Sequence record: PP047752
DNA length: 64,000 bases
Reading direction: 5' to 3' (one strand)
Origin: Escherichia phage KEP2
In this document: one piece after another, positions 1 to 64,000 of the stretch
Layout: each line of letters opens with the position of its first letter
Numbering within the stretch: position 1 is the first letter of the stretch
Made by a program: the position numbers and the translations under genes
Notes under the pieces: generated by a model
Told to the model about the DNA's origin: nothing
Seen by the model: only the letters and a program-made list of their open reading frames with translations
Databases searched by the model: none

Positions 1-3109
<3,109 letters not shown>

Positions 3110-3110
<1 letters not shown>

Positions 3111-4579
3111 TGGCAGGATTAACTACAACAGGATTACAAACTCTAAGATATCAGGAAATTTTTGATAATATCAAATCAAGACTTCTTAGAGATATTTCAC
3201 CCAACCTTGACGTTTCTGAAGATAGCCAATTAGGACTCTTCCTAGCTTCAATTGCAAGGTCTTTAGCAGATACTCATGAGATTCTATCAGAAATCTACGA
3301 TGGGGGTACAATTGATAAGGCTGAAGGCTTTAACCTTGATGATATCACAGCTTTAAATGCGGTATACAGATATGTTGCTCAGGCAACAAGAGGCCAAGTT
3401 GAGTTTACTGGAACGACTGGTGCTACCATTCCTTCAACAACAAGATTAAGAAGTACTGCCGGAAACATCTTTTACCCAGTTAATAATATTACCCTTACTC
3501 CATCATATTGTGTTGAAGCTATTCTTGAAGTTAACTCTTTACGAACTGATGCAGATTATGTTATTATTATTGATAACGTCATTTTCTCATATAAACCAAC
3601 CTCATCAGACACAATCACCACGCTTCTAACAAAATTATCAGAAGCTATTAATGGTGGTATTGTAGCAAAAGCAGAAGTCATTAATGATGGAGCCGCACTA
3701 AGAGTCTATAAAGACGAGGGCGATATCATTGCAAGAACAAACCCTATGGTTGTCACTGCAACAACGTTTCTGACCTTTACAAAAATTACAACTATTTCAG
3801 ATGTAGTAGCTGAAGAGGTTGGTGCTACCCCTGCTTTGGCTGGTACGCTTATTGAGATTGAGACAACTGTTGATGGTCTTGACAGTATTTATAACAGGTA
3901 TGACTTAACAACTGGTAGAAACGAAGAAACTGACACAGAACTTAGACAGAGATATTTAGAGTCCTTAGCAGTTACTGGTGTAGGGACTTTAGATGCAATT
4001 GTAGCTGCTGTTAAAAGAGTTCAAGGTGTCTCAGATGCTTCAGGTGTTGAGAATGATACTGAAGAGACAAGCTCAGAAGGTCTTCCACCAAAATCTTTTA
4101 AGATTGTTGTAGTTGGTGGTCAAAATGATAATGTTGCTCAAGCAATCTGGGATACAAAACCTGCTGGTATTAGGGCTTATGGCTCAATTTTTGGTACAGC
4201 CCATGATTTAGGTGGTTTGGCACATAATATTTATTTTAGCAGACCAACACCAAAATACGCATTTGTTAAAGTCTCTTACTCTTTATATGATGAAGAAAAC
4301 TTGACAATCCCTGAAGAGGATATCAGAGACAGCATTGTACAAGGTATTAATGCCTACGGAAGAACTCTTAAGGTTGGTAATGATGTTATTCCTAATAGAA
4401 TCTATGGGTATATCTATGACGTAATTAAAGGTATTGAGATTAATGAGGTTAAAGTAGCCTTATCAAACAGCCAATCAGTTCCACCTAGTGATGGGCAGTA
4501 TACTACAGCAAGAATTACTGTTGACGGTGACCAATATACTGTTTGGGAAAGCAGCCAGTATACTATCACTAAGGAGTAA
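3110..4579 (+). CDS. putative baseplate J-like protein
   Basis: 489 aa in conserved baseplate gene order before tail fibres. Confidence 0.4.
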
Positions 4580-4581
4580 TA

Positions 4582-5436
4582 ATGTTTGAGAAGATTGATA
4601 GTGTTTATTACAAAACACTTGATGAAAGGACTGTAACACAGTTTAAAGATAAATTTATCTATACAAGTATCTTGAAAGCAATCACTGATGAATTACAAAC
4701 TCTAGAGGATGTTTGCTGGCAGATGCACACGGAGAGAAATATCAGAACGTCAGTAGGCCAACAACTTGATAATATTGGCTCACTGATTAAAGTTCCTAGA
4801 CCTTTAGGTGCAGATGATGAAACATATAGGGCTATGCTTTATATTCAAATCTTCCTAAGACGCTCTGACACTACTCCAACATTCTTGCAAAAAGCAATTA
4901 TGACACTATATGGTGCAACTTTCTCTCAGATTTTTGAGCATATTACTCCTAAGACTGGTGGCATTGTTATCCGTATCAACACTAGAAAAAGCGTTCTAGA
5001 TGCTGCATATACACTGTCAAAGATTTCTGCAACAACTACTGGTTCCGCTGTTATCTTAAGAGATGTTACTTTAAATGGAACCGCTTGGACACCTGTAGAG
5101 GTTGCTGATTCATCACTTGCTATTGTTGATGATAAAGAGAACTGGTTTGTAACTGATGCTAACAGAGGTCTTGTCACGAATAACACTGGTGGCTCTCTGG
5201 AGTCCAACTTAGTAGGTAGTCTTGCAGATGCTGGTGTTATTGATGGTTACTTTAGGGTTGACAGAACAGCAAACTCACAGAGTGATGATTATATGACTGT
5301 AGATAGGTCCAATAATAGTGGCTATTTCATCGTTGGTAAAGAAGCTATTGCAGGTGGTGCATACGGAGTCATGGCTGAGGTTGCACAAATTGTCAAAGGC
5401 AGAAAAGATAAATCACAACAAGAAGGAAATTCCTAA
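4582..5436 (+). CDS. putative baseplate/tail-fibre-associated protein
   Basis: Position between J-like gene and tail fibre genes. Confidence 0.3.
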
Positions 5437-5738
5437 TGGCAGTTTTAAATTGGTCTACAAATGAGGTGGACACTGACGGTAATCAGTTAAAAGTCTTACC
5501 ACCAACAGAAGTCCAAGAGACAGGTCTTTTAAAGGGTGAACCTATGGGTAGGCAATGGTTCAACTATATTATCAACTACCTACTGAATAAAGTAAACGGT
5601 ACTGTTGGTGAAGTTCGCTCATATGCAACTCAGCAACCAGATTTAGTAGCCAATGGCTGGAAACTGATTAAGTCTGAGACAGGTACTGCAACAACAAGTA
5701 CAAAGAACCTTTACACATATGAATATGTAGGAGCTTAA
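5436..5738 (+). CDS. hypothetical protein
   Basis: 100-aa ORF coupled to flanking structural genes. Confidence 0.3.
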
Positions 5739-5740
5739 TA

Positions 5741-6916
5741 ATGGCAGTCGGTGAAATTCAAATTAGTGCCTTGCCACAAGCGGCCTTACCAGTTGATTTA
5801 AGTGATATCTTCCATCTTAAGCAAGGTGTTGAGGATAAAAGATGTACGCTTGAACAGTTGTTAGCACCTCACGCATCTTTGAGGAATAATCCTCATGGTG
5901 TAACCAAATCGCAAGTGGGTCTTGATAATGTTATTAACTCTCTTCAATTAGTTGCAGCTAATAACTTGTCAGACATTGTGAATGTTGCTGAGGCAAGAGC
6001 AAATCTACAAATTATGTCGTCAGAGGAAGTGAATAACTTAATTCAACAACATATTGACGACAAAAGTAACCCACACAATACGACGAAAGCACAGGTCGGT
6101 TTAAGTAATGTTCAGAACTGGACAACATCTAATCTGTACAATGAAGATGCTGATAAGTATGCTACCGCGAGAGCAGTGAATAATTTATACAAAGCTATCC
6201 AAGCATCATATCCAGTAGGGACTATTCATCTATCTGTTAATTCTGCTAACCCAGCCACTTACTTGCTTTGTGGAGGTACTTGGGAGTTAGTTTCTAGAGG
6301 TAGAGCACTAGTTGGTTATGATACAAATTCTAGACCTGTTGGTTCAACGTTTGGTTCTCAGACTGTAGTATTAACAAATAACAATTTACCAGCACATACT
6401 CACTCTATCTATCTAACAGGTGGTGGTCATACACACTCTGCAAGTGTATCTATCTCTAGTTTTGATTATGGTTCAAAGAGTACATCAACTTTTGACTATG
6501 GTACGAAGGCAACTAACAGTGCTGGTGCTCACACTCACACGTTTAGCGGCACGACAAGTAATGATGGTAACCATAACCATAGAGTACCACTGAGGGGTAA
6601 TGATAGAAGTGGGTCAAATGCTATTACTGCATCTGCTTATGCTGGGATTGATAATAATATGTATACTGATTTAGCAGGTGCTCACACCCATAGCTTCTCA
6701 GGCACAACTGCATCATCTGGTGCTCATAGTCATACTGTTGCAATTGGTGCTCATAGCCACACTGTTAATATTGGTTCACACAGTCATACGGGTACTGTTA
6801 CTGTCTCTAACTCTGAACATACACACTCAGGAACATCCGGTTCTGTTGGTGGTGGTCAAGCTTTCAGTGTTGAGCAGCCATCTTTTGTCGTATATGTATG
6901 GCAGAGAACAGCTTAA
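5741..6916 (+). CDS. tail fibre protein with N-terminal tail-fibre repeats and C-terminal HxH repeats
   Basis: Two copies of NPH..TK.QVGL.NV motif (phage tail-fibre repeat); C-terminal run of AHTHS/GAHSHT/HxH motifs typical of metal-binding fibre tips. Confidence 0.7.
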   Translation: MAVGEIQISALPQAALPVDLSDIFHLKQGVEDKRCTLEQLLAPHASLRNNPHGVTKSQVGLDNVINSLQLVAANNLSDIVNVAEARANLQIMSSEEVNNLIQQHIDDKSNPHNTTKAQVGLSNVQNWTTSNLYNEDADKYATARAVNNLYKAIQASYPVGTIHLSVNSANPATYLLCGGTWELVSRGRALVGYDTNSRPVGSTFGSQTVVLTNNNLPAHTHSIYLTGGGHTHSASVSISSFDYGSKSTSTFDYGTKATNSAGAHTHTFSGTTSNDGNHNHRVPLRGNDRSGSNAITASAYAGIDNNMYTDLAGAHTHSFSGTTASSGAHSHTVAIGAHSHTVNIGSHSHTGTVTVSNSEHTHSGTSGSVGGGQAFSVEQPSFVVYVWQRTA

Positions 6917-6926
6917 TTTCTTTACA

Positions 6927-6946
6927 GGGGCTTTGTAGCCCCTTTT
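6927..6946 (+). terminator. stem-loop GGGGCTttgtAGCCCC followed by TTTT, preceded by TTTACA
   Basis: Perfect 6-bp GC stem plus T-run between tail fibre genes; same GGGGCTT...AAGCCCC hairpin family as the downstream cassettes. Confidence 0.5.
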
Positions 6947-6962
6947 AAGAGGAAAATTTATA

Positions 6963-9512
6963 ATGGCAGATTACAAGTTGAGTCAATTAAACTCAATCGA
7001 CACAATTCGTTCAGAAGACCTATTGCACATCAGAGTTAAGAAAAGACCTGAAATGTTGGGTGACGAAGACCGTAGAATGACCTATCAAGACTTCTTAGCT
7101 TCCTTCAAACTAGAAAGGTTTGTTCAGATTGCTGGGAGCACTATGACGGGGGATTTAGGTATTGTCAAGTTACTTTACGGTGGAAAGGCTGTATTTGACC
7201 CTACAGACTCTTCTGAGATTACTATTGGGGATATTTTAAAGACTTTTAAAATTAACTCAAATGGTCTTAAACTCACTATCGCAGATGCTTCAAGGTCAGC
7301 AACTGTTTATCATACTTTGAATAAACCAAGTCCTAATGAACTTGGCATGAGAACTAATGAAGAGAATGATGCAAGATATGCAAGGCTTGCTGTTACAAAC
7401 ACATTCTCTGGGACTCAGAACATTCAAGGTGATGCTAACTTACTTCGTCTTAGAAACCAGAATGCAAATAATGCGCAATATATTGAGGGTGTGAACTTAG
7501 ATGGTTCAGCTAGATGGTGGGTTGGTATTGGTAGTAATGGCTCTGATGAAGTAAAACTGTACAATAACAAATACAACTCAGCTTTGGCTATTGCAAGCAA
7601 TATCTCTGTTAATAAGTCTTTAGCAATCACTGGACAAGTTCAACCTTCAGATTTCTCTAACTTAGACGCTAGATACTTTACTCAGACAGTCGCTAATCAG
7701 AGATTTGCACAGTTAGCTGGCAATAACACCTTTACAGGTGCTAACACATTTAGGACTATGAGTGTTATTTCAAATGCTGCTGCCATCACACTGCAATGTG
7801 CATCAGCAAACGAATCCCTGTATCTACTTGCAAAAGATTATGAAGGTGGAAACTTATGGTATCTTGGTAAAGGTAGTTCAGGTGCTGGTGTAACTATCTA
7901 CAACTATACCACTAACACCTCTTTGGTCTTAGATGCTGCTGGAGTATCAGCAAATAAAAATGTCAGAATCACTGGTCAAGTTCAACCTTCAGATTGGGCT
8001 AACATTGACTCTAGATATATTCCGGCAGCAACATTAAGTACAATTGCAAGAACTAATGCAAGGAATACTTTTAATGGTGTACAGACAGTTGTTACGGATA
8101 ATGAAGGTCTGATTGTTAAAAACTCTACTCAGAATAGACCATTATATATTCGTGGTGTGGACACTACTAATGTATCAAGATGGTGGATTGGTGTTGGTGG
8201 TGCTGATACGAATGATGTTACCCTAAATAACAGTTATTCTGGAACCCAATTGGTTCTCGGGAATACAACATCATACATTAACAAAACATTGACTATTGCT
8301 GGACAAGTTCAACCTTCAGATTTTTCTAACTTAGATGCTAGATACTTTACGCAAAGTGCTAGTGATAGCAGATACCTAAGAATCAGAAGCACTAGCTTCA
8401 ATGTGGGAAACACTGAGAAGTGGGCTAAAATTGCCACTGTTGTGATGCCACAATCAGCATCCACTGCTGTTATTGAGGTATTTGGTGGGTCAGGTTTTAA
8501 TATTAATACACCACAACAAGCAGGTAAATGTGAAATTGTTCTGCGAACTTCAAATAACAATCCAAAGGGCTTAAATGTTGTTGCTTGGAGAACATCAGAT
8601 AACACCATTGTCAGGGATATTGGTTATGTGAATACTTCTGGAGACACCTATGATATTTACTATCTTGCTGGTACGTATCAAAACAGCACAACGACAAGGG
8701 TTCAGTCTTCTAGTAATGCAAGTGTACAGTTGTTTGAAGTCCCACAGACATTTGATGATGCTCCACAAGGTATTGTGAAGGGTACAATTGCAAAATACTA
8801 CACAAGTTTGCAAAAACCAACCCCTTCAGATATTGGTGCATACACTAAAGCAGAGACTGACCAGAAGATTGCAGAAGCAATTAGTGACTCTACAGACCTG
8901 AATAAAATCTATCCAGTGGGTATTGTGACATGGTTTAACAGTAATGTTAACCCTAATACAGCACTTCCTGGTCTAACTTGGACGTACCTGAATAATGGTG
9001 TTGGTAGAACTATTAGAATTGCAGCAGCAAATGGTTCAGATGTTGCTACAACTGGTGGTTCAGATTCTGTAACGCTATCTGTTGGTAACTTACCTTCACA
9101 CACGCATAGTTTCTCTGCTACTACTTCATCATTTGATTATGGTACTAAGACGACAAATACGACTGGCAACCATGCTCACGATAGAGGTAACATGGAAATT
9201 TCTGGTGTGGTTGGTTGGTTCAGAAGTGATAACAGTGCATTCTACACTGCGAGCGGTGCGTTTCAGATGGGTAGTTCTCAGGCTTCACATGGCTTCACAG
9301 GCTCTAACTTCACTTACGGTGCTGCTGTTGATTTCCACGCGTCAAGAACTTGGACAGGTGTAACCAACACAACTGGTAACCACGCGCACAGCGTTGGTAT
9401 TGGTGCTCACAGCCACACAGTTAGCGGTAACACAGGTGGCACTGGTTCTGGTTCAGCATTTAGTGTTACTAACCAGTTCTACAAGTTAATGGCTTGGGTG
9501 AGAACTGCTTAA
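6963..9512 (+). CDS. large tail fibre protein with internal repeats
   Basis: 849 aa; motif ITGQVQPSD(F/W)(S/A)N(L/I)D(A/S)RY repeated three times at ~110-aa spacing; C-terminal HTHS/HAHS/HSHT repeats and C-terminal tail similar to the 5741..6916 product. Confidence 0.7.
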   Translation: MADYKLSQLNSIDTIRSEDLLHIRVKKRPEMLGDEDRRMTYQDFLASFKLERFVQIAGSTMTGDLGIVKLLYGGKAVFDPTDSSEITIGDILKTFKINSNGLKLTIADASRSATVYHTLNKPSPNELGMRTNEENDARYARLAVTNTFSGTQNIQGDANLLRLRNQNANNAQYIEGVNLDGSARWWVGIGSNGSDEVKLYNNKYNSALAIASNISVNKSLAITGQVQPSDFSNLDARYFTQTVANQRFAQLAGNNTFTGANTFRTMSVISNAAAITLQCASANESLYLLAKDYEGGNLWYLGKGSSGAGVTIYNYTTNTSLVLDAAGVSANKNVRITGQVQPSDWANIDSRYIPAATLSTIARTNARNTFNGVQTVVTDNEGLIVKNSTQNRPLYIRGVDTTNVSRWWIGVGGADTNDVTLNNSYSGTQLVLGNTTSYINKTLTIAGQVQPSDFSNLDARYFTQSASDSRYLRIRSTSFNVGNTEKWAKIATVVMPQSASTAVIEVFGGSGFNINTPQQAGKCEIVLRTSNNNPKGLNVVAWRTSDNTIVRDIGYVNTSGDTYDIYYLAGTYQNSTTTRVQSSSNASVQLFEVPQTFDDAPQGIVKGTIAKYYTSLQKPTPSDIGAYTKAETDQKIAEAISDSTDLNKIYPVGIVTWFNSNVNPNTALPGLTWTYLNNGVGRTIRIAAANGSDVATTGGSDSVTLSVGNLPSHTHSFSATTSSFDYGTKTTNTTGNHAHDRGNMEISGVVGWFRSDNSAFYTASGAFQMGSSQASHGFTGSNFTYGAAVDFHASRTWTGVTNTTGNHAHSVGIGAHSHTVSGNTGGTGSGSAFSVTNQFYKLMAWVRTA

Positions 9513-9591
9513 TCACTTGTTGACTGATTGTTAAGATGGTGTTAATATTCTTTATGGGTATTCTCACCATCTTGGCTGATGAGGTGATTAA

Positions 9592-9789
9592 ATGCCTACA
9601 ATCCTAGCAATTCTTCTAAAAAATCTAGGTAGCTTCTTCTGGAAACTCATTTTATCCCTTCTAAGTGAATACATGATTGAGAAAGTGTTCTTTAAGCTTG
9701 CAAGATACCTTGCGAGTAAGACAGACACACCTATTGATGATGAGTTCGTAGATAACTTAGAAAAAGCTTTTAAGGGGGAGAATAAATGA
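9592..9789 (+). CDS. small membrane protein
   Basis: 65 aa with hydrophobic N-terminus; directly after tail fibres. Confidence 0.3.
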   Translation: MPTILAILLKNLGSFFWKLILSLLSEYMIEKVFFKLARYLASKTDTPIDDEFVDNLEKAFKGENK

Positions 9790-10157
9790 AGTGGCTAGAG
9801 GAAGCTTTTAAAAATAATATTGGTGCAATTGTAGTTGGTATTTTTAGTGTTATTGGGATGTATACCACCATGCAAGTTTCGGATGGTAAGCAAGAAGTGT
9901 CTGTCACAACAAAGTTACAGCAGCTAGATAATTATATCAAATCTAATTACTCAGCTATTCGTGATTTACAGTCTGACATGAGACTGATTCAGCTAGGGAT
10001 GGAGAACCAGAAAGTTCAGTTAGAGAATGTTAAGGGTGAGAACGCAAAACTTACTAAAACTCTGGATAAATTCTCTGACAGTGTGAACAATCTGGCTCAA
10101 TCAGTATCAGCCTTGCAAGCTATTACTGAAAAGAACACAAAGAATACTGAAAAATAA
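9786..10157 (+). CDS. membrane-anchored coiled-coil protein
   Basis: N-terminal TM helix (IGAIVVGIFSVIGMY) then heptad-rich region. Confidence 0.3.
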   Translation: MKWLEEAFKNNIGAIVVGIFSVIGMYTTMQVSDGKQEVSVTTKLQQLDNYIKSNYSAIRDLQSDMRLIQLGMENQKVQLENVKGENAKLTKTLDKFSDSVNNLAQSVSALQAITEKNTKNTEK

Positions 10158-10162
10158 AATTT

Positions 10163-10195
10163 AAGGCTCCTTTTTACGGGAGCCTTTTTTGTTTT
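10163..10195. terminator. bidirectional intrinsic terminator between convergent genes
   Basis: GGCTCC-tttttac-GGGAGCC with T-run on + strand and A-run upstream; lies between + operon end and - strand thyA end. Confidence 0.55.
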
Positions 10196-11093
10196 ACTTG
10201 CCTACTGACAGAGGTGCTTCAATCTTACCTGCATGTTGGTAGTTATTAATCCCACCAATAAAATCACTTGCTGTAAGATGTTTTAAGTCACTTAAAGTGT
10301 TAAGTGGGATACCAATCTCAAAAGTTGGTGCATGGAACTCTTCATTGTTCATCAGTTCATAAACCTGCTTCATATGGTTCTGATAAATCTGAGTATCCCC
10401 AAAGACACCTATCAAGTACCGTGGAGCGTATCCAGTCATCTTGCAAAGAACTTCCAGAATAAAACCATAAGAGGCAATATTAAACGGAAGTCCTAAAAAG
10501 GTGTCTACAGAACGCTGATACCATTGTAAGTCAACTTCACCCTCATTAGTGATATAAATCTGAAACAGAACATGACAAGGTGCTAAAGCCATTGAGTTTG
10601 CTGCAATATCTGCTGCATTCCAAGCATTAACCAGCATGTAACGGTCTGTGATATCACCCTTCATCTTTGTTACTAATGTCTCTAGTTGGTCTACAACACA
10701 ACCATTATGACCTTCAAAGTTTCTCCACTGAACCCCATAGATTCTCCCACCTGCATCATCTAACCAATCTTGTTCAGAAGAATAATTAGAGCTTAACCAA
10801 CGTTTAAAATCATCTGACCAGATTGTCCAACGTTCTCCGTCATTTTCACCCCAAGTACGGTAACGAAGTTCACCAAGCTTATTCTCTCCATTCAGGAACC
10901 ATAAAGCTTCCCCAATAACTTGCCGTGTAAACACCTGTTTAGATGTTAAAAGTGGGAAACCAGTTCGCATATCAAAACGAAACTGAGGTGGAGCAAATGC
11001 AGAGATAACATCTCCAGTTCGTGTAGTACGCAGTTCACCAACTGATAAAACATGGTTCAGAATATTTTTGTAACTTGTATCTGCTTGTGACAT
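10194..11093 (-). CDS. thyA: thymidylate synthase
   Basis: Active-site region LAPCHVLFQ matches ThyA PCH motif; ~300 aa. Confidence 0.85.
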   Translation of the reverse strand: MSQADTSYKNILNHVLSVGELRTTRTGDVISAFAPPQFRFDMRTGFPLLTSKQVFTRQVIGEALWFLNGENKLGELRYRTWGENDGERWTIWSDDFKRWLSSNYSSEQDWLDDAGGRIYGVQWRNFEGHNGCVVDQLETLVTKMKGDITDRYMLVNAWNAADIAANSMALAPCHVLFQIYITNEGEVDLQWYQRSVDTFLGLPFNIASYGFILEVLCKMTGYAPRYLIGVFGDTQIYQNHMKQVYELMNNEEFHAPTFEIGIPLNTLSDLKHLTASDFIGGINNYQHAGKIEAPLSVGK

Positions 11094-11094
11094 A

Positions 11095-11640
11095 TCAAAA
11101 GTGCCCTTTTACTTGTGGTGTATAGATATCAAAAGTTGCTTTTCCATCTGCTGATGGTCTTGACTGAATCTTAGCGAAAATTTTACGGTCATGCAACTTG
11201 TCAAAGAAGTTCTCAAAAGGTAGATACACAGTTGCCTCTTCAGTCACTTCATGGAAAACTGTATGAAACACTACATCAGCATACGGTAAAGCACTGACAA
11301 GAATACCTGCACCACCAATTACGAAAACATCTTCTTCAATATTACTATCAAGATACTTTAAAAATGCTCCAAAAGAGTCTTGATGAGCTTTAGCAAACAT
11401 AACATCATCTTTACTAAAATCTATACCGTAATAAGGCACGGAGTTTGTTAAGATAAGGTTTTCACGTTCAGGTAAAGGGTTACTTCCCAGAGTCTTGAAA
11501 GTCTCATTACCCATTACTACTAAGTTGTCTTTAGTGAGTCTCTTAAACTCTTGCATATCCTCTTTATGTCGAGGCCACGGCATACCAGTTGGAGTACCAA
11601 ACTCCCCATTTTCACCACTTGCAAAGATTAATTTAATCAT
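11095..11640 (-). CDS. folA: dihydrofolate reductase
   Basis: N-terminus MIKLIFA..G.PW....D...FK..T....VVMG..T matches DHFR signature; adjacent to thyA as in T4 frd-td. Confidence 0.8.
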   Translation of the reverse strand: MIKLIFASGENGEFGTPTGMPWPRHKEDMQEFKRLTKDNLVVMGNETFKTLGSNPLPERENLILTNSVPYYGIDFSKDDVMFAKAHQDSFGAFLKYLDSNIEEDVFVIGGAGILVSALPYADVVFHTVFHEVTEEATVYLPFENFFDKLHDRKIFAKIQSRPSADGKATFDIYTPQVKGHF

Positions 11641-11897
11641 TTTGTAAATCCTTTCTTAATGAACCAGTTGATAACATTCTTCACAGCTTTATTGCTATGG
11701 TAGATTAAGTGTGGTGCAGGTTGGTATGAACCATAGGCCCAGAATGATAGATGCTCACCACAACCAACACATGTAGTACTTTCTTCAGCTATATGACCAT
11801 TAACAATCACATGAACTTCACCTTGTAAGTCTGTACACCCACAATGTGGACAACGTATAGGTGTTCCATCAGACTCATAGCAGTGTTCAATTTTCAT
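11637..11897 (-). CDS. small zinc-finger protein
   Basis: CPHCGC ... CVGCG cysteine pairs. Confidence 0.3.
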   Translation of the reverse strand: MKIEHCYESDGTPIRCPHCGCTDLQGEVHVIVNGHIAEESTTCVGCGEHLSFWAYGSYQPAPHLIYHSNKAVKNVINWFIKKGFTK

Positions 11898-12413
11898 TTA
11901 TTTAACCTCAAAAACTGGTTCAAGAACCAATATAAAGTCTACACAGTCATCTTCTTCATCCAGAATACCATCAAAGTTCTTAGGAACGAAGTCGAAGAGG
12001 CTCATCACAAAGCAGTCAGAAGTAACCCTGATAGTTCCTCCCATATTCTCTACAGTCAACACTGTACGGCTTTCTTTTACCTCTCTCAGAAGATTACTCA
12101 CAAAGTCATCTAAGAAGTACTTCATCAGTGACTTAAAACCTTTAGGGTAATCTGTACCAGAGTATGTTTCAATCTGAGGTACAAGCTTAACATTTATACT
12201 AGTCTTTGTTAAGAATGTGTTAGAGAACATACTATCAGGTAACTTACAAACAATCTTTCCAGTACCTTCATGTTCAATCTCAACAAAACCAGCTTCATCG
12301 CCACATGTGACTATTTTAAAAGATGCTTCATTCTCATGCTGTGAAGCCATAAACTTTTTAAGCATTTCCTTAAGGAAATCTGCATGAGCATCTTGTAAGT
12401 AGATATCAATCAT
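11898..12413 (-). CDS. hypothetical protein
   Basis: 171-aa ORF, packed in - strand operon. Confidence 0.3.
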   Translation of the reverse strand: MIDIYLQDAHADFLKEMLKKFMASQHENEASFKIVTCGDEAGFVEIEHEGTGKIVCKLPDSMFSNTFLTKTSINVKLVPQIETYSGTDYPKGFKSLMKYFLDDFVSNLLREVKESRTVLTVENMGGTIRVTSDCFVMSLFDFVPKNFDGILDEEDDCVDFILVLEPVFEVK

Positions 12414-12426
12414 AGTTAATCACCTA

Positions 12427-12786
12427 TTATGGGAACAGACACTTGATGTCATCGTTTTTAAAAACAAAACTTGTGTAGTTGTGACCGTCAACATCCAGCC
12501 AAACAGCCTGAACATCTACACCATCAAGATTTTGGTAAAGCTCTTTGATAAAGTGGTCTTTCACAATCTGGCTACTGGTTGTTTCCAGCTTAATGTTTGA
12601 GATTGCTGAACCTACAGCCATATAACCCATGACACGTTTCTTCTCAGTATGCTTAATCTTACCATCTTTGTAAGCCATAATGAGATTGGAAAGAATCTTC
12701 ACACCATAATACTTTTCAAGGTGAGTCGGTACACCATAAAAGCCTAATGCGAAGTTTTCAGAGTGGATAATATTTTCACGTTTCAT
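12427..12786 (-). CDS. hypothetical protein
   Basis: 119-aa ORF. Confidence 0.3.
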   Translation of the reverse strand: MKRENIIHSENFALGFYGVPTHLEKYYGVKILSNLIMAYKDGKIKHTEKKRVMGYMAVGSAISNIKLETTSSQIVKDHFIKELYQNLDGVDVQAVWLDVDGHNYTSFVFKNDDIKCLFP

Positions 12787-12787
12787 A

Positions 12788-13117
12788 TTAATCTGCCAAC
12801 CTTAAATTAAAATTAACACCAAATTTTTCACATACTTCCAACATATACTCAAGGGAGACATTACCAGTGAGGTGGATTATGTTGGATACACGAGCCTGAG
12901 AGATACCACAAATTTTAGCAACTTGCTCTTGAGAAAGACCTCTGGATTTAATCTCTCTCTTAAAACGATGTGCAACAAAATCTCTCATTTCGTCTACATC
13001 CATTGGACAAATATAACTCTCCATTTCAGCCTCTCTGTCAGCCTCCCAATCATCTTGTGGAGCATAAGGGTCAAAAACCTCATTCATCTTTCTTCTTCCG
13101 TTTGCGTGAAGTATCAA
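12788..13117 (-). CDS. putative HTH DNA-binding protein
   Basis: RGLSQEQVAKICGISQARVSNIIH resembles helix-turn-helix. Confidence 0.4.
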   Translation of the reverse strand: MILHANGRRKMNEVFDPYAPQDDWEADREAEMESYICPMDVDEMRDFVAHRFKREIKSRGLSQEQVAKICGISQARVSNIIHLTGNVSLEYMLEVCEKFGVNFNLRLAD

Positions 13118-13293
13118 TCAATGAATCTATGTTTGTAGCCCTAACCTTTTCACGTTCATCGTTAAGATAATCATCAAGAGCCTTTTCAATCTGTGAATCA
13201 TCTTGACAGATAACTGTAAAGACTGTAAAGCCGTCTGTATCATCAATTATCTTACCATAACCGCTTCTGGGATGTAACTTTTTAAGAGCCATA

Positions 13294-13677
13294 TCAAATA
13301 CCTGTGCAGCTTCTGTTTTCTAAGAAATACTCAACACCATACATAGCTTTTTGCATCAAGTCTTCTTTAAACTGAATACGATGATTGAGCATAGCCTGTA
13401 CATCAATATCATCAGGGTGCTTCTCTTTAATATTTGCAGATTGTAGGAAATACTCTGCAAGAACACGATACTGATAGTCAGTTACCTTATCAGTCATCTC
13501 TGTTAAAGACTCTTCAGAGATTGGTTTAAGTAGTTCACCATTAGCTAGAGCAACACCTTTTACAATCTGGCAAGTGTCTTCTGGAACACCTGATAAGTCC
13601 ACATTGGGAAGTTCTGTTGCATTAACTGGTAAATTCATTGCCATAACCATTGCAGCAGCTAATAAAATCTTTTTCAT
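13294..13677 (-). CDS. secreted/periplasmic protein with signal peptide
   Basis: MKKILLAAAMVMAMNLPVNA signal-peptide-like N-terminus. Confidence 0.35.
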   Translation of the reverse strand: MKKILLAAAMVMAMNLPVNATELPNVDLSGVPEDTCQIVKGVALANGELLKPISEESLTEMTDKVTDYQYRVLAEYFLQSANIKEKHPDDIDVQAMLNHRIQFKEDLMQKAMYGVEYFLENRSCTGI

Positions 13678-13721
13678 AATGACCTCAAAGTTATATTAAA
13701 TTTTGTATTACATTGAGTATA

Positions 13722-13767
13722 AAAATAAGCTATAACACCTGACTTGTCAACAGATTTTATAGCTTAT
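13722..13767 (-). promoter_or_regulatory. candidate sigma70-like promoter (minus strand) bracketed by 11-bp perfect inverted repeat
   Basis: Reverse complement gives TTGACA-17nt-TATTTT; ATAAGCTATAA (13725-13735) and TTATAGCTTAT (13757-13767) flank the -35. Confidence 0.35.
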
Positions 13768-14109
13768 TTGGCAGATTTTTTATAAGGCTACTGCCATCCT
13801 TCCATACCAGACTACACCATGCCAGACCAGACTTCACATCACCTTACCGTGCAATACATTACTTAAAAACCCTCTTAAAAGACTCTTAAGTGATGCTGGT
13901 GAGTACCCGTTGGTCTATACTGCTCAGTATACTCACCAAATTTTCTATGTCAACAACTTTTATATAAAAGTACTGATAGCTATATGTGTTACAAAACAGA
14001 AGATTGTGAACAAGACACCCATTGCAAAGGATGTGTTCAAAAGCTTACTTGTGATGTAAGACAACACAAAGATAACTAATGCAAATAGTATGATTATGCT
14101 TAGCATAGT

Positions 14110-15210
14110 TTACTCATAATCCCTAATAACGAGGCCAACAGGGAACTGTAAAGAACCCTTACGAGTCATCTTCTGGAACTGAACAGTTAAAGGTTTCCCG
14201 ATAAACTCTTCAGGATGTTCAGCAAGATACTGTTTCTTCTCGTGTGTAGTTTTCCATGAAACATCTACAAAGACGTTAGGAAGAGTCTCTACAACAAACT
14301 TGCCATGACCACGTTTGTCAGTTTTTACACCAGTCACTTTAAACTCTTCCGTGTGCATCTTCTTGTGCTTAATCAAGAAGTATGAACGGTGACAACACTC
14401 ATAGAAGGAGTCTTCAGAGATTGAACGGTACATTGCACCTTCAAACTTAGCTTCAACCCACTTATCATGAGCTTCATCAAACTCCTCCCAAGAGTTCACA
14501 CGGATAGTCTGTACAGGAACCACTCTACAGGTATCACCAAGCTCAATAATGGGTGAGTTATCAATAACTTCACGACGCTCAGGCCAAGTTTTTGAATTGT
14601 CACAGATATCATACCAGTAGAATTTAAGAAGGTGACGTTCTGGGTTGTCAGTATTCTTAATCATAGACACAATATCTTCTAAGTCCCAACCGTGAGCATA
14701 AATCTCACCATCAAAGTCTTCGACTTGTGGATGCAATTTAAGCAACAAAAGCAAATCTGGGATTAGCTCTGCTGGTACGTTGTAAACAGTATTCTCACGA
14801 GAATAAGCCGTGAAACTAACTAAATCAGCATCTCTTGAAATTCTACAACGGACACCATCAAGTTTCGGTTGAGCATCAGCAGGGAACTTCAGATACTTTG
14901 CATGACTAACCTTTGCAGCATCATGAGCAAGCTGCACACCTACCTTTTCAGTATTCTGTGCAGACTCTTTTGTATAAGCATAACCTTTGCGGTCAACTTG
15001 CTTTTTGTACTTAGCAGTAACTTCAAAGAGAGCTTGCTGTTCAGCATTACGCTCATTCTTTTTACCGATGTTTTTAGGTTCTGCTGTATACTCTTCAAAC
15101 ATCATCTTGCCATTTTCTTTACCGTAGGTTGTAATGACTTTGTCACCTACAGCAACGCATGACCAGACGTTAAAAGAACCATCTTTATTCTGTTTGTATA
15201 GTATTGTCAT
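14110..15210 (-). CDS. ATP-dependent DNA ligase
   Basis: Motif I KLDGVR (adenylation lysine); start re-called to MTILYKQ to avoid overlap. Confidence 0.75.
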   Translation of the reverse strand: MTILYKQNKDGSFNVWSCVAVGDKVITTYGKENGKMMFEEYTAEPKNIGKKNERNAEQQALFEVTAKYKKQVDRKGYAYTKESAQNTEKVGVQLAHDAAKVSHAKYLKFPADAQPKLDGVRCRISRDADLVSFTAYSRENTVYNVPAELIPDLLLLLKLHPQVEDFDGEIYAHGWDLEDIVSMIKNTDNPERHLLKFYWYDICDNSKTWPERREVIDNSPIIELGDTCRVVPVQTIRVNSWEEFDEAHDKWVEAKFEGAMYRSISEDSFYECCHRSYFLIKHKKMHTEEFKVTGVKTDKRGHGKFVVETLPNVFVDVSWKTTHEKKQYLAEHPEEFIGKPLTVQFQKMTRKGSLQFPVGLVIRDYE

Positions 15211-15211
15211 T

Positions 15212-15403
15212 TTATTCCTCTGAGTGATACCAAGTATTGCAAGCATTACATGCGTAAAGCTCTAAGTCATTTTTATCTGGTTTATGAAAACAGTTTGCTC
15301 CGCAGTGGCAACGAAATGGCTTTCCACCAACTGTAAGGATGAAGGATTGAACCTTTCCATCAGGAGTTCGTACAGCATTTTTATGTTTATCTTCTTTGTT
15401 CAT
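15212..15403 (-). CDS. small zinc-ribbon protein (paralog A)
   Basis: FRCHCGANCFHKPD...CNACN; paralog of 15728..15931. Confidence 0.4.
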   Translation of the reverse strand: MNKEDKHKNAVRTPDGKVQSFILTVGGKPFRCHCGANCFHKPDKNDLELYACNACNTWYHSEE

Positions 15404-15476
15404 TTTATCTCTTGCCTCACAAGCTATGCAACCTTTTGAGTAGAAGTAGTGCCAAGCACAACCATCAAAGCTCTCT

Positions 15477-15731
15477 TTAGTGATTAATTGAATTTACTAA
15501 TTCCATGTGTTTTTCGTAGAAACATAAACATTTTTTATCTTGCTCATTTATGTAGCTCTCATAAAATTCTGGTGATTCTGGTCTTTCACCAAATGAAATA
15601 ACCTTTAGGTAGTACTTCCCATATGTGGAGCTATCTAACCAAGAGTCAAATAGTAATTTCTTAGTATTAGTCTTTGGAGGGATTACCAAACTTTTCTCAT
15701 ACAATTCCTTCATTTCTTGGGTTATCTTCAT
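15477..15731 (-). CDS. hypothetical protein
   Basis: 84-aa ORF between the two zinc-ribbon paralogs. Confidence 0.3.
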   Translation of the reverse strand: MKITQEMKELYEKSLVIPPKTNTKKLLFDSWLDSSTYGKYYLKVISFGERPESPEFYESYINEQDKKCLCFYEKHMELVNSINH

Positions 15732-15931
15732 TGCATATCCTTAATCTTACCTAAGAACCTTACCCCACAGTTATTACACTCGTATGTGTCTAACTTTGTG
15801 TTATCAGGTTTGTGAAAACAGTTTGACCCACAACGACACCGGAATAGTTTACCATCAACACGAAGAATGAACGTCTCAAGCTCACCCTCTTCTGTAAGAA
15901 CTGCGTTTTTCAATTTATCTCCTACAGTCAT
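15728..15931 (-). CDS. small zinc-ribbon protein (paralog B)
   Basis: FRCRCGSNCFHKPD...CNNCG; clear similarity to 15212..15403 product. Confidence 0.4.
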   Translation of the reverse strand: MTVGDKLKNAVLTEEGELETFILRVDGKLFRCRCGSNCFHKPDNTKLDTYECNNCGVRFLGKIKDMQ

Positions 15932-16134
15932 TTTCTTTTACCACCAATCTCTACGTCGATAACTTGAACATCACCAGCAATATCAAACTTATGAATGATG
16001 CTTTCCACAGTATAAGTCCAACCCTCGATTCGAACCAACTCACCCTCTCGTGGGACGATTGGGTTACGTTGAGCTACGGTTGTAGTGGAGTGAACAACAT
16101 CATAACAGTAGATATAGTTTACTAGGACTTCCAT
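15928..16134 (-). CDS. hypothetical protein (start uncertain)
   Basis: ORF track gives 15928..16233; trimmed to internal Met to avoid overlap with lipoprotein gene. Confidence 0.25.
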   Translation of the reverse strand: MEVLVNYIYCYDVVHSTTTVAQRNPIVPREGELVRIEGWTYTVESIIHKFDIAGDVQVIDVEIGGKRK

Positions 16135-16144
16135 CGTGAAAACC

Positions 16145-16381
16145 TCACTCAATAACCGTAGTATGTGATTGACCATTTTTGCCATAACTATAAGATGTTG
16201 TTGTTTGAGAGTTTGGACACCTGACAACAACAATATCTCTGCTTATTGCATCCCCATTTAACTTATAGACTTTGCAATCTTGCATCTCTGGTGGGAGACT
16301 ATAAGAAGCATTTTTGTCCTCGTAAGAGGGATTACAGCCAGATAGAAAGATAACACCAAGCACAATTACTGCTTTCCACAT
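16145..16381 (-). CDS. small lipoprotein
   Basis: Signal peptide with lipobox-like FLSGC; 78 aa. Confidence 0.4.
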   Translation of the reverse strand: MWKAVIVLGVIFLSGCNPSYEDKNASYSLPPEMQDCKVYKLNGDAISRDIVVVRCPNSQTTTSYSYGKNGQSHTTVIE

Positions 16382-16568
16382 AATACTCCTCCTATTTACT
16401 GTTCACGATGTTCTACTTCTCTGTACGTTCGTCGATAGTATATAATAAGCTGTGCTAATTCGTTGCTTTTAACATCGGAGCGTAACAGTTGCCAATCAAA
16501 GCCTTTACCTACCCTACCATATAAACTAAACAACTTCACTTTGCGTTTCATTTTGGTATCCCCAATAC

Positions 16569-16796
16569 TCAGAGGTCAATACTAATACGTTCACCTTTAA
16601 GGACTCCTGTACGGTCCCTTGCAATCTTACCGTCAACAATAAGGATATGTGCAGACCTTAAAGATTCACTATTAAAACCTTTTAAGAACTTGCTAGGCAT
16701 CACTACAATACACATCTCCTGAATCAACTCTGGAGTATAGCAGTTGTCGTGAAGTTGCTGAATAACGTCTGCAAGTGTCATTTTTGATGTCTCCAA
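16569..16796 (-). CDS. small protein, paralog family member A
   Basis: C-terminal DGKIARDRTGVLKGERISI matches GGKIAKDKTGYLKGERVDI of 16984..17193. Confidence 0.35.
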   Translation of the reverse strand: METSKMTLADVIQQLHDNCYTPELIQEMCIVVMPSKFLKGFNSESLRSAHILIVDGKIARDRTGVLKGERISIDL

Positions 16797-16987
16797 TACT
16801 CAATGTCAATAAGTTCTTGTGCAATGCTTTTCAGATTACCTTTCAAGAAAACCTTCTCAGAACCTGAAAGAGATGAATTGTCAATTAACCTGCTCATTCT
16901 CTCAAACAACTTCTGCTTACGGTTCTTGATAGTCTCATTTGAAGCACCTTTCATCATCGCTGCATGGGTTCTTCCACGGTGACTCAT
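16778..16987 (-). CDS. hypothetical basic protein
   Basis: 69-aa ORF between paralogs. Confidence 0.3.
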   Translation of the reverse strand: MSHRGRTHAAMMKGASNETIKNRKQKLFERMSRLIDNSSLSGSEKVFLKGNLKSIAQELIDIEYWRHQK

Positions 16988-17193
16988 AGCAAATTCTCGA
17001 TGTCTACACGTTCACCTTTTAAGTACCCTGTCTTGTCTTTTGCGATTTTCCCTCCAGCAATAAAGATATCTGCTATACGCAGAGCTTCAGGGTTTACTCT
17101 ATAACCACTGCAAATAACAATAAGCATGTCTTCAATCTCTTTTTGAGAATAACCTGCACATTGCAACTGAACTTCAATCTCTGAAAGCGTCAT
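16984..17193 (-). CDS. small protein, paralog family member B
   Basis: See 16569..16796. Confidence 0.35.
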   Translation of the reverse strand: MTLSEIEVQLQCAGYSQKEIEDMLIVICSGYRVNPEALRIADIFIAGGKIAKDKTGYLKGERVDIENLL

Positions 17194-17254
17194 GTGACCT
17201 CCTATACAAGATACAGTATAAGGTACTCTTCCATGAGCACCTTGTCAATACTAA

Positions 17255-19954
17255 TTAGTGTACTTCAAGCCAGCTTTTACCAACCTTACCAGTACCTGTT
17301 ACAAGTGTTTCTTTCTTAAGACCTAAGTTCTTAGAAGCTTGTCCATAATACCAGTCAGTAACTGCTTTCACTTCTGCCGTCATACTTTCTGGACATTCCC
17401 AGCTTGTTTCATCGTGATATGCGCAGAGCAAACGAGCACCAATAGCTGGTTTACGACCATTTAACTTCATCAAACCTTCGTCAATCATACGACGACAAGC
17501 AAGGTTAATTGCCTCATTTTGAATCTGAGCCTCTGAACCCATCAAAAGATAGTTCAACAGTTTGTGTGGAGATTTACACCACAACCAAGCTCCAGCAACC
17601 TTTACAAATCCCCCTTTAGAGATTGCAGCGGTCTTACCAAAAACCTCTTCAAGTGCCTTTTTAGTCGCTTTGTAGTCAGCTTCCAAGTCATCTAGCAACT
17701 TCTTAATTTTAGGCAAACGAATAAAGTAAGTCTGTTTAGTCAGTGCACCTTCCTGAGTAGTTGCAGCTTTAATTGTCTTAGCAAACTTCTCATCACCTGC
17801 ACCGAACAGCAGTGCATAGATACCATTCTTAGCTTTTTTACGACCCTTACTAATCTCATGGAGAAGATTCTCATCCTGAGTGGCTCGACAAGTCAAGATA
17901 TCCTGCTCATCATTCAAGCTAAAGTAAATACTGTTCAGTGTGTGTGCATCAGTCCCTGAATAGACAACGTACAGGTCATTCTCAGAGTCATAGCGGAGGT
18001 ACTTATCAATCTCTGGGTTGAGGTACTCATCAAAGTGTTTGCAGTAATAGCGTCCATCTTCTTGACGAATAAACTCAATCTCTTCTTTACCTTGCGTTAC
18101 CGCTTTGGTGAAGTCTTTGTCACCCATAAAGTTACAAAGGAGAACTAGCTGGGCTGAGTTCATGTCTACAGAGACAACATTAGTACCTTCTTCACAAATC
18201 CACACTGCCCTCATTGGTTCCCCATAGACAGCAGCACCAGACGGTACGTTTACAATACCATATTGTGTCATACGTCCAGTTGAAGTACCAAATACCATTG
18301 CACCAGCACTAAGGCGACCATCTGGACGAATCTGGTTTAGCCAACCTTTTTCATCATCCTTTGAGTTCTCAATAGTTCTGCGTCTGTGCATCAAAGTATA
18401 GTACTTAGCAATCTTCTGTCCAAGCTCACCTTCAATCGTATCATAAGATGATTCAGTAAGTTTTGGTGAAGTACGGATTAAGCAAGGCTCAAGCAAATCT
18501 GTGTACTTCTTCACAGACCAGTTATGCTCGATGTACTGTACACCTTCATGTTCAACATAACTCAAACCACACCGCTCAACCATTTCCTGCCACTTAGGAT
18601 GCTTTGTAATCATCTTTTTATTGTCTTTGAAACGACAAACTTTGACAGGGCGACCGTCTGAATCTTTCTTGTAGTTCCAGTCATCTGGAATCCAACCAAC
18701 TGATTTCAAGTAGTCTTTAACAACTGCTACCTGAGTCATACGAGAAACTTCAAACTCAATTGGTGTATATGGTGCATCAATCAATCCTGTGTAGCGACTT
18801 GACTCAAGCTCAAAGTGGTTAACAACATGACTGTTATAGTACTTCACAGTTTTAACTGTTTTTACTGGCTTCCAGTCTTTGCATTTCTTACCAATCTTTG
18901 CATTCAACTCATTGCAAATTGCACGAGCATCCTTCATTGCTACAAAACCTTCCTTGTACTCTTCACCAGTTACAGAGTTGGTTGGTGTATAGCAATTTCT
19001 CTTTTCAATGTTAAAAATCTTTGTAGTTGGCTTACCAAATGGCTTGATTTCATATGTCTGCATCTCACCGTTACGTACCTGCTGACGATACTTTGTCTTA
19101 GGGTACTTGGTAATTCTCTTCAGTCCATCTGCGTGACCAAATGCTTCAACATACTCATTCCAAGCTTTTGCAAACTCTTCTCCAGTGACTTTACCTTTGG
19201 TCTTGATAGTTGGTGGAAGGTGTGGTTCAACTTCTGAAGCAAGCTCATTAGTCAGCTTGTCAAGTTCCTTTACATGGAACTCCATAAGCTCTTTATCAGC
19301 TTTCCAACCATTGATAGCCTGTTGACTCATCCAGAAAGATGTTTCTTTAGCTCGCATGTAGGTTTCATAAGTATCTATGCCACACTTCTTCAGCTTGAGA
19401 TATTCATTATCCAGTGCGCGTTTAGTTTTGGCGTTAATACGGATATCTTCCACAACACGAGTGAAGATTTCTGCATTCCACACACCCCAATGTTCAATCT
19501 CTGGTTTACGTACACCAACACGAGCACCCCATGCTGCCAAGCCATGAGCACCTTTATAACCTTTTGGAGTTGGTCTATCCATCCACTGAACACGAGACTG
19601 GATAAGAGAATCCTGAAAGAAATTACTCCACGGCTTACACTTTGGATTATCAAAGTTCCACAAATCAGGTGCAATGTGATTGAAAACCCACCAGTCATAC
19701 CCCAGACCATTATGGATGCAGAGTCGTTTTGCCTTTAACGCAAACTCAATGCCTTCACGTAAGCCACCCTTAATGTACTTGGTATACTTGTGACCGAGGA
19801 TAGGTTCATCTGTAAAGACCCATACAGGCGGCTCTTCATCGTCAGATTTATAGTCTGCGAAAGCCATTACGTGCACTTTAGTGAACTCAAGGAGTAAACC
19901 ATCAGTTTCTGTATCACCAACTAAATGTAAGTTTTTAAAATCTACGTTTTCCAT
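17255..19954 (-). CDS. DNA polymerase, family A (T7-like) with 3'-5' exonuclease domain
   Basis: N-terminal LVGDTETDGL exo motif; ~900 aa; start re-called to MENVDF with GAGGGAG SD. Confidence 0.85.
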   Translation of the reverse strand: MENVDFKNLHLVGDTETDGLLLEFTKVHVMAFADYKSDDEEPPVWVFTDEPILGHKYTKYIKGGLREGIEFALKAKRLCIHNGLGYDWWVFNHIAPDLWNFDNPKCKPWSNFFQDSLIQSRVQWMDRPTPKGYKGAHGLAAWGARVGVRKPEIEHWGVWNAEIFTRVVEDIRINAKTKRALDNEYLKLKKCGIDTYETYMRAKETSFWMSQQAINGWKADKELMEFHVKELDKLTNELASEVEPHLPPTIKTKGKVTGEEFAKAWNEYVEAFGHADGLKRITKYPKTKYRQQVRNGEMQTYEIKPFGKPTTKIFNIEKRNCYTPTNSVTGEEYKEGFVAMKDARAICNELNAKIGKKCKDWKPVKTVKTVKYYNSHVVNHFELESSRYTGLIDAPYTPIEFEVSRMTQVAVVKDYLKSVGWIPDDWNYKKDSDGRPVKVCRFKDNKKMITKHPKWQEMVERCGLSYVEHEGVQYIEHNWSVKKYTDLLEPCLIRTSPKLTESSYDTIEGELGQKIAKYYTLMHRRRTIENSKDDEKGWLNQIRPDGRLSAGAMVFGTSTGRMTQYGIVNVPSGAAVYGEPMRAVWICEEGTNVVSVDMNSAQLVLLCNFMGDKDFTKAVTQGKEEIEFIRQEDGRYYCKHFDEYLNPEIDKYLRYDSENDLYVVYSGTDAHTLNSIYFSLNDEQDILTCRATQDENLLHEISKGRKKAKNGIYALLFGAGDEKFAKTIKAATTQEGALTKQTYFIRLPKIKKLLDDLEADYKATKKALEEVFGKTAAISKGGFVKVAGAWLWCKSPHKLLNYLLMGSEAQIQNEAINLACRRMIDEGLMKLNGRKPAIGARLLCAYHDETSWECPESMTAEVKAVTDWYYGQASKNLGLKKETLVTGTGKVGKSWLEVH

Positions 19955-20011
19955 TTTTACTCCCTCTAAAATCATTAACCTCATACATTACTGCAAAAAA
20001 TTATAAAAAGC

Positions 20012-20050
20012 AAGTTGACAATGTGCTTGACAAGGTGTTAATCTTTGCGA
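20012..20050 (+). promoter_or_regulatory. divergent promoter region with tandem TTGACA elements
   Basis: TTGACAatgtgcTTGACAaggtg in 227-bp AT-rich intergenic region between - strand polymerase and + strand operon; -10 not confidently placed. Confidence 0.3.
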
Positions 20051-20211
20051 AGTGGGTTTTTACTTAAAAGGTTACTTAACAGTTTAACTATACAGATACT
20101 TTAAAACTCTTAAAAGATTATTTAATAGCTTTTAAAAAGCTTTAAAGTATAACGTATAGAATACGTTAAGATAAAAGATTAAAACTTAATAGTTACTTAA
20201 AAGAGGCTTAC

Positions 20212-20634
20212 ATGCAGAAAATGTTTGTTCACCCAGACATAGCTGACTTTGTTAGAGCTTTGCAGAAGTTGGAAGAACTTGACATTGCTGCTCAACGGGA
20301 ATATGCTCACCATCACAGGAGAATGGTTGATATACAACATGAAATAGAGTTGTCCGAAGACTATGAAGACGACTTAAAATGCTCTGTGTTTGAGCATATG
20401 AAAGATGTTGCTACAGCGAGACGTAAAGCTAAAGACACAGTTGCTTTACTAGATTCTCTTAAAAAGAGGTTGCAAAGTGGTACAGACCTGTGTAATCTAG
20501 CGTCACTGATTAACGATGTTGAAACTTCTTGGGATAGGCATTACTATCCACGTTCTGAAAAGACACTTGACTTTTCTTCATCTGAAAACTTAAAATGTTC
20601 TAGAAAGAAACTTAACCAACTGAGAGAGAAATAA
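20212..20634 (+). CDS. hypothetical protein
   Basis: 140-aa ORF, first gene of + strand block. Confidence 0.35.
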   Translation: MQKMFVHPDIADFVRALQKLEELDIAAQREYAHHHRRMVDIQHEIELSEDYEDDLKCSVFEHMKDVATARRKAKDTVALLDSLKKRLQSGTDLCNLASLINDVETSWDRHYYPRSEKTLDFSSSENLKCSRKKLNQLREK

Positions 20635-20635
20635 T

Positions 20636-21448
20636 ATGAATACTACTGTAGACCAGATGCTTGAAGAAAAAGGTATTGACGAAGCATTCTTAATCAATGC
20701 CGTAGAAAGCATGGCTATGATTCTTCGTGGAAACAACTACACAGAACAGTTTATGCCTGCAAGCTATAACTTGCCTAAAGACAAGTCTGATAACGGTGCT
20801 TTTGCAGAACAGGTTAATATGATGCTGTGTGATAAAACACTTGCTTTAGCATCTATCGTTGTAGGTGTTGATGCTCTTGCAGAGTTCATTTTCTATGAGA
20901 TGCAGAAAAATGACTATATTGCCATGACCTCTGAAGAAAAAGACTCGCTACTGCTCTTAGGTCATGATGAGCTAGTTGACCTGTTAATTTCGTCAACAAG
21001 TGCTGTTATGGCTGCTCTTGAGAAGCGAATGGAAGAGAAGCTGTCACGATATGAAAAACTTGATTGGGGTGTAGAAGAGTTAAACCCACGAATCAAAGAG
21101 ATTATCCAGCAAACTAAAGACTCTTTAGCAGAAGCTGTGAAAGATGATTCTGTAGCTGATGTAGAACCACTACAGGTTAAGGTTGCTCTGATGATTCCTG
21201 CTATCTCTACAATGATGAATATCGTTGCACTAATCCAACTTTCTCAGATGTTGGGTGTAACCATTGAGTTCGTTGAGGAGATGACTGGTGGTGTCAGTAT
21301 GCAAGCAATCAATGATGTTTTGGTAAACATTGGCGCTTCAATCATTGAAGAAAAACTGCGCATTAACTTTGGTGACGATTTTGTGAAGCAAGTCTCAGCT
21401 ATGGCTGAAAAAGAGCAATCACAGATTACTAGTGACCAACTGCACTAA
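20636..21448 (+). CDS. hypothetical acidic helical protein
   Basis: 270 aa, D/E-rich. Confidence 0.35.
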   Translation: MNTTVDQMLEEKGIDEAFLINAVESMAMILRGNNYTEQFMPASYNLPKDKSDNGAFAEQVNMMLCDKTLALASIVVGVDALAEFIFYEMQKNDYIAMTSEEKDSLLLLGHDELVDLLISSTSAVMAALEKRMEEKLSRYEKLDWGVEELNPRIKEIIQQTKDSLAEAVKDDSVADVEPLQVKVALMIPAISTMMNIVALIQLSQMLGVTIEFVEEMTGGVSMQAINDVLVNIGASIIEEKLRINFGDDFVKQVSAMAEKEQSQITSDQLH

Positions 21449-21466
21449 GTCTTTATAAATCTTACA

Positions 21467-21490
21467 AGCCTCCTTAGTTGGGGGCTTTTT
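21467..21490 (+). terminator. intrinsic terminator
   Basis: AAGCCTCC-ttagtt-GGGGGCTT followed by TTTTT. Confidence 0.5.
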
Positions 21491-21509
21491 AGTAATTAAG
21501 GGAGATAAA

Positions 21510-22253
21510 ATGAGTAATATTATTGCATTTACTGGAAAGGCACGTTCTGGAAAAGACACCTCATGTTCTATTGTTAAGAATATTTTAGAAGATGAGTATG
21601 GCTACAATGTTGCAGTAATGGCATATGCAGACAACCTTAAGCTATCTGCATCAAAGATATTTGACCTGACTTGGAATGACCTGTACGGTGAAACTAAAGA
21701 GACTCCACAGGTCTTTGATTTATCATACTCTGAACTTATGACTAAAGTTACGGAAGCTATGGAGTTCACCTTCAGAGATGAACGTTACCATATGGACTTT
21801 AAGCTTATGTCAGAGTTAACCGGACGACTAATCATGGAACTTAAGAAGGTTGCTAAACCGACTCTATTGACACGTCTGGGATTTAGCAAAAAGTATAAAT
21901 TCTCATCAAGACAAATTCAACAGATTTGGGGCACTGAAGTAATCCGTAAAGTCATGGGTGACAAGTTCTGGTCTAAAGACCTTGAAAAAAGGATGGTAAA
22001 CTTCTTTGACGTTTGCTCACTTAGGAATCAAGAAGGTGTTGTTTTAATCAGTGACTTAAGGTTTGACTCTGAAGCTGAGTGGCTGAGTAGATTTGCACAC
22101 CAAACTATTGAAGTAAAAAGAGACAATGTGGACAAGGTTTCATCACATGTTTCAGAAAATGGAATTTCTACCAAATATGCGCGTGACATTATCCATAATA
22201 ATGGTACTCTTGAAGACCTTGAAAGCAAGCTAAGAGCTATCCTGAAAATTTAA
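21510..22253 (+). CDS. deoxynucleoside monophosphate kinase-like P-loop protein
   Basis: N-terminus IIAFTGKARSGKDT resembles T4 gp1 dNMP kinase P-loop (GxxRSGKDT). Confidence 0.55.
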   Translation: MSNIIAFTGKARSGKDTSCSIVKNILEDEYGYNVAVMAYADNLKLSASKIFDLTWNDLYGETKETPQVFDLSYSELMTKVTEAMEFTFRDERYHMDFKLMSELTGRLIMELKKVAKPTLLTRLGFSKKYKFSSRQIQQIWGTEVIRKVMGDKFWSKDLEKRMVNFFDVCSLRNQEGVVLISDLRFDSEAEWLSRFAHQTIEVKRDNVDKVSSHVSENGISTKYARDIIHNNGTLEDLESKLRAILKI

Positions 22254-22261
22254 AAGAGAGA

Positions 22262-22462
22262 ATGAAGATGAGAGTAAAAGATAATTTTAAAGTTATTGAC
22301 CATCGTTTAGTGGAACTCTCATCTCTTTCCGATGAGGTAATGATTGAACGTCTTAAGAGAGTTGAATCACGAAGGAAAGAGATTGCAGATGAAATTCATG
22401 AACTGGACAAGATTGAAAACGGATTGAAGGCAGAACTACAACGAAGAGGTGCTAATGTCTAA
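22262..22462 (+). CDS. hypothetical small protein
   Basis: 66-aa coiled-coil-like ORF. Confidence 0.3.
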   Translation: MKMRVKDNFKVIDHRLVELSSLSDEVMIERLKRVESRRKEIADEIHELDKIENGLKAELQRRGANV

Positions 22463-24440
22463 AGGTCGTAAATTGAAAGAGGCTGGTCAGTTTATTGGTC
22501 ATTGTGCATGTCCACGTTGTGGTTCATCAGATGCTGGTTCAATCTACCATCATGACGATGATTCTTATTCGATGACTTGCTTTAGCTGTAACAAAGGTTT
22601 CCCAGAGTGGGATTTTGATAAAGGACAAATCGTGAGCACTTATTCTACTGGTTCAGATAATAAAAGCCGTACTTTCCGTGGAATGGATTTAGACGATGTA
22701 AAAGAAAACCTAGAAGCAATGGACTTGAAAGACAGGAAGATTCCTGCAAAAGTCCTTGAACGTTTAGGTATCAAGGTTGATATTGATAGCGACGGTGAAA
22801 TTGATGCACATTTCTATCCAACTTACAAACGTAATGAAGATGGCAAGCTAGAACATGTTGGCTATCGTGTTCGTCACCGTTACCCAGAAGACCATCCAAA
22901 AGAACACCTACGTGGTAAACTAAAAGACTTTTCAGGTGGTGTTGGGGACATTAAAGGTGAACTGGCAATGTTCGGTTCATGGATTGCTCCAGAAGGTGGT
23001 AACCGTCTATTCATTTGGGAAGGTGAGATGGAATGTGCCACAGCAATCTACATGACTTCTCTGGCGATTAAAGATAAGTCTCGTCGTAAGAATTACTGTC
23101 ACGTATCTGTTCCATCAGGTGCAAACATTAAGTCTATCAAAGACAACTATCAGTACATTACATCATTTGATGAGATTTACTTGTGCTTTGATAACGATGA
23201 AGCAGGTGCTAAAGCTACCAAAGAGGCTGCTGGCATCCTACCTATTGAGAAGGTTCGTTTATTCCAGTATCCAGAAGGTGTAAAAGACCTTAACGAATGG
23301 TGGACAAAGTTCTATAAAGAGAAAGACACAGTTCTGGAAGGATTTAAACAGCGTATCTACAACGCACCTCGTTACTGTCCTGCTGGTATCAAGAACTTCG
23401 CAGATGGTTTTGAGGCAATGAAGAATCGTGGTCAGATTCCTTTGATTCCTTTCCCAGAATCTTTCGGTGATTTGAACAGGTTGACTTATGGTGGTTATGG
23501 TTTAGGTGAGATTACAACTCTGGCAGCACCATCTTCAGTAGGTAAATCAGCGTACACCCGTGAAATGATTTACACTGCTTGGAAGGAAACCGATTATAAT
23601 ATTGGTGTAATTCCTGTAGAAGATACCTATGAAGAGTTGATGGAGATGCTCTGTGCAATTCATCTAAGCAAGCAGATTTCTGAGATTCCTTATGACGAAC
23701 GTGATTGGGATGAATTGAAGGAAGCACACGCAGAACTATCTAAAGGCCGTCGTATCCATATCGTTGACCATCAAGGGGCAATTGACCAAGATAACCTACT
23801 GGAATTTGTTGACTATCTTGTTAACAGCTTAGATTGCAAGATTATCATTCTTGACCCTATCACGTTAGCTCTGTCACGTTCAGATACGGATGAAGAGGAA
23901 GTTTTGTCTGAGCTATTGCGTCGTTGCAAACGCTACCAGTATGCACAGGTAAACGTATGTCACGTTCGTAAGAGTGCAGGTGGTCAAAAAGCTAACTCTG
24001 AAGGTGGAGATATCTCTGAAGAGGATATTAAGGGTTCTGGTGCATACTTCCAGATTTCCATGAACAACATTCTGTTAATGCGTAACAAGGTTGACCCAGA
24101 CCCAGTTAAGAAAAACTTGACAAAAATCAAGTTAACTAAGTGTCGTCGTCATGGTAAGTCAACAGGTATTGCTGGTCATACTTGGTACAATCCAGATACA
24201 GGACGTCTTATCAAAGCTTCTGGATGTGGTGTTGACATTGATGGTGCAGCAGAAAATATTCGTCAACAGTTTGGTATTGGTGAAGCTGAGGACCATTACG
24301 ATGACTCTTTACCTCATTATGAGGATGAAGTGTTTGACCGTGAGACTGGTGAAGTCTATACTGAAGAACAGCGTCAAAGTTCAACAATTCCACCTGTATT
24401 AAGCGAGGATGCCGATGACTGCCCGTTCGAAACTGAGTGA
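22449..24440 (+). CDS. DNA primase/helicase (T7 gp4-like)
   Basis: N-terminal Cys4 zinc finger (CACPRCG...CFSCN), central TOPRIM-like region, C-terminal Walker A SVGKS. Confidence 0.8.
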   Translation: MLMSKGRKLKEAGQFIGHCACPRCGSSDAGSIYHHDDDSYSMTCFSCNKGFPEWDFDKGQIVSTYSTGSDNKSRTFRGMDLDDVKENLEAMDLKDRKIPAKVLERLGIKVDIDSDGEIDAHFYPTYKRNEDGKLEHVGYRVRHRYPEDHPKEHLRGKLKDFSGGVGDIKGELAMFGSWIAPEGGNRLFIWEGEMECATAIYMTSLAIKDKSRRKNYCHVSVPSGANIKSIKDNYQYITSFDEIYLCFDNDEAGAKATKEAAGILPIEKVRLFQYPEGVKDLNEWWTKFYKEKDTVLEGFKQRIYNAPRYCPAGIKNFADGFEAMKNRGQIPLIPFPESFGDLNRLTYGGYGLGEITTLAAPSSVGKSAYTREMIYTAWKETDYNIGVIPVEDTYEELMEMLCAIHLSKQISEIPYDERDWDELKEAHAELSKGRRIHIVDHQGAIDQDNLLEFVDYLVNSLDCKIIILDPITLALSRSDTDEEEVLSELLRRCKRYQYAQVNVCHVRKSAGGQKANSEGGDISEEDIKGSGAYFQISMNNILLMRNKVDPDPVKKNLTKIKLTKCRRHGKSTGIAGHTWYNPDTGRLIKASGCGVDIDGAAENIRQQFGIGEAEDHYDDSLPHYEDEVFDRETGEVYTEEQRQSSTIPPVLSEDADDCPFETE

Positions 24441-24692
24441 TAGTTATAAAAGAGAGGGGTTTATACCCTTCTTTGAAGAAAAAAGTTTAAATGAATTTCA
24501 GGAAGAGTGTTTGACAAAGATTGATAGGTTCTATAGAATGCTCTACATGAAATGTGATGGAGGTGTTGAGGTAGAAGAAAAGTTCCATCACAGTATAATC
24601 ACAGTCACCATTACTATACCTGAGCATAATATTGGCTGGCTCTTTGTAATAAAAGAAAATGTGTTTGAATATCAAGTATATCGGAGAATATC

Positions 24693-24842
24693 ATGAAACA
24701 CTCTAAAGCATTTGAAAAAGTTTTTGGGGATTCCTTAAAAGCCACTGCTGGCAAACCAGCAAAATACTATGAAGAGAAGCGTGTAAGAACTGGAAAAACT
24801 GCACGTAAAGCAGCTTCTAAAGATAAGCACAACTTCCAGTAA
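24693..24842 (+). CDS. small basic protein (49 aa), not in ORF track
   Basis: ATG with GGAGA SD 6 nt upstream; in-frame stop at 24840-24842. Confidence 0.3.
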   Translation: MKHSKAFEKVFGDSLKATAGKPAKYYEEKRVRTGKTARKAASKDKHNFQ

Positions 24843-24849
24843 TTAATGT

Positions 24850-24878
24850 TTGACAATAGAGTATCAACAAATTAGAAT
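24850..24878 (+). promoter_or_regulatory. sigma70-like promoter TTGACA-17-TAGAAT
   Basis: TTGACA at 24850-24855, 17-nt spacer, TAGAAT at 24873-24878; upstream of SSB gene. Confidence 0.5.
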
Positions 24879-24914
24879 TGGTACTCTTCATAAATTGAGA
24901 TAGAGGTTTAAATA

Positions 24915-25772
24915 ATGTCTAAAGTTGTTAAAATGAAAGCTCCGGTAGAGAAGTACAATGGTACTGAACGTCAAACTCTGCGTTACCTTCTGAAAGATGT
25001 TTGGTTTTATTACCTGAACACTTCACCACGTCCGGGAAAAGGTAAATCCATTGATAAGAAATTCCCAGGAAAAGACTGCAACTATAGTGTTTCAATTCTG
25101 GCAGAAGATGGTAACAAGCTGTTTAAAGAGTTCACTAAGTCTAAGAAAAACCCAGAAGGTTGGGATAAAGTTACTACTGAAGCTGTTGATGCAGATGACT
25201 TCGAAGAGAAGTTTGGTTGCAAACCACCTTTTGAAGCAGACACTTACTATATCTTGAAAGTAAGTCGTGCAGCAGCTTATAAAGATGGTGCTGTGTGGAC
25301 AGCTAAACAGTCATTCCCTGTAATGCTGATTGAAGAAGTAAATGGTAAGCGTGTAGCTGTTAAACAGCCGATGAAGAAAATCAAAGCTCAAGCATCTGAT
25401 AAGCATGAAGATGACAAGAACTATGATGTAATTCATCCAGATATTGCAGTTGGTAACGGTTCTTTTGGTAGTGTGATTCTTTCTACTCACTTCTACACCT
25501 TTGAGAACAATGTTCTGACAAAACCTATTCAGGAACAGTTTATCATTGATACTCTTGTACCTTACACTGGTGGTAACGGTGCTAATGGCGAACCTGAACT
25601 GGATGAAGACGAACTGGCTATGCTTGGTCTTGATGGTGTTGAAGATAACGGTGAAATCACTGAAGAAGATGCAAAAGACCACAAACCTTCGAATGATTCT
25701 GATGATGGTGACGATGAAGACTTGCCAGACCCAGATGACGAAGAAGATGAAGACTTCGATACAGAAGACTAA
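24915..25772 (+). CDS. single-stranded DNA-binding protein (T7 gp2.5-like)
   Basis: Highly acidic C-terminal tail DDGDDEDLPDPDDEEDEDFDTED; located in replication module. Confidence 0.5.
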   Translation: MSKVVKMKAPVEKYNGTERQTLRYLLKDVWFYYLNTSPRPGKGKSIDKKFPGKDCNYSVSILAEDGNKLFKEFTKSKKNPEGWDKVTTEAVDADDFEEKFGCKPPFEADTYYILKVSRAAAYKDGAVWTAKQSFPVMLIEEVNGKRVAVKQPMKKIKAQASDKHEDDKNYDVIHPDIAVGNGSFGSVILSTHFYTFENNVLTKPIQEQFIIDTLVPYTGGNGANGEPELDEDELAMLGLDGVEDNGEITEEDAKDHKPSNDSDDGDDEDLPDPDDEEDEDFDTED

Positions 25773-25833
25773 TCTCTAAAAGTTACTTTAAAGCCCTGTA
25801 CTTAGTATGGGGCTTTTCATATGGAGAGTCACA

Positions 25834-26874
25834 ATGGAGAAGTATACGCTAACAAAACTTCCCGATTCAGTTACACATGTCTTTATTGACTCTGATAGTA
25901 TTGCCTATAAAGGTGCTTGTGTAGTTGAGAAAGCAAAATATAAATATGTCAATAAACTCACAGCAGAAGAATCTGAACCATTTGATAATGCAAAAGATGC
26001 TGCAAGATGGTTAGCAGACCAGAGAATCCTTGTAGAAGAGCTTGGCCTAGCATTTGATGAAGATGAATGGGAAAGACAGACTTGGAAAGAAACTAAGAGT
26101 GAAAAAGAAGCTATAATGGCGACTCAGCAGGTTCTTCAGGAATGGCTTAAGGTTGTTGGTAAAGAAAGAACTTGGGTAGGTTACTTAACAGAGAAGGGTG
26201 TACATAAACATAAAGACATTAAAGGTCTTGAGCACCAATATCAAGGTAACCGTAAAGAGGCTATCACACCAACACACTTAGTTGCTTGTCGTGAATATCT
26301 TTTATCCAGACCAGAGTTCAAGCTCTTAAAGGGAGGCTTCGAAGCCGATTCCATCGTAATTGCTAAAGCTGAAAAGATGGGTAAGAAGGCTGCTCTTATG
26401 AGTATTGACAAAGACCTTCGACAAGCTGAAGGGACTTATTGTATTGATATGACTTATGAAAAGTCACCACTAATTTTTATTGCTGATAATAATGTTGGTG
26501 ATATCTGGGATTGTCCTATCAAATCAAAACCAAAAGCTGCAAAAACAGTTGGTGTAGGTTTTAAATTCTTGTGTTATCAGGCTGTTGCTGGAGATAATGC
26601 AGATAACTACTTCGGCCTCAAAGGTGCTGGCAAAGTAGCTGTGATGAAGGCTTTAGATGGTAAAGAGACCTATAAAGAGTGCCTTGATGCTATCTATGAA
26701 CTCTATGCTAAAAAAGAGTCTTATACCTATGTATCGTGGGATGGACAGACTGTTACCAAAACACCATTAGAGTTAATGGAACAGCATTTCTGGATAGCAT
26801 ATCAAGAGAGAAATCCAAAAGATAATTTCTCTTTTAAGAAATATAATTGGGAGCCGTGTATGAATGAAGATTAA
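25834..26874 (+). CDS. 5'-3' exonuclease / flap endonuclease (T7 gp6-like)
   Basis: Acidic clusters FIDSDSIAY, GFEADSIV, SIDKDLRQ and GDNADNYFGLKG resemble T7 gp6-type metal-binding motifs; start re-called to MEKYTL. Confidence 0.5.
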   Translation: MEKYTLTKLPDSVTHVFIDSDSIAYKGACVVEKAKYKYVNKLTAEESEPFDNAKDAARWLADQRILVEELGLAFDEDEWERQTWKETKSEKEAIMATQQVLQEWLKVVGKERTWVGYLTEKGVHKHKDIKGLEHQYQGNRKEAITPTHLVACREYLLSRPEFKLLKGGFEADSIVIAKAEKMGKKAALMSIDKDLRQAEGTYCIDMTYEKSPLIFIADNNVGDIWDCPIKSKPKAAKTVGVGFKFLCYQAVAGDNADNYFGLKGAGKVAVMKALDGKETYKECLDAIYELYAKKESYTYVSWDGQTVTKTPLELMEQHFWIAYQERNPKDNFSFKKYNWEPCMNED

Positions 26875-27361
26875 AGGATTTGGCAATTGTCCTACCTATG
26901 GTCATTGGGTATCTTTATGTGGGGAAGTTGACCCCACTAAACATTTTGGTTTTGTCTATTTAGTACACTGTAAGAAGACCGGACAATATTATATTGGAAA
27001 GAAACAGCTTAATAGTGTGACCAAAAGAAAAGTTGCTGGCAAGACTCGGAAGAAGGTAGTCACTAAGGAGAGTGATTGGATGACTTATGAGACTTCTTCT
27101 GAGTATATTAAAAAAGATATTGAGAGCTTTGGAAAAGAATTTTTTGACTTTTACATTATCCAAACCTACTACACGAAAGGTGGTCTAGTTTATGGTGAAG
27201 CAAACCTCCAACATAAATTCGATGTAATGACAAAAAGGATTGACTCTAAGCTCAGACTCTTCTACAATGCCAATATTGCAGCAATTAAGTTTATCACTAA
27301 AGAAACTTATGAAGATGCTGAAAAAAGAATCCATAAGGTAATGAAAGCAAATTGTGCTTGA
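26864..27361 (+). CDS. putative GIY-YIG domain protein (homing endonuclease-like)
   Basis: FVYLVHCKKTGQYYIGK matches GIY-x(9-11)-YIG spacing. Confidence 0.4.
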   Translation: MKIKGFGNCPTYGHWVSLCGEVDPTKHFGFVYLVHCKKTGQYYIGKKQLNSVTKRKVAGKTRKKVVTKESDWMTYETSSEYIKKDIESFGKEFFDFYIIQTYYTKGGLVYGEANLQHKFDVMTKRIDSKLRLFYNANIAAIKFITKETYEDAEKRIHKVMKANCA

Positions 27362-27382
27362 TAACTATTGAGAGAGAATAAA

Positions 27383-27613
27383 ATGTTTAACAAAAGTAAA
27401 GCTGTGAGTCATGTAGCAAAGGTTGACAGCAAGACTGAAGAACTTGAGCGCATTCTTGCAAATGCCAGAGAGTCAATAATTAAAGAAGTTGAAGCCGTTG
27501 AATCTCAAATGCAGCACCTAATGCTTAAACGTCAAGAGTTACGTGAGCATCTGGAATATATTGAAACACGAGAGCTAAAAGTTAACAGATTTTTAAGGAG
27601 TCCGAATGTTTAA
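27383..27613 (+). CDS. hypothetical coiled-coil protein
   Basis: ORF-track start is TTG; ATG at 27383. Confidence 0.3.
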   Translation: MFNKSKAVSHVAKVDSKTEELERILANARESIIKEVEAVESQMQHLMLKRQELREHLEYIETRELKVNRFLRSPNV

Positions 27614-28361
27614 CTCAAGAGAATCAGTAAAAAACTGGAATCTTCGTTGCGGAAACACCCAAAAGCAACCTTACAGTGATGAGTATTGGGAATCTTTGAA
27701 ATCCCAGTCTCTGTGTATGCTTGAAGAAGCGAAAGAGCTTGTAAAAGCAATTGAAGAGAAAGACCCCATTGAGACATTGGATGCTCAGGCAGATTTGCAA
27801 TATGTTCTTGATGGTCTAATTTATCTGTCACAACATGACCACAATGGTGCTATGGAAGCTGTTTGCCATAATAATGACCTGAAGTACACAGATGACTATG
27901 AAGAAGCTTTAAAACGTCTTGCAGATATTGAGAAGCGTACTAGTCAAGAGTGTATTATCAGAATGTCAGTGGTTGATGGTAAAGAGTGGTATGCGATTGT
28001 CCGTGCAGCAGATGGGAAGATTATGAAGCAATCAAATCTCCCTAAAGTACAGCTTGGTGAATACATTGTAGAGCTTGAAAGCCAAGAACTTTTTGTGGTA
28101 GTATCTGAGACATGCGTTATCTGCAAAGGTATTGTAGGTAGCTTAAAGGATTTGGGTGTAGATGGTTTTGTAGAAGTTAATCCAATTACCTCTAAAGCAG
28201 ATAAAGATTTCTGTAAAGAGAATGGACTATGGATTGCAGATATTGTCTACTACGATGGTGAGCAGTTCCATGTAACCTCATACCCGAAACTGAATTATGA
28301 TGCTAATAACCTGAAGTGCTGGTTAAAAGGGGTTGGTTATAATGGATTCACAGAACATTAA
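27606..28361 (+). CDS. hypothetical protein, possible MazG-like NTP pyrophosphatase domain
   Basis: LEEAKELVKAIEE...DAQADLQYVLDGLIYL resembles the EExxE...D..ELGD helix pair of MazG-type enzymes; weak. Confidence 0.3.
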   Translation: MFNSRESVKNWNLRCGNTQKQPYSDEYWESLKSQSLCMLEEAKELVKAIEEKDPIETLDAQADLQYVLDGLIYLSQHDHNGAMEAVCHNNDLKYTDDYEEALKRLADIEKRTSQECIIRMSVVDGKEWYAIVRAADGKIMKQSNLPKVQLGEYIVELESQELFVVVSETCVICKGIVGSLKDLGVDGFVEVNPITSKADKDFCKENGLWIADIVYYDGEQFHVTSYPKLNYDANNLKCWLKGVGYNGFTEH

Positions 28362-28665
28362 TAAAGAAGGTGTGGCTCAGAAGAGCCACTTCTCAAACTA
28401 CAATATTTCTATGACGGTGTTTATGTATGACCCGTTACTTGAGAAGTATGGTGAGACTCCAGATACACTTCTGGATAATGAACAAGTTTTAAAAGCAGTC
28501 CTGTACAAATATGGGATTGATATTGAGAAAGAGTATTCCTTTGAAATCTGCCAACACAGAAATACTTTTGGTAAAGTTGTGATGGCTCCACTCTTCATGG
28601 GTGTAGAAAGAACTGACTATGGTTGGTTATATCTAAAAAGAAACTTGGAGAAATACCGTGTCTAA
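28342..28665 (+). CDS. hypothetical protein
   Basis: ORF-track start TTG; first ATG at 28342. Confidence 0.3.
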   Translation: MDSQNINKEGVAQKSHFSNYNISMTVFMYDPLLEKYGETPDTLLDNEQVLKAVLYKYGIDIEKEYSFEICQHRNTFGKVVMAPLFMGVERTDYGWLYLKRNLEKYRV

Positions 28666-28999
28666 AGCAAAAAAGTTATCTTATGATGACATTATCTCAG
28701 GTGCTAAGTTAGGTGTTGACAGTATCGGACAAGACGTTAAGCACGGAGACACAGTTATGTACTGTGATGACCGAAGAGGGAGAAGTGCAATCTTGTTTGG
28801 AAGAATTGTTTGCAAGATGCGAGGTAATTACGTTGTTGCAGACATGGATGTGAACGTTACACAAAAACTTGAAACACTTATGGATGATAATACATCATCA
28901 TCATGGTTCTTCCTGAATTGTATGCACACTTCTTCAGTCACAAAAGTAAGTGATAAGTTTTACGATATGTGGCAGAATGAGCAAATTTTCAAGATTTAA
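28658..28999 (+). CDS. hypothetical protein
   Basis: GTG start with GGAG SD; 113 aa. Confidence 0.3.
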   Translation: MSKAKKLSYDDIISGAKLGVDSIGQDVKHGDTVMYCDDRRGRSAILFGRIVCKMRGNYVVADMDVNVTQKLETLMDDNTSSSWFFLNCMHTSSVTKVSDKFYDMWQNEQIFKI

Positions 29000-29005
29000 A
29001 CTAGG

Positions 29006-29028
29006 GAGCCTCTTCGGAGGCTCTTTTC
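29006..29028 (+). terminator. intrinsic terminator
   Basis: GAGCCTC-ttcg-GAGGCTC followed by TTTTC. Confidence 0.55.
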
Positions 29029-29045
29029 ATCTGTAGGATTCAAAA

Positions 29046-31280
29046 ATGATTAAGACAATTAAAAAATCAAACGGTACAGTAGTAAACTTTGACCCAGAAA
29101 GACTGAATAAGTGGGCATCATGGGCAGATAAGCGTGGTATTATCTGGTCAGAAGTCACTATGGAAGCCATGAAACGTGTCTATGAAGGTTGCACTACAAA
29201 AGAGATGCACCAAGCCATGATTGATGTTTGTGTTGATAAACAAACTCAAGAGTACTCAGATATGGCTGGACGGCTACTTCTAGGGATTATCTACAAAGAA
29301 GCCTTTGGAGGCTTTACTAAGGTTCCTACGCTGGTTACCTTCGTTAAAAATATGGAGAGAGCAGGACTTTGGGAGAAGATGGACTATTCTCAGGAAGAGC
29401 TTGAATACCTGCAAGGGTACATTGTGCACTCAAAAGATATCTCTTACGGTTATGCAGTCCTGAAACAGTTCAGAGATAAGTATGGTATCCGTGATATTAA
29501 AACGGGAAAACTTTTTGAGTCACCGCAGTTTATGTTTATGGGTATGGCTATGAAAGCCTTCGAGAAGCAACCAAAGCACCGTAGACTGCAAGATGTTATC
29601 AAGCTGTACACTTACCTATCTGACCTGAAGATTAATGCTCCTACACCTTATCTGAATGGTTTAAGAGCTACTAAATCAGGTTACGCGTCATGCTGTTTGA
29701 TTAAGGCAAATGATACTGCTGAATCACTTGGTATTGCTGCAAAGGTTGCTTATGATATGACTACAAAGCAAGCTGGTATTGGGATGCTGATGGAGACTCG
29801 TACTATTGGTGATGGTATCCGTCAAAATACTATTGAGCACATGGGTAAACTACCTTATTACAAGCTTGTACGTTCATCTGTAGAGGCAAACAAACAAAAG
29901 AGCCGTGGTGGTTCAGCTAACAACTTCTACACCGCTCTAGACCCGCAGATTGAAGATTTACTGCGTTTGAAGCACCCTACAACGGTTCCTTCGAAACGTA
30001 TTAACGAGATGGACTACTCATTTGGTACAAATGATTATTTCTGGCAGTGTGTTCAATATGATACAGACTGGTTGCTATTCTCTTACAAGGATGCACCAAA
30101 ACTCTATGACATGTTCTACACAGCATCTGCTGATGAGTTTGCTATGGCAGTTGGTCACGCAGTACATTCAGGTGTTAAGCACAGACGGGTGAAGGCTCGT
30201 GAAATTGCTAAACTGTTTATCCAGCAGCGTTATGCAACAGGCCGTGTGTACCCATTCTTCACGAATAATGCAAACACACATACACCATTTAAAGAGCCTT
30301 TGAAGATGTCAAATCTTTGTATGGAAATTGTGTTGCCAGTGTACGGCTTTGAGAAAGAGACAGACCTTTACAGAGATGATGCTGTGAAAGAGGATGGTGA
30401 GGTAGCTCTTTGCTTCCTAGCTAGTTTGGTTGCAGGGAGAATTTCAGAAGATGAATACGCTGACGTTGCTTATTATGCTCTTGCAATGGTTGACTCCGTT
30501 ATTGACCTTATGGATTATCCGTATCCGTCGATGCGTAACCATGTTCAGAAGCGTCGTTCTGTTGGTATTGGCCTTACAAATGTGGCTCATTACCTTGCAA
30601 AAAATTACGTGAACTACTCTTCAAGAGCAGGTAAGACGAAGCTTCATGAGCTTGCTGAAATGCACTCTTACTACTTGCACGAAGCTTCTTTAAGACTTGC
30701 TAAAGAACGTGGTGTGCCTGAGTATATGCAGTTCACTAAGTATCCTGAAGGTTGGGTTCCTCCGAAGACAGCTAACAGGAAGATTGATGAGAAGCATGAT
30801 GCAAAACTTCGTTATGATTGGGATGACTTAGCACAACGTATTAAAGAAAATGGTGGAATCCGTAACTCTGTATTAGAAGCTTACATGCCTAATGAGAGTT
30901 CTTCACTGGCAACTAATACGACAAACGGATTGTATCCAATTCGTGACTTTATTTTAACTAAAAAGTCTGCAACTGGTAACGTACTGTTTATTGTTCCAGA
31001 CTACGAAGAGTTGAAGTATGTCTATGAAATTGCTTGGGATATTGACACCTTTGACCTGATTGATTGCTATGCAATTGTTCAAAAGTTCACTGGTCAAGCT
31101 ATCTCTTCAGATTTCTATGTTGACTACGCAAAAGCTAAGAAGGTATCATTGGCTCAAGCTTTGAAGTACATGATTTATGCAAACTCAGTAGGTATGAAAA
31201 CCATGTACTACCTTAACAGTCGCATCGGTGTAGGTAAATCTGCACTGCAAGATGCTTATTGCGAGGGTTGTGGTGTTTAG
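29046..31280 (+). CDS. nrdA: ribonucleoside-diphosphate reductase large subunit
   Basis: 744 aa, class I RNR alpha; followed by NrdB. Confidence 0.8.
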   Translation: MIKTIKKSNGTVVNFDPERLNKWASWADKRGIIWSEVTMEAMKRVYEGCTTKEMHQAMIDVCVDKQTQEYSDMAGRLLLGIIYKEAFGGFTKVPTLVTFVKNMERAGLWEKMDYSQEELEYLQGYIVHSKDISYGYAVLKQFRDKYGIRDIKTGKLFESPQFMFMGMAMKAFEKQPKHRRLQDVIKLYTYLSDLKINAPTPYLNGLRATKSGYASCCLIKANDTAESLGIAAKVAYDMTTKQAGIGMLMETRTIGDGIRQNTIEHMGKLPYYKLVRSSVEANKQKSRGGSANNFYTALDPQIEDLLRLKHPTTVPSKRINEMDYSFGTNDYFWQCVQYDTDWLLFSYKDAPKLYDMFYTASADEFAMAVGHAVHSGVKHRRVKAREIAKLFIQQRYATGRVYPFFTNNANTHTPFKEPLKMSNLCMEIVLPVYGFEKETDLYRDDAVKEDGEVALCFLASLVAGRISEDEYADVAYYALAMVDSVIDLMDYPYPSMRNHVQKRRSVGIGLTNVAHYLAKNYVNYSSRAGKTKLHELAEMHSYYLHEASLRLAKERGVPEYMQFTKYPEGWVPPKTANRKIDEKHDAKLRYDWDDLAQRIKENGGIRNSVLEAYMPNESSSLATNTTNGLYPIRDFILTKKSATGNVLFIVPDYEELKYVYEIAWDIDTFDLIDCYAIVQKFTGQAISSDFYVDYAKAKKVSLAQALKYMIYANSVGMKTMYYLNSRIGVGKSALQDAYCEGCGV

Positions 31281-31335
31281 TTTTAATAACTATGAGGGTC
31301 GTAAAAGACCCTCTAAAATTAACTTTGGAGAAACT

Positions 31336-31593
31336 ATGAAAGACCTAATAGAAAAACATGAGAGGCCAATATACTTATTCTACAAACCCCGCAAAACATT
31401 ATACTACGTGAGCAGCACAGGCATCATGATAAAGCAGAATGATGACTTATGGGTCACTGGAGCCTCTTACATCTCTACAGCAGATGGTAAAATCTACGCA
31501 AGACCTTATGAGATGTTCAATGAAGAAAATTGGGAAGTTTTAGACAGAAAACAAGCCTTAGAGATGATAAAGAAAGGAGAAATCACGCTATGA
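31336..31593 (+). CDS. small hypothetical protein inserted between nrdA and nrdB
   Basis: GGAGAAACT-ATG; preceded by hairpin GAGGGTCgtaaaaGACCCTC. Confidence 0.3.
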   Translation: MKDLIEKHERPIYLFYKPRKTLYYVSSTGIMIKQNDDLWVTGASYISTADGKIYARPYEMFNEENWEVLDRKQALEMIKKGEITL

Positions 31594-32663
31594 TTAACCA
31601 ACACCCAATCTTTTTAGGTGGTGAGAGAAAAACATTCGACTCACTTAATAAGCACTACCCAAAAATCTTTGAGCTATATAAACAACAAAAAGCACAAGAC
31701 TGGTCAGAAGATGAGTTCCCTTTTGAACAATCACGCCTTGATTTTGAGAGTGTACCAGCATCAATGTCAGGTGTAATGCTTGAGATTCTTAAGTGGCAGT
31801 GGGAAGCAGATACCCAAGTTGCTAAGAGCTTAGCGTTTGCCTTTGCGCCATTCATCTCTGATGACATTTATGCAACTGCAATTATGAAGCAGTCTGAGAT
31901 TGAAAACCTACATGCTCTTACTTACTCGGAGATTGTAAGACAATGTATTAAAAATCCTGAAACAATCTTAGATGAGATTAACCAGAACATTGCTGTACAA
32001 GACCGATTAAAAACTGTGAATCGTGTTCTTGAAGAATTACTAGATGAAGGTATAAACTATCGTCTGAGTTATGTCCGTGACTCACTTCTGGACAAAGACC
32101 CTTTACACTTCCATAAAGTGATTCTAAAAGGTCTATTTGCAGTGACTGCACTTGAAGGTATTTCTTTTATGGCATCCTTTGCATGTACTTTTGCACTTGA
32201 TGCTCAAGATAAATTTCAAGGTATTGCTCAAGCTGTCCAGAAAATTATGCTTGACGAAATCCTTCACACTAAAATTGATATTGAAGTTTTAAAAGAAACT
32301 TTAAGAGATGATGAGTGGCAAAAAGCTTTCCAACAAATTCTTCCAGAGATTAAAGTAATCTTAGATGAAGTAGTTGAAAGTGAAGAGAAATGGTCGTATT
32401 ATATCTTCTCCGAAGGACGTGCTGTAGTTGGGTTAAATACAAAGCTTCTTCATGAGTGGGTTTACTACAATGCTGCCCCACTGTATGATATGTTTGGCAT
32501 TCCCAGAGATTTTGTAGCTCCTAAAGAACCACCTTTGAAGTATATGATTAAGAAGATGGAAATTGATAAAGAGCAGAATGCTAATCAGGAGCAACAGAAC
32601 GGTGCGTACTTATTGAATACTGTTGTAGATGATTTGAATAGTGGATTTTTAGAGGTTCCTTAA
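31590..32663 (+). CDS. nrdB: ribonucleoside-diphosphate reductase small subunit
   Basis: ~357 aa helical protein directly after nrdA; start re-called to MINQHP with AAAGGAGA SD. Confidence 0.75.
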   Translation: MINQHPIFLGGERKTFDSLNKHYPKIFELYKQQKAQDWSEDEFPFEQSRLDFESVPASMSGVMLEILKWQWEADTQVAKSLAFAFAPFISDDIYATAIMKQSEIENLHALTYSEIVRQCIKNPETILDEINQNIAVQDRLKTVNRVLEELLDEGINYRLSYVRDSLLDKDPLHFHKVILKGLFAVTALEGISFMASFACTFALDAQDKFQGIAQAVQKIMLDEILHTKIDIEVLKETLRDDEWQKAFQQILPEIKVILDEVVESEEKWSYYIFSEGRAVVGLNTKLLHEWVYYNAAPLYDMFGIPRDFVAPKEPPLKYMIKKMEIDKEQNANQEQQNGAYLLNTVVDDLNSGFLEVP

Positions 32664-32905
32664 TGACTTATGTAATTTACTCCAAAACTGGATGCCCTCA
32701 GTGTGAGACTGCAAAGAATTTTGCGAAAGCTCGTGGTATTGACCATGTTGTGAGAATGTTAGGGCAGGATTATGAACTGTCAGACCTGATGGATATTGCA
32801 CAGATGCCAGTTCGTCAGATGCCATTCATCATGAAAACTGACGGTCAAAACCTAAAACCTGTTGGAACGCTACAGAACTTCATGGCAGAGGTGAATAATG
32901 CTTAA
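32663..32905 (+). CDS. glutaredoxin/thioredoxin-like redoxin
   Basis: N-terminal YSKTGCPQCETAK CxxC motif; coupled to nrdB stop. Confidence 0.55.
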   Translation: MTYVIYSKTGCPQCETAKNFAKARGIDHVVRMLGQDYELSDLMDIAQMPVRQMPFIMKTDGQNLKPVGTLQNFMAEVNNA

Positions 32906-33104
32906 ACGCCTTTGGGAAGGTTTGGTTGTTGATGCACCAGCTATTGTGATTGGTATGCTTGTTGTTAACCTATTTACTGATTTTGAACAAGGTTCATTGT
33001 TTGGAGCCATGTTACTATGGGTTATCTTTGAAATATTAGAAATACAGTTATGTATCACTGAAAAACTAAGAGAACTCTTTTCGAAGTTTTCTAAAAAGAT
33101 TTAA
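32898..33104 (+). CDS. small membrane protein
   Basis: Hydrophobic 68-aa ORF. Confidence 0.3.
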   Translation: MLKRLWEGLVVDAPAIVIGMLVVNLFTDFEQGSLFGAMLLWVIFEILEIQLCITEKLRELFSKFSKKI

Positions 33105-33111
33105 AATGAAA

Positions 33112-33135
33112 GGGTCTCTTCGGAGACCTTTTTAG
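33112..33135 (+). terminator. intrinsic terminator
   Basis: GGTCTC-ttcg-GAGACC followed by TTTTT. Confidence 0.55.
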
Positions 33136-33152
33136 CATGTAAAGGGGCAATA

Positions 33153-35297
33153 ATGAACAAAGTACAAATTATTAAAAAGAATGGCTCACTTGAAGAACCG
33201 GATATCAAAAAAGTTTTAGCAGCAGTAACTAAGTCAGCTAACAGAGTTGGGTATAAAGAACTTCCACCAGATGTTACCCAAGCTCTTGAGTCAGCATTTA
33301 TGAGGATTCTAGTAAAGTCCACTAAGCAGAATAACTTACTTATCTCGGTAAATGATATCCACAGTATCGTTGAAGGTGCTTTGGCAGAAGTCAATCACGA
33401 GATTTATGAGTCTTACTCAACATACAGAAATTACCGTAAAGAGGTTGCTCAAAATTGGGATGAGCTTTACCAAAAGACCAGAGACACACTCTTCTTAGGT
33501 GACCGTGAAAATGCTAACTTTGACAGTAGTTTAATTTCTACAAAAGGTTCAATTATTCGTGGTTATCTGACTAAAGAAATCTTTAAACAGTACCATTTAA
33601 CACCAGAGGAACTTGAATCCATTGAAAAAGGGTTTATCTATATCCACGATTTAAGAGACCTGATTTTTTGTGGTATTAACTGTTGCTTGTTTGACATTGG
33701 TAAAGTACTGGAAGGTGGCTTTGAAATGTCTGGCATCGAATACTGTGAACCAAAGTCTGTACTGTCAGCCTTACAAGTTATCGGTGATGTAGTTCTTTCA
33801 GCAACTGCACAGCAATTTGGTGGATTTACTTTAGCAGAGATTGACAAGGTGCTTGTACCGTATGCTAAGAAGTCTCTACGCTATCATGCTGAGAAAGCAG
33901 CATCTTACGGTATTCCTAAAGAACATTACCATAACTATGTCATGGAGCAGCTACAGATTGAATTAACTCAAGGCTTCCAGTCACTAGAGATGAAACTAAA
34001 TACTGTACCTTGCAGCCGTGGTGATTTTGCATTCACAACTTTAACATTTGGTTTACTTGACTCAGATATGTCTAATGAAGACAACCGGCTACAATACATG
34101 ATTGCAAACACCATTCTTGATGTTCGCATGAATGGACAAGGTAAGAGTAAGAAGCCTGTTGTATTCCCTAAACTGGTTTATATTCATGACCAGAAGAGAC
34201 ACGATGAGAATATCTGTCAAGGCCAACTGTACAGTAAAGCTATTGAGTGTTGCTCTAAAGCAATGTATCCAGATTTCTTAAGCGTATCTGGTCATGGTGC
34301 TGTAGCAGAGGCTTTTGAGCGTTCTGGCAAGGTAATTTCACCGATGGGTTGCAGAGCTTTCTTATCCCCATATCTTAACGAGAATGGAGAAGAGTTCTAC
34401 GTTGGACGTGCTAACATTGGTGCTGTATCTTTGAACTTGCCAATGATTTACCAGTATTCTAAAGAGAATGGTTTAGATTTCTGGAAAGAGCTTGATAAGT
34501 ACCTAGAGATGATTCGCAGCTTCCACAAGAAACGCTACGAAATGATTGCTAATATGCCAGCAAGTTCTAACCCTCTTGCATTCACACAAGGTGGTCTGTA
34601 CAAAGGGACTAAGAAACCTACTGACAAGGTTGGTTGGGATATCGTGAAGTCCTTCACAGCTTCTTTTGGGGTTACTGCGCTTGATGAGCTGTCTGTTCTT
34701 GCTGAAGGTAAACGACTCCATGAAGTTGGAAGCTACAGTTTTGCATACGATGTTCTGGCATACATTAACATGAAAACTGAAGAGTTTAAGAATGAAGATG
34801 GCTTCTTATATGCTGTCTATGGTACTCCAGCAGAATCACTTTGCGGAACTCAGCTAAAACAGTTCAGAGATATGTTTGGCGTTATCAAAGGTGTTTCTGA
34901 TAAGGAATACTTTACAAACAGTTTCCATATGAATGTTGCAGCAGACATCTCACCATTTGAGAAGCAGGACTTAGAAGAGCCATTCTTCCATATCTGTAGA
35001 GGTGGTAGAATCCAGTATGTCAGAGTAGCTAACCCAGAAAACTTACCAGCACTTAAAAGTTGTATTACCAGAGGGATGTTGAAGGGTTTTTATCAGGGAC
35101 TTAACTTTGACTTAGCAATCTGTGAGCATTGCGGTAACAGACCAAAGGCTGATGTTGAAGAATGTGAGGTTTGCCATTCACATGATATCTCTGTGATTAA
35201 CAGGGTGTGTGGTTATCTTGGATGGACTAAGATTAAAGGTGAATCCCGAATGAACGATGCAAAAATCGCTGAGATTCGTGACAGGATTTCTATGTAA
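33153..35297 (+). CDS. nrdD: anaerobic ribonucleoside-triphosphate reductase
   Basis: C-terminal glycyl-radical motif RVCGYLG and CEHCG...CEVCHS zinc ribbon; 714 aa. Confidence 0.8.
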   Translation: MNKVQIIKKNGSLEEPDIKKVLAAVTKSANRVGYKELPPDVTQALESAFMRILVKSTKQNNLLISVNDIHSIVEGALAEVNHEIYESYSTYRNYRKEVAQNWDELYQKTRDTLFLGDRENANFDSSLISTKGSIIRGYLTKEIFKQYHLTPEELESIEKGFIYIHDLRDLIFCGINCCLFDIGKVLEGGFEMSGIEYCEPKSVLSALQVIGDVVLSATAQQFGGFTLAEIDKVLVPYAKKSLRYHAEKAASYGIPKEHYHNYVMEQLQIELTQGFQSLEMKLNTVPCSRGDFAFTTLTFGLLDSDMSNEDNRLQYMIANTILDVRMNGQGKSKKPVVFPKLVYIHDQKRHDENICQGQLYSKAIECCSKAMYPDFLSVSGHGAVAEAFERSGKVISPMGCRAFLSPYLNENGEEFYVGRANIGAVSLNLPMIYQYSKENGLDFWKELDKYLEMIRSFHKKRYEMIANMPASSNPLAFTQGGLYKGTKKPTDKVGWDIVKSFTASFGVTALDELSVLAEGKRLHEVGSYSFAYDVLAYINMKTEEFKNEDGFLYAVYGTPAESLCGTQLKQFRDMFGVIKGVSDKEYFTNSFHMNVAADISPFEKQDLEEPFFHICRGGRIQYVRVANPENLPALKSCITRGMLKGFYQGLNFDLAICEHCGNRPKADVEECEVCHSHDISVINRVCGYLGWTKIKGESRMNDAKIAEIRDRISM

Positions 35298-35359
35298 AAC
35301 TTGACAAGGTGGTGTGGGTCTTGATAGGCTTACATCACCTTTTTATTTGGAGTTGCATC

Positions 35360-35695
35360 ATGGACTTGTGGCTTTATGTAGCAGTTTGTGGGATTGTATG
35401 TCTGATAATCTTATTTATTCTTGGAATAATGAGATTTAGAGACATCATACAGTCAGATTTTTTGCCTGAGTTTGCCATGATAGTTGGGGTTATTACACTT
35501 TGTGTCTTGGCGGTGTTCTATTCATACAAAACTGTGATATGGATGGAGGCAAACAATTGTGTAAAAACTCATCAACATCGTGAAGTTACTTATTTTGTGA
35601 GTGTACTTAGTGGGAACACCACTATACTTGTCCCACAAACTTCTGTAGAGTATCTTTACACATGTGATAATGGTAAAACTATATGGTGGAATTAA
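35360..35695 (+). CDS. membrane protein
   Basis: Two predicted TM helices; ORF-track start is GTG, ATG at 35360. Confidence 0.3.
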   Translation: MDLWLYVAVCGIVCLIILFILGIMRFRDIIQSDFLPEFAMIVGVITLCVLAVFYSYKTVIWMEANNCVKTHQHREVTYFVSVLSGNTTILVPQTSVEYLYTCDNGKTIWWN

Positions 35696-35898
35696 CAATG
35701 ACAACACTCTTAAGGGTATTAGCACCCATACTACACATAGCAATCTTCTTCTTTGGAGTTAGTGTTATGGTATGGGGTTTTTCAGACCCACAATGGAGTT
35801 TCGCATATCATGGTCAGATGGATTTATGGTCATGCTTCAAACCATTTTTAGGGTTAGCTATAGCATTTAGTGCATTACCAACTAAGGTGAAATTATGA
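35683..35898 (+). CDS. small membrane protein
   Basis: Hydrophobic 71-aa ORF. Confidence 0.3.
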   Translation: MVELTMTTLLRVLAPILHIAIFFFGVSVMVWGFSDPQWSFAYHGQMDLWSCFKPFLGLAIAFSALPTKVKL

Positions 35899-36290
35899 TT
35901 AAGTTGAGCAAAAAACAGTTAGAGTGGATTAAAGATTACGCCTCAGAGTGTGGCTCTTGCGAAAAGAATCACGTAAGATACTCAACATTCCATACAACCT
36001 TCACATTGTATGTTGGCGACAACGTTCTAAGTGATTCCGTAGAAGATGGTGTAGCGTTGCCTAATGAATTGCTTGACAAATTAGCTGTAGTCACTGGAAC
36101 TTGGTCTGAAGAAGACGGTCATGAATTATCTGACGATGTTGTCTTCTACAGTCTTGAAAATATTATGAATCCAGAGTACATTATGCTAATGACTTGTGCA
36201 CAAGACTGTGTACCATTACAAAACTTCATTAAAGAGCACTGTGAAGAGTTTATTACTAAACAGGTTCCTTGTGAGGTGGTGTTTGAATGA
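35895..36290 (+). CDS. hypothetical protein
   Basis: 131-aa ORF. Confidence 0.3.
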   Translation: MIKLSKKQLEWIKDYASECGSCEKNHVRYSTFHTTFTLYVGDNVLSDSVEDGVALPNELLDKLAVVTGTWSEEDGHELSDDVVFYSLENIMNPEYIMLMTCAQDCVPLQNFIKEHCEEFITKQVPCEVVFE

Positions 36291-36586
36291 GTAAAACAAT
36301 TCGAAGAAAAGGTTTAAAGAACGTTCATGGACTCTATGAGTGGAGAAATGAGGTACGTAACAGAGAAAATGCTTCAGATGTCTACTTCCATTCTGATATG
36401 ATGTCCAGAAAAGGTGGCTATTATGACTTTACAAGTCAGCCTTGTAGAGAGATTAAGAAGGCTACTAAACGTCTTACAAGAACACAAATAAGGCAGCTTT
36501 CTAAGACATCCTTCTTAGATGAAGACTTTGACATTGATAGCAAGTCTCCAAAGAAAGCCGCTAATAGCACTTATATGTATTGGTGA
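36287..36586 (+). CDS. hypothetical protein
   Basis: 99-aa ORF. Confidence 0.3.
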   Translation: MSKTIRRKGLKNVHGLYEWRNEVRNRENASDVYFHSDMMSRKGGYYDFTSQPCREIKKATKRLTRTQIRQLSKTSFLDEDFDIDSKSPKKAANSTYMYW

Positions 36587-36595
36587 GGTAACTAG

Positions 36596-37081
36596 ATGAA
36601 TTACATGGAGATTCGACCATTTGACACAGCTAATGGTGAAGGGGTTCGTGTAAGCCTCTTCGTAGCTGGCTGTAAACATCACTGTGAAGGCTGCTTTAAC
36701 AGGGAGTCTTGGAAGTTTAATGCTGGTAAAGAGTTTACTTATGCAAACCTCTACGGCATCATTAAGTTAATGGATGATAATGCTATCAGTGGGCTGTCAA
36801 TACTTGGTGGGGAGCCTCTGGATGACAGAAACATTCAAGAGGTCACTAACATATGCAAGCGTATTAAAACTGTTTATCCAGAAAAGTCTATATGGCTTTG
36901 GACAGGTTTTCAACTGCACGAAAAAATCCACCTAGATGTGATGAAATATGTTGACGTGGTGATTGATGGTAAGTATGATTCATCTAAACCAACAGTTAAA
37001 CCATATCGTGGTTCTGATAACCAAAACCTCTGGAGAAAAGAGTATGGGTGGCAAGGCGATTGTCAATGGCGAGCAGAATGA
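36596..37081 (+). CDS. nrdG: anaerobic RNR activating enzyme (radical SAM)
   Basis: CKHHCEGC = CxxxCxxC radical-SAM cluster motif near N-terminus; ~160 aa. Confidence 0.7.
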   Translation: MNYMEIRPFDTANGEGVRVSLFVAGCKHHCEGCFNRESWKFNAGKEFTYANLYGIIKLMDDNAISGLSILGGEPLDDRNIQEVTNICKRIKTVYPEKSIWLWTGFQLHEKIHLDVMKYVDVVIDGKYDSSKPTVKPYRGSDNQNLWRKEYGWQGDCQWRAE

Positions 37082-37319
37082 TTATTCTGGTAAGTGGACT
37101 TATGACATCAACAAGTTAGATGCCTGGATTATTTATACAAGAGAAAAATTTGGTGCACATTCATTATGTGCTCTTGCAACGATTGTAAAGAATGTCACCT
37201 TTGTCATACATGAGTCAGATAAATTTGGAGACTTCTACAGGATTCAAAACATCAGAGAAGGTGTAACTCCAATAGGAATCACTGAAGAAGAACTTCATAA
37301 GTTTTGTATTAAACTTTAA
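37044..37319 (+). CDS. hypothetical protein overlapping nrdG 3' end
   Basis: Internal ATG with GGAGAAAAG SD. Confidence 0.25.
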   Translation: MGGKAIVNGEQNDYSGKWTYDINKLDAWIIYTREKFGAHSLCALATIVKNVTFVIHESDKFGDFYRIQNIREGVTPIGITEEELHKFCIKL

Positions 37320-37334
37320 TGAGAGAGACTAAAA

Positions 37335-37601
37335 ATGGGAATTTTAGGTAATATGAAGGCTGGCTTCTTGAAGGCACTGGCAAAAGCAGCAGCAATCATT
37401 TCTATGACTGGAAAGCAGGTTGGTGTAGATGCTTCAGCAGTTGCACAAGTTCTTGCAAGCCAAATTGAACAGCAGCCTTACATCTACGTAGGACGTGGAA
37501 AAGGTGGTAAAAAACAAGCACATCGACCAACTGGTGCAGCAGCAATTAAACGTGCAGCTAAGAAATCTCGTAACCGTAAACGTAACAAGAAGGCTAAATA
37601 A
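37335..37601 (+). CDS. small protein with highly basic C-terminus
   Basis: C-terminal KRAAKKSRNRKRNKKAK. Confidence 0.3.
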   Translation: MGILGNMKAGFLKALAKAAAIISMTGKQVGVDASAVAQVLASQIEQQPYIYVGRGKGGKKQAHRPTGAAAIKRAAKKSRNRKRNKKAK

Positions 37602-37603
37602 TC

Positions 37604-37924
37604 ATGAGCAAAGTTTATAACACTCGTAAATTACAGATTTTCGTACTGTGCCAGTTTATGGCTAAAGAGTATAACTACTACTATTGTGGTACAGGGTTCA
37701 TTAGTGATAATGACGGTTCATATCTACCATTCAAAGAGGCTGTAAAACTCTTCAATGAAGAGAAAAGCTCTAAGAAAGATATTGAAAAGGTTAAGCTAAC
37801 CTACAGCAAGAAAGATAAGAAGATTATCTGCCTAGATAACTTTGTAAAAGTTACTGGAGAAGCAAAAGAGTTTATGGATGAGAGTGAGATTTCATTCACA
37901 AGCATCTTGAAAGTAGCTCAGTAA
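37604..37924 (+). CDS. hypothetical protein
   Basis: 106-aa ORF. Confidence 0.3.
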   Translation: MSKVYNTRKLQIFVLCQFMAKEYNYYYCGTGFISDNDGSYLPFKEAVKLFNEEKSSKKDIEKVKLTYSKKDKKIICLDNFVKVTGEAKEFMDESEISFTSILKVAQ

Positions 37925-37934
37925 ACAGATACTA

Positions 37935-37966
37935 TAAGGGGACTGTAAAGGTTCCCTTTTTATTTT
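37935..37966 (+). terminator. intrinsic terminator
   Basis: AAGGGGAC-tgtaaag-GTTCCCTT followed by TTTATTTT. Confidence 0.5.
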
Positions 37967-37975
37967 GGAGATAAA

Positions 37976-38491
37976 ATGTATCTGTCAAACCTGAAACGTT
38001 CGGCTGCAATGTCAGTTCTAAGACTCAGCTTTGAGGAACGTCAAGAGTTCATTGACTCCCACCAATACGACCCTTCTAACTCAAATCACATGATTCTCTG
38101 GAATCGTGAGAGTACTCGTGAAAGAGCACTATTCCGCTATTATCCACACTACACTATAGATAACCTGTATGAATGTTTTGTTGTGAAGAACACCATTACA
38201 GTTCTCAATAAACTTTGCAGATACACAGGTAGTCAATCCTTCACATTAGGTCACCACAAGCCTGTTACAAAAGGTGGTGAACATCACTGCGCAAACTGGT
38301 TTATCCAAACTAAAGCTGATAACCAGAAGCAAGGAGATAGCCTTCTAAGCACTCCTAAGATGACCTATGAAGAGCAAGAGAGATATATCAAAAATAATAT
38401 GCCAGATGTGCTTGACAACAACTATACAGATTTGGCAATATCTCTCCTGTTGAAGTTTGAGACAGTTTATAGGGCAACTTACAATGGCTAA
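37976..38491 (+). CDS. HNH endonuclease-like protein
   Basis: LGHHKPVTKGGEHHCANW...N resembles HNH core (HH...GG...N). Confidence 0.5.
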   Translation: MYLSNLKRSAAMSVLRLSFEERQEFIDSHQYDPSNSNHMILWNRESTRERALFRYYPHYTIDNLYECFVVKNTITVLNKLCRYTGSQSFTLGHHKPVTKGGEHHCANWFIQTKADNQKQGDSLLSTPKMTYEEQERYIKNNMPDVLDNNYTDLAISLLLKFETVYRATYNG

Positions 38492-38762
38492 AGAGAAGTG
38501 GGAGATTCTACCATTAGTGAGTGAAGGTGGTAACGGCTGTGAGATGTACATGATACGTGGTCATGTCCCAGAACCAATTGCACTTGAGATGGTAAACAAT
38601 TTTACAGATGGCTCTTACAAAGATTTAGGAGAGCCAACTATAAAGCATCAATGGGTCAAACCTGTACCAGACAGCACAGGTAACTGTAGTGTACTTTATC
38701 ACGTTGTAGACCCTGCAAAATGCAAATCTGCAATGGCAGTAACAAACATAACCTTTGATTGA
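38457..38762 (+). CDS. hypothetical protein
   Basis: 101-aa ORF. Confidence 0.3.
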   Translation: MRQFIGQLTMAKEKWEILPLVSEGGNGCEMYMIRGHVPEPIALEMVNNFTDGSYKDLGEPTIKHQWVKPVPDSTGNCSVLYHVVDPAKCKSAMAVTNITFD

Positions 38763-38775
38763 GAGAGAGAAAACT

Positions 38776-39657
38776 ATGAAAACTGTTATTGAAGTCGTTG
38801 TCACCGCACAAGAGAAATTCTTCCACACAGAAAAATTTAATATCATCCAATTCCCATCTGGAGAAATTGGTGGAAACTTCTCTGAAGATTTTGTTAAGTT
38901 TACTGAGCGTAATGCTGGTAAGATTGACAATGTTATACTTACTGTGCAGGGATATGATAAAGATACACTGTTTGCATTAGCTTTGGCTAAGGATGCCATT
39001 GACAGCCTTGTTCCATATAAATCAGCGATGAAAACCGTTGTTTTCGGGTTCTTACCGAATGCTCGATATGACCGCCATATGTTCAAAGGCGATTCAGCAG
39101 CACTAAAAGCTTTTGCCAACCTCGTTAATGCAATGGGCTTTGATGCAGTATGTGCTCTTGACCCTCACAGTAATGTTGCAGAAAACTTATTTAAGTGCTT
39201 CCAAAGCATGAAGCAAAAAGATGTGGCAGTACACTTTGCAAGTGACCCACGCATTGATTTCTTGGTAGCCCCAGATGCAGGTGCAGCTAAGAAGACTGAA
39301 GAGACTGCTAAAGAGGTGGATAAACCATACATCACAATGTCTAAAGTACGTAACCTTAAGACTGGTGAAATTACTGGTATGCGAATCCTTGATGATGTTG
39401 ATTTGACCGATAAAACTGTCATGATTCTCGATGATATCTGTGATGGTGGTCGAACCTTCATAGAAGCAGCTAAACATCTTCGTGAAGCAGGTGCAAAACG
39501 TGTGGAACTCTATGTAACTCATGGCATTTTCTCTAAAGGTGTTGAAAACTTACTTGACAATGGTATTGACCATATCTACACTACAAACTCTTTAGGGGAA
39601 GCTAAAGACCGTGGCTTAACACATTATGCCCAAGTTACTGTAATTACCATTGATTGA
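38776..39657 (+). CDS. ribose-phosphate pyrophosphokinase (Prs) family protein; possibly ADPR-pyrophosphate synthetase
   Basis: Prs motifs: FPSGE, LPNARYDR, PRPP-binding loop MILDDICDGGRT, VTHGIFS; ORF-track start TTG re-called to ATG 38776. Confidence 0.75.
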   Translation: MKTVIEVVVTAQEKFFHTEKFNIIQFPSGEIGGNFSEDFVKFTERNAGKIDNVILTVQGYDKDTLFALALAKDAIDSLVPYKSAMKTVVFGFLPNARYDRHMFKGDSAALKAFANLVNAMGFDAVCALDPHSNVAENLFKCFQSMKQKDVAVHFASDPRIDFLVAPDAGAAKKTEETAKEVDKPYITMSKVRNLKTGEITGMRILDDVDLTDKTVMILDDICDGGRTFIEAAKHLREAGAKRVELYVTHGIFSKGVENLLDNGIDHIYTTNSLGEAKDRGLTHYAQVTVITID

Positions 39658-39666
39658 AACTTTATA

Positions 39667-39688
39667 GGGGGCTTCAAAGCCCCATTTT
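39667..39688 (+). promoter_or_regulatory. GGGGGCTTcaaAGCCCC stem-loop between Prs-like and NadV-like genes
   Basis: Same hairpin family as small-gene cassettes; interrupted T-run (ATTTTG), so attenuator or processing site rather than strong terminator. Confidence 0.35.
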
Positions 39689-39704
39689 GAGAGAGATTAA
39701 AAAG

Positions 39705-41486
39705 ATGACTAAATCACTTTATGCAGTACCAGCAGGTTTAAACGCGGATGCTTACAAATCTGGCCATATTTATCAGTATCCTAGTGCAACAGAGTACCTA
39801 ATGTTCAACCTGACACCACGTAGTGATAAATGGTTTAACAGCCCTTTAGCAATTGACGGTGTAGTTGCTTTTGGTATTCAACGTTTTGTTAAAGATTACC
39901 TGATAGACCACTGGAACGCCACCTTCTTCGAACGTGACAAAAAAGAAGCAATTGATGAAATCTTAGAAGTCATGAACGGCGTTCTGGGTAAAGATGCTAT
40001 TGGTCGAGAACATTGGGAAGCACTCCACGACTTAGGTTATCTACCAGTTGAAGTCTACGCTGTAGAAGAAGGTACAGTTGTCCCTATGCGTGTGCCAATG
40101 ATTGTCTTCCAGAACACTGTTTCAGGTTTCCATTGGGTAGCGGGGTATCTGGAAGATGCTTTCTCTGCTGAGATTTGGAAGGCTTGTACCATTGCAACTA
40201 TTGCATTGCACTACAAACGTATCTGTAAGAAGTGGGCTGACCTTACTTGTGACAACGACTTGCATTTACCTTATCAGTGCCATGACTTTGCTATGCGTGG
40301 TATGTCTGGCTTTACTGATGACGCATTTAACGCTGTAGGTCACTTAACCAGCTTTAAAGGAACTGACAGCTTCCCTGCTGTGTATACAGCTAAACGCATC
40401 TATGGACAGTCCTACCCAATCTCTGATATTGGTAGTTCTGTGCCAGCCACTGAACACTCTGTAATGTGTGCAAACATTGCTTGGGAAGGTGGTAATGAGT
40501 TAATTGAAGATGAAAGACGTTTTAAAGGTGAGTTACAAACCTTCCGTCGTTTCTTAACAGAAACTTACCCAACTGGTATTGCAAGTGTTGTTTCAGACAC
40601 TTATAACTTCTGGAGAACTGTATCAGTCATATTACCAGAACTCCGTAAAGAGATTATGGAACGTAATGGCAAACTAGTAATTCGTCCTGACTCTGGAGAC
40701 CCTGTACATATTGTCACAGGCTATAAAGCAATCCACTTAGAGTGTGCTAAAAAGGCTTATTACGAACACCTAAGCAAGCTGGAAGCCAGCGACACAATGT
40801 TGAATGCTGTTCTGAACATGAAGCTTGAAAACATCAATTATGGTATTGCTGGATGGCTATTGTCAGAAGGCTACGAAATAGTTGTTGACAGAGAAGACTT
40901 TGAAGTTGCTGATACAGTGCTGTTGAAAAATGCTTATATGGTTGGTTCTGCAAACGTTGTAACACGTCCTGTAGCGGAGATTGATGGAGCTATCAAGACA
41001 CTGTATAACATCTTTGGAGGAACTATCAACGCTAAAGGTTTTAAAGTACTGGATGAGCATATCGGACTTATTTATGGTGACTCTATCACGTTGGAACGTG
41101 CAAACGAAATACTGAAGCGTTTGTATGAAATGGGTTTTGCAAGCTCTAACGTAGTGTTTGGTGTAGGTTCTTATACTTACCAGTACATGACTCGTGACAC
41201 CTTTGCATTTGCTGTCAAAGCAACTCTTGCAAGCATTGGTGGTAAAGAGATTATGCTTGCAAAAGACCCTAAAACAGATAGCGGTGTTAAGAAGTCTGCT
41301 TTTGGTGGTGTAGCGCCCATGTGGGATGGTGATAAGCTGAAAGCTGTAGATGGCTATGGATTCCAGAGCTTTGCAGATGTGCTTGAACATCCAGCTTGTG
41401 CTTTACGTTTAGTCTTTAGTGACTCTGAGCAGTTCGGTTACACAACTCTTGGCGATATTCGAAATAATATTGACAAGCAGCTTTAA
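39705..41486 (+). CDS. nadV: nicotinamide phosphoribosyltransferase (NadV/NAMPT) family protein
   Basis: N-terminal ...NADAYKSGH... and overall size/pattern of NAMPT family; ATG with AGAGAGATTAAAAAG leader. Confidence 0.7.
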   Translation: MTKSLYAVPAGLNADAYKSGHIYQYPSATEYLMFNLTPRSDKWFNSPLAIDGVVAFGIQRFVKDYLIDHWNATFFERDKKEAIDEILEVMNGVLGKDAIGREHWEALHDLGYLPVEVYAVEEGTVVPMRVPMIVFQNTVSGFHWVAGYLEDAFSAEIWKACTIATIALHYKRICKKWADLTCDNDLHLPYQCHDFAMRGMSGFTDDAFNAVGHLTSFKGTDSFPAVYTAKRIYGQSYPISDIGSSVPATEHSVMCANIAWEGGNELIEDERRFKGELQTFRRFLTETYPTGIASVVSDTYNFWRTVSVILPELRKEIMERNGKLVIRPDSGDPVHIVTGYKAIHLECAKKAYYEHLSKLEASDTMLNAVLNMKLENINYGIAGWLLSEGYEIVVDREDFEVADTVLLKNAYMVGSANVVTRPVAEIDGAIKTLYNIFGGTINAKGFKVLDEHIGLIYGDSITLERANEILKRLYEMGFASSNVVFGVGSYTYQYMTRDTFAFAVKATLASIGGKEIMLAKDPKTDSGVKKSAFGGVAPMWDGDKLKAVDGYGFQSFADVLEHPACALRLVFSDSEQFGYTTLGDIRNNIDKQL

Positions 41487-41500
41487 AAGTATATGATAAG

Positions 41501-41525
41501 AGGCTCCTACGGGAGCCTTTTTAAT
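41501..41525 (+). terminator. intrinsic terminator
   Basis: AGGCTCC-tacg-GGAGCCT followed by TTTTTAATTT. Confidence 0.55.
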
Positions 41526-41539
41526 TTCTGGAGAAGATT

Positions 41540-41875
41540 ATGAAAATCAAAGAAATGAACATCAACATTGTCTTAGAAGAACGCTGGGAGAACATCAAGA
41601 AGCCTGAAAATGGTCATAAGTTCCTCAACAAAATCTTAGTAGCAGCTAAAGAAGAGCTGACTGGCAAGGTTGCAGCAGCAATCACAATAAAGGTGTGTGT
41701 AAAGGGTCTTCCAGACAATCACCAATTTGCACTTGACGAGTTTAAAGAAAGCTTCTACAATCCAAACAAACAGATGCTTGAAAGTAACTTTGCAGTGTCT
41801 ACAAGTATCGTCCATGACAGAAGCTTTATCCTTTACAAGAATATGAGAGGTGAGTCATGCAAGCATATTGGATAG
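41540..41875 (+). CDS. hypothetical protein
   Basis: 111-aa ORF. Confidence 0.3.
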   Translation: MKIKEMNINIVLEERWENIKKPENGHKFLNKILVAAKEELTGKVAAAITIKVCVKGLPDNHQFALDEFKESFYNPNKQMLESNFAVSTSIVHDRSFILYKNMRGESCKHIG

Positions 41876-42033
41876 AAATTTTACTGTCACTTGGTAGTGT
41901 AGCAGTGCTTGTTTACCTTCTTTGTAAGTACTTTGCAGAGAACAAAAAATGTGAATACTGCAACGGAGAGGGGTACATAAGGGCAGGTTGTTGCCCTATG
42001 TGTGGTGGTTCTGGTAAAATGTTTAATAAGTGA
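41857..42033 (+). CDS. small membrane-anchored protein with DnaJ-type zinc-finger repeats (58 aa)
   Basis: N-terminal hydrophobic helix then CEYCNGEG and CPMCGGSG (CxxCxGxG x2); below ORF-track size cut-off. Confidence 0.35.
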   Translation: MQAYWIEILLSLGSVAVLVYLLCKYFAENKKCEYCNGEGYIRAGCCPMCGGSGKMFNK

Positions 42034-42061
42034 TTTAAAAGAAAACTAAGAGGAAAGTATT

Positions 42062-44428
42062 ATGCGCATGGTAAACGACCACGCAGAAGTGATTAAGAGT
42101 TCAACTTCTTTAGAGACGTCTCAAGCACAGATTACAATGACGCCTGAAATGTTCAGTCTTTTGAGTTCTGGTGTATACACCTTTAAAGAAAGGGCAGTGA
42201 TTCGTGAACTGTCATGTAACGCAGTAGATGCTCAGAAAGAAGCTGGAAAAGAGAATATCCCGTTCCATGTGCATTTGCCTACTCGTTTTGAGCCTTACTT
42301 TGAAGTTCGTGATTTTGGAACTGGATTGACTCATGATAAAGTTATGAGTTTGTACCTAAACTATGGAGCTTCTACGAAGAATGACTCTAATGACTACATT
42401 GGTGCAATGGGTATCGGCTCAAAATCACCATTTGCAATTGCTCAGTCATTCACAGTGTCTAGCTATGTTGACGGTGTTGTTAATAAGTACTCTGTTTATC
42501 TTGAGAATGGTATCCCTCAAGTAACTAAACTGACCACTAACCCAACAAAAGAACCTAATGGTTTAGCTGTACGTGTAGCAGTTGCTGACCACCGTATCTC
42601 AAAGTTCTTTGAAGAAGCTGGTCATGTATACTCATACTTTGCTGTAAAACCAGAAAGTAATATCGAGTATGATGATGTATTAGCAGATATGAATGTCATT
42701 GCCCGTGAAGAAGGTGTTTATGATGCCATGATTCATAAGCAAAGCTGGCGTTCTAGTGGTAACAGGACAGAGTTTAACGTGGTAATGGGTAACATTGCCT
42801 ATCCAGTGAATATGGAAGCATTACTTGGTGATGATTTCTTCAAAGTATTGCCAGAATTTTTCCGTAGGAGCGTAGACCTTGTAAACATATACATGCCTAT
42901 TGGTTCAGTTGCTATCGCAGCTTCTCGTGAAGCATTGCAGATGAATGACACGACAAAAAATGTTATCATCGAGGCTACTAAAAAGATAACTGAAGCAATT
43001 ACAAAGGATGTTATCAAGAAAGTTAACAGTCAACCTACACTCATGGATGCTGCACAGGCTTATGCTGAGTTACGTTTGAACTCACGAGAGATGTTTAATG
43101 CTGTGTGTCCAAAGCTAGAGTGGGGAGGCGTTAAGCTTGATTCTCTGGAAGAAGAATTACTAAACATTCGTCGTGGAATTATCTACGCAGAAGACGGCTC
43201 AGTCATCTATGAACGTGACGGCAAAGGTAATATTAAGGTTGATAGGAACGGAAACAACATCCCTAAAGTAGATTATCTTTATAATCCAGTTGCTTATGTT
43301 AAGTTCAACTCTTTAGAGAGTAAGATTCGTGCAACATCGCTTTCCTACACTCAAGAGGCAAGTATGTTCAATATCTTTGGCGCAATGCGTAAAAGCCAAA
43401 TTGAACAGTTTTTGTTTGTTATAAATGACCGTCGCAATAAAAACGGCACTGAGAAGACTGTAGGACGCAACCAGATTCTACGTGGTGCATGTCGAGACTA
43501 TGCCAGCGAGTCAAGTCTGTTTCACAGATACAATGGTATTGTCTTTGTATTCTCTACTGAGAAAGAGCTAGATGATTTAATCAATCTGCACAAACTTGAT
43601 AAAAGCTTGTTAAAGATTGTGAAGATGTCTGATAAGGAACATCATTATCAGCGTAAAGAAGCTGTAAGAGGTGTTGTAAAACTCTGGAAAGCTGTTCCAG
43701 CAGAAGGTGTAGCTTCATACAAAGAGGTGTCAGAAGACTTAGATACGATTGAAGAGCCTCAGCTTTATATTAAGGCAGTAGGTGACACAGTTGATGGCGA
43801 ATGTTTTTGCTCATCTCCAGAAGATGTAGCTAAGTCAGTTGCCAATGTCATTGAAAAGACAGTCTATGTTTTCCGAAAAGCAAATTGGAAAAAGATACCA
43901 GAAGACTGGATTGAAGTAGATGAGAAGCTCTTGAACGACAGCTTAACTGATGTTCACTGGATTAATCATAACAGGTATATGACACGTATCTATATGAATG
44001 GTGTCCTTGACCTTACAAGCAGTTGGATTATTGCCAGAAACTTTACGTTCAATAACAGGAAGATTTCTCGTGGTTATTGTTATTCACGAGATACAAACAA
44101 AACTATCTTCTTAGAAGGTAATGAAGATACTGTTGAGGCAATGTTTGGTAAAATCCAATACGTTGCTGCACCGTTTGCATACACTTACACTATTAGCGTG
44201 TTGCAAGATTTGAAAAGGTGTCTTGACAATGATACAAAGCTTTACAAGAAAATTAAGAAAGCTGGTGACCGTATGGTCATTAAGGTGACAAACTATCTTT
44301 CAAAAAGAAAACAAGAAAACTTCTTGCTTTCTCATTTAGATTGGAATAAAGTGTCACCCATCGAAGTGAGTAAGTTCTTAGGCTTTGATGTGAAGTGTGT
44401 TCCAGAAGGGACTACAATTTACGATTAA
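42062..44428 (+). CDS. rIIA: rIIA-like protein with GHKL (Bergerat-fold) ATPase domain
   Basis: N-box ELSCNAVDA, G1 box VRDFGTGLT, G2 box GAMGIGSKS; 788 aa, followed by rIIB-sized gene. Confidence 0.55.
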   Translation: MRMVNDHAEVIKSSTSLETSQAQITMTPEMFSLLSSGVYTFKERAVIRELSCNAVDAQKEAGKENIPFHVHLPTRFEPYFEVRDFGTGLTHDKVMSLYLNYGASTKNDSNDYIGAMGIGSKSPFAIAQSFTVSSYVDGVVNKYSVYLENGIPQVTKLTTNPTKEPNGLAVRVAVADHRISKFFEEAGHVYSYFAVKPESNIEYDDVLADMNVIAREEGVYDAMIHKQSWRSSGNRTEFNVVMGNIAYPVNMEALLGDDFFKVLPEFFRRSVDLVNIYMPIGSVAIAASREALQMNDTTKNVIIEATKKITEAITKDVIKKVNSQPTLMDAAQAYAELRLNSREMFNAVCPKLEWGGVKLDSLEEELLNIRRGIIYAEDGSVIYERDGKGNIKVDRNGNNIPKVDYLYNPVAYVKFNSLESKIRATSLSYTQEASMFNIFGAMRKSQIEQFLFVINDRRNKNGTEKTVGRNQILRGACRDYASESSLFHRYNGIVFVFSTEKELDDLINLHKLDKSLLKIVKMSDKEHHYQRKEAVRGVVKLWKAVPAEGVASYKEVSEDLDTIEEPQLYIKAVGDTVDGECFCSSPEDVAKSVANVIEKTVYVFRKANWKKIPEDWIEVDEKLLNDSLTDVHWINHNRYMTRIYMNGVLDLTSSWIIARNFTFNNRKISRGYCYSRDTNKTIFLEGNEDTVEAMFGKIQYVAAPFAYTYTISVLQDLKRCLDNDTKLYKKIKKAGDRMVIKVTNYLSKRKQENFLLSHLDWNKVSPIEVSKFLGFDVKCVPEGTTIYD

Positions 44429-44433
44429 AGTGT

Positions 44434-44463
44434 TTGACAAGGGGCTTCAAAGCCCCTTAGAAT
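44434..44463 (+). promoter_or_regulatory. promoter with palindromic spacer: TTGACA-aGGGGCTTcaaAGCCCCt-TAGAAT
   Basis: -35 TTGACA 44434-44439, 18-nt spacer forming hairpin, TAGAAT 44458-44463; same architecture as small-gene cassettes. Confidence 0.45.
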
Positions 44464-44507
44464 AGCCTTACAAAATGATTTATTAACTAACAAGAGAGAG
44501 TAATAAG

Positions 44508-45617
44508 ATGACTACTAAAACTAAAGCACAGATTGACGCAGAAATTTACAAACTGGTTAAAGAAGGTAAGCTGACTAAAACAGCTATTGCACAGAAGTTC
44601 AATACTTCAACCCGTTCAGTTGGTCGTGCTGTAGAGCGTCATGAAGCAACCTTAAAAGGTAAGAAAAAGGCAACTTCTAAGCCAGCTAAGAAGACTCTAA
44701 AGCAAGTTGCTAAGTCAGTTAAAAAGAAAGCTGGAAAACCAGTTGAAAAGGTTGTTAAAGACACTGTACAGAAAGTTCCAGTAAATAAACTGCATGAAGC
44801 TATGCAGAAAGATGACAAGATTGAGTACATGATTACTGGTGACTCTGTAATTATGACTTACGGTTCAGAATCTGAAATTGTTGAGTCTACTCATCCGAAC
44901 TATCAAGAGATTGTAGTTCATGTTGTGAAAGGTGAGTTCAAGAAAGCTTTCGAACTGATGAACATTCGTAAATCTATCGAAAACTTCACTCAGGGTGCTA
45001 TCACAATCAAAGGTGACAAGCTATTCTACGGTGCTGTTGAGATGCGTTCTACTCTGGTTGACCGTATCCTTCACATGATGAAGACTGGTGATAAAGGTTT
45101 TGAACGACTTGTAATGTTCTTCGAAAAACTGATGGAAAACCCATCTAAAGATTCTGTAGAACAACTTTGGGGATTCGTATCTCACCTTGATGTTGAAATT
45201 GATGAAGAGGGTTACATCATTGGTTGGAAGAAAGTCTCTACTCGTGAAGGCAAGCTGGTTGACTCTCACACCTACAAAGTACCTAATGATTTGGGTAACA
45301 TTGTAGAGATGCCACGTTGGATGGTTGATAACAACCGTAACGTGACTTGCTCTCAGGGTCTTCATGTTGGTGCTTGGGATTATGTTCGTTGCTTCTCAGG
45401 TGATACAATCCTGAAGGTTCGTGTCCATCCACGAGATGTTGTATCTGTTCCGACTGATTACAACGATATGAAGATGCGTTCATCCCGTTATGAAGTTGCA
45501 GCAATCGTTGATAATCAACGTAAAGTGCTGGAAGCATGGGATGGTAAGACTGAAGCTTTGCATGTCATCGTTGGCACTGCTGGAGAACTCATCTCCCAAC
45601 GTAAACGTGAAATCTAA
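44508..45617 (+). CDS. rIIB: rIIB-like protein
   Basis: Assigned mainly by position after rIIA-like gene and size (369 aa). Confidence 0.4.
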   Translation: MTTKTKAQIDAEIYKLVKEGKLTKTAIAQKFNTSTRSVGRAVERHEATLKGKKKATSKPAKKTLKQVAKSVKKKAGKPVEKVVKDTVQKVPVNKLHEAMQKDDKIEYMITGDSVIMTYGSESEIVESTHPNYQEIVVHVVKGEFKKAFELMNIRKSIENFTQGAITIKGDKLFYGAVEMRSTLVDRILHMMKTGDKGFERLVMFFEKLMENPSKDSVEQLWGFVSHLDVEIDEEGYIIGWKKVSTREGKLVDSHTYKVPNDLGNIVEMPRWMVDNNRNVTCSQGLHVGAWDYVRCFSGDTILKVRVHPRDVVSVPTDYNDMKMRSSRYEVAAIVDNQRKVLEAWDGKTEALHVIVGTAGELISQRKREI

Positions 45618-45632
45618 TAAGTAATTTCTTAA

Positions 45633-45660
45633 AAGGCTGCTTCGGCGGCCTTTTTTATTT
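45633..45660 (+). terminator. intrinsic terminator
   Basis: AGGCTGC-ttcg-GCGGCCT followed by TTTTTTATTT. Confidence 0.5.
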
Positions 45661-45717
45661 GTATTTTGTGCAGAGTGCTGTATAATTGTTGTCACGATAA
45701 ACTAAACAGGAGAACCA

Positions 45718-46266
45718 ATGAAGAAGTTGATTCTAGGTTTGTGCTTAATGTTTACAGCACACTTATCTTATGCAGTTGACTGCCCAGAGCTATCAATTAG
45801 CCAAAAAGTAAACATGCTAAAAGCTTACCAGTATGGTGAGAATAATATGGGTAAAGGTTGGGGTATCACTCTAGCTGCTATAGCCTTACAAGAGTCAGAG
45901 TTAGGTCTGAAGGTAGAGAATAAAAAGACCCATGACTATGGTATTTTCCAGAATCACTTGAAGACTGTTGTAAAGCGTAACAAAATCAGTCCTAATGTGG
46001 CTAAAAAGAAACTCTTAAAAGATTTTGACTATGCTGCAAAGGAAACACACAAAGAGCTTGAGTTTTGGGCGAAGGTACATGGTCAACCAAAGTCAAAGAA
46101 GACTTTACAAAAAGTTTTAGCATCATATAATGCTGGGTATTCGTACAAAATACCTAAAGCTAAGAAATACTCTCAAGATGTCTATAACAATATGAAAGTT
46201 ATTGCTCAATGTGAATTTGCAACAAACATTTCTAAGGTAAATCATGAAAAAATTAAGAAAGTCTGA
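45718..46266 (+). CDS. secreted protein, possible lytic transglycosylase-like
   Basis: Signal peptide MKKLILGLCLMFTAHLSYA; ALQESELG ... DYGIFQ resembles SLT catalytic ES...GLMQ pattern; weak. Confidence 0.35.
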   Translation: MKKLILGLCLMFTAHLSYAVDCPELSISQKVNMLKAYQYGENNMGKGWGITLAAIALQESELGLKVENKKTHDYGIFQNHLKTVVKRNKISPNVAKKKLLKDFDYAAKETHKELEFWAKVHGQPKSKKTLQKVLASYNAGYSYKIPKAKKYSQDVYNNMKVIAQCEFATNISKVNHEKIKKV

Positions 46267-46939
46267 TGAAGTACTGTGTCATGCTTACGACTTGCATCCT
46301 CATGAGTTAGGTCTTGATTCCTGTGTATGGACTCCAGAACAGTGCAGGGATTTTGAAGATACTGCAAGAGAAGTTGTATGTTCACTTGAAGAGTTCCACA
46401 CATCAGAACCAATTGTGAACGTTGTGGACAAAGAGACTGTACAATCTATAGGTGTAAGACGTGACAGCTTAGTCATAGTCAATAAAGACCTTGTAGAAAA
46501 AGGTAACCTTATCTTAGCAGACATTGATGGTGTTCTTACAAATTTTAATCACGAAGATTACTCCACAGAGTTGACTGATGGGTCATTTTCGCAGTACACT
46601 AATCTTCTTGACTCTGTAAGAGCAAAACCAACGTATGTTTTTAGTATTATTGATGCAATTGCTAATCATGCTGCCATTGGACTCTTGACAGCAAGAGGTG
46701 AATCTCAGAGAATACCTACTGAGATGTTTTTAAGGCATAACATAGAGCATGACTACATGCTTTTTATGCGTGGTTTTGGAACTAACTCTATAAGTGCAGA
46801 AAGTTTGAAAGTCAGGATGATTCAGTCTTGCATTCTGCCTTACTTTAATATAGTATGTTTTATAGAAGATACAGAGAAGAATGTTCAGAAGGTAAACCGA
46901 ATCCTTCCACACATTAAAACCATGTTAGTTAAACATTGA
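46244..46939 (+). CDS. hypothetical protein, possible HAD-like hydrolase
   Basis: ILADIDGVL resembles HAD motif I (DxDGxL) but lies ~90 aa from N-terminus. Confidence 0.3.
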   Translation: MKKLRKSDEVLCHAYDLHPHELGLDSCVWTPEQCRDFEDTAREVVCSLEEFHTSEPIVNVVDKETVQSIGVRRDSLVIVNKDLVEKGNLILADIDGVLTNFNHEDYSTELTDGSFSQYTNLLDSVRAKPTYVFSIIDAIANHAAIGLLTARGESQRIPTEMFLRHNIEHDYMLFMRGFGTNSISAESLKVRMIQSCILPYFNIVCFIEDTEKNVQKVNRILPHIKTMLVKH

Positions 46940-46950
46940 GAGAAAAACTT

Positions 46951-47415
46951 ATGAACAATATCATTACGGTAGCACTGGACGATACGACAAACAAATCTGT
47001 AGTAGTTCGTAAAATGATTCAAGGTAACTTTGAAGGTAAAATTTTTCGTGCTGTTAATGTAAAAGCTGATGGCAGTATTCGTGAATATCGTGCATTGTTG
47101 AATGTTAAAAAGCACGTAAAAGGTGCTGGTTCAACGACTGCACACAAAGAAAACCTGATGACTATTTATGATATGGGTAAGGCTTCAGAGTTAGGTGCTG
47201 AAGGTATCGTTAAAGAAGGTGCTCCGTATCGCTCTTTCAATCTGGAAACTACTCTTATGCTTTCCTTTACAAGTGGTTCTAAAACAATCACTTACCTCTT
47301 TACTGATGCTGCAACGGTATCTGCTATCAAGGATAGCACTGTCAAAGCTGGCGTAGTTGCTGCTGCAAAAGCTTCTTCGATGGCTGCAAATATCCTTGCT
47401 AAAGTCCTCGGTTAA
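46951..47415 (+). CDS. hypothetical protein
   Basis: ORF-track start TTG; ATG at 46951. Confidence 0.3.
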   Translation: MNNIITVALDDTTNKSVVVRKMIQGNFEGKIFRAVNVKADGSIREYRALLNVKKHVKGAGSTTAHKENLMTIYDMGKASELGAEGIVKEGAPYRSFNLETTLMLSFTSGSKTITYLFTDAATVSAIKDSTVKAGVVAAAKASSMAANILAKVLG

Positions 47416-47426
47416 GGTTAAGATAC

Positions 47427-47450
47427 AGGCTCCTTCGGGAGCCTTTTTCA
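47427..47450 (+). terminator. intrinsic terminator
   Basis: AGGCTCC-ttcg-GGAGCCT followed by TTTTT. Confidence 0.55.
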
Positions 47451-47467
47451 TTTCAGGAGATTGTTAA

Positions 47468-47815
47468 ATGACATTTAAAGAGTTCTGTCAAGCCACTTTC
47501 ATAATTGTTTTCTTAGTTGGAGCAGGTGTCTGGGGAGGATACTCTTACAGAGACTATCAAGTTGCTGAAGCTGAGTTAAATAATGAGAAACTAATAAGTG
47601 TTGCTAAAGATGCTTATCAGGAAGGTTTAGCCACACTCAGCGCCAATTACAAAAATGATTTGAAAGATGTGCTTGCTAAGAATAAGCATACAAAAGAGGT
47701 ACTAACGTATGAAAAGACTAAGCCAGAGTTTTATAATGTTTGTGTTACTGATAATTATGTCAGGGTGTTCAACGAACAAAGTGAACAGTACATTCAAAAA
47801 CTCCCAAGTAAGTGA
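47468..47815 (+). CDS. putative i-spanin (Rz-like)
   Basis: N-terminal TM helix FIIVFLVGAGVWGG then periplasmic helical domain; contains overlapping lipoprotein ORF. Confidence 0.4.
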   Translation: MTFKEFCQATFIIVFLVGAGVWGGYSYRDYQVAEAELNNEKLISVAKDAYQEGLATLSANYKNDLKDVLAKNKHTKEVLTYEKTKPEFYNVCVTDNYVRVFNEQSEQYIQKLPSK

Positions 47816-47978
47816 GAGTGACAAGTACACTCAAGAAGAGTCAAGATTCACTGTCAAAGGTAATACTGGAAGTGATGTGGCAGCAGCCCTTGAATTTTAT
47901 CGTGATGGTTTTTACCAGTGCACAATCAAAGCTAATAACCTTATTGATATGATTTTATTAGGAAACAAACAGCAATGA
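47709..47978 (+). CDS. putative o-spanin (Rz1-like lipoprotein), overlapped architecture
   Basis: Starts inside preceding gene in another frame; signal peptide with lipobox-like IIMSGC. Confidence 0.4.
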   Translation: MKRLSQSFIMFVLLIIMSGCSTNKVNSTFKNSQVSESDKYTQEESRFTVKGNTGSDVAAALEFYRDGFYQCTIKANNLIDMILLGNKQQ

Positions 47979-48244
47979 CAGAGAATGAAGATACTTTTTA
48001 CGTAGAAGGGTACTTATTGTTACCACGACCAAAAGAAACTTATATGCGGATTGATTTCTCACCTACCATTATGGATAATGTGATGTGTCATATTTTTATG
48101 CAAGGTATAACAGCACAGCTTAAGCATGTTGGTAAAGAGTGCAAAATAAAGGTTGACACTCATCCAGAAATCAAAGAGAATCACTACACATGGTTCTTAC
48201 CAGACTCTAAAGAAATCTTAGCAGTTCTTAAAACGAGGAAATGA
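47975..48244 (+). CDS. hypothetical protein
   Basis: 89-aa ORF. Confidence 0.3.
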   Translation: MTENEDTFYVEGYLLLPRPKETYMRIDFSPTIMDNVMCHIFMQGITAQLKHVGKECKIKVDTHPEIKENHYTWFLPDSKEILAVLKTRK

Positions 48245-48552
48245 TTATGCAATTCCAGCCAACAAATCGTGGATTTTCTTATGCAGAATTTAAAGATGCT
48301 AAAGGGGAAATTTGTACTTTACAAGAAAGTTCATCATATGAACCATGTATCTGGTTAGGTGCTAAAGAGGTCTCTGTTCAGTACCTAGATGGTGGCTGGA
48401 AAACACTTGATATCCCAGCATTAGTAGGCAAAGATTTTGTAGGTAACCAAAGAATGAAACTCAATCAAGAACAGGTAAAAGAACTGTTGCCGTACCTTCA
48501 ATACTTTGCTGAAAATGGTGAATTACCAACAGAGGAACTTACAAATGGGTGA
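48241..48552 (+). CDS. hypothetical protein
   Basis: 103-aa ORF. Confidence 0.3.
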   Translation: MIMQFQPTNRGFSYAEFKDAKGEICTLQESSSYEPCIWLGAKEVSVQYLDGGWKTLDIPALVGKDFVGNQRMKLNQEQVKELLPYLQYFAENGELPTEELTNG

Positions 48553-48949
48553 CTGTGCAGATGATGCAGACCGTTGGGCTGAACTTCAAGACTTAAGAGC
48601 AGAGTTTAGAGACCTCTTAGTGAGGTCTTCTAAAACAAATGTAGAGTACACACAAAAGGATTTTCCAAAGGTTCCTTTGTATGTTATACACCAAAATAAT
48701 CTAATGAACTCTGGATTAAGTTTGCAACAAAGGATGGAAATTTGCCTAGCAAGGTATTACATTAATGTTGACGCCAAAGTTGGTGAAATGATTAAGTGTC
48801 CGTGCTGTAATCTTGAATTTAAGAAGAAGACATACCAACAAAAGTTTTGTGGAGTTAAAAAGAGAGGTCGCTCTAACTGTAAAGACTTCTTCTTTAATTT
48901 CACTGACTTAAAAAGAAATAACAGAGCTAAGTTCTTTATTGTGGGGTGA
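48545..48949 (+). CDS. hypothetical protein with C-terminal zinc-finger-like cysteines
   Basis: CPCCN...C; ATGGGTGA start/stop overlap with upstream gene; ORF-track start is TTG. Confidence 0.3.
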   Translation: MGDCADDADRWAELQDLRAEFRDLLVRSSKTNVEYTQKDFPKVPLYVIHQNNLMNSGLSLQQRMEICLARYYINVDAKVGEMIKCPCCNLEFKKKTYQQKFCGVKKRGRSNCKDFFFNFTDLKRNNRAKFFIVG

Positions 48950-48951
48950 TT

Positions 48952-49275
48952 ATGGAAGTGAACGGTAAAACCATTGTAGCTGTCATCCAAGATAGTGAAA
49001 AAGATATTGGTGTAGCACAAGTCACATATGGTAACGGCAAGTTCCTATATGGTGTTGTGGCAATGGTAGGGACAAGGGGTGATACAAAAACTTTCAAAGA
49101 TTGTGTTGACCTTCTTGAAGAATCCATCCACAATCATTGGTGTCTGATATGGATGACTGACAACGAAGTGGTAGAACGCTTCAAAAAGATTGGTATCAAC
49201 ATTGATAGTATTGAGCATGTTGATTTGTATGAGCTAACTGAGAAGGTAAACTATGAAAGCTCTAGAGGTAGTTGA
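48952..49275 (+). CDS. hypothetical protein
   Basis: ATG at 48952 (track start GTG 48946). Confidence 0.3.
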   Translation: MEVNGKTIVAVIQDSEKDIGVAQVTYGNGKFLYGVVAMVGTRGDTKTFKDCVDLLEESIHNHWCLIWMTDNEVVERFKKIGINIDSIEHVDLYELTEKVNYESSRGS

Positions 49276-49480
49276 CAAAGACACTGAAGAAGTCATATCT
49301 GCATGTGTTTTCATAAGCGATGACACAGTGATACCGTTTTACAACCTTGATGGCTTTAGTTTTACAGGGATAACTCCAGAAGAATACTTTGAAGACCTCA
49401 CCTTTGCCAGAATCTCTATAGATACATTCTATAAATGTTTCTATGATGAAGGTAAAGAGTTACGAGAAACTGAACTATAA
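49253..49480 (+). CDS. hypothetical protein
   Basis: 75-aa ORF. Confidence 0.3.
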   Translation: MKALEVVDKDTEEVISACVFISDDTVIPFYNLDGFSFTGITPEEYFEDLTFARISIDTFYKCFYDEGKELRETEL

Positions 49481-49491
49481 GGCGTATATTT

Positions 49492-49692
49492 ATGGCTGAC
49501 TTCTGCAAAGATTGTGCTATCGAAATGTTCGGACGTGATACAGGAGACTTAAAAGGTCTCATCACTGAAGATGACTTTAAAGCTGGCTATGCAATGCCAG
49601 TAATCTGTGAAGGTTGTGGATGTATCTGGGTAGACCACGAAGGACAACGTGTAAAACCTTCAGAAGATAAAGAATCTTGGGAGAGATGCTAA
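49492..49692 (+). CDS. small cysteine-rich protein
   Basis: CKDC...CEGCGC. Confidence 0.3.
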   Translation: MADFCKDCAIEMFGRDTGDLKGLITEDDFKAGYAMPVICEGCGCIWVDHEGQRVKPSEDKESWERC

Positions 49693-50478
49693 ATGGGTAT
49701 TGTAAAAATCATCAATGGGGATATCTTCTCCGCATTTGATAAAGGTAAGTTTGATATCATTGGTCACGGTTGCAACTGTATGAACTTAATGGGTGCAGGT
49801 ATCGCTGATAAGATTTCTAAACTTTACCCAAAAGCATATGAGACCGATACAGAAGTTTATCTGTATGCAGGTGGTATAGGCCACAAACCCTGTGAAAATT
49901 TACTAGGCAATTTCTCTGTAGCACGTTTAGAACAAGGCCGTATAGCTAACCTTTACACTCAGCTTAAGACTGGTAAAGATGCCCGATATAGTGCTTTAGA
50001 GTCATCTTTGAAACAGCTTAACAGATACTGTGAAGTCAATCAGTTGAAGAAAGTTGGGTTACCTATGATTGGTGCAGGTATCGGTGGACTAGACTCTCAA
50101 GCCGTCACAGTCATCATTAATCAGGTGATGAAGAGTGTAGATGTGTATCTGTATGTCTATGAAGGAGAGATGTACCACAAGTTACGCTCAGGTTGGAAGA
50201 ACTACTGTGAACCAGAATACTTTGCAGGTGTAGTAGTATTCACTAATGATGCAGTTACCCTCTTCAGACGAAGAAAAGGCAAGATACATCAAAGTAACCC
50301 TCCGGTTGAAAAGATGTCTCTAAGTAACGCTCTAGTTACCCACCTGTCGAAGAGCAATCACAGAATTGCAGTAACATTTGGCAGTGATGCAGATACATAT
50401 ATCTATGCAAGAACTGATGAGGATGTTGAGGAAATTTTCTCTTCACCGGAAGTAACCTTCTTAGACGCAAAGAACTAA
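49693..50478 (+). CDS. macro-domain-like protein (ADP-ribose binding/processing)
   Basis: NGDIF...DIIGHGCNCMNLMGAGIADKI ... VGLPMIGAGIGGLD parallels macro-domain GDIT...IVNAAN..GGGV ... FP.IS.G.YG pattern. Confidence 0.5.
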   Translation: MGIVKIINGDIFSAFDKGKFDIIGHGCNCMNLMGAGIADKISKLYPKAYETDTEVYLYAGGIGHKPCENLLGNFSVARLEQGRIANLYTQLKTGKDARYSALESSLKQLNRYCEVNQLKKVGLPMIGAGIGGLDSQAVTVIINQVMKSVDVYLYVYEGEMYHKLRSGWKNYCEPEYFAGVVVFTNDAVTLFRRRKGKIHQSNPPVEKMSLSNALVTHLSKSNHRIAVTFGSDADTYIYARTDEDVEEIFSSPEVTFLDAKN

Positions 50479-50551
50479 GAAACTCTGTAGAATATTCACA
50501 ATAGGTTAAGCCTTTCTTATCTGGTAAATTTTTCAGGTAAGGAGGGCTTTT

Positions 50552-50745
50552 TCATTTCAGGATTGTGCAGGTAGAGTTCTGGACAGAAATCTGTAGAGAA
50601 AATTTTGAACTCCAAAGAGAAAATTCATTTTCAAACTGTGCAGGTAATCTCCAAAGAGCTTTTTCATTTTCAAAACGTGCAGACCCCGCTCAGGTCGGGC
50701 AAGAAAAATCATTTTAGAATTGTGCAGGTAGGTGGGTGCAGGTGG
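50552..50745. repeat. four iteron-like repeats CATTT(T)CAnrAnTGTGCAGGTA
   Basis: Copies at ~50552, 50626, 50664 (degenerate) and 50710, plus GGTGGGTGCAGGTGGGG tail; non-coding. Confidence 0.5.
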
Positions 50746-50907
50746 GGATGTCGCCATTTCTCACAAGGCTACCACATCTGAAAAGAAAAGTCAACAGAAA
50801 AATTTGTAGCGGATTGAAAAATAATTCTTGATTGTAGTTCTGTTTTGTGGTAGTCGCGTGCGCCCGTTTCATTACAGCTTTTTGCAAAAATATTTTTAAA
50901 ATTCCTA

Positions 50908-50936
50908 TTGACTCTCTGACTATGGTTATTTAGTAT
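50908..50936 (+). promoter_or_regulatory. sigma70-like promoter TTGACT-17-TAGTAT
   Basis: Upstream of first gene of small-ORF array. Confidence 0.45.
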
Positions 50937-50986
50937 TTGCATCAGACAGGCAAACAAGCCTACTTCCTAAATTGGAGATTTAAAAA

Positions 50987-51193
50987 ATGATTTACAGCCG
51001 TGAATTGATGGTTACAACCAACGTTAATACAAAGGTAAAACGTTTTTACATGCAAGTGTGCGGCGCATGGCGTAGAATATCAGAAGCTGATTATTGCAAC
51101 TATGTAGAAACGGCAATCAATTCTAATTGCTACCTTACGAAGAATACAAAGCGACATATAAAACAGACAGCGGTTTACTATTACGATATATAA
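50987..51193 (+). CDS. small early-type protein (array gene 1)
   Basis: 68 aa; leader AAATTGGAGATTTAAAAAATG similar to cassette leader. Confidence 0.4.
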   Translation: MIYSRELMVTTNVNTKVKRFYMQVCGAWRRISEADYCNYVETAINSNCYLTKNTKRHIKQTAVYYYDI

Positions 51194-51200
51194 AAAGTAC

Positions 51201-51283
51201 TTTACAGGGGGCTTAAAAGCTGGTATCTTAAGCCCCAGATAAAGAGCTTTACTAAATTAACCCTTAAACTAGGAGATTCAAAA
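51201..51283 (+). promoter_or_regulatory. canonical promoter/stem-loop/leader cassette (copy a)
   Basis: TTTACA-17nt-TATCTT with spacer and -10 inside GGGGCTTAA...TTAAGCCCC hairpin, then AGATAAAGAGCTTTAC...CCTTAAACTAGGAGATTCAAAAATG. Confidence 0.55.
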
Positions 51284-51664
51284 ATGGCTTATCGTGCACC
51301 TAAATTCATCAACAAAGACAACTTTCGCAACGCACTGGAGAAGTCACTTGATGAAAATTTTAAAGGTAACATTATCGTTGTTCACGCATTCAATTTTAAG
51401 TATGATGTAAACGGGAATAGAATCAACCATTACACAGCAACCATGTTAGATGGTACGCTATCAAGTGAAAAAGCTGTACTGAATGCACTTGCAGGACGTG
51501 GTAAAAACCTGATAAGATGCGATAAGAGACGTTATCAGGGTGGCGCATATGGTTATGATGATGCTGTTTATCATCTTGAAAATATGGGCTATTCAGTGGA
51601 AAAAGCTGGAGCGTCTCAAATAATCGGCAGTGACGGCTATGTGACAATTTTCAAAATTAACTAA
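51284..51664 (+). CDS. small early-type protein (array gene 2)
   Basis: 126 aa, cassette-driven. Confidence 0.45.
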   Translation: MAYRAPKFINKDNFRNALEKSLDENFKGNIIVVHAFNFKYDVNGNRINHYTATMLDGTLSSEKAVLNALAGRGKNLIRCDKRRYQGGAYGYDDAVYHLENMGYSVEKAGASQIIGSDGYVTIFKIN

Positions 51665-51672
51665 TAAAGTAC

Positions 51673-51752
51673 TTTACAGGGGGCTTATAGTTCGATAAAG
51701 TAAGCCCCAGATAAAGAGCTTTACCACTAAATCCTAAATTGGAGATTCAAAA
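51673..51752 (+). promoter_or_regulatory. canonical cassette (copy b)
   Basis: TTTACA-GGGGGCTTATagttcgaTAAAGTAAGCCCC-AGATAAAGAGCTTTACC...AAATTGGAGATTCAAAAATG. Confidence 0.55.
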
Positions 51753-52043
51753 ATGGCTATTATTAAAAACGTTGTAATTCCTGCAAAAACTCGTGATGAC
51801 GCTCGCATCATGGCGAAAAAGTTAGGCGGGAAAGTGGTTGACAACGGAAAACAAACTGCTGTAAGGTGGAACGTGAAGGCGGATAAACAAATGAATTTAA
51901 AAAATTCACCAATAAACTTTTTTACATGTGTAAACACTATCGGGAAAACGAATGTATACACTAAAAAGGCATATATCAGACGCATCGCCATGACGTCACC
52001 TATTCGCACAATGAGAAGTCATGCAAAGATGAAAATTAAGTAA
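51753..52043 (+). CDS. small early-type protein (array gene 3)
   Basis: 96 aa, basic. Confidence 0.45.
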   Translation: MAIIKNVVIPAKTRDDARIMAKKLGGKVVDNGKQTAVRWNVKADKQMNLKNSPINFFTCVNTIGKTNVYTKKAYIRRIAMTSPIRTMRSHAKMKIK

Positions 52044-52051
52044 TAGAGTAC

Positions 52052-52133
52052 TTTACAGGGGGCTTAAAAGCTGATATCTTAAGCCCCAGATAAAGAGCTT
52101 TACCACTCAATCCTTAAACTAGGAGATTCAAAA
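52052..52133 (+). promoter_or_regulatory. canonical cassette (copy c)
   Basis: Near-identical to copy a (TTTACA...TATCTTAAGCCCC...CTAGGAGATTCAAAAATG). Confidence 0.55.
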
Positions 52134-52646
52134 ATGAAAACTGTAGACGCTACCTTTGAAGTTGTAAAAGAAAAATTTTCCATCATTTACGAAGCTGTCA
52201 ATTGCTACGAAGCAAGCCATAATCTTGATAATTGGAAGTTTACAGATGACCATCAAGGCGGTGTGACTATTAAAAACCCCAACTGTCAGCGTAATGGATT
52301 TAAATATGCAATTCCTTTACATTACAGCCTTAAACAGCTTTCAATTGACTATGCAAAACAAGGCCGGGAAAATCCATCGAAAGAGGCTTACATCAGCTTA
52401 CAGAAAGAACTAGAAAGAGATTTAGAGGCTTCAGAATATAACATCGCCGCGAAAGTTGTAGATGCAAACGGTAGCACGGTTTTAGAGAGTTTTTATATTG
52501 GTTATGCTTTCGATTGGTGCTACAGTGACGGCGATGATTTAGATGACAGACTAAAAGAGGAAGTGAACAACGCAGACGCAGAATCTGAAGTATTAGAACG
52601 CTTGGAAGCATTAAAAGATTCAGTGATGAATATCTTTAAGAACTAA
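52134..52646 (+). CDS. small early-type protein (array gene 4)
   Basis: 170 aa, acidic C-terminus. Confidence 0.45.
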   Translation: MKTVDATFEVVKEKFSIIYEAVNCYEASHNLDNWKFTDDHQGGVTIKNPNCQRNGFKYAIPLHYSLKQLSIDYAKQGRENPSKEAYISLQKELERDLEASEYNIAAKVVDANGSTVLESFYIGYAFDWCYSDGDDLDDRLKEEVNNADAESEVLERLEALKDSVMNIFKN

Positions 52647-52655
52647 ATAGACCTC

Positions 52656-52737
52656 TTTACACGGGGCTAACAAGCTGATATGATAGCCCCAGATAAAGAG
52701 ATTTATCAAATTAACCCTTAAACTAGGAGATTCTAAA
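52656..52737 (+). promoter_or_regulatory. canonical cassette (copy d)
   Basis: TTTACA-cGGGGCTaacaagctgaTATGATAGCCCC; -10 TATGAT; leader ...CTAGGAGATTCTAAAATG. Confidence 0.55.
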
Positions 52738-53034
52738 ATGAAATTATCAAATAAAGTTAGGGAAAACCTTAGCAAATTACTCAATAAAATTGATTTTATC
52801 GAGACATCAAGAAATAGTCATGATGTTATGGAATGGTTACACGGCAAAATAAAAGGCCGTCGTGTAGTGATTTGCTTATGGAACAGTTGCAGGGAGTATA
52901 AAAAACCTGTATTGCAAGTTAATATATACGATAATACTTTTAAAAGTCCTGTTAAATCTAAAAGTGATTTATTAGAATCTTATGAGATAACTGTAAATGG
53001 CAAGGTATCACGTAAAGAGGTAACACCATGTTAA
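52738..53034 (+). CDS. small early-type protein (array gene 5)
   Basis: 98 aa. Confidence 0.4.
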   Translation: MKLSNKVRENLSKLLNKIDFIETSRNSHDVMEWLHGKIKGRRVVICLWNSCREYKKPVLQVNIYDNTFKSPVKSKSDLLESYEITVNGKVSRKEVTPC

Positions 53035-53360
53035 TGATGGGTATCACTGCAATCATTGCCATTATAGCACTTTATAAGGCTTACAGCGCATATAATTTGG
53101 CAAGTAAGGCAATCACGCAGCAGGTCAATAATAACCTTGTAATGAGCTTTCTGGAGCGTTTAAGCGATGAACAAATAAAACGGTTAGAAATGAGCTTCAG
53201 ATTTCAATCAAAAACTTATCAAATCAGCGACATTTTCAAAGATGATTTTCAGCTTGTCGATGATTATAACTCTCTGATAAATGCTTTAAATATCAGTGAT
53301 TTAAAAGATTATCATGCTGTAATAGTTCAAGAATTGAGCAAACGAAAAAATTCCTCTTGA
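53028..53360 (+). CDS. small membrane protein (array gene 6)
   Basis: N-terminal TM helix MGITAIIAIIALY; ATG overlaps upstream stop. Confidence 0.4.
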   Translation: MLMMGITAIIAIIALYKAYSAYNLASKAITQQVNNNLVMSFLERLSDEQIKRLEMSFRFQSKTYQISDIFKDDFQLVDDYNSLINALNISDLKDYHAVIVQELSKRKNSS

Positions 53361-53370
53361 TTTTGGTTTT

Positions 53371-53448
53371 TAAAACAAGTAAATTACTAATCAACGGGAG
53401 GTAATAACCTCCCCACTAAGTAAAGTCCTTAAACTAGGAGATTCAAAA
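53371..53448 (+). promoter_or_regulatory. variant cassette (copy e)
   Basis: AAAACAAGTAAATTACTAATCAACGGGAGGtaataaCCTCCCCACTAAGTAAAGTCCTTAAACTAGGAGATTCAAAAATG; different hairpin, same 3' leader. Confidence 0.45.
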
Positions 53449-53721
53449 ATGTATACTACTAACAACGGTCGCACTTTGAACGTAACCCTGCGCCACTATG
53501 TGAACGGTGTAATGCACTTCGAGGATTTACAAGCCGAACAACATATCTTGGATTGGCAAGTAGCAGGACTCCAAAAAACTGCTACAGGATACGGGAAAAA
53601 GATTCCAACTAGTTGGAAAGTATACTACGAAGGGCGTTTGCGCAGAATTTATCAAGATGTATACAGTAATAGCGCATCAAGTTACATCATAGTAAAAGGT
53701 AAAAAGCTGCATTTAGTATAA
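53449..53721 (+). CDS. small early-type protein (array gene 7)
   Basis: 90 aa. Confidence 0.4.
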   Translation: MYTTNNGRTLNVTLRHYVNGVMHFEDLQAEQHILDWQVAGLQKTATGYGKKIPTSWKVYYEGRLRRIYQDVYSNSASSYIIVKGKKLHLV

Positions 53722-53726
53722 AGTAC

Positions 53727-53806
53727 TTTACAAGGGGCTTATAGTTCGATAAAGTAAGCCCCAGATAAAGAGCTTTATCACTCAATCCTAAATTGGAGAT
53801 TCTAAA
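53727..53806 (+). promoter_or_regulatory. canonical cassette (copy f)
   Basis: TTTACAaGGGGCTTATagttcgaTAAAGTAAGCCCC-AGATAAAGAGCTTTATC...GGAGATTCTAAAATG. Confidence 0.55.
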
Positions 53807-54211
53807 ATGGCTATTAATAACCGTGAGTTATCAATCTTAAAAGCACGTTTGACCGTTAACCGGATTAATGTTATTACATCATCAGCACCGGATGAGACAT
53901 TGCACAACATTATCGGGAAGATTCAAAGTGTTATCTTAGACGTTGAAAACGTAAAAAACTCATTGGCTGACGTTGCAGCAGGTATCACGCTAGACGGCGC
54001 ACAATATGAAATGGCTGACATGTTAGGCAAATCTAAGGTAATGAATAAAGAGCTTGATTTAAAAATGTTTCGTTTTGCTGTTAAAGTGTGGCTATCTGTC
54101 GAGTATGACGCAAATTTTGCAATCGCTGACTTTTTCGCAACATGGTTGCAACGTAATTTAACAAATCATGATTTTCGTGATATCTGCGATATAATTTACG
54201 CAGAACTCTAA
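53807..54211 (+). CDS. small early-type protein (array gene 8)
   Basis: 134 aa. Confidence 0.4.
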   Translation: MAINNRELSILKARLTVNRINVITSSAPDETLHNIIGKIQSVILDVENVKNSLADVAAGITLDGAQYEMADMLGKSKVMNKELDLKMFRFAVKVWLSVEYDANFAIADFFATWLQRNLTNHDFRDICDIIYAEL

Positions 54212-54218
54212 AAAACTG

Positions 54219-54312
54219 TTGACACGGATTTTTAGATAGATTAAATTACGCATTAACGGGGAGGGAATGAACTTCCCCACTAAATAAAGTCCTTAAACTA
54301 GGAGATTCTAGA
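54219..54312 (+). promoter_or_regulatory. variant cassette (copy g) with explicit TTGACA-17-TAAATT promoter
   Basis: TTGACA 54219-54224, TAAATT 54242-54247, then GGGGAGGGaatgaaCTTCCCC hairpin and CCTTAAACTAGGAGATTCTAGAATG leader. Confidence 0.5.
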
Positions 54313-54510
54313 ATGGCTATCATTAACGGCTTAAACATTGAAACTACTCACATCAAAGATATCAAAGTTGGCGATATAGTCCTTTTTCACGGCGTAGAAA
54401 AAACTGTTACTGCAAAGGATATTAAAGAGGATTCTTTCATGGGTAGGACTCTCTTCGGTGATTCTTATTGCTTAGGTTATCTTGCAGTTTTAAAAGTTGT
54501 CAAACATTAA
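54313..54510 (+). CDS. small early-type protein (array gene 9)
   Basis: 65 aa. Confidence 0.4.
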   Translation: MAIINGLNIETTHIKDIKVGDIVLFHGVEKTVTAKDIKEDSFMGRTLFGDSYCLGYLAVLKVVKH

Positions 54511-54523
54511 CTAATAAAGTACT

Positions 54524-54603
54524 TTACAAGGGGCTTATAGTTCGATAAAGTAAGCCCCAGATAAAGAGCTTTACCACTAAATCCTAAACTGGAGATTCAA
54601 AAA
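54524..54603 (+). promoter_or_regulatory. canonical cassette (copy h)
   Basis: Same as copy f/b family. Confidence 0.55.
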
Positions 54604-55167
54604 ATGAAATGCTATCACGGTACTACCCTCAAAAACTTTGTAAACCTGCTGAATGGTGGCGACAAGCCGGAAGGTATCTGGAACTGCTCCTACATGGACG
54701 ATTGTTTCTATGTTTACCCAATGAATAAGATTATCAAAACGGAATGTCTGGAAGATGAGGAAGATTCTTACATCCGTGAACGCTGCATTCAAAACGCTTT
54801 AGAATCGGGGCTTATCACGGCAGCTTTCCAAATGGAAACGCAGGAAATAATTGTCATTGAAATGGATATCCCAGAGGAAGAACTTGAGGACGATTATTCT
54901 TGCGACAACATGAGCGATATCGCCAGCTTTACCGGACACTTTGATAAGGATTGGATTATCGGCCTTCACTCGACGAAATTTAGTGCGATGTATGCGCCTT
55001 TCTTTGTACCGGATGCAACTAATCGCAATTTAGGCTATGTTGACGATGATTTGTTAACTATGGCGAAAATTGTACAGAATAGCGGTGATTCTTCTGTGTA
55101 TTGTGACCTACTGGATAAAATCACGGCAAACATCACAGAGCGCAATTTAAAAGACTTTTTAGGTTAA
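54604..55167 (+). CDS. acidic early-type protein (array gene 10)
   Basis: 187 aa, strongly D/E-rich. Confidence 0.45.
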   Translation: MKCYHGTTLKNFVNLLNGGDKPEGIWNCSYMDDCFYVYPMNKIIKTECLEDEEDSYIRERCIQNALESGLITAAFQMETQEIIVIEMDIPEEELEDDYSCDNMSDIASFTGHFDKDWIIGLHSTKFSAMYAPFFVPDATNRNLGYVDDDLLTMAKIVQNSGDSSVYCDLLDKITANITERNLKDFLG

Positions 55168-55194
55168 TCAGTACAAAGACACCAACTTCCAACT

Positions 55195-55230
55195 TAAGGC
55201 CCGTACAGGGCCATTTAGAGGGCTTCAATC
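55195..55230 (+). promoter_or_regulatory. divergent cassette (copy i): GGCCCgtacaGGGCC hairpin + TAGAGGG SD
   Basis: No canonical leader; hairpin directly upstream of gene. Confidence 0.3.
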
Positions 55231-55464
55231 ATGCTTACAACCATTTACCTCATCCTTTCCATTTGTAATGGTCATTCATGCGATTTTAAAGGGCTTGAGG
55301 AGTTTACAGGGAGTAAAGAAAATGTTATTCATGCCTGTCAGATAGCAAGGCAAGACTATCCCGCCAGTGATGATATACAATGTTACTTTAAGACAGAAGA
55401 TGAAGACGGCGTCTATTTTGACAGTGTCGATGGTCAATATGAAATTATCATTGAAAAAGACTAG
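55231..55464 (+). CDS. small early-type protein (array gene 11)
   Basis: 77 aa. Confidence 0.4.
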   Translation: MLTTIYLILSICNGHSCDFKGLEEFTGSKENVIHACQIARQDYPASDDIQCYFKTEDEDGVYFDSVDGQYEIIIEKD

Positions 55465-55477
55465 ACAAGCCTGATAA

Positions 55478-55551
55478 AAGTCTGTAAATTGTCAATCAAC
55501 GGGAGGGATGACCTCCTACTAAACAAAATCCTTAAACTAGGAGATTCGAAA
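55478..55551 (+). promoter_or_regulatory. variant cassette (copy j)
   Basis: CTGTAAATTGTCAATCAACGGGAGGGatgaCCTCCtACTAAACAAAATCCTTAAACTAGGAGATTCGAAA. Confidence 0.45.
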
Positions 55552-55893
55552 ATGGCTTATGTAACCGTAATTACCAATAAAGAAGATTCATCTTGGTCAA
55601 CTCAAGTAAGTGACAAGATGTCACCTATGCAGTGCCTAAAATACTTTGAGCAATGGAACAAAGGTGAGGAAACAAGCCCCTTTCAAGTAATGCAGATTAT
55701 CCATACAGACAACGAAGGGAATAAAACTGTTTTGAATAGTGAGTACTATGCAACCAGATTCGAAACGAGAAGTAAAGCAATGAAGCTCTTACGTGAATCC
55801 GGTTATTCTCATATTGCCGCGCTAATCTGGGATGACCTCCTAAAAAGTCAGCGTATCAGTTATGTAAAACCTGAAAAAATATTCATCAGTTAA
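55552..55893 (+). CDS. small early-type protein (array gene 12)
   Basis: ATG directly after cassette leader; ORF-track upstream extension (55489) runs through the cassette and is rejected. Confidence 0.45.
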   Translation: MAYVTVITNKEDSSWSTQVSDKMSPMQCLKYFEQWNKGEETSPFQVMQIIHTDNEGNKTVLNSEYYATRFETRSKAMKLLRESGYSHIAALIWDDLLKSQRISYVKPEKIFIS

Positions 55894-55931
55894 TCAACAA
55901 CTTACAAAAAACTTTTAAAAAAGTGTTGACA

Positions 55932-56113
55932 ATGCCCCTTGACATTGGTAACTTTGTTCGAGGGGGTTTATCTAAAAGGGATTAACTTAAAAGATTCTTT
56001 ATAGATAAACTTAAAAAATTGCTTGCAATCAGATATCAAAACAAGTAAATTACTAATCAACGGGAGGGATAACCTCCCCACTAAGTAAAGTCCTTAAACT
56101 AGGAGATTCAAAA
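55932..56113 (+). promoter_or_regulatory. extended variant cassette (copy k) with tandem TTGACA boxes
   Basis: GTTGACAATGCCCCTTGACA (same arrangement as 20012-20031) then AAAACAAGTAAATTACTAATCAACGGGAGGGataaCCTCCCC...CTAGGAGATTCAAAAATG. Confidence 0.45.
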
Positions 56114-56644
56114 ATGAACAAATTTCAAGCTATCAATTACATCCGCTCAAATAGTGTTATGTCAAAGCCTGTTAAAGACACCTATGAATTTCGTTGCAAT
56201 GGTGTACACTTTGCAACCATCACCAAATCAGAAAACGGGGCTTATTACGTTCATCGCCGTAATGTTGCAACCGTTGTAGTCTCTCACTTTATGCAAGCTG
56301 TCGCGGAACTTCTCCCGATGTTTTTAGGGCTTTACTTAGATGAGTGTAAGCACATTCATAACCATGTTAAAAGCCTTTTAAACGGTTATAAAATGGCTTA
56401 TGAGCGTTCTATCAAGTCCTTAAACAAGTTTTACAACGCACCTGAAAACACCGTATCAATGGCATACGCTGTAAAGGGTGAGGCGGTGAGTCTCTTCGAA
56501 GTGGAAGAAATCGAGCTTTATGACCATCGCCCCAATGGTTACGCTAAAACTCTCGGTGAAGGTTTAACGTTCAATATCAAGAACTTAGAAAAAACTTTAA
56601 AAGATATTGAAAAAGATATTGACGAGACAATCAAAAGTCTGTAA
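56114..56644 (+). CDS. early-type protein (array gene 13)
   Basis: 176 aa. Confidence 0.45.
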   Translation: MNKFQAINYIRSNSVMSKPVKDTYEFRCNGVHFATITKSENGAYYVHRRNVATVVVSHFMQAVAELLPMFLGLYLDECKHIHNHVKSLLNGYKMAYERSIKSLNKFYNAPENTVSMAYAVKGEAVSLFEVEEIELYDHRPNGYAKTLGEGLTFNIKNLEKTLKDIEKDIDETIKSL

Positions 56645-56649
56645 ATTGT

Positions 56650-56712
56650 CAATCAACGGGGAGGGAATGACCTTCCCCACTAAATAAAGTCCTTAAACTA
56701 GGAGATTCTAAA
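56650..56712 (+). promoter_or_regulatory. variant cassette (copy l)
   Basis: TTGTCAATCAACGGGGAGGGaatgaCCTTCCCCACTAAATAAAGTCCTTAAACTAGGAGATTCTAAAATG. Confidence 0.45.
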
Positions 56713-56961
56713 ATGGCAACTATCCGCGCAATTGTAAATTCTTATGGCTGCTACACTCTGGACGTTAAATTTGATATAGGTGGGACCGATGAGTGTTTCG
56801 AACTGGTGAAAACAGTCATTAAACAAGTTATCCCAGACTATAACCCTACTGATGACTTCTGGAAAGATGCAGTAAAAGAGGCGTTGAACGATGAATATCA
56901 TTACCATTATTGGGGTGATTTGATTGTCTCCCTGTACTACAATAAACAAGGTTGCAACTAA
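56713..56961 (+). CDS. small early-type protein (array gene 14)
   Basis: 82 aa. Confidence 0.4.
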   Translation: MATIRAIVNSYGCYTLDVKFDIGGTDECFELVKTVIKQVIPDYNPTDDFWKDAVKEALNDEYHYHYWGDLIVSLYYNKQGCN

Positions 56962-56998
56962 TCGGCGCAACGGGGCAAATAGCCCCAGATACCTTTAT

Positions 56999-57021
56999 AG
57001 CCCCTTAAATGGGGCTTTTTT
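56999..57021 (+). terminator. intrinsic terminator ending the small-gene array
   Basis: AGCCCC-ttaaat-GGGGCT followed by TTTTT; preceded by degenerate cassette-like hairpin GGGGCaaatAGCCCCAGATACC. Confidence 0.55.
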
Positions 57022-57374
57022 ACGTCTTATCAAATCCTATACAATCCTTTTCCTTTCCTTTCCAGAGTCTTACTAGACCTTAAAAGCAATAACTCTATAG
57101 CTTACTCTATAACCTTTTATCAAATCAACTTAAATATAAGCCCATAACCCGAAAGGGAAGGGCAACCGTTTAAACGCTCTATAAAGCTCTATAACAGCCT
57201 TATCAACCTAACTTAAGGGATTGCATTAACTCACCCTTAAAAGCCCTTTATAAAGCTTCCTAGAGCCTTAAAAGAATCTTATAAGGGTGTAAGCTTTATT
57301 ATCTCGTTAGTATCTTGTGAACTACTAAAAAGGGGCTTGTTAGTTACTAAAAAGTATGTTATAGGGGCTATAAA

Positions 57375-57516
57375 GTTACGTAAAAGTAGCTTAAAAGTTA
57401 CGTAAAAGTAGCTTAAAAGTTACGTAAAAGTAGCTTAAAAGTTACGTAAAAGTAGCTTAAAAGTTACGTAAAAGTAGCTTAAAAGTTACGTAAAAGTAGC
57501 TTAAAAGTTACGTAAA
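57375..57516. repeat. 22-bp direct tandem repeat GTTACGTAAAAGTAGCTTAAAA x6 plus partial
   Basis: Six perfect units 57375-57506 and a 10-bp partial; each unit has palindromes TTACGTAA and AGCT. Confidence 0.9.
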
Positions 57517-57573
57517 TGCTAGCCCCCTTAACATTTTCTTAACAATCCCTACATAGTTATGCTTTTAAGGCAC

Positions 57574-58110
57574 TTGTTAGCAACTTGTTAAATCTCTGTT
57601 AAAACCATGTAAAAGCCTTGTAAGAGTCTTTGGCATAGCCTTTAAAGCCCCTGAAAAGCCTTATAAAGAGGTGTCTACATAGTTGGGGTGCAATTACTAG
57701 GGAGAGACTAAAAAGAGCTTATAAGGAGTTATAAAGAGCTTTTAAAAGGGCTATTTAAAAGGTCACTAAGAGGGAAAGGGAACGATAAGAAAAGAGATAG
57801 TGACCATGTTAATAGCTTGTTAAAAAGGTTAAACACTTGTTAGGAACTTGTTAATTATCTTAACAAAATAACTCTTTAAAATTAACTTGTTAGCTCTTGT
57901 TAGTCATCTGTTAAGCCTCTGTAAAGACTATGTATCAACTGTTAAGAAACTGTTACCCTCTTGTTAAAACTGTTAAGAATCTGTTAAGACCTTTGAAGAG
58001 ATGTTAAGAAGATGTATCAACTGTTAAGAGATTGTTAATGATATTTTAAAATTCTGCAAAGGGGATGTTACAGGGATGTTAAGGGCTACCAAGCAGATAT
58101 ACATCTTCTA
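57574..58110. repeat. dense cluster of short direct motifs (C/T)TGTTAA(G/A), more than 20 copies
   Basis: e.g. ACTTGTTAGCAACTTGTTAAATCTCTGTTAAAACC; ATGTATCAACTGTTAAGA occurs twice (~57925 and ~58008); non-coding. Confidence 0.7.
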
Positions 58111-58538
58111 CAGATATTTTTGAGTTCCTTCAAAGACCCTAAAAAATGACTTGACAACTCTATTTTATAAAAATTTTAAAATTCTGAATAATTACCTATA
58201 CAGTCTTTTAAAAATACAGGCATAAACAGGCTTATAAGATACCTTGTTAGTACCGTGTTAGACCTTGTGAGATAAGGTCTTTAAAGATATTCCTGTTAAG
58301 TTTGTTAAAACAGTCTATATAGAGGCTTAGTAATACCTAGTGAACACCTATAGAGGGTAACATAGCTGACATAGAGATTAAGAGGTGTATAGGGGCTTCT
58401 AAGAGGGTGTAGAGGAATGGTTAAGGTGATTGTATAGGTTGTTAAGAAGGCTTGTTAGAGGGCTATTTAGAAGGGCTATACAGAGGGACTATTAAGACCA
58501 CTAGATAGATACTAAGATACTATATAGTACTATATAAC

Positions 58539-58556
58539 TATATATATATATATATA
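58539..58556. repeat. (TA)9 dinucleotide repeat within AT-rich TACTATATA-type sequence
   Basis: TATATATATATATATATA; candidate DNA-unwinding element. Confidence 0.7.
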
Positions 58557-58658
58557 GAGAGTAAGCTTAAGAAGGTTGTTAAGAAGGATAGATATTTTAT
58601 TCACATATGATGGTGACCCAGAGGTTGGGACAACCGATGAAATTTTATAAAAAAATTA

Positions 58659-58691
58659 AAAAGCCCCCAATTAAGGAGGCTCTTAAGATAT
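58659..58691 (-). terminator. intrinsic terminator for the - strand block
   Basis: On - strand: AGCCUCC-uuaauu-GGGGGCU followed by UUUUUAAUUUUUUU. Confidence 0.5.
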
Positions 58692-58692
58692 T

Positions 58693-59286
58693 TTAAATCA
58701 GTGTTTCCAGAACTGTCTTCAGTGATGACTTGGTTGTCTGATAAAAATGAGTAAATCCATTGTTGTTATCGAATACCTGCATCATGATATCATCTCCCTT
58801 GATTGGGTACACTCGGATATCATAGTGGAACCCATTAAATACAGCAGAACCATTACAGAATGAACTGAAATCATCCACTGAGATATACTCCTCATGCCCT
58901 GTGATTTTTATACAGATACCCTTACTCGGTCTCTTAGGGTTAATATCTTCCATCACAGACATATTCTGTCCACCAAGAGATACCATAGTGACCACTTTAC
59001 GATTTTTCTGTCTAAAGTACATCTTAACTTTCTGTAAAGTGTCTTCATAGAACGGATAAGACCTTTCTACAAAGATTCCTTCAAGTGGCTCTTTACCATT
59101 TTCAACTTCTCTGTTATGCCGTACTGCAAAGATAATTTGTTGGAACCAGTCAAGATTTTCTTCGGATAGTGCTTCTCGAATATCATTCCAGTCAAGGACT
59201 AGGTAGTTGCCTTCAACTTCTTTTAAGTTATCTTTTTCCATATCTATCACACCATTATCGTAAAACTTGGTAATCTGGTACTGCAA
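58693..59286 (-). CDS. hypothetical protein
   Basis: 197-aa ORF, last gene of - strand block. Confidence 0.35.
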   Translation of the reverse strand: MQYQITKFYDNGVIDMEKDNLKEVEGNYLVLDWNDIREALSEENLDWFQQIIFAVRHNREVENGKEPLEGIFVERSYPFYEDTLQKVKMYFRQKNRKVVTMVSLGGQNMSVMEDINPKRPSKGICIKITGHEEYISVDDFSSFCNGSAVFNGFHYDIRVYPIKGDDIMMQVFDNNNGFTHFYQTTKSSLKTVLETLI

Positions 59287-59722
59287 ACTTGTTGTTGTTG
59301 TTGTTCTTAATGAGGTCTTCTTCTGTTACTAAGAATGTAAGCCCACATAAGTGTGTGTAGTGGCTATCATACTCAAATATTTTAAGTAAGTATTTATCAT
59401 CATGGTAAACAAATTCTACTACACCTTTTGCAACAATCTTTCCAGTCTTGAAGTCTTTAAGGCGGTATACATTACCAACTTTAGGAACTGTTTTCATCTC
59501 AGGTTCTTTTAGTTTCTCACCAACTTCTACATCACCTAGTAAGTGAGAACCTTCAAAAGCTACATGTTGCATATAAGCCTCTGAGCATTCCCAGATAAAA
59601 CAATGTACAAGAACCTTAGCTGCATGTCTTGAGCAATTCAACTTATCACAAATCTCTTTGTACATTTCGTCTTTAGTTGAGTTGTCAAGCATTGCTTTTT
59701 GGACTACTTCTTTAATTTTCAT
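59255..59722 (-). CDS. hypothetical protein
   Basis: 155-aa ORF. Confidence 0.3.
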   Translation of the reverse strand: MKIKEVVQKAMLDNSTKDEMYKEICDKLNCSRHAAKVLVHCFIWECSEAYMQHVAFEGSHLLGDVEVGEKLKEPEMKTVPKVGNVYRLKDFKTGKIVAKGVVEFVYHDDKYLLKIFEYDSHYTHLCGLTFLVTEEDLIKNNNNNKFAVPDYQVLR

Positions 59723-60140
59723 AAGCTCTCCGAATAACCCTATTAAGCATCTCTAAAGTCAGCTTTCCAGATTCTAAATGTGGCATAACGAGCTTTAAAG
59801 CTTCTTCAACATCATGCACAACATCTATTATACCTTCTTCATAGGCTTCTACAAGGATATCTTTTACGTTTTGTTGGTTAACTTTTTGCGGTATCACTAG
59901 ACGCATATCAAACTCATTTGCTTGAGGATGACTCTTACCACGCCAGAAACCGTCCTTATCAAAGCTTATAAAGTTATCCTCATTAAAATCAATACCACAG
60001 ACCTCAAATTTGTCTAGTACTATGCAGTTGAGAGGGTAAGCATTACTCGCATCATTCATTCCAAGAAATTTAACAGTAGATATATATCTCTGTGTCTTTG
60101 CATCTACAATGTCAAGCTCTTTACCTATAAGCTCTTTCAT
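59712..60140 (-). CDS. hypothetical protein
   Basis: 142-aa ORF. Confidence 0.3.
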   Translation of the reverse strand: MKELIGKELDIVDAKTQRYISTVKFLGMNDASNAYPLNCIVLDKFEVCGIDFNEDNFISFDKDGFWRGKSHPQANEFDMRLVIPQKVNQQNVKDILVEAYEEGIIDVVHDVEEALKLVMPHLESGKLTLEMLNRVIRRAYEN

Positions 60141-60193
60141 TTCGCTACCTTCTAAGTTCCTACAAAGGGGCTATCAAGTAACCCCTCAAGTTA

Positions 60194-60418
60194 CTACTCA
60201 GACTTTTCAGTCTTCTTATCGGATTTCTTACTAGTCTTCTTCTCAGCTTTCTGCTCAGGTTCCTTCTCAGAAGTTTCCTTGATAACCATATCAAGAAGCT
60301 CTGATAGGTCACTCTTCAGCAGAGTAACAGGCTGCTCATTGTAGAAGTTTTTGTCAAGATAAACTTTGAACTCTTCAATAGAAGGAAATCCAAAAATTGG
60401 TACAGGTGTCTTAATCAT
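60194..60418 (-). CDS. small protein with lysine-rich C-terminus
   Basis: C-terminal KAEKKTSKKSDKKTEKSE. Confidence 0.3.
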   Translation of the reverse strand: MIKTPVPIFGFPSIEEFKVYLDKNFYNEQPVTLLKSDLSELLDMVIKETSEKEPEQKAEKKTSKKSDKKTEKSE

Positions 60419-60494
60419 TACTTAGTTTCTCCATAGGCATCTTTTAAGATTGCCTTGTTAATCATTTCAGCGATTGCAAAACGAACACATACAG

Positions 60495-61028
60495 CTATAA
60501 TTGTAGGTTGCATTCTTTACTTACCTCTTCAAGTTTAACCTCAGAGTCCTTAAGTCGTTTCTTATGAACTCTGAATCTCATTAGTGCAATGATGATACCA
60601 ACTAAAGGAACAGCATACAAGTACCAAACTTCATATACCTTTGCAGTAATCTGCGTAATGGTCAAGTCTTGAGCTATGTAACTGATTGCTGATACTGCCA
60701 GTAATGTTGCTAAGAAAAATGCCAGTAACATTACTGTACTTAAACAACCTCTGGCATGGTGTTCATGCTTAATGCACTTATTCTTTTCGTCAACAACCCT
60801 ATTGTAGTCGTTTGTAAAGTCTCTGTAGAAAGCTTTCAAGTATTCTTGACTGTAGCCTTCAAAGCAACCTGTACCGTACCAATAATCACCACCAAAATGT
60901 GCTATGATACCAGTATCTCCGTTTGGTTTAGTTACTCTCAAAGATGTGTGATGACGAGTATCTTGATAGTCTATTTTGTATCTTTCTTCGTAAATCATTT
61001 TCCAATCCCTCTCAATCGTTTGTTCCAC
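60495..61028 (-). CDS. membrane protein
   Basis: Two C-terminal hydrophobic helices (LSTVMLLAFFLATLLAV; VPLVGIIIALM). Confidence 0.35.
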   Translation of the reverse strand: MEQTIERDWKMIYEERYKIDYQDTRHHTSLRVTKPNGDTGIIAHFGGDYWYGTGCFEGYSQEYLKAFYRDFTNDYNRVVDEKNKCIKHEHHARGCLSTVMLLAFFLATLLAVSAISYIAQDLTITQITAKVYEVWYLYAVPLVGIIIALMRFRVHKKRLKDSEVKLEEVSKECNLQL

Positions 61029-61213
61029 TCAAGGTCAACAAGTCTTTGTAGGACTTTCCCTCTAGGTGTTACACCTTTTAAATCTGCATCATAACAATGG
61101 TAAAAGTCACCTTCAGCGTGTTTACCATAGCATTTTCTGATGTTCTGACTCCTACGATACTGCTCTAATAGGGATAGTCTGTAGTAATCTTCAACTGTAG
61201 TTAGTTTTTTCAT
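60995..61213 (-). CDS. hypothetical protein
   Basis: 72-aa ORF. Confidence 0.3.
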   Translation of the reverse strand: MKKLTTVEDYYRLSLLEQYRRSQNIRKCYGKHAEGDFYHCYDADLKGVTPRGKVLQRLVDLEWNKRLRGIGK

Positions 61214-61241
61214 TCTTTCACCACGTATCTTCTCAAGAAAC

Positions 61242-61300
61242 TAAAAAGGGAACTACCTCTCGATAGCTCCCATCATAGTTAATACTGTATATTCGGTCAA
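61242..61300 (-). promoter_or_regulatory. - strand promoter TTGACC-17-TATGAT immediately followed by stem-loop
   Basis: Reverse complement: TTGACC (61295-61300), TATGAT (61272-61277), then GGGAGCUAucgagagguAGUUCCC + U-run (61242-61270). Confidence 0.45.
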
Positions 61301-61878
61301 GAGTATTTTTTAGGCAGTAATGCACTGCGCTTGTTGCTCTCTTCACTCAATAGTGCGATAAATTCATCGCCTTTCCCTTTCCACGGACTGAATGTAGGGA
61401 TGTGCTCTCTGATAGCCTCAATCACTGTTTTCAGGGCATTGTTCTTTAACCACCAATCAGATACTGCTGAAGCTACAATGTAGTAAGCACCATCATCTGT
61501 GAAGATTGGCTCAGAGATACATGGTGAAATCATAGTAGTAATGATAGAACCATTATTCATGTAGTATGTTCTTTTTTCAACCTTGTCAAGCAGTTTATGA
61601 AGGTCTGCAAAGAGACTTACCACCTCTTTATGGTCAATATCTTTTTCAAGATTTGCCCTGTATTTCAATAGTGCAGCATCAACCTCTTTATCATTGAATT
61701 TGAAGTATTGAACTTCTTCATTCACACATACACTAATGTTGTTGGTGTTTATCGTCAATTTGCACAGTTTGACTGGAGAGTTGATGTTGGTCTGGAAAAG
61801 TGCTACACAGCCTTCTACATTCCCGAAATGTTTAACTAATGTAACTTCTGGTTGAATGTGCTCATGCTCTTCTGACAT
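61297..61878 (-). CDS. hypothetical protein
   Basis: 193-aa ORF. Confidence 0.3.
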   Translation of the reverse strand: MSEEHEHIQPEVTLVKHFGNVEGCVALFQTNINSPVKLCKLTINTNNISVCVNEEVQYFKFNDKEVDAALLKYRANLEKDIDHKEVVSLFADLHKLLDKVEKRTYYMNNGSIITTMISPCISEPIFTDDGAYYIVASAVSDWWLKNNALKTVIEAIREHIPTFSPWKGKGDEFIALLSEESNKRSALLPKKYS

Positions 61879-62222
61879 TATAGTTTCCTCATTAAATACT
61901 TTTTAAGTTGTGTGTTAGGTTTCTCAAAAACTTCTATAGAAGATATCTTGACAGATTCACCACGCATACCAGTATGTTTGAAGATATAATACTCCAACAT
62001 ACCTATGTATTTTGCTGGTAAGTCGTACTTGACGTACACTGTTACAGAATCTTCAAATTCAACAACCTTTGTACCATCTTTGTAGTTAAACTCTTTAGGA
62101 TGGTTGTAATTGTCGATGTCGTACATTAAAAAGAGTCTTTTCCGTTGCATGTCAAGCTTATTGGTTAAAGACTCTTTGATATCTGAGAAGTTTTTATAGA
62201 CTATGACATGGAGCTTACTCAT
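61878..62222 (-). CDS. hypothetical protein
   Basis: 114-aa ORF. Confidence 0.3.
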   Translation of the reverse strand: MSKLHVIVYKNFSDIKESLTNKLDMQRKRLFLMYDIDNYNHPKEFNYKDGTKVVEFEDSVTVYVKYDLPAKYIGMLEYYIFKHTGMRGESVKISSIEVFEKPNTQLKKYLMRKL

Positions 62223-62508
62223 CGTTAAACTCTCTGACGAAGAAATAGTTGACTTTGTTATTACCTACCATAAGGTCAAAGCAGGTGTTCTCAAAAGGTT
62301 TGTTGTAGGCATCATATGAAGTGTACGTATCAGCTACTTGTTTAGTATTGAGCTTTTTACTTGATGGATTTAAGAGGCCACCATACAGTTTCTTGATAGC
62401 CTCTTCTACAACAGACCAGATGATTTCGTCAGTAATTTCTTCGTACAGGTCAAGTTCACGCTCTAGTGAGAAGTCACAAATAGGGAAAATAACCTGTACT
62501 TTACTCAT
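62215..62508 (-). CDS. hypothetical protein
   Basis: 97-aa ORF. Confidence 0.3.
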   Translation of the reverse strand: MSKVQVIFPICDFSLERELDLYEEITDEIIWSVVEEAIKKLYGGLLNPSSKKLNTKQVADTYTSYDAYNKPFENTCFDLMVGNNKVNYFFVREFNDE

Positions 62509-62903
62509 TAACGAATGACCTGTGTTACCTGAATAGCTTCAGTTACTGACAAATCACCAACCGTCTCTTCTTTGACGAAGGTGAAGGTCAGTTCAATAGG
62601 CTCCTGCTCTTCTTGCTCAACCGGAATACCGTTAAGCTCATCAAAGATTGATTGAGTAGTCCAGTCTTCTCCACCATCTGGGTAGTGGATGGCATAAAGT
62701 GGAAACTCTAAATTATACCAAGCAAAAACAGGACAACCATCTGCATCATCTCGACATCTGTGGAGATATGTGTTTGTACCTCCAAAATGCAAATGGAGAT
62801 TACCATTCTTCTCAAAGAGAAGAGCATCTTTCAGGTCTAGTTCCTCATTTTCGCTGTAACGGCTGACATCAACTTTAACGTGGATATGACTGTTATTATT
62901 CAT
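62508..62903 (-). CDS. hypothetical protein
   Basis: 131-aa ORF. Confidence 0.3.
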   Translation of the reverse strand: MNNNSHIHVKVDVSRYSENEELDLKDALLFEKNGNLHLHFGGTNTYLHRCRDDADGCPVFAWYNLEFPLYAIHYPDGGEDWTTQSIFDELNGIPVEQEEQEPIELTFTFVKEETVGDLSVTEAIQVTQVIR

Positions 62904-63294
62904 AAAAACCTCTCTCTGCTTGTTCGATTTTTTCTCTTAAAATTTCGCAATGTTGTAAATGGTAGTTAGCTTCTTGTTCATGTGTTGCTAACTGCCTTTC
63001 CAGAACAGTTTTATAGTAACCTGCAAGTTGCTCTTTTGTCAATGGGTGCTCTGAAATAATATCAAGCCCACTTTCACCAAGAGGGTTGAATTGTCCATGT
63101 TCATTGACATTATAAGTCTCAAACTTGAACAGGCCATTGTTCACAGACTCAATAGGTGACAGTTCAACAAGTTCTACAGTAAACCGTGTATACACCTTGT
63201 CACCTCTTGAAACCACATTGTTTCCGACAATGCGTACAAGCGAACCATTACGGGTGTACTTAAAAGTCCCAAAGTCACTAGCCCAAAGTTTCAT
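62896..63294 (-). CDS. hypothetical protein
   Basis: 132-aa ORF. Confidence 0.3.
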   Translation of the reverse strand: MKLWASDFGTFKYTRNGSLVRIVGNNVVSRGDKVYTRFTVELVELSPIESVNNGLFKFETYNVNEHGQFNPLGESGLDIISEHPLTKEQLAGYYKTVLERQLATHEQEANYHLQHCEILREKIEQAERGFYE

Positions 63295-63309
63295 AGTTTT
63301 CTCCTTAGA

Positions 63310-63336
63310 AAATAAAAAAGGCTCCCGAAGGAGCCT
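63310..63336 (-). terminator. intrinsic terminator after endolysin gene
   Basis: On - strand: GGCUCC-uucg-GGAGCC followed by UUUUUUAUUUU. Confidence 0.55.
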
Positions 63337-63345
63337 ATGAAGATA

Positions 63346-63810
63346 TTACTTTGGGTATACACTGTCAAGATAAATGTCAGCTTCCATTCTACGTCTGTTT
63401 TTCAGACCGTTTGAAGTGACCTTCTTGCCTTTGACTGTAACCTTGTTCCACCACTGCATAGCTTCTGCACAACCTACCTTATTACCAGCATTATGGCGCT
63501 TGATAAATGTAGAATCCTGCATAGCTGTGATACCGATGTTGTATGTTTCACTTACAAGTGCATCGAACTCATTCTGAGAAGTTGGAGCCTTGATAGCTTT
63601 ATTCACCGCTGCAACGAACTTTTCAACATCTGCGAGAAGATACTGTTCAGCTTGCTCAGCAGTAATTTTCATACCCATCTTAACAGGTTTTCCGTCAATA
63701 CGGATTGTACCATACCCGATTGTTGGGATTCCGGCAGAGTCTTCGTAAGCCTCTAACTTCAGACCTTCAAAGAACTTAATAGCTTCTAAACCTTTTCTTG
63801 AGAGTTGCAT
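63346..63810 (-). CDS. endolysin, GH24 lysozyme (T4 e-like muramidase)
   Basis: N-terminal EGLKLEAYEDSAGIPTIGYG matches catalytic Glu/Asp region of T4-type lysozymes. Confidence 0.8.
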   Translation of the reverse strand: MQLSRKGLEAIKFFEGLKLEAYEDSAGIPTIGYGTIRIDGKPVKMGMKITAEQAEQYLLADVEKFVAAVNKAIKAPTSQNEFDALVSETYNIGITAMQDSTFIKRHNAGNKVGCAEAMQWWNKVTVKGKKVTSNGLKNRRRMEADIYLDSVYPK

Positions 63811-64000
63811 TATGCCTCCCCTGTTGGGTTAACTGTAACTGTTGCTGCATTAGAAGTAACAGAACCCCCAGCACCAGTAACTACACAAGTGTAGCTTCCT
63901 GCATCAGCAGCAGTTGCACCTTCTTTGGTGTAAGTTGCAGCAGTTGCGTCTGGGATGACTTCCTCACCTTTCTTCCACTGATAACCTGTTGCACCAGTTG
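63810..64000 (-). CDS. partial gene (C-terminal end) encoding Ig-like domain protein
   Basis: Open frame to window edge; translation ...DAGSYTCVVTGAGGSVTSNAATVTVNPTGEA* resembles bacterial Ig-like fold; stop overlaps endolysin start by 1 nt. Confidence 0.4.
   Translation of the reverse strand, partial: TGATGYQWKKGEEVIPDATAATYTKEGATAADAGSYTCVVTGAGGSVTSNAATVTVNPTGEA

What the first reader, a model, noticed from the sequence alone, without database searches (positions are those of the whole stretch)
38776..41486. Prs-like and NadV-like gene pair without a partner NMNAT: candidate NARP1-type NAD+ reconstitution module
A Prs-family protein (PRPP-binding loop MILDDICDGGRT) is directly followed by a NAMPT/NadV-family protein, with only a GGGGGCTT hairpin between them. 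Canonical salvage via PRPP and NAMPT yields NMN and needs an NMN adenylyltransferase, which I do not see in this window. The recently described phage NARP1 pathway uses exactly a Prs homolog (ADPR-pyrophosphate synthetase) and a NAMPT homolog (nicotinamide ADPR transferase) to rebuild NAD+ from ADP-ribose and nicotinamide, countering NAD+-depleting defences. Prs versus Adps cannot be told apart by eye.
Basis: partly seen in the sequence, partly recalled or inferred. Interest (0 to 1): 0.75.

Follow-up and report, generated by a model that had tools for sequence, protein, structure and literature searches.

The report
Known phage NAD+ rebuilding operon (NARP1)

Summary
A 293-aa Prs-family gene (38776..39657) and a 593-aa NAMPT-family gene (39705..41486) lie on the + strand, separated by 47 nt that hold a conserved GGGGCT/AGCCCC hairpin.

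The window is a Felixounavirus genome. The two proteins are 96% and 98% identical, without gaps, to bas63_0079 and bas63_0080 of Escherichia phage JohannRWettstein (Bas63). NARP1 (Adps plus Namat) was discovered in that operon. Published work on it includes the deletion phenotype, ADPR-PP detection, and independence from host pncC and nadR.

The NAMPT-like protein carries the published Namat signature (GSYTYQYMTRD, K42-W43 loop). It keeps nearly all NAD+-contacting residues of the crystallised SpβL1 Namat, which is its best sequence and fold match in the PDB.

The Prs-like protein belongs to a family with DDICDGGxTF in place of the Prs DDMIDTGGT loop. No NMNAT or Nudix domain was found in the window or in the rest of the Bas63 genome.

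Verdict: the NARP1 interpretation is supported, and the novelty is "already known".

Two side findings are minor and unpublished as far as I could check. Namat carries an ~85-aa inserted subdomain of unknown fold. An Adpp-family macro-domain gene lies 8.2 kb downstream, which may make this a split NARP1-AP.

The parts
37936..37958 (+). Terminator-like hairpin upstream. It is the likely 5' limit of the transcription unit that also holds two small genes of unknown function (37976..38491 and 38484..38762).
   Evidence: Terminator scan. The same site is annotated as a rho-independent terminator in AYO145A. The two small ORFs match PHROGs of unknown function; the first has a weak HNH hit.
38776..39657 (+). 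adps: ADP-ribose pyrophosphate synthetase, a Prs-family enzyme of 293 aa. Catalytic K190 and R192; altered ribose-5-phosphate loop DDICDGGRTF at residues 219-228.
   Evidence: 96% identical (281/293, no gaps) to bas63_0079. Pfam and NCBIfam hits. Family motifs across 150 representatives. 27% identical to E. coli Prs. dN/dS against Bas63 is 0.07.
39668..39688 (+). Intergenic hairpin GGGGCT-TCAA-AGCCCC plus ATTTT. It may act as a weak terminator, attenuator or RNA-stabilising element between adps and namat.
   Evidence: Sequence; fold of -15.1 kcal/mol with z = -2.4; conserved in Bas63 and AYO145A; annotated as a terminator in AYO145A; not called by the scan.
39705..41486 (+). namat: nicotinamide ADP-ribose transferase, a NAMPT-family enzyme of 593 aa. 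SCH signature GSYTYQYMTRD at residues 488-498; SCL K42-W43; catalytic R327, D221, F195 and H251.
   Evidence: 98% identical (579/593) to bas63_0080. Best PDB sequence hit is the SpβL1 Namat 9W5W/9W5X at E 1e-127, against 1e-40 for human NAMPT. Residue mapping. AF2 model pLDDT 92.7, best fold match 9W5X with TMt 0.95. dN/dS 0.04.
40725..40985 (+). Inserted α/β subdomain of Namat, residues about 341-427. It is absent from the SpβL1 Namat, HdNadV and human NAMPT. Its function is unknown.
41498..41521 (+). Strong terminator-like hairpin 12 nt after the namat stop codon, marking the 3' end of the unit. A promoter-like site for the next genes overlaps at 41470..41497.
   Evidence: 10-bp stem, then TTTTTAATTT, and TTGACA-16-TATGAT matching 11 of 12 positions. 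A promoter is annotated at the same place in AYO145A.
49693..50478 (+). Macro-domain protein (261 aa; corresponds to bas63_0095, 'putative phosphatase') of the same family as the NARP1-associated ADPR-1''-phosphate phosphatase Adpp. It is a candidate accessory that is not linked to the operon and is unproven.
   Evidence: Pfam Macro at E 2e-7. Same PHROG 335 as the operon-embedded macro of Vibrio phage VF16. 27% identical to the characterised Gary Adpp; 30% identical (E 4e-22) to the NARP1-associated macro of phage JG004.

Best explanation
The pair is a NARP1 operon of a Felixounavirus. NAD+-depleting defence systems (SIR2-HerA, Thoeris, DSR1/2, SEFIR and others) cleave NAD+ into ADP-ribose and nicotinamide. 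The first enzyme, Adps, uses ATP to transfer pyrophosphate onto the ribose C1'' of ADP-ribose, giving ADPR-PP. The second enzyme, Namat, then displaces that pyrophosphate with nicotinamide to regenerate NAD+ directly. No NMN intermediate is formed and no NMN adenylyltransferase is needed.

Shown here: orthology to the Bas63 operon, conservation of the catalytic and specificity residues, absence of an NMNAT, and purifying selection.

Taken from the literature: the chemistry, which was measured on the SpβL1 homologues, and the in vivo phenotype and ADPR-PP detection, which were measured on Bas63.

Inferred: that this isolate's proteins, 96-98% identical to those of Bas63, do the same.
For: The window is a Felixounavirus: 257 phage records match, the best at 98%.

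Adps is 281/293 identical and Namat 579/593 identical to bas63_0079 and bas63_0080, with no gaps.

The published work on Bas63 shows the following (10.1101/2024.02.11.579819). Deleting genes 79-80 sensitises the phage to SIR2-HerA about 20-fold. NAD+ is partly restored during infection by wild-type phage. ADPR-PP (m/z 720.010) appears only with wild-type phage plus the defence system. The effect persists in a ΔpncC ΔnadR host.

The SpβL1 homologues convert ADPR and ATP to ADPR-PP, and ADPR-PP and nicotinamide to NAD+. They prefer ADPR-PP over PRPP.

The Namat signature GSXΦXΦXΦTRD and the SCL stacking residue (PMC12774641) are present as GSYTYQYMTRD and K42-W43. Of 19 mapped NAD+-contact residues of the SpβL1 Namat, 15 are identical and four carry substitutions (R40 to K42, with the adjacent W43 stacking as described for Bas63; S to A; A to S; F to Y).

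The best PDB matches by sequence and by fold are Namat 9W5W/9W5X, ahead of true NAMPTs.

In the Adps family, K190 and R192 are invariant in 150 of 150 representatives, and the loop reads DDICDGGxTF.

A fused Adps-Namat PHROG profile (phrog_12872) is hit by both proteins.

No NMNAT or Nudix domain was found.

dN/dS against Bas63 is 0.07 for Adps and 0.04 for Namat.
Against: No enzymology exists for the Felixounavirus proteins themselves. Bas63 Adps did not purify well, so the chemistry was shown only on SpβL1 homologues, which are about 46% identical for Namat.

Namat can also make NMN from PRPP in vitro, so some classical salvage flux cannot be excluded.

Adps passes the NCBIfam subfamily cut-off for ribose-phosphate diphosphokinase, so sequence family alone does not exclude use of ribose-5-phosphate.

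The Felixounavirus Namat has an ~85-aa insertion whose effect on activity is unknown.
Confidence: 0.93

Rival explanations
1. Classical salvage. The first enzyme is a true PRPP synthetase and the second a true NAMPT/NadV. Together they make NMN, which host NadR or PncC plus NadD/NadE convert to NAD+.
For: Pfam and NCBIfam names. All GenBank annotations call the genes ribose-phosphate pyrophosphokinase and nicotinamide phosphoribosyltransferase. Namat can make NMN from PRPP in vitro.
Against: Bas63 still overcomes SIR2-HerA in a ΔpncC ΔnadR host, and ADPR-PP accumulates. No product was detected when SpβL1 Adps was offered the Prs substrate (ribose-5-phosphate per the Fig. 2D legend; the text says PRPP). 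The Prs 5-phosphate loop DTGGT is replaced by DGGRT. The Namat adenine clamp is present. All NCBIfam Prs equivalog cut-offs are missed by a wide margin.
Confidence: 0.03
2. Nucleotide-supply role. The pair sits at the end of the phage nucleotide-metabolism block (NrdA/B, NrdD/G, glutaredoxin) and mainly boosts PRPP or NAD+ for DNA synthesis, independent of host immunity.
For: Gene neighbourhood: NrdA at 29046, NrdB at 31530, NrdD at 33153 and NrdG at 36596 lie upstream on the same strand.
Against: In Bas63, ADPR-PP appeared only when the defence system was present. No plating defect of the deletion mutant on cells without the system was described in the text read (the figure itself was not seen). 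The substrate ADPR is itself a product of NAD+ cleavage.
Confidence: 0.03
3. Extended, split NARP1-AP. Besides Adps and Namat, the macro-domain protein at 49693..50478 dephosphorylates ADPR-1''-phosphate, the product of aRES/RES NAD+ phosphorylases, to ADPR. This would let the phage rebuild NAD+ after non-canonical cleavage as well. The reading adds to the best explanation rather than replacing it.
For: The macro N-domain aligns end to end with NARP1-operon macro proteins. It is 27% identical to the characterised Gary Adpp and 30% identical (E 4e-22) to the JG004 neighbour. It falls in the same PHROG 335 and shares the motifs HxxNC, MGxGIA and GLPxIGxG. The published screen looked only within two genes of NARP1, and its table lists no Escherichia or Salmonella phage.
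Against: The gene is 8.2 kb and about 19 genes away from namat. Homologues of equal or higher similarity (about 34%) occur in T4-like phages, a group not reported to carry NARP1, though this was not checked record by record. The family therefore seems to have NARP1-independent roles. The conserved Cys of IGCG is Ala here. There is an extra C-terminal domain of about 100 aa. The residues that were mutated in Adpp are not given in the text I could read.
Confidence: 0.3

Closest known systems
NARP1 of Escherichia phage JohannRWettstein (Bas63), genes bas63_0079 and bas63_0080 (Osterman et al., bioRxiv 10.1101/2024.02.11.579819)
   Same: Same genus (Felixounavirus), same gene order, same lengths (293 and 593 aa), the same 45-47 nt spacer with the same hairpin, 96% and 98% protein identity, and the same flanking genes.
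   Different: Only 12 and 14 amino-acid substitutions and about 6-7% nucleotide divergence. This is a different isolate; its closest records are vB_EcoM-LTH02 and AYO145A.
NARP1 of Bacillus phage SpβL1, the biochemically and structurally characterised Adps and Namat (PDB 9W5W and 9W5X; PMC12774641)
   Same: Two-gene operon. Namat catalytic core and adenine selectivity clamp are conserved. Fold TM-score normalised to the target is 0.95.
   Different: Namat is only about 46% identical over 483 aligned positions. The SpβL1 Namat lacks the ~85-aa insertion (residues 341-427) and the ~18-aa insertion after the catalytic His. Its SCL uses R40, where this protein has K42-W43.
NARP1-AP of Vibrio phage Gary and VF16: Adps, Adpp (macro phosphatase) and Namat (bioRxiv 10.64898/2026.01.28.702374)
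   Same: Adps and Namat homologues are present, and a macro-domain protein of the same PHROG is encoded in the genome.
   Different: Here the macro gene is not in the operon but 8.2 kb downstream, and it has an extra C-terminal domain. Its activity is unknown.
NARP2 of Vibrio phage KVP40: NadV (NAMPT) plus NatV (NMNAT/Nudix)
   Same: A NAMPT-family enzyme used by a phage to restore NAD+.
   Different: NARP2 needs an NMNAT and uses PRPP. No NMNAT or Nudix domain is encoded here, and the partner gene is a Prs-family Adps.
Bacterial class I PRPP synthetase (E. coli Prs)
   Same: Same fold family. The catalytic Lys/Arg pair (K194 and R196 in E. coli, K190 and R192 here) and the DD of the PRPP loop are conserved.
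   Different: 27% identity. The loop reads DGGRTF where Prs has DTGGTL, DPHS where Prs has DLHA, and P94 where Prs has Gly. The substrate is ADP-ribose rather than ribose-5-phosphate (literature).

Membership tests
NARP1 (Adps + Namat) | A Prs-family protein of the Adps clade, separate from cellular Prs | tested here: met
   96% identical to Bas63 Adps. 554 representative clusters score E <= 1e-30; the best 150 score E <= 6e-36 and share the motifs DDICDGGxTF, DPHS and PxAR. Only 27% identical to E. coli Prs. No formal tree was built.
NARP1 (Adps + Namat) | A NAMPT-family gene immediately next to adps on the same strand | tested here: met
   47-nt spacer, same strand. A fused Adps-Namat PHROG profile is hit by both proteins.
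NARP1 (Adps + Namat) | [quoted passage not shown] | tested here: met
   G488-S-Y490-T-Y-Q-Y494-M-T-R-D498. Φ3 is Met rather than the usual Asn or Val.
NARP1 (Adps + Namat) | Namat selectivity-clamp loop with an Arg, or a Lys/Tyr followed by a stacking residue | tested here: met
   K42-W43, identical to Bas63, for which the paper describes the fourth residue as the stacking one.
NARP1 (Adps + Namat) | Catalytic residues that were mutated in the published work: Adps K162 and Namat R306 (SpβL1 numbering) | tested here: met
   Namat R327 aligns with R306. Adps K190 aligns with E. coli K194 and the Sulfolobus Prs Lys, and is invariant in 150 of 150 family representatives. Equivalence to SpβL1 K162 is inferred through Prs numbering.
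NARP1 (Adps + Namat) | Adps pyrophosphorylates ADPR and not ribose-5-phosphate; Namat prefers ADPR-PP over PRPP | not testable with these tools
   Shown in vitro for the SpβL1 proteins, with ADPR-PP detected in Bas63-infected cells.
NARP1 (Adps + Namat) | Counteracts NAD+-depleting defence systems | not testable with these tools
   Shown for Bas63 Δ79-80 on SIR2-HerA. The window proteins are 96-98% identical.
NARP2 (NAMPT + NMNAT) | An NMN adenylyltransferase encoded by the phage | tested here: not met
   No CTP_transf_like or Nudix Pfam hit in the window ORFs of at least 100 aa, nor in the Bas63 regions outside the window.
Class I PRPP synthetase (true Prs) | Ribose-5-phosphate (5-phosphate) binding loop D-T-G/A-G-T, and scores above the Prs equivalog cut-offs | tested here: not met
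   The loop is DGGRT. All NCBIfam Prs equivalog and subfamily models except TIGR01251 fall far below their cut-offs, for example 110 against 296 bits. The Pfam N-terminal Prs domain is not detected.
NARP1-AP (Adps + Adpp + Namat) | A macro-domain ADPR-1''-phosphate phosphatase associated with the NARP1 operon (within two genes in the published definition) | tested here: not met
   No macro gene lies within two genes of the pair. A homologue of the Adpp family lies 8.2 kb downstream. Whether it serves NARP1 is undetermined.

The most novel reading that the evidence does not exclude
Felixounaviruses may run a split NARP1-AP. The unlinked macro-domain protein (49693..50478; bas63_0095) would be an Adpp-type ADPR-1''-phosphate phosphatase that feeds Adps, making these phages resistant to aRES/RES NAD+ phosphorylases. 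The published screen, which looked only within two genes of NARP1, would have missed this. Separately, the conserved ~85-aa subdomain inserted in the Ounavirinae Namat, which has no known fold relative, may add a function that the crystallised SpβL1 enzyme lacks, such as regulation, Adps docking or substrate channelling.
Probability: 0.3. Interest if true: 0.45.

Novelty: already known. Interest (0 to 1): 0.15.

Why it matters
NARP1 is an important recent discovery: phages rebuild a metabolite that host immunity destroys. This locus, however, adds only another isolate of the very phage genus in which the pathway was found, and about 250 Felixounavirus records carry the same operon.

Its practical value is for annotation. 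Public records still name these genes PRPP synthetase and nicotinamide phosphoribosyltransferase. The motifs listed here could help relabel them: DDICDGGxTF, DPHS and PxARxDR for Adps, and GSYTYQYxTRD for Namat.

Two side observations give cheap, testable extensions of the published work. One is the distal Adpp-family macro gene. The other is the uncharacterised subdomain inserted in Namat.

Tried and rejected
(1) I looked for an NMNAT by Pfam scanning of concatenated translations of the window ORFs of at least 100 aa, of 10 of the 12 large genes set aside from that scan, and of Bas63 genes outside the window. None was found. ORFs shorter than 100 aa were not scanned because they are too short for an NMNAT domain.

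(3) I tested whether the intergenic hairpin is a strong intrinsic terminator. The scan did not call it, its T-run is only 4 nt, and its folding z-score is -2.4. I leave it as a weak or possible attenuator.

(4) I considered the classical Prs plus NadV salvage pathway. I rejected it on the published Bas63 genetics (ΔpncC ΔnadR host) and on the motif differences.

(5) Rfam (gathering thresholds) and a tRNA scan of the whole window found nothing.

(6) I searched the literature for an Adps structure. None exists: the PDB has no close hit, and the NAR 2026 paper states it is unresolved.

(7) I checked the supplement of the aRES preprint for Felixounavirus or Bas63 entries among NARP1-AP phages. There are none.

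(8) My first guesses for the Bas63 accession number were wrong. MZ501086 is the correct one.
Full report
**Observation.** The ORF list shows two consecutive + strand genes. The first has its ATG at 38776 and its stop at 39657, giving 293 aa, and contains VMILDDICDGGRTF. The second has its ATG at 39705 and its stop at 41486, giving 593 aa. Pfam assigns Pribosyltran and Pribosyl_synth to the first and NAPRTase and NAMPT_N to the second. NCBIfam gives TIGR01251 (ribose-phosphate diphosphokinase subfamily, 133.5 bits, cut-off 113) and NF006629 (467 bits, cut-off 405). All Prs equivalog models are missed by a wide margin.

The 47-nt spacer contains GGGGCT-TCAA-AGCCCC followed by ATTTTG at 39668..39688. 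It is conserved in Bas63 and AYO145A, with one loop change in Bas63, and it is annotated as a terminator in AYO145A. The consensus scan does not call it.

**What the window is.** Megablast of 38000..42000 finds 257 phage records, almost all Felixounavirus phages of Escherichia, Salmonella, Shigella or Citrobacter. The best match is 98% identical. The gene order in the window runs through tail and baseplate genes, thymidylate synthase, DHFR, ligase, DNA polymerase, primase-helicase, NrdA/B, NrdD/G, the pair, rIIA/B, and on to the endolysin. This matches the annotated genome of Escherichia phage JohannRWettstein (Bas63, MZ501086).

**Identity with the founding NARP1 operon.** Bas63 genes bas63_0079 (293 aa) and bas63_0080 (593 aa) are 96% (281/293) and 98% (579/593) identical to the window proteins, without gaps. 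Osterman et al. (bioRxiv 10.1101/2024.02.11.579819) discovered NARP1 in exactly this Bas63 operon.
- Deleting genes 79-80 made the phage about 20-fold more sensitive to SIR2-HerA.
- NAD+ was partly preserved only during infection by wild-type phage.
- The effect did not need host pncC or nadR.
- ADPR-PP (m/z 720.010) appeared only with wild-type phage plus the defence system.

The chemistry itself was measured on the homologous SpβL1 proteins, because Bas63 Adps purified poorly. Adps converts ATP and ADPR to ADPR-PP. Namat converts ADPR-PP and nicotinamide to NAD+ and prefers ADPR-PP over PRPP. The authors found NARP1 in 859 of about 20,000 phage genomes, and 97% of Adps-clade genes lie next to a Namat.

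**Independent checks of family membership.** The best PDB sequence hits of the 593-aa protein are 9W5W and 9W5X (E 1e-127). These are the SpβL1 Namat structures. They rank ahead of H. ducreyi NadV, Xanthomonas Nampt (4e-51) and human NAMPT (about 1e-40).

An AlphaFold2 model built from 28 homologues (pLDDT 92.7) has 9W5X as its best fold match, with a TM-score of 0.95 normalised to the target.

I mapped 19 NAD+-contact residues of the SpβL1 Namat (PMC12774641) onto the window protein. Fifteen are identical and four are substituted: S190 to A196, A362 to S460, F392 to Y490, and the clamp-loop R40 to K42 (with W43 next to it). The mapped residues are:
- D15 and Y17
- F195 and R198
- D221 and A248
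- R327 and D329
- G458, D459 and S460
- the Namat-specific clamp helix G488-S-Y-T-Y-Q-Y-M-T-R-D498
- the clamp loop K42-W43, which is the Lys-plus-next-residue arrangement described for Bas63

H251 is the conserved catalytic His.

For Adps, phmmer against 1.84 billion representatives found 554 clusters at E <= 1e-30. In an alignment of the best 150 with E. coli Prs and VF16 Adps, several features stand out.
- K190 and R192 are invariant. They correspond to E. coli K194 and R196, and to the catalytic pair K197 and R199 of B. subtilis Prs, as I recall from the literature and.
- The 5-phosphate loop reads DDICDGG[R/G/A]TF, where Prs has DDMIDTGGTL.
- DPHS replaces DLHA.
- P94 replaces Gly.

Identity to E. 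coli Prs is 27%. Adps can therefore be distinguished from Prs by motifs, although I compared against only one bona fide Prs and my recollection of the class I consensus.

A PHROG profile of 547 columns (phrog_12872) is matched in its first half by Adps and in its second half by Namat. This points to natural Adps-Namat fusions. dN/dS against Bas63 is 0.07 for Adps and 0.04 for Namat, so both genes are under strong purifying selection.

**No NMNAT.** Pfam scans gave no CTP_transf_like or Nudix hit. The scans covered 57 window ORFs of at least 100 aa, sent as four concatenated sequences, and 10 of the 12 large genes set aside from that scan; the remaining two are the pair itself, scanned. The roughly 23 kb of the genome outside the window holds structural genes, tRNAs and DUF proteins in Bas63. 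This excludes a KVP40-type NARP2.

**Mechanism.** The best-supported reading (confidence 0.93) is the published NARP1 mechanism. The orthology and residue conservation are shown here. The chemistry and phenotype come from the cited papers. Their transfer to this isolate is an inference across 96-98% identity.

The classical Prs plus NadV salvage reading is contradicted by the ΔpncC ΔnadR result, by ADPR-PP accumulation and by the motif differences. A small side flux through PRPP to NMN cannot be excluded, because Namat retains that activity in vitro.

**Transcription context.** Terminator-like hairpins at 37936..37958 and 41498..41521 (both annotated in AYO145A) bracket a unit of four genes. 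Two are small ORFs of unknown function (37976..38491, with a weak HNH hit, and 38484..38762). The other two are adps and namat. The hairpin between adps and namat may modulate the ratio of the two products. This is speculation.

**Side observations.**

(b) ORF 49693..50478 (261 aa; corresponds to bas63_0095, 'putative phosphatase') has an N-terminal macro domain. A 2026 preprint (10.64898/2026.01.28.702374) shows that 15% of NARP1 operons include a macro-domain ADPR-1''-phosphate phosphatase, Adpp. This extended pathway is called NARP1-AP, and it lets the pathway overcome the aRES NAD+ phosphorylase. That screen looked only within two genes of NARP1, and its table lists no Escherichia or Salmonella phage.

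The window's macro domain aligns end to end with those proteins. It is 27% identical to the characterised Gary Adpp and 30% identical (E 4e-22) to the JG004 neighbour. It falls in the same PHROG 335 as the operon-embedded VF16 protein. However, equally similar homologues occur in T4-like phages, a group not reported to carry NARP1 (I did not check those records for it). The gene is 8.2 kb away, and it has an extra C-terminal domain. I rate a split NARP1-AP at about 0.3.

(c) A 1.7-kb ORF-poor region at 56970..58690 contains a perfect 22-bp tandem repeat of 6.6 copies.

**Verdict.** The feature is the already published NARP1 operon in another Felixounavirus isolate, so novelty is 'already known' and overall interest is low (0.15).

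Noticed in passing
[not shown]
   Followed up: partly
window 49693..50478 (+): A 261-aa macro-domain protein (corresponds to bas63_0095, 'putative phosphatase') belongs to the same PHROG as the NARP1-associated ADPR-1''-phosphate phosphatase Adpp. It is 27-30% identical to Adpp proteins over the whole domain. It lies 8.2 kb downstream of namat and has an extra C-terminal domain of about 100 aa. It may be an unlinked NARP1-AP component that the published screen (within two genes of NARP1) missed. Homologues also occur in T4-like phages, which are not reported to carry NARP1 (not checked here).
   Followed up: partly
window 56970..58690: A 1.7-kb region with almost no ORFs lies between the + strand and - strand gene blocks. 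The equivalent stretch of Bas63 is also unannotated. It contains a perfect tandem repeat of 22 bp in 6.6 copies (AAAGTTACGTAAAAGTAGCTTA, 57372..57516) and several degenerate 10-13-bp repeats. It could be an origin or regulatory region. No Rfam or tRNA hit.
   Followed up: no
window 38776..39657 compared with other Felixounavirus records: Adps occurs in two allele groups among Felixounaviruses. About 50 records are at least 95% identical to the window protein and about 200 are only 78-82% identical. The DNA of the whole 4-kb region is 90-95% identical in most records. This suggests faster divergence or allele exchange at adps.
   Followed up: no
window 38776..41486 (PHROG hits): phrog_12872, a 547-column profile labelled nicotinamide phosphoribosyl transferase, is matched in its first half by Adps and in its second half by Namat. 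Some phages therefore seem to encode a fused Adps-Namat protein.
   Followed up: no
window 37976..38762: Two small genes of unknown function (171 aa with a weak HNH-endonuclease hit, and 92 aa) lie between the upstream terminator-like hairpin (37936..37958) and adps. They may be co-transcribed with NARP1.
   Followed up: partly
window 27606..28361 (+): A 251-aa ORF has a weak MazG-like PRA-PH (nucleotide pyrophosphohydrolase) Pfam hit at E 2e-4.
   Followed up: no

What the first reader, a model, noticed from the sequence alone, without database searches (positions are those of the whole stretch)
42062..45617. rIIA-like GHKL ATPase with rIIB-like partner
The 788-aa protein has a complete Bergerat ATPase signature (N-box E..NA.DA, G1 D.G.G, G2 G..G.G.) and is followed by a 369-aa gene, matching rIIA/rIIB organisation. 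The rII proteins are membrane-associated factors long linked to escape from prophage-encoded exclusion (RexAB) with still unclear biochemistry. A hairpin-spacer promoter (44434-44463) sits between the two genes.
Basis: partly seen in the sequence, partly recalled or inferred. Interest (0 to 1): 0.45.

Follow-up and report, generated by a model that had tools for sequence, protein, structure and literature searches.

The report
rIIA/rIIB genes of Felix O1-like phage
These two genes are the ordinary, already annotated rIIA/rIIB pair of a Felix O1-like enterobacterial phage.

Summary
ORFs 42062-44428 (788 aa) and 44508-45617 (369 aa) exist, and the 788-aa protein carries all Bergerat ATP-binding motifs (E49-x3-N53-x2-D56, D84-x-G-x-G88, G114-x2-G-x-G119), which are invariant in 64 homologues including T4. 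A TTGACA-18-TAGAAT promoter-like site with a 7-bp hairpin in its spacer lies between the genes.

PHROG profiles give rIIA at 6e-189 and rIIB at 4e-89. Direct BLASTP to T4 gives rIIA 3e-37 (32% identity, N-terminal 300 aa only) and rIIB 2e-60 (38%).

The window is a Felixounavirus. 276 phage records match, most at 90-97% identity, and most of those listed annotate the genes as rIIA/rIIB. The proteins are 98% and 83% identical to Bas63 gp84/gp85, whose deletion lowers plating 10^4-10^5-fold on QatABCD. rII knockdown in the related SUSP1 sensitises that phage to lambda RexAB.

Modelling shows rIIA is an Hsp90/MORC-like two-domain GHL ATPase plus a variable C-terminal region. rIIB is a sigma-region-4-like HTH, a Lys-rich disordered linker and a conserved core with no solved relative. 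Neither protein has a membrane-spanning segment.

The intergenic hairpin is one of three copies of a recurrent post-stop-codon hairpin, here overlapped by rIIB's own promoter.

Verdict: already known, low interest.

The parts
41470..41497 (+). Promoter-like site (TTGACA, 16-nt spacer, TATGAT) at the head of the four-gene unit that contains rIIA
   Evidence: It matches 11 of 12 consensus positions. It sits directly before the terminator hairpin of the preceding nadV gene. Its function is inferred, not shown.
41498..41521 (+). Intrinsic-terminator-like hairpin plus T-run that closes the upstream NAD-salvage genes
   Evidence: It has a 10-bp stem with 5 GC pairs, followed by TTTTTAATTT.
41540..41875 (+). 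111-aa protein of unknown function, first gene of the unit
   Evidence: It matches phrog_4262 at 1.7e-68. It is syntenic in Bas63 (g82, 94% identity) and SUSP2 (67% identity).
41857..42033 (+). 58-aa protein with an N-terminal membrane helix and a C-terminal CxxC...CCPxCGG zinc ribbon, immediately upstream of rIIA
   Evidence: It matches phrog_3931 at 2e-32 and has a weak DnaJ_CXXCXGXG hit. Its maximum Kyte-Doolittle 19-residue hydropathy is 2.16. It is syntenic in Bas63 and SUSP2. Any functional link to rII is speculative.
42062..44428 (+). rIIA, 788 aa. Residues ~25-200 (42134-42661) are the GHKL ATP-binding domain. Residues ~201-330 (42662-43051) are a transducer-like domain carrying the invariant ASRE motif (R289/E290, 42920-42931). 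Residues 331-788 (43052-44425) are a lineage-variable C-terminal region. N-box at 42206-42229, G1 at 42311-42325, G2 at 42401-42418.
44434..44463 (+). Sigma-70-type promoter-like site for rIIB: TTGACA at 44434-44439 and TAGAAT at 44458-44463. Its 18-nt spacer (44440-44457) is a 7-bp/4-nt-loop hairpin lying 12 nt after the rIIA stop codon.
   Evidence: It was found. It is conserved in three Ounavirinae genera with a variable loop. It is annotated 'promoter' in NC_028825. The same hairpin occurs after two other stop codons, at 6927 and 39668.
44508..45617 (+). rIIB, 369 aa. Residues 1-52 (44508-44663) are a sigma-region-4/LuxR-like HTH. Residues 53-92 (44664-44783) are a Lys-rich disordered linker. 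Residues 93-335 (44784-45512) are the conserved rIIB core (invariant C281, G284, H286). Residues 336-369 (45513-45614) are a variable tail.
45631..45654 (+). Intrinsic-terminator-like hairpin plus T-run that closes the rII unit
   Evidence: It has a 10-bp stem with 5 GC pairs, followed by TTTTTTATTT.

Best explanation
This is the rIIA-rIIB pair of a Felixounavirus (a Felix O1-like myovirus of Enterobacteriaceae). It is an early-expressed, two-protein counter-defence module that stops host or prophage abortive-infection systems from killing the infected cell.

Shown here:
- Both proteins are orthologues of T4 rIIA and rIIB.
- rIIA has an Hsp90/MORC-like two-domain GHL ATPase module with every ATP-binding and catalytic residue conserved, followed by a variable C-terminal region.
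- rIIB has a sigma-region-4-like HTH, a Lys-rich disordered linker and a conserved core with no solved relative.
- Neither protein has a membrane-spanning segment.
- Natural rIIA-rIIB fusions exist in other phages.
- The genes sit in a unit bounded by two terminators. It has one sigma-70-type promoter at its head and a second one, overlapping a post-stop hairpin, directly before rIIB.

Taken from papers:
- Deleting either orthologue in Bas63 (98% and 83% identical) drops plating 10^4-10^5-fold on QatABCD.
- Knocking down either gene in SUSP1 (same subfamily) sensitises that phage to lambda RexAB.
- T6 rIIB alone is toxic and triggers a CARD/gasdermin system.

Inferred:
- rIIA and rIIB act as one complex in which ATP binding closes an rIIA dimer clamp, as in Hsp90, MORC and MutL.
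- rIIB's HTH and polylysine linker tether the complex to DNA (or another polyanionic surface).
- The complex thereby masks or remodels the infection-specific signal, probably a replication or recombination DNA-protein intermediate, that RexA-type and Qat-type sensors read.
- The intergenic hairpin acts as a leaky terminator or 3'-end stabiliser for rIIA mRNA. The overlapping promoter gives rIIB extra, independent transcription.
For: Identity:
- PHROG matches are 6e-189 (rIIA) and 4e-89 (rIIB).
- BLASTP to T4 gives 3e-37 and 2e-60.
- 276 phage records match. Most are 90-97% identical, and most of those listed annotate the genes as rIIA/rIIB.
- Synteny with Bas63 and SUSP2 is complete.

ATPase:
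- E49, N53, D56, D84, G86, G114, G117, G119, K121, R289 and E290 are invariant in 63-64 homologues.
- HATPase_c or HATPase_c_3 is detected in 22 and 18 of 63 members.
- The family profile hits the TRAP1/Hsp90 N-domain at 6e-5, including the pre-N-box helix.

rIIB HTH:
- HTH Pfam families hit up to 25 of 56 members, with E down to 9e-12.

One functional unit:
- RB43 carries a 1049-aa rIIA-rIIB fusion.
- phrog_609 is matched by rIIA at profile positions 31-299 and by rIIB at positions 755-1048.
- Both genes are co-essential in the published screens.

Not integral-membrane: maximum KD19 is 1.29 for rIIA and 0.69 for rIIB.

Regulatory cassette.

Phenotypes: bioRxiv 10.1101/2024.10.10.617714, PMC11879866, bioRxiv 10.1101/2023.05.28.542683 and bioRxiv 10.1101/2025.11.20.689424.
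Against: - No experiment was done on this exact phage.
- Its rIIB allele is only 83% identical to the Bas63 allele that was tested.
- The molecular mechanism of rII is unsolved. I found no ATPase activity, complex formation or DNA binding reported in the papers searched.
- The classical T4 literature places rII proteins in membrane fractions. The published models put the action at the membrane, by blocking RexB- or QatB-mediated depolarisation. A Lys-rich linker could bind anionic lipid as well as DNA.
- The hairpin stem is invariant, so there is no covariation to prove an RNA structure.
- With flanks, the RNA fold z-score is only -1.67.
- The T-tract after the hairpin is only 2 T long, so termination may be negligible.
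Confidence: 0.9

Rival explanations
1. The historical label is literally true. On this view rIIA/rIIB are 'membrane integrity protectors / lysis inhibitors' that work at the inner membrane. They would directly prevent the depolarisation caused by RexB-like or QatB-like membrane effectors, or delay lysis, and would not act on a DNA-level trigger.
For: PHROG and GenBank label them 'lysis inhibitor' or 'membrane integrity protector'. The published models for RexAB and QatABCD place the action at membrane depolarisation. rIIB has a polybasic linker that could bind anionic phospholipid. A small membrane-anchored zinc-ribbon protein is encoded 28 nt upstream of rIIA and is syntenic across genera. 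It could serve as a membrane anchor.
Against: Neither protein has a transmembrane-grade hydrophobic stretch, in this phage or in T4. rIIA's fold is that of soluble ATP-driven clamps, and most of its closest structural matches act on chromatin or DNA: MORC, SMCHD1, Topo VI-B and MutL. rIIB begins with a DNA-binding-type HTH that is conserved family-wide. From general knowledge, T4 lysis inhibition proper depends on rI, rIII and the holin, not on rII.
Confidence: 0.3
2. rIIB is an independent specific transcription factor that down-modulates phage transcription according to host state, as proposed by Iyer et al. 2021. On this view rIIA is a separate ATPase with its own role.
For: rIIB has a sigma-region-4/LuxR-type HTH at its N-terminus. 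It is classed as a specific transcription factor in PMC7824862. The palindrome lying in rIIB's own promoter spacer could in principle be an autoregulatory operator.
Against: Natural rIIA-rIIB fusions exist. Loss-of-function phenotypes of the two genes are identical in T4, Bas63, SUSP1 and others. The largest and best-conserved part of rIIB is the non-HTH core. The same palindrome occurs after two unrelated stop codons, followed by T-tracts and with no promoter hexamers at promoter spacing. That fits an RNA hairpin better than an operator.
Confidence: 0.1
3. The 788-aa protein is really a topoisomerase B-subunit, a MutL-type repair protein or an Hsp90 chaperone rather than rIIA.
Against: All those similarities cover only the shared GHL module, about 250-350 residues at 11-15% identity. 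No Toprim, MutL C-terminal, Hsp90 middle/C-terminal or CW domain is detected. The full-length best match is rIIA at 6e-189. The partner gene is rIIB, not a topoisomerase A subunit.
Confidence: 0.02
4. The intergenic palindrome is a protein-binding operator, or simply a terminator. On this view the flanking hexamers are not a working promoter and rIIB is expressed only by read-through from the upstream promoter.
For: The stem is invariant, so no compensatory change supports an RNA structure over a DNA palindrome. The region holds 23 consensus promoter-like sites against 11.8 expected, so many are noise. The Tribble record annotates terminators about 100 nt upstream and none at this site.
Against: The -35 and -10 hexamers match 11 of 12 positions and are invariant across three genera. 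The spacing changes only from 18 to 17 nt, which stays inside the functional range, while the flanks diverge. The other two copies of the hairpin lack a -10 hexamer at promoter spacing and keep a T-tract instead. This suggests the hexamers here were added under selection. From general knowledge, T4 rIIB also has its own promoters.
Confidence: 0.15

Closest known systems
Bas63 (Escherichia phage JohannRWettstein, MZ501086) gp84 rIIA and gp85 rIIB
   Same: It belongs to the same genus and has the same gene order from prs/nadV to the polynucleotide kinase. rIIA is 98% identical and rIIB is 83% identical. The intergenic promoter/hairpin is base-for-base identical. Deleting either gene lowers plating 10^4-10^5-fold on QatABCD.
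   Different: The 3' half of rIIB differs. Nucleotide identity falls to 62-83% and the C-terminal tail is only 37.5% identical. The window carries the common Felixounavirus allele (a cluster of 1018 members at 97% identity), whereas an allele at Bas63's level of identity (83%) forms a cluster of only 39 members.
T4 rIIA (NP_049616) and rIIB (NP_049889), the type members
   Same: Both proteins are homologous to the T4 pair (3e-37 and 2e-60). The gene order is rIIA then rIIB on one strand. The Bergerat motifs match, and the rIIB architecture is the same N-terminal HTH plus core. Neither has a TM segment.
   Different: Identity is only ~30% (rIIA) and ~40% (rIIB). The rIIA similarity is confined to the N-terminal ~300 residues. 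rIIB here has a 40-residue Lys-rich linker and a 30-residue C-terminal tail that T4 lacks. The '>80% homology to T4' stated in the PhageMaP preprint is not borne out.
SUSP1/SUSP2 (Suspvirus, Ounavirinae) rIIA/rIIB
   Same: They belong to the same subfamily and show the same synteny and the same promoter/hairpin cassette. SUSP1 rII knockdown sensitises the phage to lambda RexAB.
   Different: rIIA is only 68% identical: 91% in the GHKL domain and 55-66% beyond it. rIIB is 85% identical. I compared SUSP2, not the tested SUSP1.
GHL ATPases: Hsp90/TRAP1, MORC2/3, SMCHD1, Topo VI-B, MutL
   Different: Identity is 11-15%. None of their partner domains is detected (Toprim, MutL-C endonuclease, Hsp90 middle/C-terminal, CW or coiled coil). 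rIIA has its own 450-residue C-terminal region, for which no Pfam or PHROG family other than rIIA was found.
RB43 rIIA-rIIB fusion protein (Q56C47, 1049 aa; phrog_609)
   Same: It contains both modules in one chain. The window's rIIA matches the N-terminal end of phrog_609 and rIIB matches the C-terminal end.
   Different: In this phage the two are separate genes, 79 nt apart, with a promoter and hairpin between them.

Membership tests
rIIA (T4 rIIA family, phrog_612) | Significant sequence similarity to T4 rIIA and the family profile | tested here: met
   phrog_612 matches at 6e-189 over residues 1-770. BLASTP to T4 rIIA gives 3e-37 at 32% identity over residues 24-317.
rIIA (T4 rIIA family, phrog_612) | N-terminal GHKL (Bergerat) ATP-binding domain with intact motifs, followed by a variable C-terminal region (Iyer et al. 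2021) | tested here: met
rIIA (T4 rIIA family, phrog_612) | Adjacent co-directional rIIB gene | tested here: met
   rIIB starts 79 nt downstream on the same strand. T4 has the same arrangement.
rIIA/rIIB functional class | Dispensable on naive hosts but required on hosts carrying RexAB-type or other abortive-infection systems | not testable with these tools
   This was shown for orthologues only: Bas63 on QatABCD, and SUSP1, T4, N4 and others on RexAB.
rIIA/rIIB functional class | Membrane association, from classical T4 biochemistry | tested here: inconclusive
   No TM-grade segment is predicted: maximum KD19 is 1.29 and 0.69 here, and 1.18 and 0.89 in T4. Peripheral association cannot be judged from sequence.
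rIIB (T4 rIIB family, phrog_609/3803, Pfam PF26926) | Significant similarity to T4 rIIB and the family profile, with the conserved core motif (TCSxGLHVxxxxY) | tested here: met
   phrog_609 matches at 4e-89. T4 rIIB matches at 2e-60 and 38% identity. C281, G284 and H286 are invariant. Close homologues carry PF26926. The 32 significant BFVD hits are annotated rIIB or unnamed.
rIIB (T4 rIIB family) | N-terminal helix-turn-helix domain | tested here: met
Type II topoisomerase B subunit / MutL / Hsp90 chaperone | GHL module plus the family-specific partner domains (Toprim; MutL C-terminal dimerisation/endonuclease domain; Hsp90 middle and C-terminal domains) | tested here: not met
   The GHL module is present. 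No partner domain is detected in the window protein or in 63 family members. The NCBIfam HSP90 hit is 42.5 bits against a 455-bit cutoff.
ADP-ribosyltransferase fold (considered for the rIIB core) | Split beta-sheet ART fold with an H-Y-E or R-S-E catalytic triad | tested here: inconclusive

The most novel reading that the evidence does not exclude
The rII pair may not be a membrane protector at all. It may be a nucleoid- or DNA-associated ATP-driven clamp, made of an Hsp90/MORC-like rIIA together with an rIIB that carries a sigma-region-4-type HTH and a polylysine tether. Such a clamp would hide replication or recombination intermediates from DNA-sensing abortive-infection systems such as RexA and Qat. 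The conserved rIIB core, which has no solved relative and only faint ADP-ribosyltransferase-like resemblance, would be a new enzymatic or decoy domain. Its 3' half is being swapped between Ounavirinae genera, possibly under pressure from defences that sense rIIB itself, as the CARD/gasdermin system does in T6.
Probability: 0.25. Interest if true: 0.55.

Novelty: already known. Interest (0 to 1): 0.12.

Why it matters
rII is a historic locus used by Benzer and by Crick and Brenner, and its biochemical mechanism is still unsolved. It is now known to counter at least two abortive-infection systems (RexAB and QatABCD) and to be sensed by a third (CARD/gasdermin).

This window adds no new member or variant. 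The genes are annotated in most of the closest phage records, and near-identical orthologues have been knocked out. Its practical value is confirmation and tidy anatomy:
- an intact, presumably active GHL ATPase;
- an HTH plus polybasic linker on rIIB;
- no membrane-spanning segment;
- natural fusions that argue for one complex;
- a compact terminator-hairpin/promoter cassette between the genes.

These points sharpen which experiments would finally test whether rII works on DNA or on the membrane: ATPase-dead mutants, HTH/linker deletions and localisation.

Tried and rejected
1. Pfam on the window proteins gave nothing significant for rIIA and only a sub-threshold HTH for rIIB. The local Pfam copy lacks PF26926, so PHROGs and direct comparison with T4 were decisive instead.
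2. A single-sequence search of PDB sequences found nothing for rIIA and only noise for rIIB. The rIIA family profile reached only Hsp90/TRAP1 N-domains.
3. Contingency-locus idea (homopolymer tracts in rII, as reported for T4 rIIA in bioRxiv 10.1101/2025.10.21.683753): rIIA has one A6 tract (42955-42960) against ~1.9 expected at the window's density. rIIB has none, despite its Lys-rich linker. Rejected.
4. Known RNA family in the intergenic region or terminators: no Rfam match near any gathering score.
5. Operator hypothesis for the spacer palindrome: made less likely by the two other copies, which sit after unrelated stop codons and are followed by T-tracts.
7. PADLOC: only a GHKL-domain hit to TmtA at 1.4e-8 and noise, so the pair is not a defence system.
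9. Model coordinates are not exposed. The idea that R289 in ASRE is the transducer-domain residue contacting the gamma-phosphate could not be checked.


Full report
**Observation.** The window is about 38% G+C, and the positive GC skew across this stretch agrees with + strand coding. The minus-strand ORFs inside the region are short, 53-114 aa, and I did not pursue them. The 788-aa protein carries the Bergerat motifs:
- The N-box is RELSCNAVDA, with the canonical spacing E49-x3-N53-x2-D56.
- The G1 box is D84-F-G-T-G88.
- The G2 box is G114-A-M-G-I-G119.

In a 64-sequence alignment that spans 22-68% identity and includes T4 rIIA, the residues E49, N53, D56, D84, G86, G114, G117, G119 and K121 are invariant. 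So is a second motif, A-S-R289-E290.

**What it is.** PHROG profiles identify rIIA (phrog_612, 6e-189, full length) and rIIB (phrog_609, 4e-89; phrog_3803, 1e-49). I fetched the T4 type genes and compared them directly.
- rIIA is 32% identical over residues 24-317 (E = 3e-37), with no detectable similarity beyond that.
- rIIB is 38% identical over residues 63-339 (E = 2e-60).

Megablast of 41500-46300 finds 276 phage records, with 214 at 90-99% identity. They are overwhelmingly Escherichia, Salmonella and Shigella phages of the genus Felixounavirus, and most of those listed annotate the two genes as rIIA/rIIB. The window is therefore a Felix O1-like myovirus, and the finding restates an existing annotation.

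**Experimental evidence in orthologues (from papers).**
- Bas63 (JohannRWettstein, MZ501086) is a Felixounavirus with identical synteny: prs, nadV, a 111-aa ORF, a 58-aa membrane protein, rIIA, rIIB, a phrog_600 protein and a polynucleotide kinase. Its rIIA is 98% identical and its rIIB 83% identical to the window's proteins, and the intergenic region is identical.
- PhageMaP reports that deleting either Bas63 gene lowers plating 10^4-10^5-fold on QatABCD, and that complementation restores it (bioRxiv 10.1101/2024.10.10.617714).
- CRISPRi-ART reports that knocking down rIIA or rIIB in T4, MM02, EdH4, SUSP1 (Ounavirinae) and N4 has no effect without Rex but lowers plating on lambda RexAB (PMC11879866).
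- HIDEN-SEQ confirms conditional essentiality in T4 and flags the rII orthologues of Bas37 on clinical isolates.
- T6 rIIB alone is toxic and triggers a Lysobacter CARD/gasdermin system (bioRxiv 10.1101/2023.05.28.542683).
- Iyer et al. [quoted passage not shown]

One discrepancy: the PhageMaP text says the Bas63 proteins share more than 80% homology with T4 rIIA/B. The measured values for the window's near-identical proteins are about 30% and 40%.

**Anatomy of rIIA.** The AF2 model has mean pLDDT 86.8, and only residues 1-24 are disordered.
- The aligned lengths show that residues ~25-330 form a GHKL domain plus a transducer-type domain. This is the same span that is conserved with T4.
- By sequence, the family profile reaches only Hsp90/TRAP1/HtpG N-domains (6e-5). 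That match includes the Hsp90-type helix before the N-box.
- No Toprim, MutL-C or Hsp90-C domain is found in the window protein or in 63 relatives.
- Residues 331-788 fold confidently in the model, but no Pfam or PHROG family other than rIIA was found for this part. They are the fast-evolving part, 55-62% identical to SUSP2 against 91% for the GHKL domain.
- I infer, but could not check without coordinates, that R289 in the invariant ASRE motif plays the role of the transducer-domain Lys/Arg that contacts the gamma-phosphate in GyrB, MutL and Hsp90.

**Anatomy of rIIB.** The AF2 model has mean pLDDT 86.1.
- Residues 53-92 are a disordered Lys-rich linker, with 15 K/R in 42 residues and pI 10.6.
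- In the viral structure library, none of the 32 significant matches carries any annotation other than rIIB or a synonym, though several have no name. They come from T4-like, N4-like, phiW-14-like, Caulobacter and cyanobacterial phages, and one is the 1049-aa rIIA-rIIB fusion of RB43. That fusion explains why rIIA and rIIB both hit phrog_609, at profile positions 31-299 and 755-1048 respectively. It is Rosetta-stone evidence that the two proteins work as one unit.
- Neither protein has a transmembrane-grade hydrophobic stretch, here or in T4.

**The intergenic element.** TTGACA (44434-44439), an 18-nt spacer and TAGAAT (44458-44463) match 11 of 12 consensus positions. The spacer AGGGGCT-TCAA-AGCCCCT is a perfect hairpin of -11.6 kcal/mol, unique among the window's promoter-like spacers.
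- Across Felixounavirus, Suspvirus and Mooglevirus the hexamers and the stem are invariant. The loop varies (TCAA, TTGA, GCAA, GAAA), the spacer changes from 18 to 17 nt, and the flanks diverge.
- AYO145A annotates the site as a promoter.
- The pattern GGGGCT-N4-AGCCCC occurs three times in the window against 0.35 expected. Every copy lies 10-12 nt after a stop codon, at 6916, 39657 and 44428. The other two copies are followed by TTTT and have no -10 hexamer at promoter spacing.
- My reading is that this is a recurrent 3'-end RNA hairpin, acting as a terminator or stabiliser. At the rIIA/rIIB junction it is overlapped by a promoter, and its T-tract is replaced by the -10 hexamer. That arrangement would allow read-through and also independent initiation for rIIB. 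This is an inference. The stem never varies, so covariation is uninformative, and the RNA fold z-score with flanks is only -1.67. Rfam has no match.
- The whole unit runs from a promoter-like site at 41470-41497, through the 111-aa and 58-aa ORFs, rIIA and rIIB, to a strong terminator at 45631-45654.

**How it most likely works.**
- Shown here: homology, domains, conserved catalytic residues, the existence of fusions, and the lack of TM segments.
- From papers: the genes are conditionally essential on RexAB and QatABCD, and rIIB is sensed by a gasdermin system.
- Inferred: rIIA dimerises on ATP binding like other GHL clamps. rIIB tethers the complex through its HTH and polylysine linker to DNA or another polyanion. 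The complex then removes or masks the infection signal that RexA-type and Qat-type systems sense. [quoted passage not shown]
- The main rival is the traditional membrane-level model, which these data do not exclude.

**Side observations.**
- Against Bas63, rIIA is 92-97% identical in DNA but 98% in protein, which indicates strong purifying selection. The 3' half of rIIB falls to 62-83% DNA identity.
- The window's rIIB tail (residues 336-369) is 79% identical to SUSP2, a different genus, but only 37.5% identical to Bas63, the same genus. rIIA shows the opposite pattern, 68% against 98%. The 3' part of rIIB is therefore mosaic across Ounavirinae.
- No homopolymer enrichment was found.

**Verdict.** The feature is already known: it is annotated in most of the closest records, and near-identical orthologues have been tested. 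Interest is low.

Noticed in passing
window 6927-6942, 39668-39683, 44441-44456: A recurrent hairpin, GGGGCT-N4-AGCCCC, has two copies that are identical 16-mers. There are three exact pattern matches against 0.35 expected. Each lies 10-12 nt after a stop codon. Two are followed by TTTT, and the third is embedded in the rIIB promoter spacer. It looks like a phage-specific intercistronic terminator or stabiliser module.
   Followed up: partly
window 41470-41521; also (-) 63368-63300, (-) 61300-61240, (+) 54219-54290, (+) 56619-56690: Near-consensus sigma-70-type promoters sit immediately upstream of terminator-like hairpins, so a transcript would start inside or just before the hairpin. This promoter-then-stem-loop arrangement resembles the promoter/stem-loop cassettes described in T4-type phages. 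The resemblance is recalled from memory and was not tested.
   Followed up: no
window 45150-45617 (3' half of rIIB): This part of rIIB is mosaic or fast-evolving. DNA identity to same-genus Bas63 falls to 62-83% here, while the flanking genes are 90-99% identical. The C-terminal tail (residues 336-369) is 79% identical to the rIIB of SUSP2, a different genus, but only 37.5% identical to that of Bas63. Homologue clusters show a continuum of rIIB alleles from 97% to 78% identity, whereas Felixounavirus rIIA forms one 90% cluster.
   Followed up: partly
window 41857-42033: A 58-aa protein with an N-terminal transmembrane helix and a C-terminal DnaJ-like CxxC...CCPxCGG zinc ribbon is encoded 28 nt upstream of rIIA. 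It is syntenic in Bas63 (91% identity) and SUSP2 (48% identity, cysteines conserved). It is a possible membrane anchor for the rII proteins, which themselves lack TM segments. This is untested.
   Followed up: partly
window 38755-41486: Ribose-phosphate pyrophosphokinase and nicotinamide phosphoribosyltransferase genes (NAD salvage) lie directly upstream. Their Bas63 orthologues, g79 and g80, are reported to counter Sir2-HerA. The stretch 38.7-45.6 kb is therefore a cluster of counter-defence genes. The mechanical ORF 39654-41486 (TTG start) overlaps the hairpin at 39668. The real start is probably the ATG at 39706, as annotated in Bas63.
   Followed up: partly
literature: bioRxiv 10.1101/2024.10.10.617714, section on qatABCD: The preprint states that Bas63 g84/g85 share more than 80% sequence homology with T4 RIIA/B. 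Direct comparison of the near-identical window proteins with T4 gives about 30% (rIIA, N-terminal part only) and about 40% (rIIB).
   Followed up: yes
window 45718-46266: A 182-aa protein just downstream of the rII terminator has a signal-peptide-like N-terminus and a sub-threshold SLT lytic transglycosylase hit (phrog_600, function unknown). It is annotated 'putative lysin' or 'lytic transglycosylase domain-containing protein' in a few records.
   Followed up: no

What the first reader, a model, noticed from the sequence alone, without database searches (positions are those of the whole stretch)
45718..47978. Overlapped spanin-like pair and a signal-peptide SLT-like protein located 15 kb from the endolysin
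47468..47815 (TM plus periplasmic helix) contains, in another frame, 47709..47978 (lipoprotein signal), the classic overlapped i-spanin/o-spanin architecture. The GH24 endolysin is instead at 63346..63810 on the opposite strand. Upstream, 45718..46266 encodes a secreted protein with an ES...GIFQ lytic-transglycosylase-like motif. A split lysis system, or an additional secreted cell-wall enzyme, would be unusual.
Basis: partly seen in the sequence, partly recalled or inferred. Interest (0 to 1): 0.4.

Follow-up and report, generated by a model that had tools for sequence, protein, structure and literature searches.

The report
Known Felix O1-type spanins plus Vs.1-like transglycosylase
This stretch of a Felix O1-like phage carries an already catalogued pair of overlapping outer-membrane-disruption (spanin) genes, plus a secreted cell-wall-cutting enzyme of the widespread T4 "Vs.1" family; having lysis genes scattered around the genome is normal for this group and for T4.

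Summary
The window is a Felixounavirus, 97% identical to phage AYO145A. ORFs 47468-47815 and 47709-47978 form an overlapped i-spanin/o-spanin pair. Kongari et al. 2018 list the same 115-aa/89-aa pair with a 107-nt overlap for Felix O1, and the Mushroom and Mijalis records annotate it. I confirmed dual coding from codon-position substitution patterns. The TMD, the lipobox Cys and the periplasmic cysteines are conserved in three distant phage groups. Homologs sit in canonical holin-endolysin-spanin cassettes in a P2-like Yersinia phage and a Klebsiella siphovirus. The "split" lysis system is not unusual: the 2010 Felix O1 paper and the 2015 Mushroom paper describe it as T4-like. ORF 45718-46266 is a signal-peptide GH23/SLT-fold protein with an invariant catalytic Glu. 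It belongs to the T4 Vs.1 family (phrog_600), which occurs in more than 2,100 phage records, and its SLT similarity was published by 2006. Its biological role has not been tested. In other phages the gene lies among early and nucleotide-metabolism genes, so its closeness to the spanins here is probably incidental. Interest is low.

The parts
45631..45654 (+). Intrinsic terminator after rIIB. It separates rIIB from the SLT-like gene.
   Evidence: 10-bp stem with 5 GC pairs followed by a T-run. AYO145A annotates a terminator at the equivalent position.
45659..45686 (+). Candidate sigma-70-type promoter for the SLT-like gene: TTGTAT, 16-nt spacer, TATAAT (perfect -10 hexamer at 45681-45686).
   Evidence: Read from the sequence. 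AYO145A annotates the equivalent site as a promoter with 3 mismatches. It fell below the threshold of the scan. This is a consensus match only.
45718..46266 (+). Vs.1-family secreted GH23/SLT-like lytic transglycosylase, 182 aa.
   Evidence: phrog_600 at E 2e-57, the same PHROG as T4-type Vs.1 (E 2e-68). 32% identical to RB3 Vs.1 (E 2e-16) and 45% to phiEa21-4 gp6 'Vs.1'. All 14 family members hit PF01464. AF2 pLDDT 84.6. Foldseek top hits are goose-type lysozymes and lytic transglycosylases.
45718..45774 (+). Predicted Sec signal peptide, residues 1-19 (MKKLILGLCLMFTAHLSYA | VD).
   Evidence: Rule-based reading: n-region KK, 13-residue h-region, small residues at -3 and -1. pLDDT is below 50 for residues 1-19. 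152 of 168 family representatives have the same kind of N-terminus. No SignalP was available.
45892..45897 (+). E59-S60, the catalytic Glu motif (SLT motif I).
   Evidence: E59 is invariant and S60 at least 90% conserved across 122 representatives that share at most 50% identity. It aligns with the catalytic region of EtgA.
45940..45951 (+). G75-I-F-Q78, SLT motif II (GLMQ-like).
   Evidence: G75 is at least 90% conserved. Q78 is invariant in the closer set.
46126..46137 (+). Y137-N-A-G140, SLT motif III (AYNxG).
   Evidence: Y137 and G140 are invariant and N138 at least 90% conserved.
47427..47444 (+). Intrinsic terminator immediately upstream of the spanin genes.
   Evidence: 7-bp stem with 5 GC pairs followed by a T-run. 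AYO145A and Mijalis annotate it. No promoter-like site lies between it and the i-spanin start.
47468..47815 (+). i-spanin, 115 aa: N-terminal TMD (about residues 6-24), mostly helical periplasmic domain, periplasmic Cys92.
   Evidence: phrog_1152 'Rz-like spanin' at E 1.7e-41. 100% identical to the i-spanin of Mushroom. Equivalent to Felix O1 p014 in the Kongari 2018 tables. TMD and Cys analysis.
47709..47978 (+). o-spanin, 89-aa precursor in the +1 frame: lipoprotein signal, lipobox MSG|C20, Ser at +2, 70-aa mature part, periplasmic Cys71.
   Evidence: phrog_4180 at E 9e-51 and phrog_456 'Rz-like spanin' at E 6e-5. Listed as the 89-aa OOS of Felix O1 by Kongari. Annotated o-spanin at this length in Mushroom and Mijalis.
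47709..47815 (+). 107-nt dual-coding overlap: the i-spanin C-terminus and the o-spanin signal peptide and lipobox.
   Evidence: Divergence of 10-13% here against 22-28% in the flanks, with a switch of the fast-evolving codon position across it.
63346..63810 (-). GH24 soluble endolysin (T4 e-like / Felix O1 gp35-like), unlinked to the spanins.
   Evidence: PF00959 at E 2.5e-40. Annotated endolysin or lysin in relatives.

Best explanation
The region carries two separate, previously described envelope-acting functions of a Felix O1-like myovirus.

(1) 47468-47978 encodes an overlapped two-component spanin. The i-spanin is anchored in the inner membrane by its N-terminal TMD. The o-spanin is exported, lipidated on Cys20 and sorted to the outer membrane (Ser at +2). 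Their periplasmic C-terminal regions bind each other, probably as disulfide-linked homodimers through Cys92 and Cys71, so the complex spans the periplasm through the peptidoglycan mesh. Once the unlinked holin (beyond the end of the window) lets the unlinked GH24 endolysin (63346-63810) destroy the wall, the complexes are freed and fuse the inner and outer membranes, which completes lysis.

(2) 45718-46266 encodes a Sec-exported, soluble periplasmic GH23 lytic transglycosylase of the T4 Vs.1 family, with E59 as the single catalytic acid. It is probably transcribed early by host RNA polymerase. It most likely performs limited peptidoglycan remodelling during infection and is not the lysis enzyme.

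Shown: ORFs, motifs, fold, homology, dual coding and genomic contexts. Inferred: topology, lipidation, disulfides, membrane fusion, enzyme activity, expression timing and the biological role of the transglycosylase.
For: Identity of the phage: 97% nucleotide identity to Felixounavirus genomes.

Spanins:
- PHROG matches to Rz-like spanin families.
- The same 115-aa/89-aa pair with a 107-nt overlap is listed as 'ovl' for Felix O1 and wV8 in Kongari 2018.
- The Texas A&M Center for Phage Technology (CPT) records Mushroom and Mijalis annotate the same ORFs as i-/o-spanin.
- TMD, +1-frame lipoprotein, Ser at +2 and one conserved periplasmic Cys per partner are kept in phiEa21-4 and phiEco32. The Yersinia phage keeps the MSGC|S lipobox.
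- Dual-frame purifying selection.
- Homologs of both partners directly follow a holin (PF04550, E 6.5e-39) and an M15 endolysin in P2-like phage YenM_324. They also follow holin-lysozyme-membrane protein in siphovirus Carvaje.
- Dispersed lysis genes are documented for Felix O1, Mushroom and T4.

Transglycosylase:
- All 14 family members hit PF01464, best E 8e-12.
- The family profile hits EtgA (E 2.4e-4) and goose lysozyme in the PDB.
- Confident model, pLDDT above 90 over the core. Foldseek returns almost only GH23 enzymes and phage SLT-domain proteins at TM about 0.7.
- E59, Y137 and G140 are invariant in 122 diverged representatives.
- A signal-peptide-like N-terminus occurs in about 90% of representatives.
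- T4-type Vs.1 is in the same PHROG. The similarity of vs.1 to SLT is published (PMC1524935).
Against: - No experiment on the Felix O1-type spanins or on any Vs.1 homolog turned up in the searchable literature.
- The window protein itself scores 18.8 bits against Pfam SLT, below the gathering cut-off of 21.3. As a single sequence it finds nothing in the PDB.
- Foldseek E-values against the PDB are weak (6.5e-3 at best, TM about 0.5).
- The mature o-spanin has no proline and is longer than lambda Rz1. It resembles T4's o-spanin in style but not in sequence.
- A strong terminator sits just upstream of the spanin genes and no recognisable promoter follows it, so their transcription timing is unknown.
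- Signal-peptide and lipoprotein calls are rule-based; no dedicated predictor was available.
Confidence: 0.85

Rival explanations
1. The SLT-like protein is a second, secreted endolysin that takes a direct part in lysis. Together with the nearby spanins it would form a holin-independent or backup lysis module, which is the reader's 'split lysis system'.
For: It is a muralytic fold with an intact catalytic Glu. It is exported independently of a holin. It lies 1.2 kb upstream of the spanins throughout Felixounavirus, Mooglevirus and Kolesnikvirus. Some records call it 'putative lysin'. Nolan et al. 2006 suggested 'some role in cell lysis'.
Against: The phage already has a canonical GH24 endolysin. 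In T4-type phages, KVP40 and Ackermannviridae the homolog is far from the spanins and lies among early, nucleotide-metabolism genes. It has a short cleavable-type signal rather than a SAR (signal-anchor-release) domain, so it would be exported in active form from the time it is made, and a potent lysin made that way would cause premature lysis. Two terminators and two unrelated genes separate it from the spanins.
Confidence: 0.12
2. The TMD protein and lipoprotein pair is not a spanin but another envelope function, such as superinfection exclusion or receptor blocking (as with the T5 Llp or Cor-type lipoproteins).
For: There is no experimental test of this spanin family. The genes lie in an early-looking region next to rIIA/rIIB, behind a terminator. 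The o-spanin lacks the proline-rich character of lambda Rz1. The lipobox pattern alone is not statistically rare.
Against: Homologs of both partners occupy the spanin slot of canonical lysis cassettes in two unrelated phage types. The overlapped gene architecture, partner-specific conserved cysteines and mostly helical periplasmic i-spanin domain fit the two-component spanin definition. No other spanin candidate is annotated in this phage group.
Confidence: 0.04
3. The 45718-46266 product is a T4 RegB-like endoribonuclease, as several GenBank records annotate it.
For: It is labelled 'endoribonuclease, T4 RegB-like' in Mushroom, 'protein RegB' in moki and 'RegB domain-containing' in HY01.
Against: BLASTP against RB3 RegB gives E = 20. 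Pfam and NCBIfam show no RegB signal. In T4-type genomes regB is the separate gene immediately upstream of vs.1, which probably seeded the error. The fold and motifs are GH23.
Confidence: 0.01

Closest known systems
Felix O1 p014/p015 spanin pair, with its counterparts in wV8, Mushroom and Mijalis (Kongari et al. 2018 spanin database, 'overlapped' class)
   Same: Same family, lengths (115 and 89 aa), 107-nt overlap, lipobox and position downstream of rIIB. The i-spanin is 100% identical to Mushroom's and a few residues different from Felix O1's.
   Different: Nothing of substance. Many PGAP-type records truncate the o-spanin to 65 aa by starting at GTG 47781, downstream of the lipobox Cys.
Phage T4 PseT.3 / PseT.2 two-component spanin and the T4 dispersed lysis system (e, t, rI, spanins unlinked)
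   Same: The spanin genes are unlinked to holin and endolysin and lie in an early-type region one or two genes from a PseT-like gene. The o-spanin is relatively long.
   Different: No detectable sequence similarity (E 15 and 8.3). The T4 genes are 'separated' rather than overlapped. T4 has 0 and 2 periplasmic cysteines (i and o), against 1 and 1 here.
Lambda Rz/Rz1 and P2 LysB/LysC
   Same: A type II inner-membrane protein plus an outer-membrane lipoprotein encoded in the +1 frame of the same DNA. The overlapped architecture is that of P2 LysB/LysC. Periplasmic cysteines are available for homodimer disulfides.
   Different: Rz1 is fully embedded, proline-rich and about 40 aa when mature. This o-spanin extends 163 nt beyond the i-spanin stop, has no proline and is 70 aa when mature. 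The Felix-type pair is not inside a lysis cassette.
Phage T4 Vs.1 (phrog_600; KVP40.0279.1 'transglycosylase SLT domain protein')
   Same: Same PHROG, same length (about 180 aa), the same signal-peptide-like N-terminus and the same three SLT motifs. 32% identity.
   Different: The Felix-type proteins carry a co-occurring Cys22/Cys165 pair that T4 Vs.1 lacks. The genomic neighbours differ: rIIB and a PNK-like gene here, regB and vs in T4.
Specialised lytic transglycosylases of secretion systems (EtgA, and by family knowledge IpgF, IagB and VirB1), and goose-type lysozyme / Slt70-type GH23 enzymes
   Same: Small single-domain exported GH23 proteins with ES, G-x-x-Q and YNxG motifs. EtgA is the best PDB sequence match (E 2.4e-4). 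Goose lysozymes and lytic transglycosylases are the top structural matches.
   Different: Only remote similarity (15-20% identity, TM about 0.5). There is no associated secretion apparatus. It is phage-encoded, and no partner or substrate context is known.

Membership tests
Two-component spanin (i-spanin + o-spanin) | i-spanin: a single N-terminal TMD with the bulk of the protein periplasmic and largely helical. | tested here: met
   Best hydrophobic window at residues 6-24 (KD 1.75) and none elsewhere. Kongari's tables give 58 of 88 periplasmic residues as helical for the Felix O1 protein. Topology itself is inferred.
Two-component spanin (i-spanin + o-spanin) | o-spanin: a signal peptidase II (lipoprotein-type) signal with a lipobox Cys, and no Asp at +2, so it is sorted to the outer membrane. 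| tested here: met
   MKRLSQSFIMFVLLIIMSG|CS fits the PROSITE-type pattern, with Ser at +2. This is conserved in phiEa21-4, phiEco32 and YenM_324. No LipoP or SignalP was available.
Two-component spanin (i-spanin + o-spanin) | The genes are adjacent, with the o-spanin embedded in, overlapping or directly following the i-spanin. | tested here: met
   107-nt overlap in the +1 frame. Both frames are under purifying selection.
Two-component spanin (i-spanin + o-spanin) | At least one periplasmic cysteine, for intermolecular disulfides (507 of 528 known systems). | tested here: met
   Cys92 in the i-spanin and Cys71 in the o-spanin, both conserved across distant homologs.
Two-component spanin (i-spanin + o-spanin) | Association with lysis genes. 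| tested here: met
   Not linked in this genome. Homologs lie in holin-endolysin-spanin cassettes in YenM_324 and Carvaje.
Two-component spanin (i-spanin + o-spanin) | Required for outer-membrane disruption; complements lambda Rz/Rz1 defects. | not testable with these tools
   This needs genetics. No published test of this family turned up.
Family 1 lytic transglycosylase / GH23 (Pfam SLT PF01464) | Catalytic Glu in an E-S motif at the end of the first core helix. | tested here: met
   E59 is invariant and S60 at least 90% conserved in 122 representatives. It aligns to the EtgA 'WNESK' region.
Family 1 lytic transglycosylase / GH23 (Pfam SLT PF01464) | Motifs II (G-L-M-Q-like) and III (A-Y-N-x-G). 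| tested here: met
   G75-I-F-Q78 and S-Y137-N-A-G140.
Family 1 lytic transglycosylase / GH23 (Pfam SLT PF01464) | The score reaches the Pfam gathering threshold. | tested here: not met
   18.8 bits against a cut-off of 21.3 for the window protein. More distant family members pass: all 14 hit at E up to 0.01, best 8e-12, and some carry precomputed PF01464.
Family 1 lytic transglycosylase / GH23 (Pfam SLT PF01464) | Lysozyme-like alpha-helical fold. | tested here: met
   AF2 pLDDT 84.6. Nearly all of the top 40 PDB matches are GH23-type enzymes at probability up to 1.00, though with TM only about 0.5. Phage SLT proteins match at TM 0.66-0.74.
Family 1 lytic transglycosylase / GH23 (Pfam SLT PF01464) | Produces 1,6-anhydroMurNAc products from peptidoglycan. 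| not testable with these tools
   This needs biochemistry.
T4 Vs.1 family (phrog_600) | Full-length match to the family profile, and reciprocal similarity to T4-type Vs.1. | tested here: met
   phrog_600 at E 2.1e-57 over residues 1-170. RB3 Vs.1 is in the same PHROG at E 2.1e-68. Pairwise E 2e-16.
T4 RegB endoribonuclease (label used in some records) | Sequence similarity to RegB. | tested here: not met
   BLASTP E = 20. No family hit.

The most novel reading that the evidence does not exclude
The Vs.1-family exported lytic transglycosylase has an invariant catalytic Glu and a signal peptide across about 1,300 sequence clusters of large virulent phages. Yet it is always encoded away from the lysis genes and has never been characterised. 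It could have a dedicated, non-redundant early role in the periplasm. Examples would be opening the peptidoglycan mesh so that spanin or other trans-envelope complexes can assemble, reshaping the sacculus for a larger burst, or interfering with superinfecting phages. That would make it a new class of phage 'early periplasmic effector' rather than a lysis accessory.
Probability: 0.2. Interest if true: 0.5.

Novelty: already known. Interest (0 to 1): 0.12.

Why it matters
It matters little for discovery. The spanin pair, the unlinked endolysin and the T4-like dispersed lysis layout of Felix O1-type phages are all published, and the SLT similarity of Vs.1 was noted two decades ago.

The practical value lies in annotation hygiene for phages that are widely used in Salmonella and E. 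coli biocontrol:
- Many deposited genomes truncate the o-spanin so that it loses its lipobox.
- Many label the transglycosylase 'RegB' or 'hypothetical'.
- Many call a phosphatase-only protein 'polynucleotide kinase'.

The one open biological question is what an actively exported, strictly conserved muralytic enzyme does early in infection by T4-like, Vi1-like and Felix O1-like phages.

Tried and rejected
- Single-sequence phmmer of the SLT-like protein against the PDB found nothing. A family profile was needed.
- NCBIfam gave only sub-threshold noise for all five proteins.
- I tested whether the Felix-type spanins are homologous to T4 PseT.3/PseT.2. They are not. The shared proximity to a PseT-like gene is therefore at most loose synteny, and the gene order is reversed.
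- I tested whether the PNK-like protein resembles T4 PseT. There is only weak similarity around the HAD DxDGxL motif (E 0.13).
- I tested whether the lipobox motif alone is significant in this window. It is not: 3 observed against 1.9 expected.
- I looked for the Mushroom-type class III holin in the window. It is absent (tblastn best E 1.4), and by synteny with Mushroom it should lie beyond position 64000. The two-TMD protein at 60495-61028 (phrog_4343, unknown function) is not supported as a holin.
- I rejected the 'RegB-like' annotation.
- Citrobacter phage KMM4 could not be used for the frame analysis, because its i-spanin reading frame is broken near the N-terminus in the deposited sequence.
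- Literature searches for any functional study of Vs.1 found none.
- I did not use the second structure-prediction job on the spanins. A single-chain model would not test the complex.
Full report
**What the window is.** The 5-kb stretch around the finding is 97% identical over 97% of its length to Escherichia phages AYO145A, C600M2 and CL1. It matches 276 phage records, nearly all Felix O1-like myoviruses (Ounavirinae, Felixounavirus). The local gene order on the + strand is as follows.

| Coordinates | Gene |
|---|---|
| 42062-44428 | rIIA |
| 44508-45617 | rIIB |
| 45718-46266 | SLT-like gene |
| 46244-46939 | HAD-type 'polynucleotide kinase' |
| up to 47415 | protein of unknown function |
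| 47468-47815 | i-spanin |
| 47709-47978 | o-spanin |
| from 47975 | small genes of unknown function |

**Checking the observation.**
- The 115-aa product of 47468-47815 has a single hydrophobic segment at residues 6-24.
- The 89-aa product of 47709-47978 is in the +1 frame. It starts with MKRLSQSFIMFVLLIIMSG|C, followed by Ser at +2.
- The two genes share 107 nt, and the second runs 163 nt past the first one's stop. 'Overlapped' is therefore the right term.
- An AAGAGG ribosome-binding site precedes the internal ATG by 9 nt.
- The endolysin at 63346-63810 (-) matches Pfam Phage_lysozyme at E 2.5e-40.
- The 182-aa product of 45718-46266 has a Sec-type N-terminus and the motifs E59-S60, G75-I-F-Q78 and Y137-N-A-G140.

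**Is it more than chance?** The lipobox pattern by itself is not. A start-anchored scan finds three such ORFs in the window, against a mean of 1.9 in shuffled sequence. Conservation settles the matter.

Against two Mooglevirus genomes (Sf14 and Mijalis), substitutions behave as follows.

| Region | Where substitutions concentrate | Counts in the three pairwise comparisons |
|---|---|---|
| Upstream of the overlap | codon position 3 of the i-frame | 27/53, 37/59, 21/28 |
| Downstream of the overlap | codon position 3 of the o-frame | 30/46, 28/41, 17/25 |

Total divergence from the window falls to 10-13% within the overlap, against 22-28% on either side. Both frames are therefore translated and constrained.

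The same anatomy recurs in Erwinia phage phiEa21-4 (137-nt overlap) and podovirus phiEco32 (116-nt overlap). Each has an N-terminal TMD, a +1-frame lipoprotein, Ser at +2, an N-x-C-x-[ST]-[DE] cysteine in the i-spanin and a cysteine in the o-spanin. P2-like Yersinia phage YenM_324 keeps the same MSGC|S lipobox.

**What the pair is.** The i-spanin hits phrog_1152 'Rz-like spanin' at E 1.7e-41. The o-spanin hits phrog_4180 (E 9e-51) and, weakly, phrog_456 'Rz-like spanin'.

Two independent genomic contexts support the function.
- In YenM_324 the homologs directly follow a holin (PF04550, E 6.5e-39) and an M15 endolysin.
- In Klebsiella siphovirus Carvaje they follow holin, lysozyme and a membrane protein.

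The pair is also already in the reference spanin census. The supplementary tables of Kongari et al. 2018 list Felix01 (NC_005282) as 'ovl', with an i-spanin p014 of 115 aa at 5330-5678 and an o-spanin of 89 aa at 5571-5841. The overlap is 107 nt, and wV8 is listed likewise. The Texas A&M Center for Phage Technology (CPT) records Mushroom and Mijalis annotate the same two ORFs at the same lengths, and Mushroom's i-spanin is 100% identical to the window's. The spanin part of the finding is correct and already known, although I found no experimental test of this particular family.

**Is a split lysis system unusual?** No.
[quoted passage not shown] - In Mushroom's record the holin lies inside the tRNA cluster at about 62 kb, the endolysin at about 70 kb and the spanins at about 84 kb.
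- The Mushroom holin has no match in this window. By synteny it should lie beyond position 64000.

The Felix-type spanins are analogues of T4's, not homologues (E 15 and 8.3). In both phages the spanins lie one or two genes from a PseT-like gene, but the gene order is reversed.

**What the SLT-like protein is.** On its own it scores 18.8 bits against Pfam SLT, just under the 21.3-bit cut-off, and it finds nothing in the PDB. Family-level evidence is clear.
- All 14 aligned relatives hit PF01464, best E 8e-12.
- The family profile finds the type III secretion transglycosylase EtgA (E 2.4e-4) and goose lysozymes in the PDB.
- An AlphaFold model is confident over the folded core (mean pLDDT 84.6, above 90 for 122 residues).
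- Foldseek returns almost only GH23 enzymes: g-type lysozymes, Slt/Cj0843, MltE, MltD and MltF. The probability is up to 1.00, but TM is only about 0.5.
- Foldseek also returns phage SLT-domain proteins at TM 0.66-0.74.

The protein belongs to phrog_600 (E 2e-57), the same PHROG as T4-type Vs.1 (E 2e-68). It is 32% identical to RB3 Vs.1 and 45% to phiEa21-4 gp6, which is annotated as a Vs.1 homolog. tblastn finds the family in 2,140 phage records, including T4-like, Vi1-like, KVP40-like and Felix O1-like phages.

An exhaustive profile search finds 1,302 cluster representatives at 50% identity with E up to 1e-3. Almost all are single-domain proteins of about 160-200 aa. In an alignment of 122 of them, E59, Y137, G140 and Y151 are invariant, and S60, G75 and N138 are at least 90% conserved. 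About 90% begin with a signal-peptide-like hydrophobic stretch, and most exceptions look like mis-called starts. This is an active-looking, exported enzyme family.

The SLT similarity of T4 vs.1 was already published (PMC1524935), and KVP40's copy is annotated accordingly. I found no functional study.

**Are the SLT-like gene and the spanins functionally linked?** Probably not. Their 1.2-kb spacing is conserved in Felixounavirus, Mooglevirus and Kolesnikvirus. Elsewhere the Vs.1 gene sits in other contexts.
- T4-type RB3: between regB and vs, about 74 kb from the spanins.
- KVP40: between nrdC and topoisomerase genes.
- A Kuttervirus: next to a recombination nuclease.

In the window, two strong terminators (45631-45654 and 47427-47444) and two unrelated genes separate it from the spanins.

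A promoter-like TTGTAT-16-TATAAT precedes the SLT-like gene. That suggests early transcription by host polymerase, but it is only a consensus match. No promoter-like site lies between the second terminator and the i-spanin start, so when the spanins are expressed is unknown.

**Most likely mechanism.**

*Spanins.* The i-spanin sits in the inner membrane and the lipidated o-spanin in the outer membrane. Their C-terminal periplasmic parts interact across the peptidoglycan. When holin and endolysin remove the wall, the complexes fuse the two membranes. The sequence anatomy, homology and context are shown. Lipidation, disulfide-linked dimers (Cys92, Cys71) and fusion are inferred from the lambda and T4 systems.

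*Transglycosylase.* It is Sec-exported and cleaved after A19, and it is soluble in the periplasm. It would cleave MurNAc-GlcNAc bonds using E59, for limited wall remodelling rather than lysis. A constitutively exported, potent lysin would conflict with holin-timed lysis, and the phage has its own GH24 endolysin. The fold and motifs are shown. Export, activity and role are inferred. The co-occurring Cys22/Cys165 pair in the Felix-type subfamily fits a periplasmic disulfide, but this was not tested.

**Verdict.** Everything is either catalogued (the spanins and the dispersed T4-like lysis layout) or a member of a long-noted family (Vs.1/SLT). The only open question is the biological role of the Vs.1-type exported transglycosylase. 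Interest is low; novelty is 'already known'.

Noticed in passing
window 47781-47978, against the true start at 47709: Many deposited Felix O1-like genomes (AYO145A RefSeq, C600M2, Sf14 and others) annotate the o-spanin as a 65-aa CDS starting at GTG 47781. That start is downstream of the lipobox Cys20, so the annotated protein has no signal or lipid anchor. The CPT records (Mushroom, Mijalis) and Kongari 2018 use the 89-aa start.
   Followed up: yes
window 45718-46266; Mushroom KP143762 85872-86420; moki MT074478 71522-72139: Several records label the Vs.1/SLT-like gene 'endoribonuclease, T4 RegB-like' or 'protein RegB'. BLASTP against RB3 RegB gives E = 20. The error probably spread from T4-type genomes, where regB is the gene immediately upstream of vs.1.
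   Followed up: yes
window 46244-46939 (+): The 'polynucleotide kinase' (phrog_3970) matches only the C-terminal HAD 3'-phosphatase part of Pnk profiles (for example phrog_505 positions 158-282 of 295). It has a DIDGVL motif, and I saw no P-loop by eye. It is probably a phosphatase only. Similarity to T4-type PseT is marginal (E 0.13).
   Followed up: partly
window 16145-16381 (-): A second small ORF (78 aa) carries a signal peptide and lipobox, MWKAVIVLGVIFLSG|CNPS. It belongs to phrog_902 (unknown function, E 6e-17). It may be a phage lipoprotein, for example for superinfection exclusion.
   Followed up: partly
window 49693-50478 (+); L003 3784-4566; L004 2939-3379: A macro-domain (Tk.4-like / Appr-1-p processing) gene lies directly downstream of the spanin pair in phiEa21-4 and in the unrelated podovirus phiEco32, and 1.7 kb downstream here. 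This linkage of a spanin pair with a macro-domain gene recurs across phage families.
   Followed up: no
L013 (RB3 131340-133420) against window 46244-47978: In both T4-type phages and Felix O1-like phages the spanin genes lie one or two genes from a PseT-like gene, in reversed order, even though the spanins share no detectable sequence similarity.
   Followed up: partly
L009 (Citrobacter phage KMM4) about 2978-3324: The i-spanin reading frame appears broken near its N-terminus in the deposited sequence, and the gene is not annotated there. This is either a sequencing error or a real frameshift.
   Followed up: no
window 60495-61028 (-): This 177-aa protein has two C-terminal hydrophobic segments and is annotated 'membrane protein' in some relatives. 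It lies 2.3 kb from the endolysin and belongs to phrog_4343 (unknown function). It is not the holin annotated in Mushroom, which belongs to phrog_2143 and lies outside the window.
   Followed up: partly
search hits H5, H29, H101: Records named 'Staphylococcus phage SA1' and 'Campylobacter phage A132/A126' carry near-identical Felix O1-like sequence (95-99% identity). These look like mislabelled or contaminated database entries.
   Followed up: no
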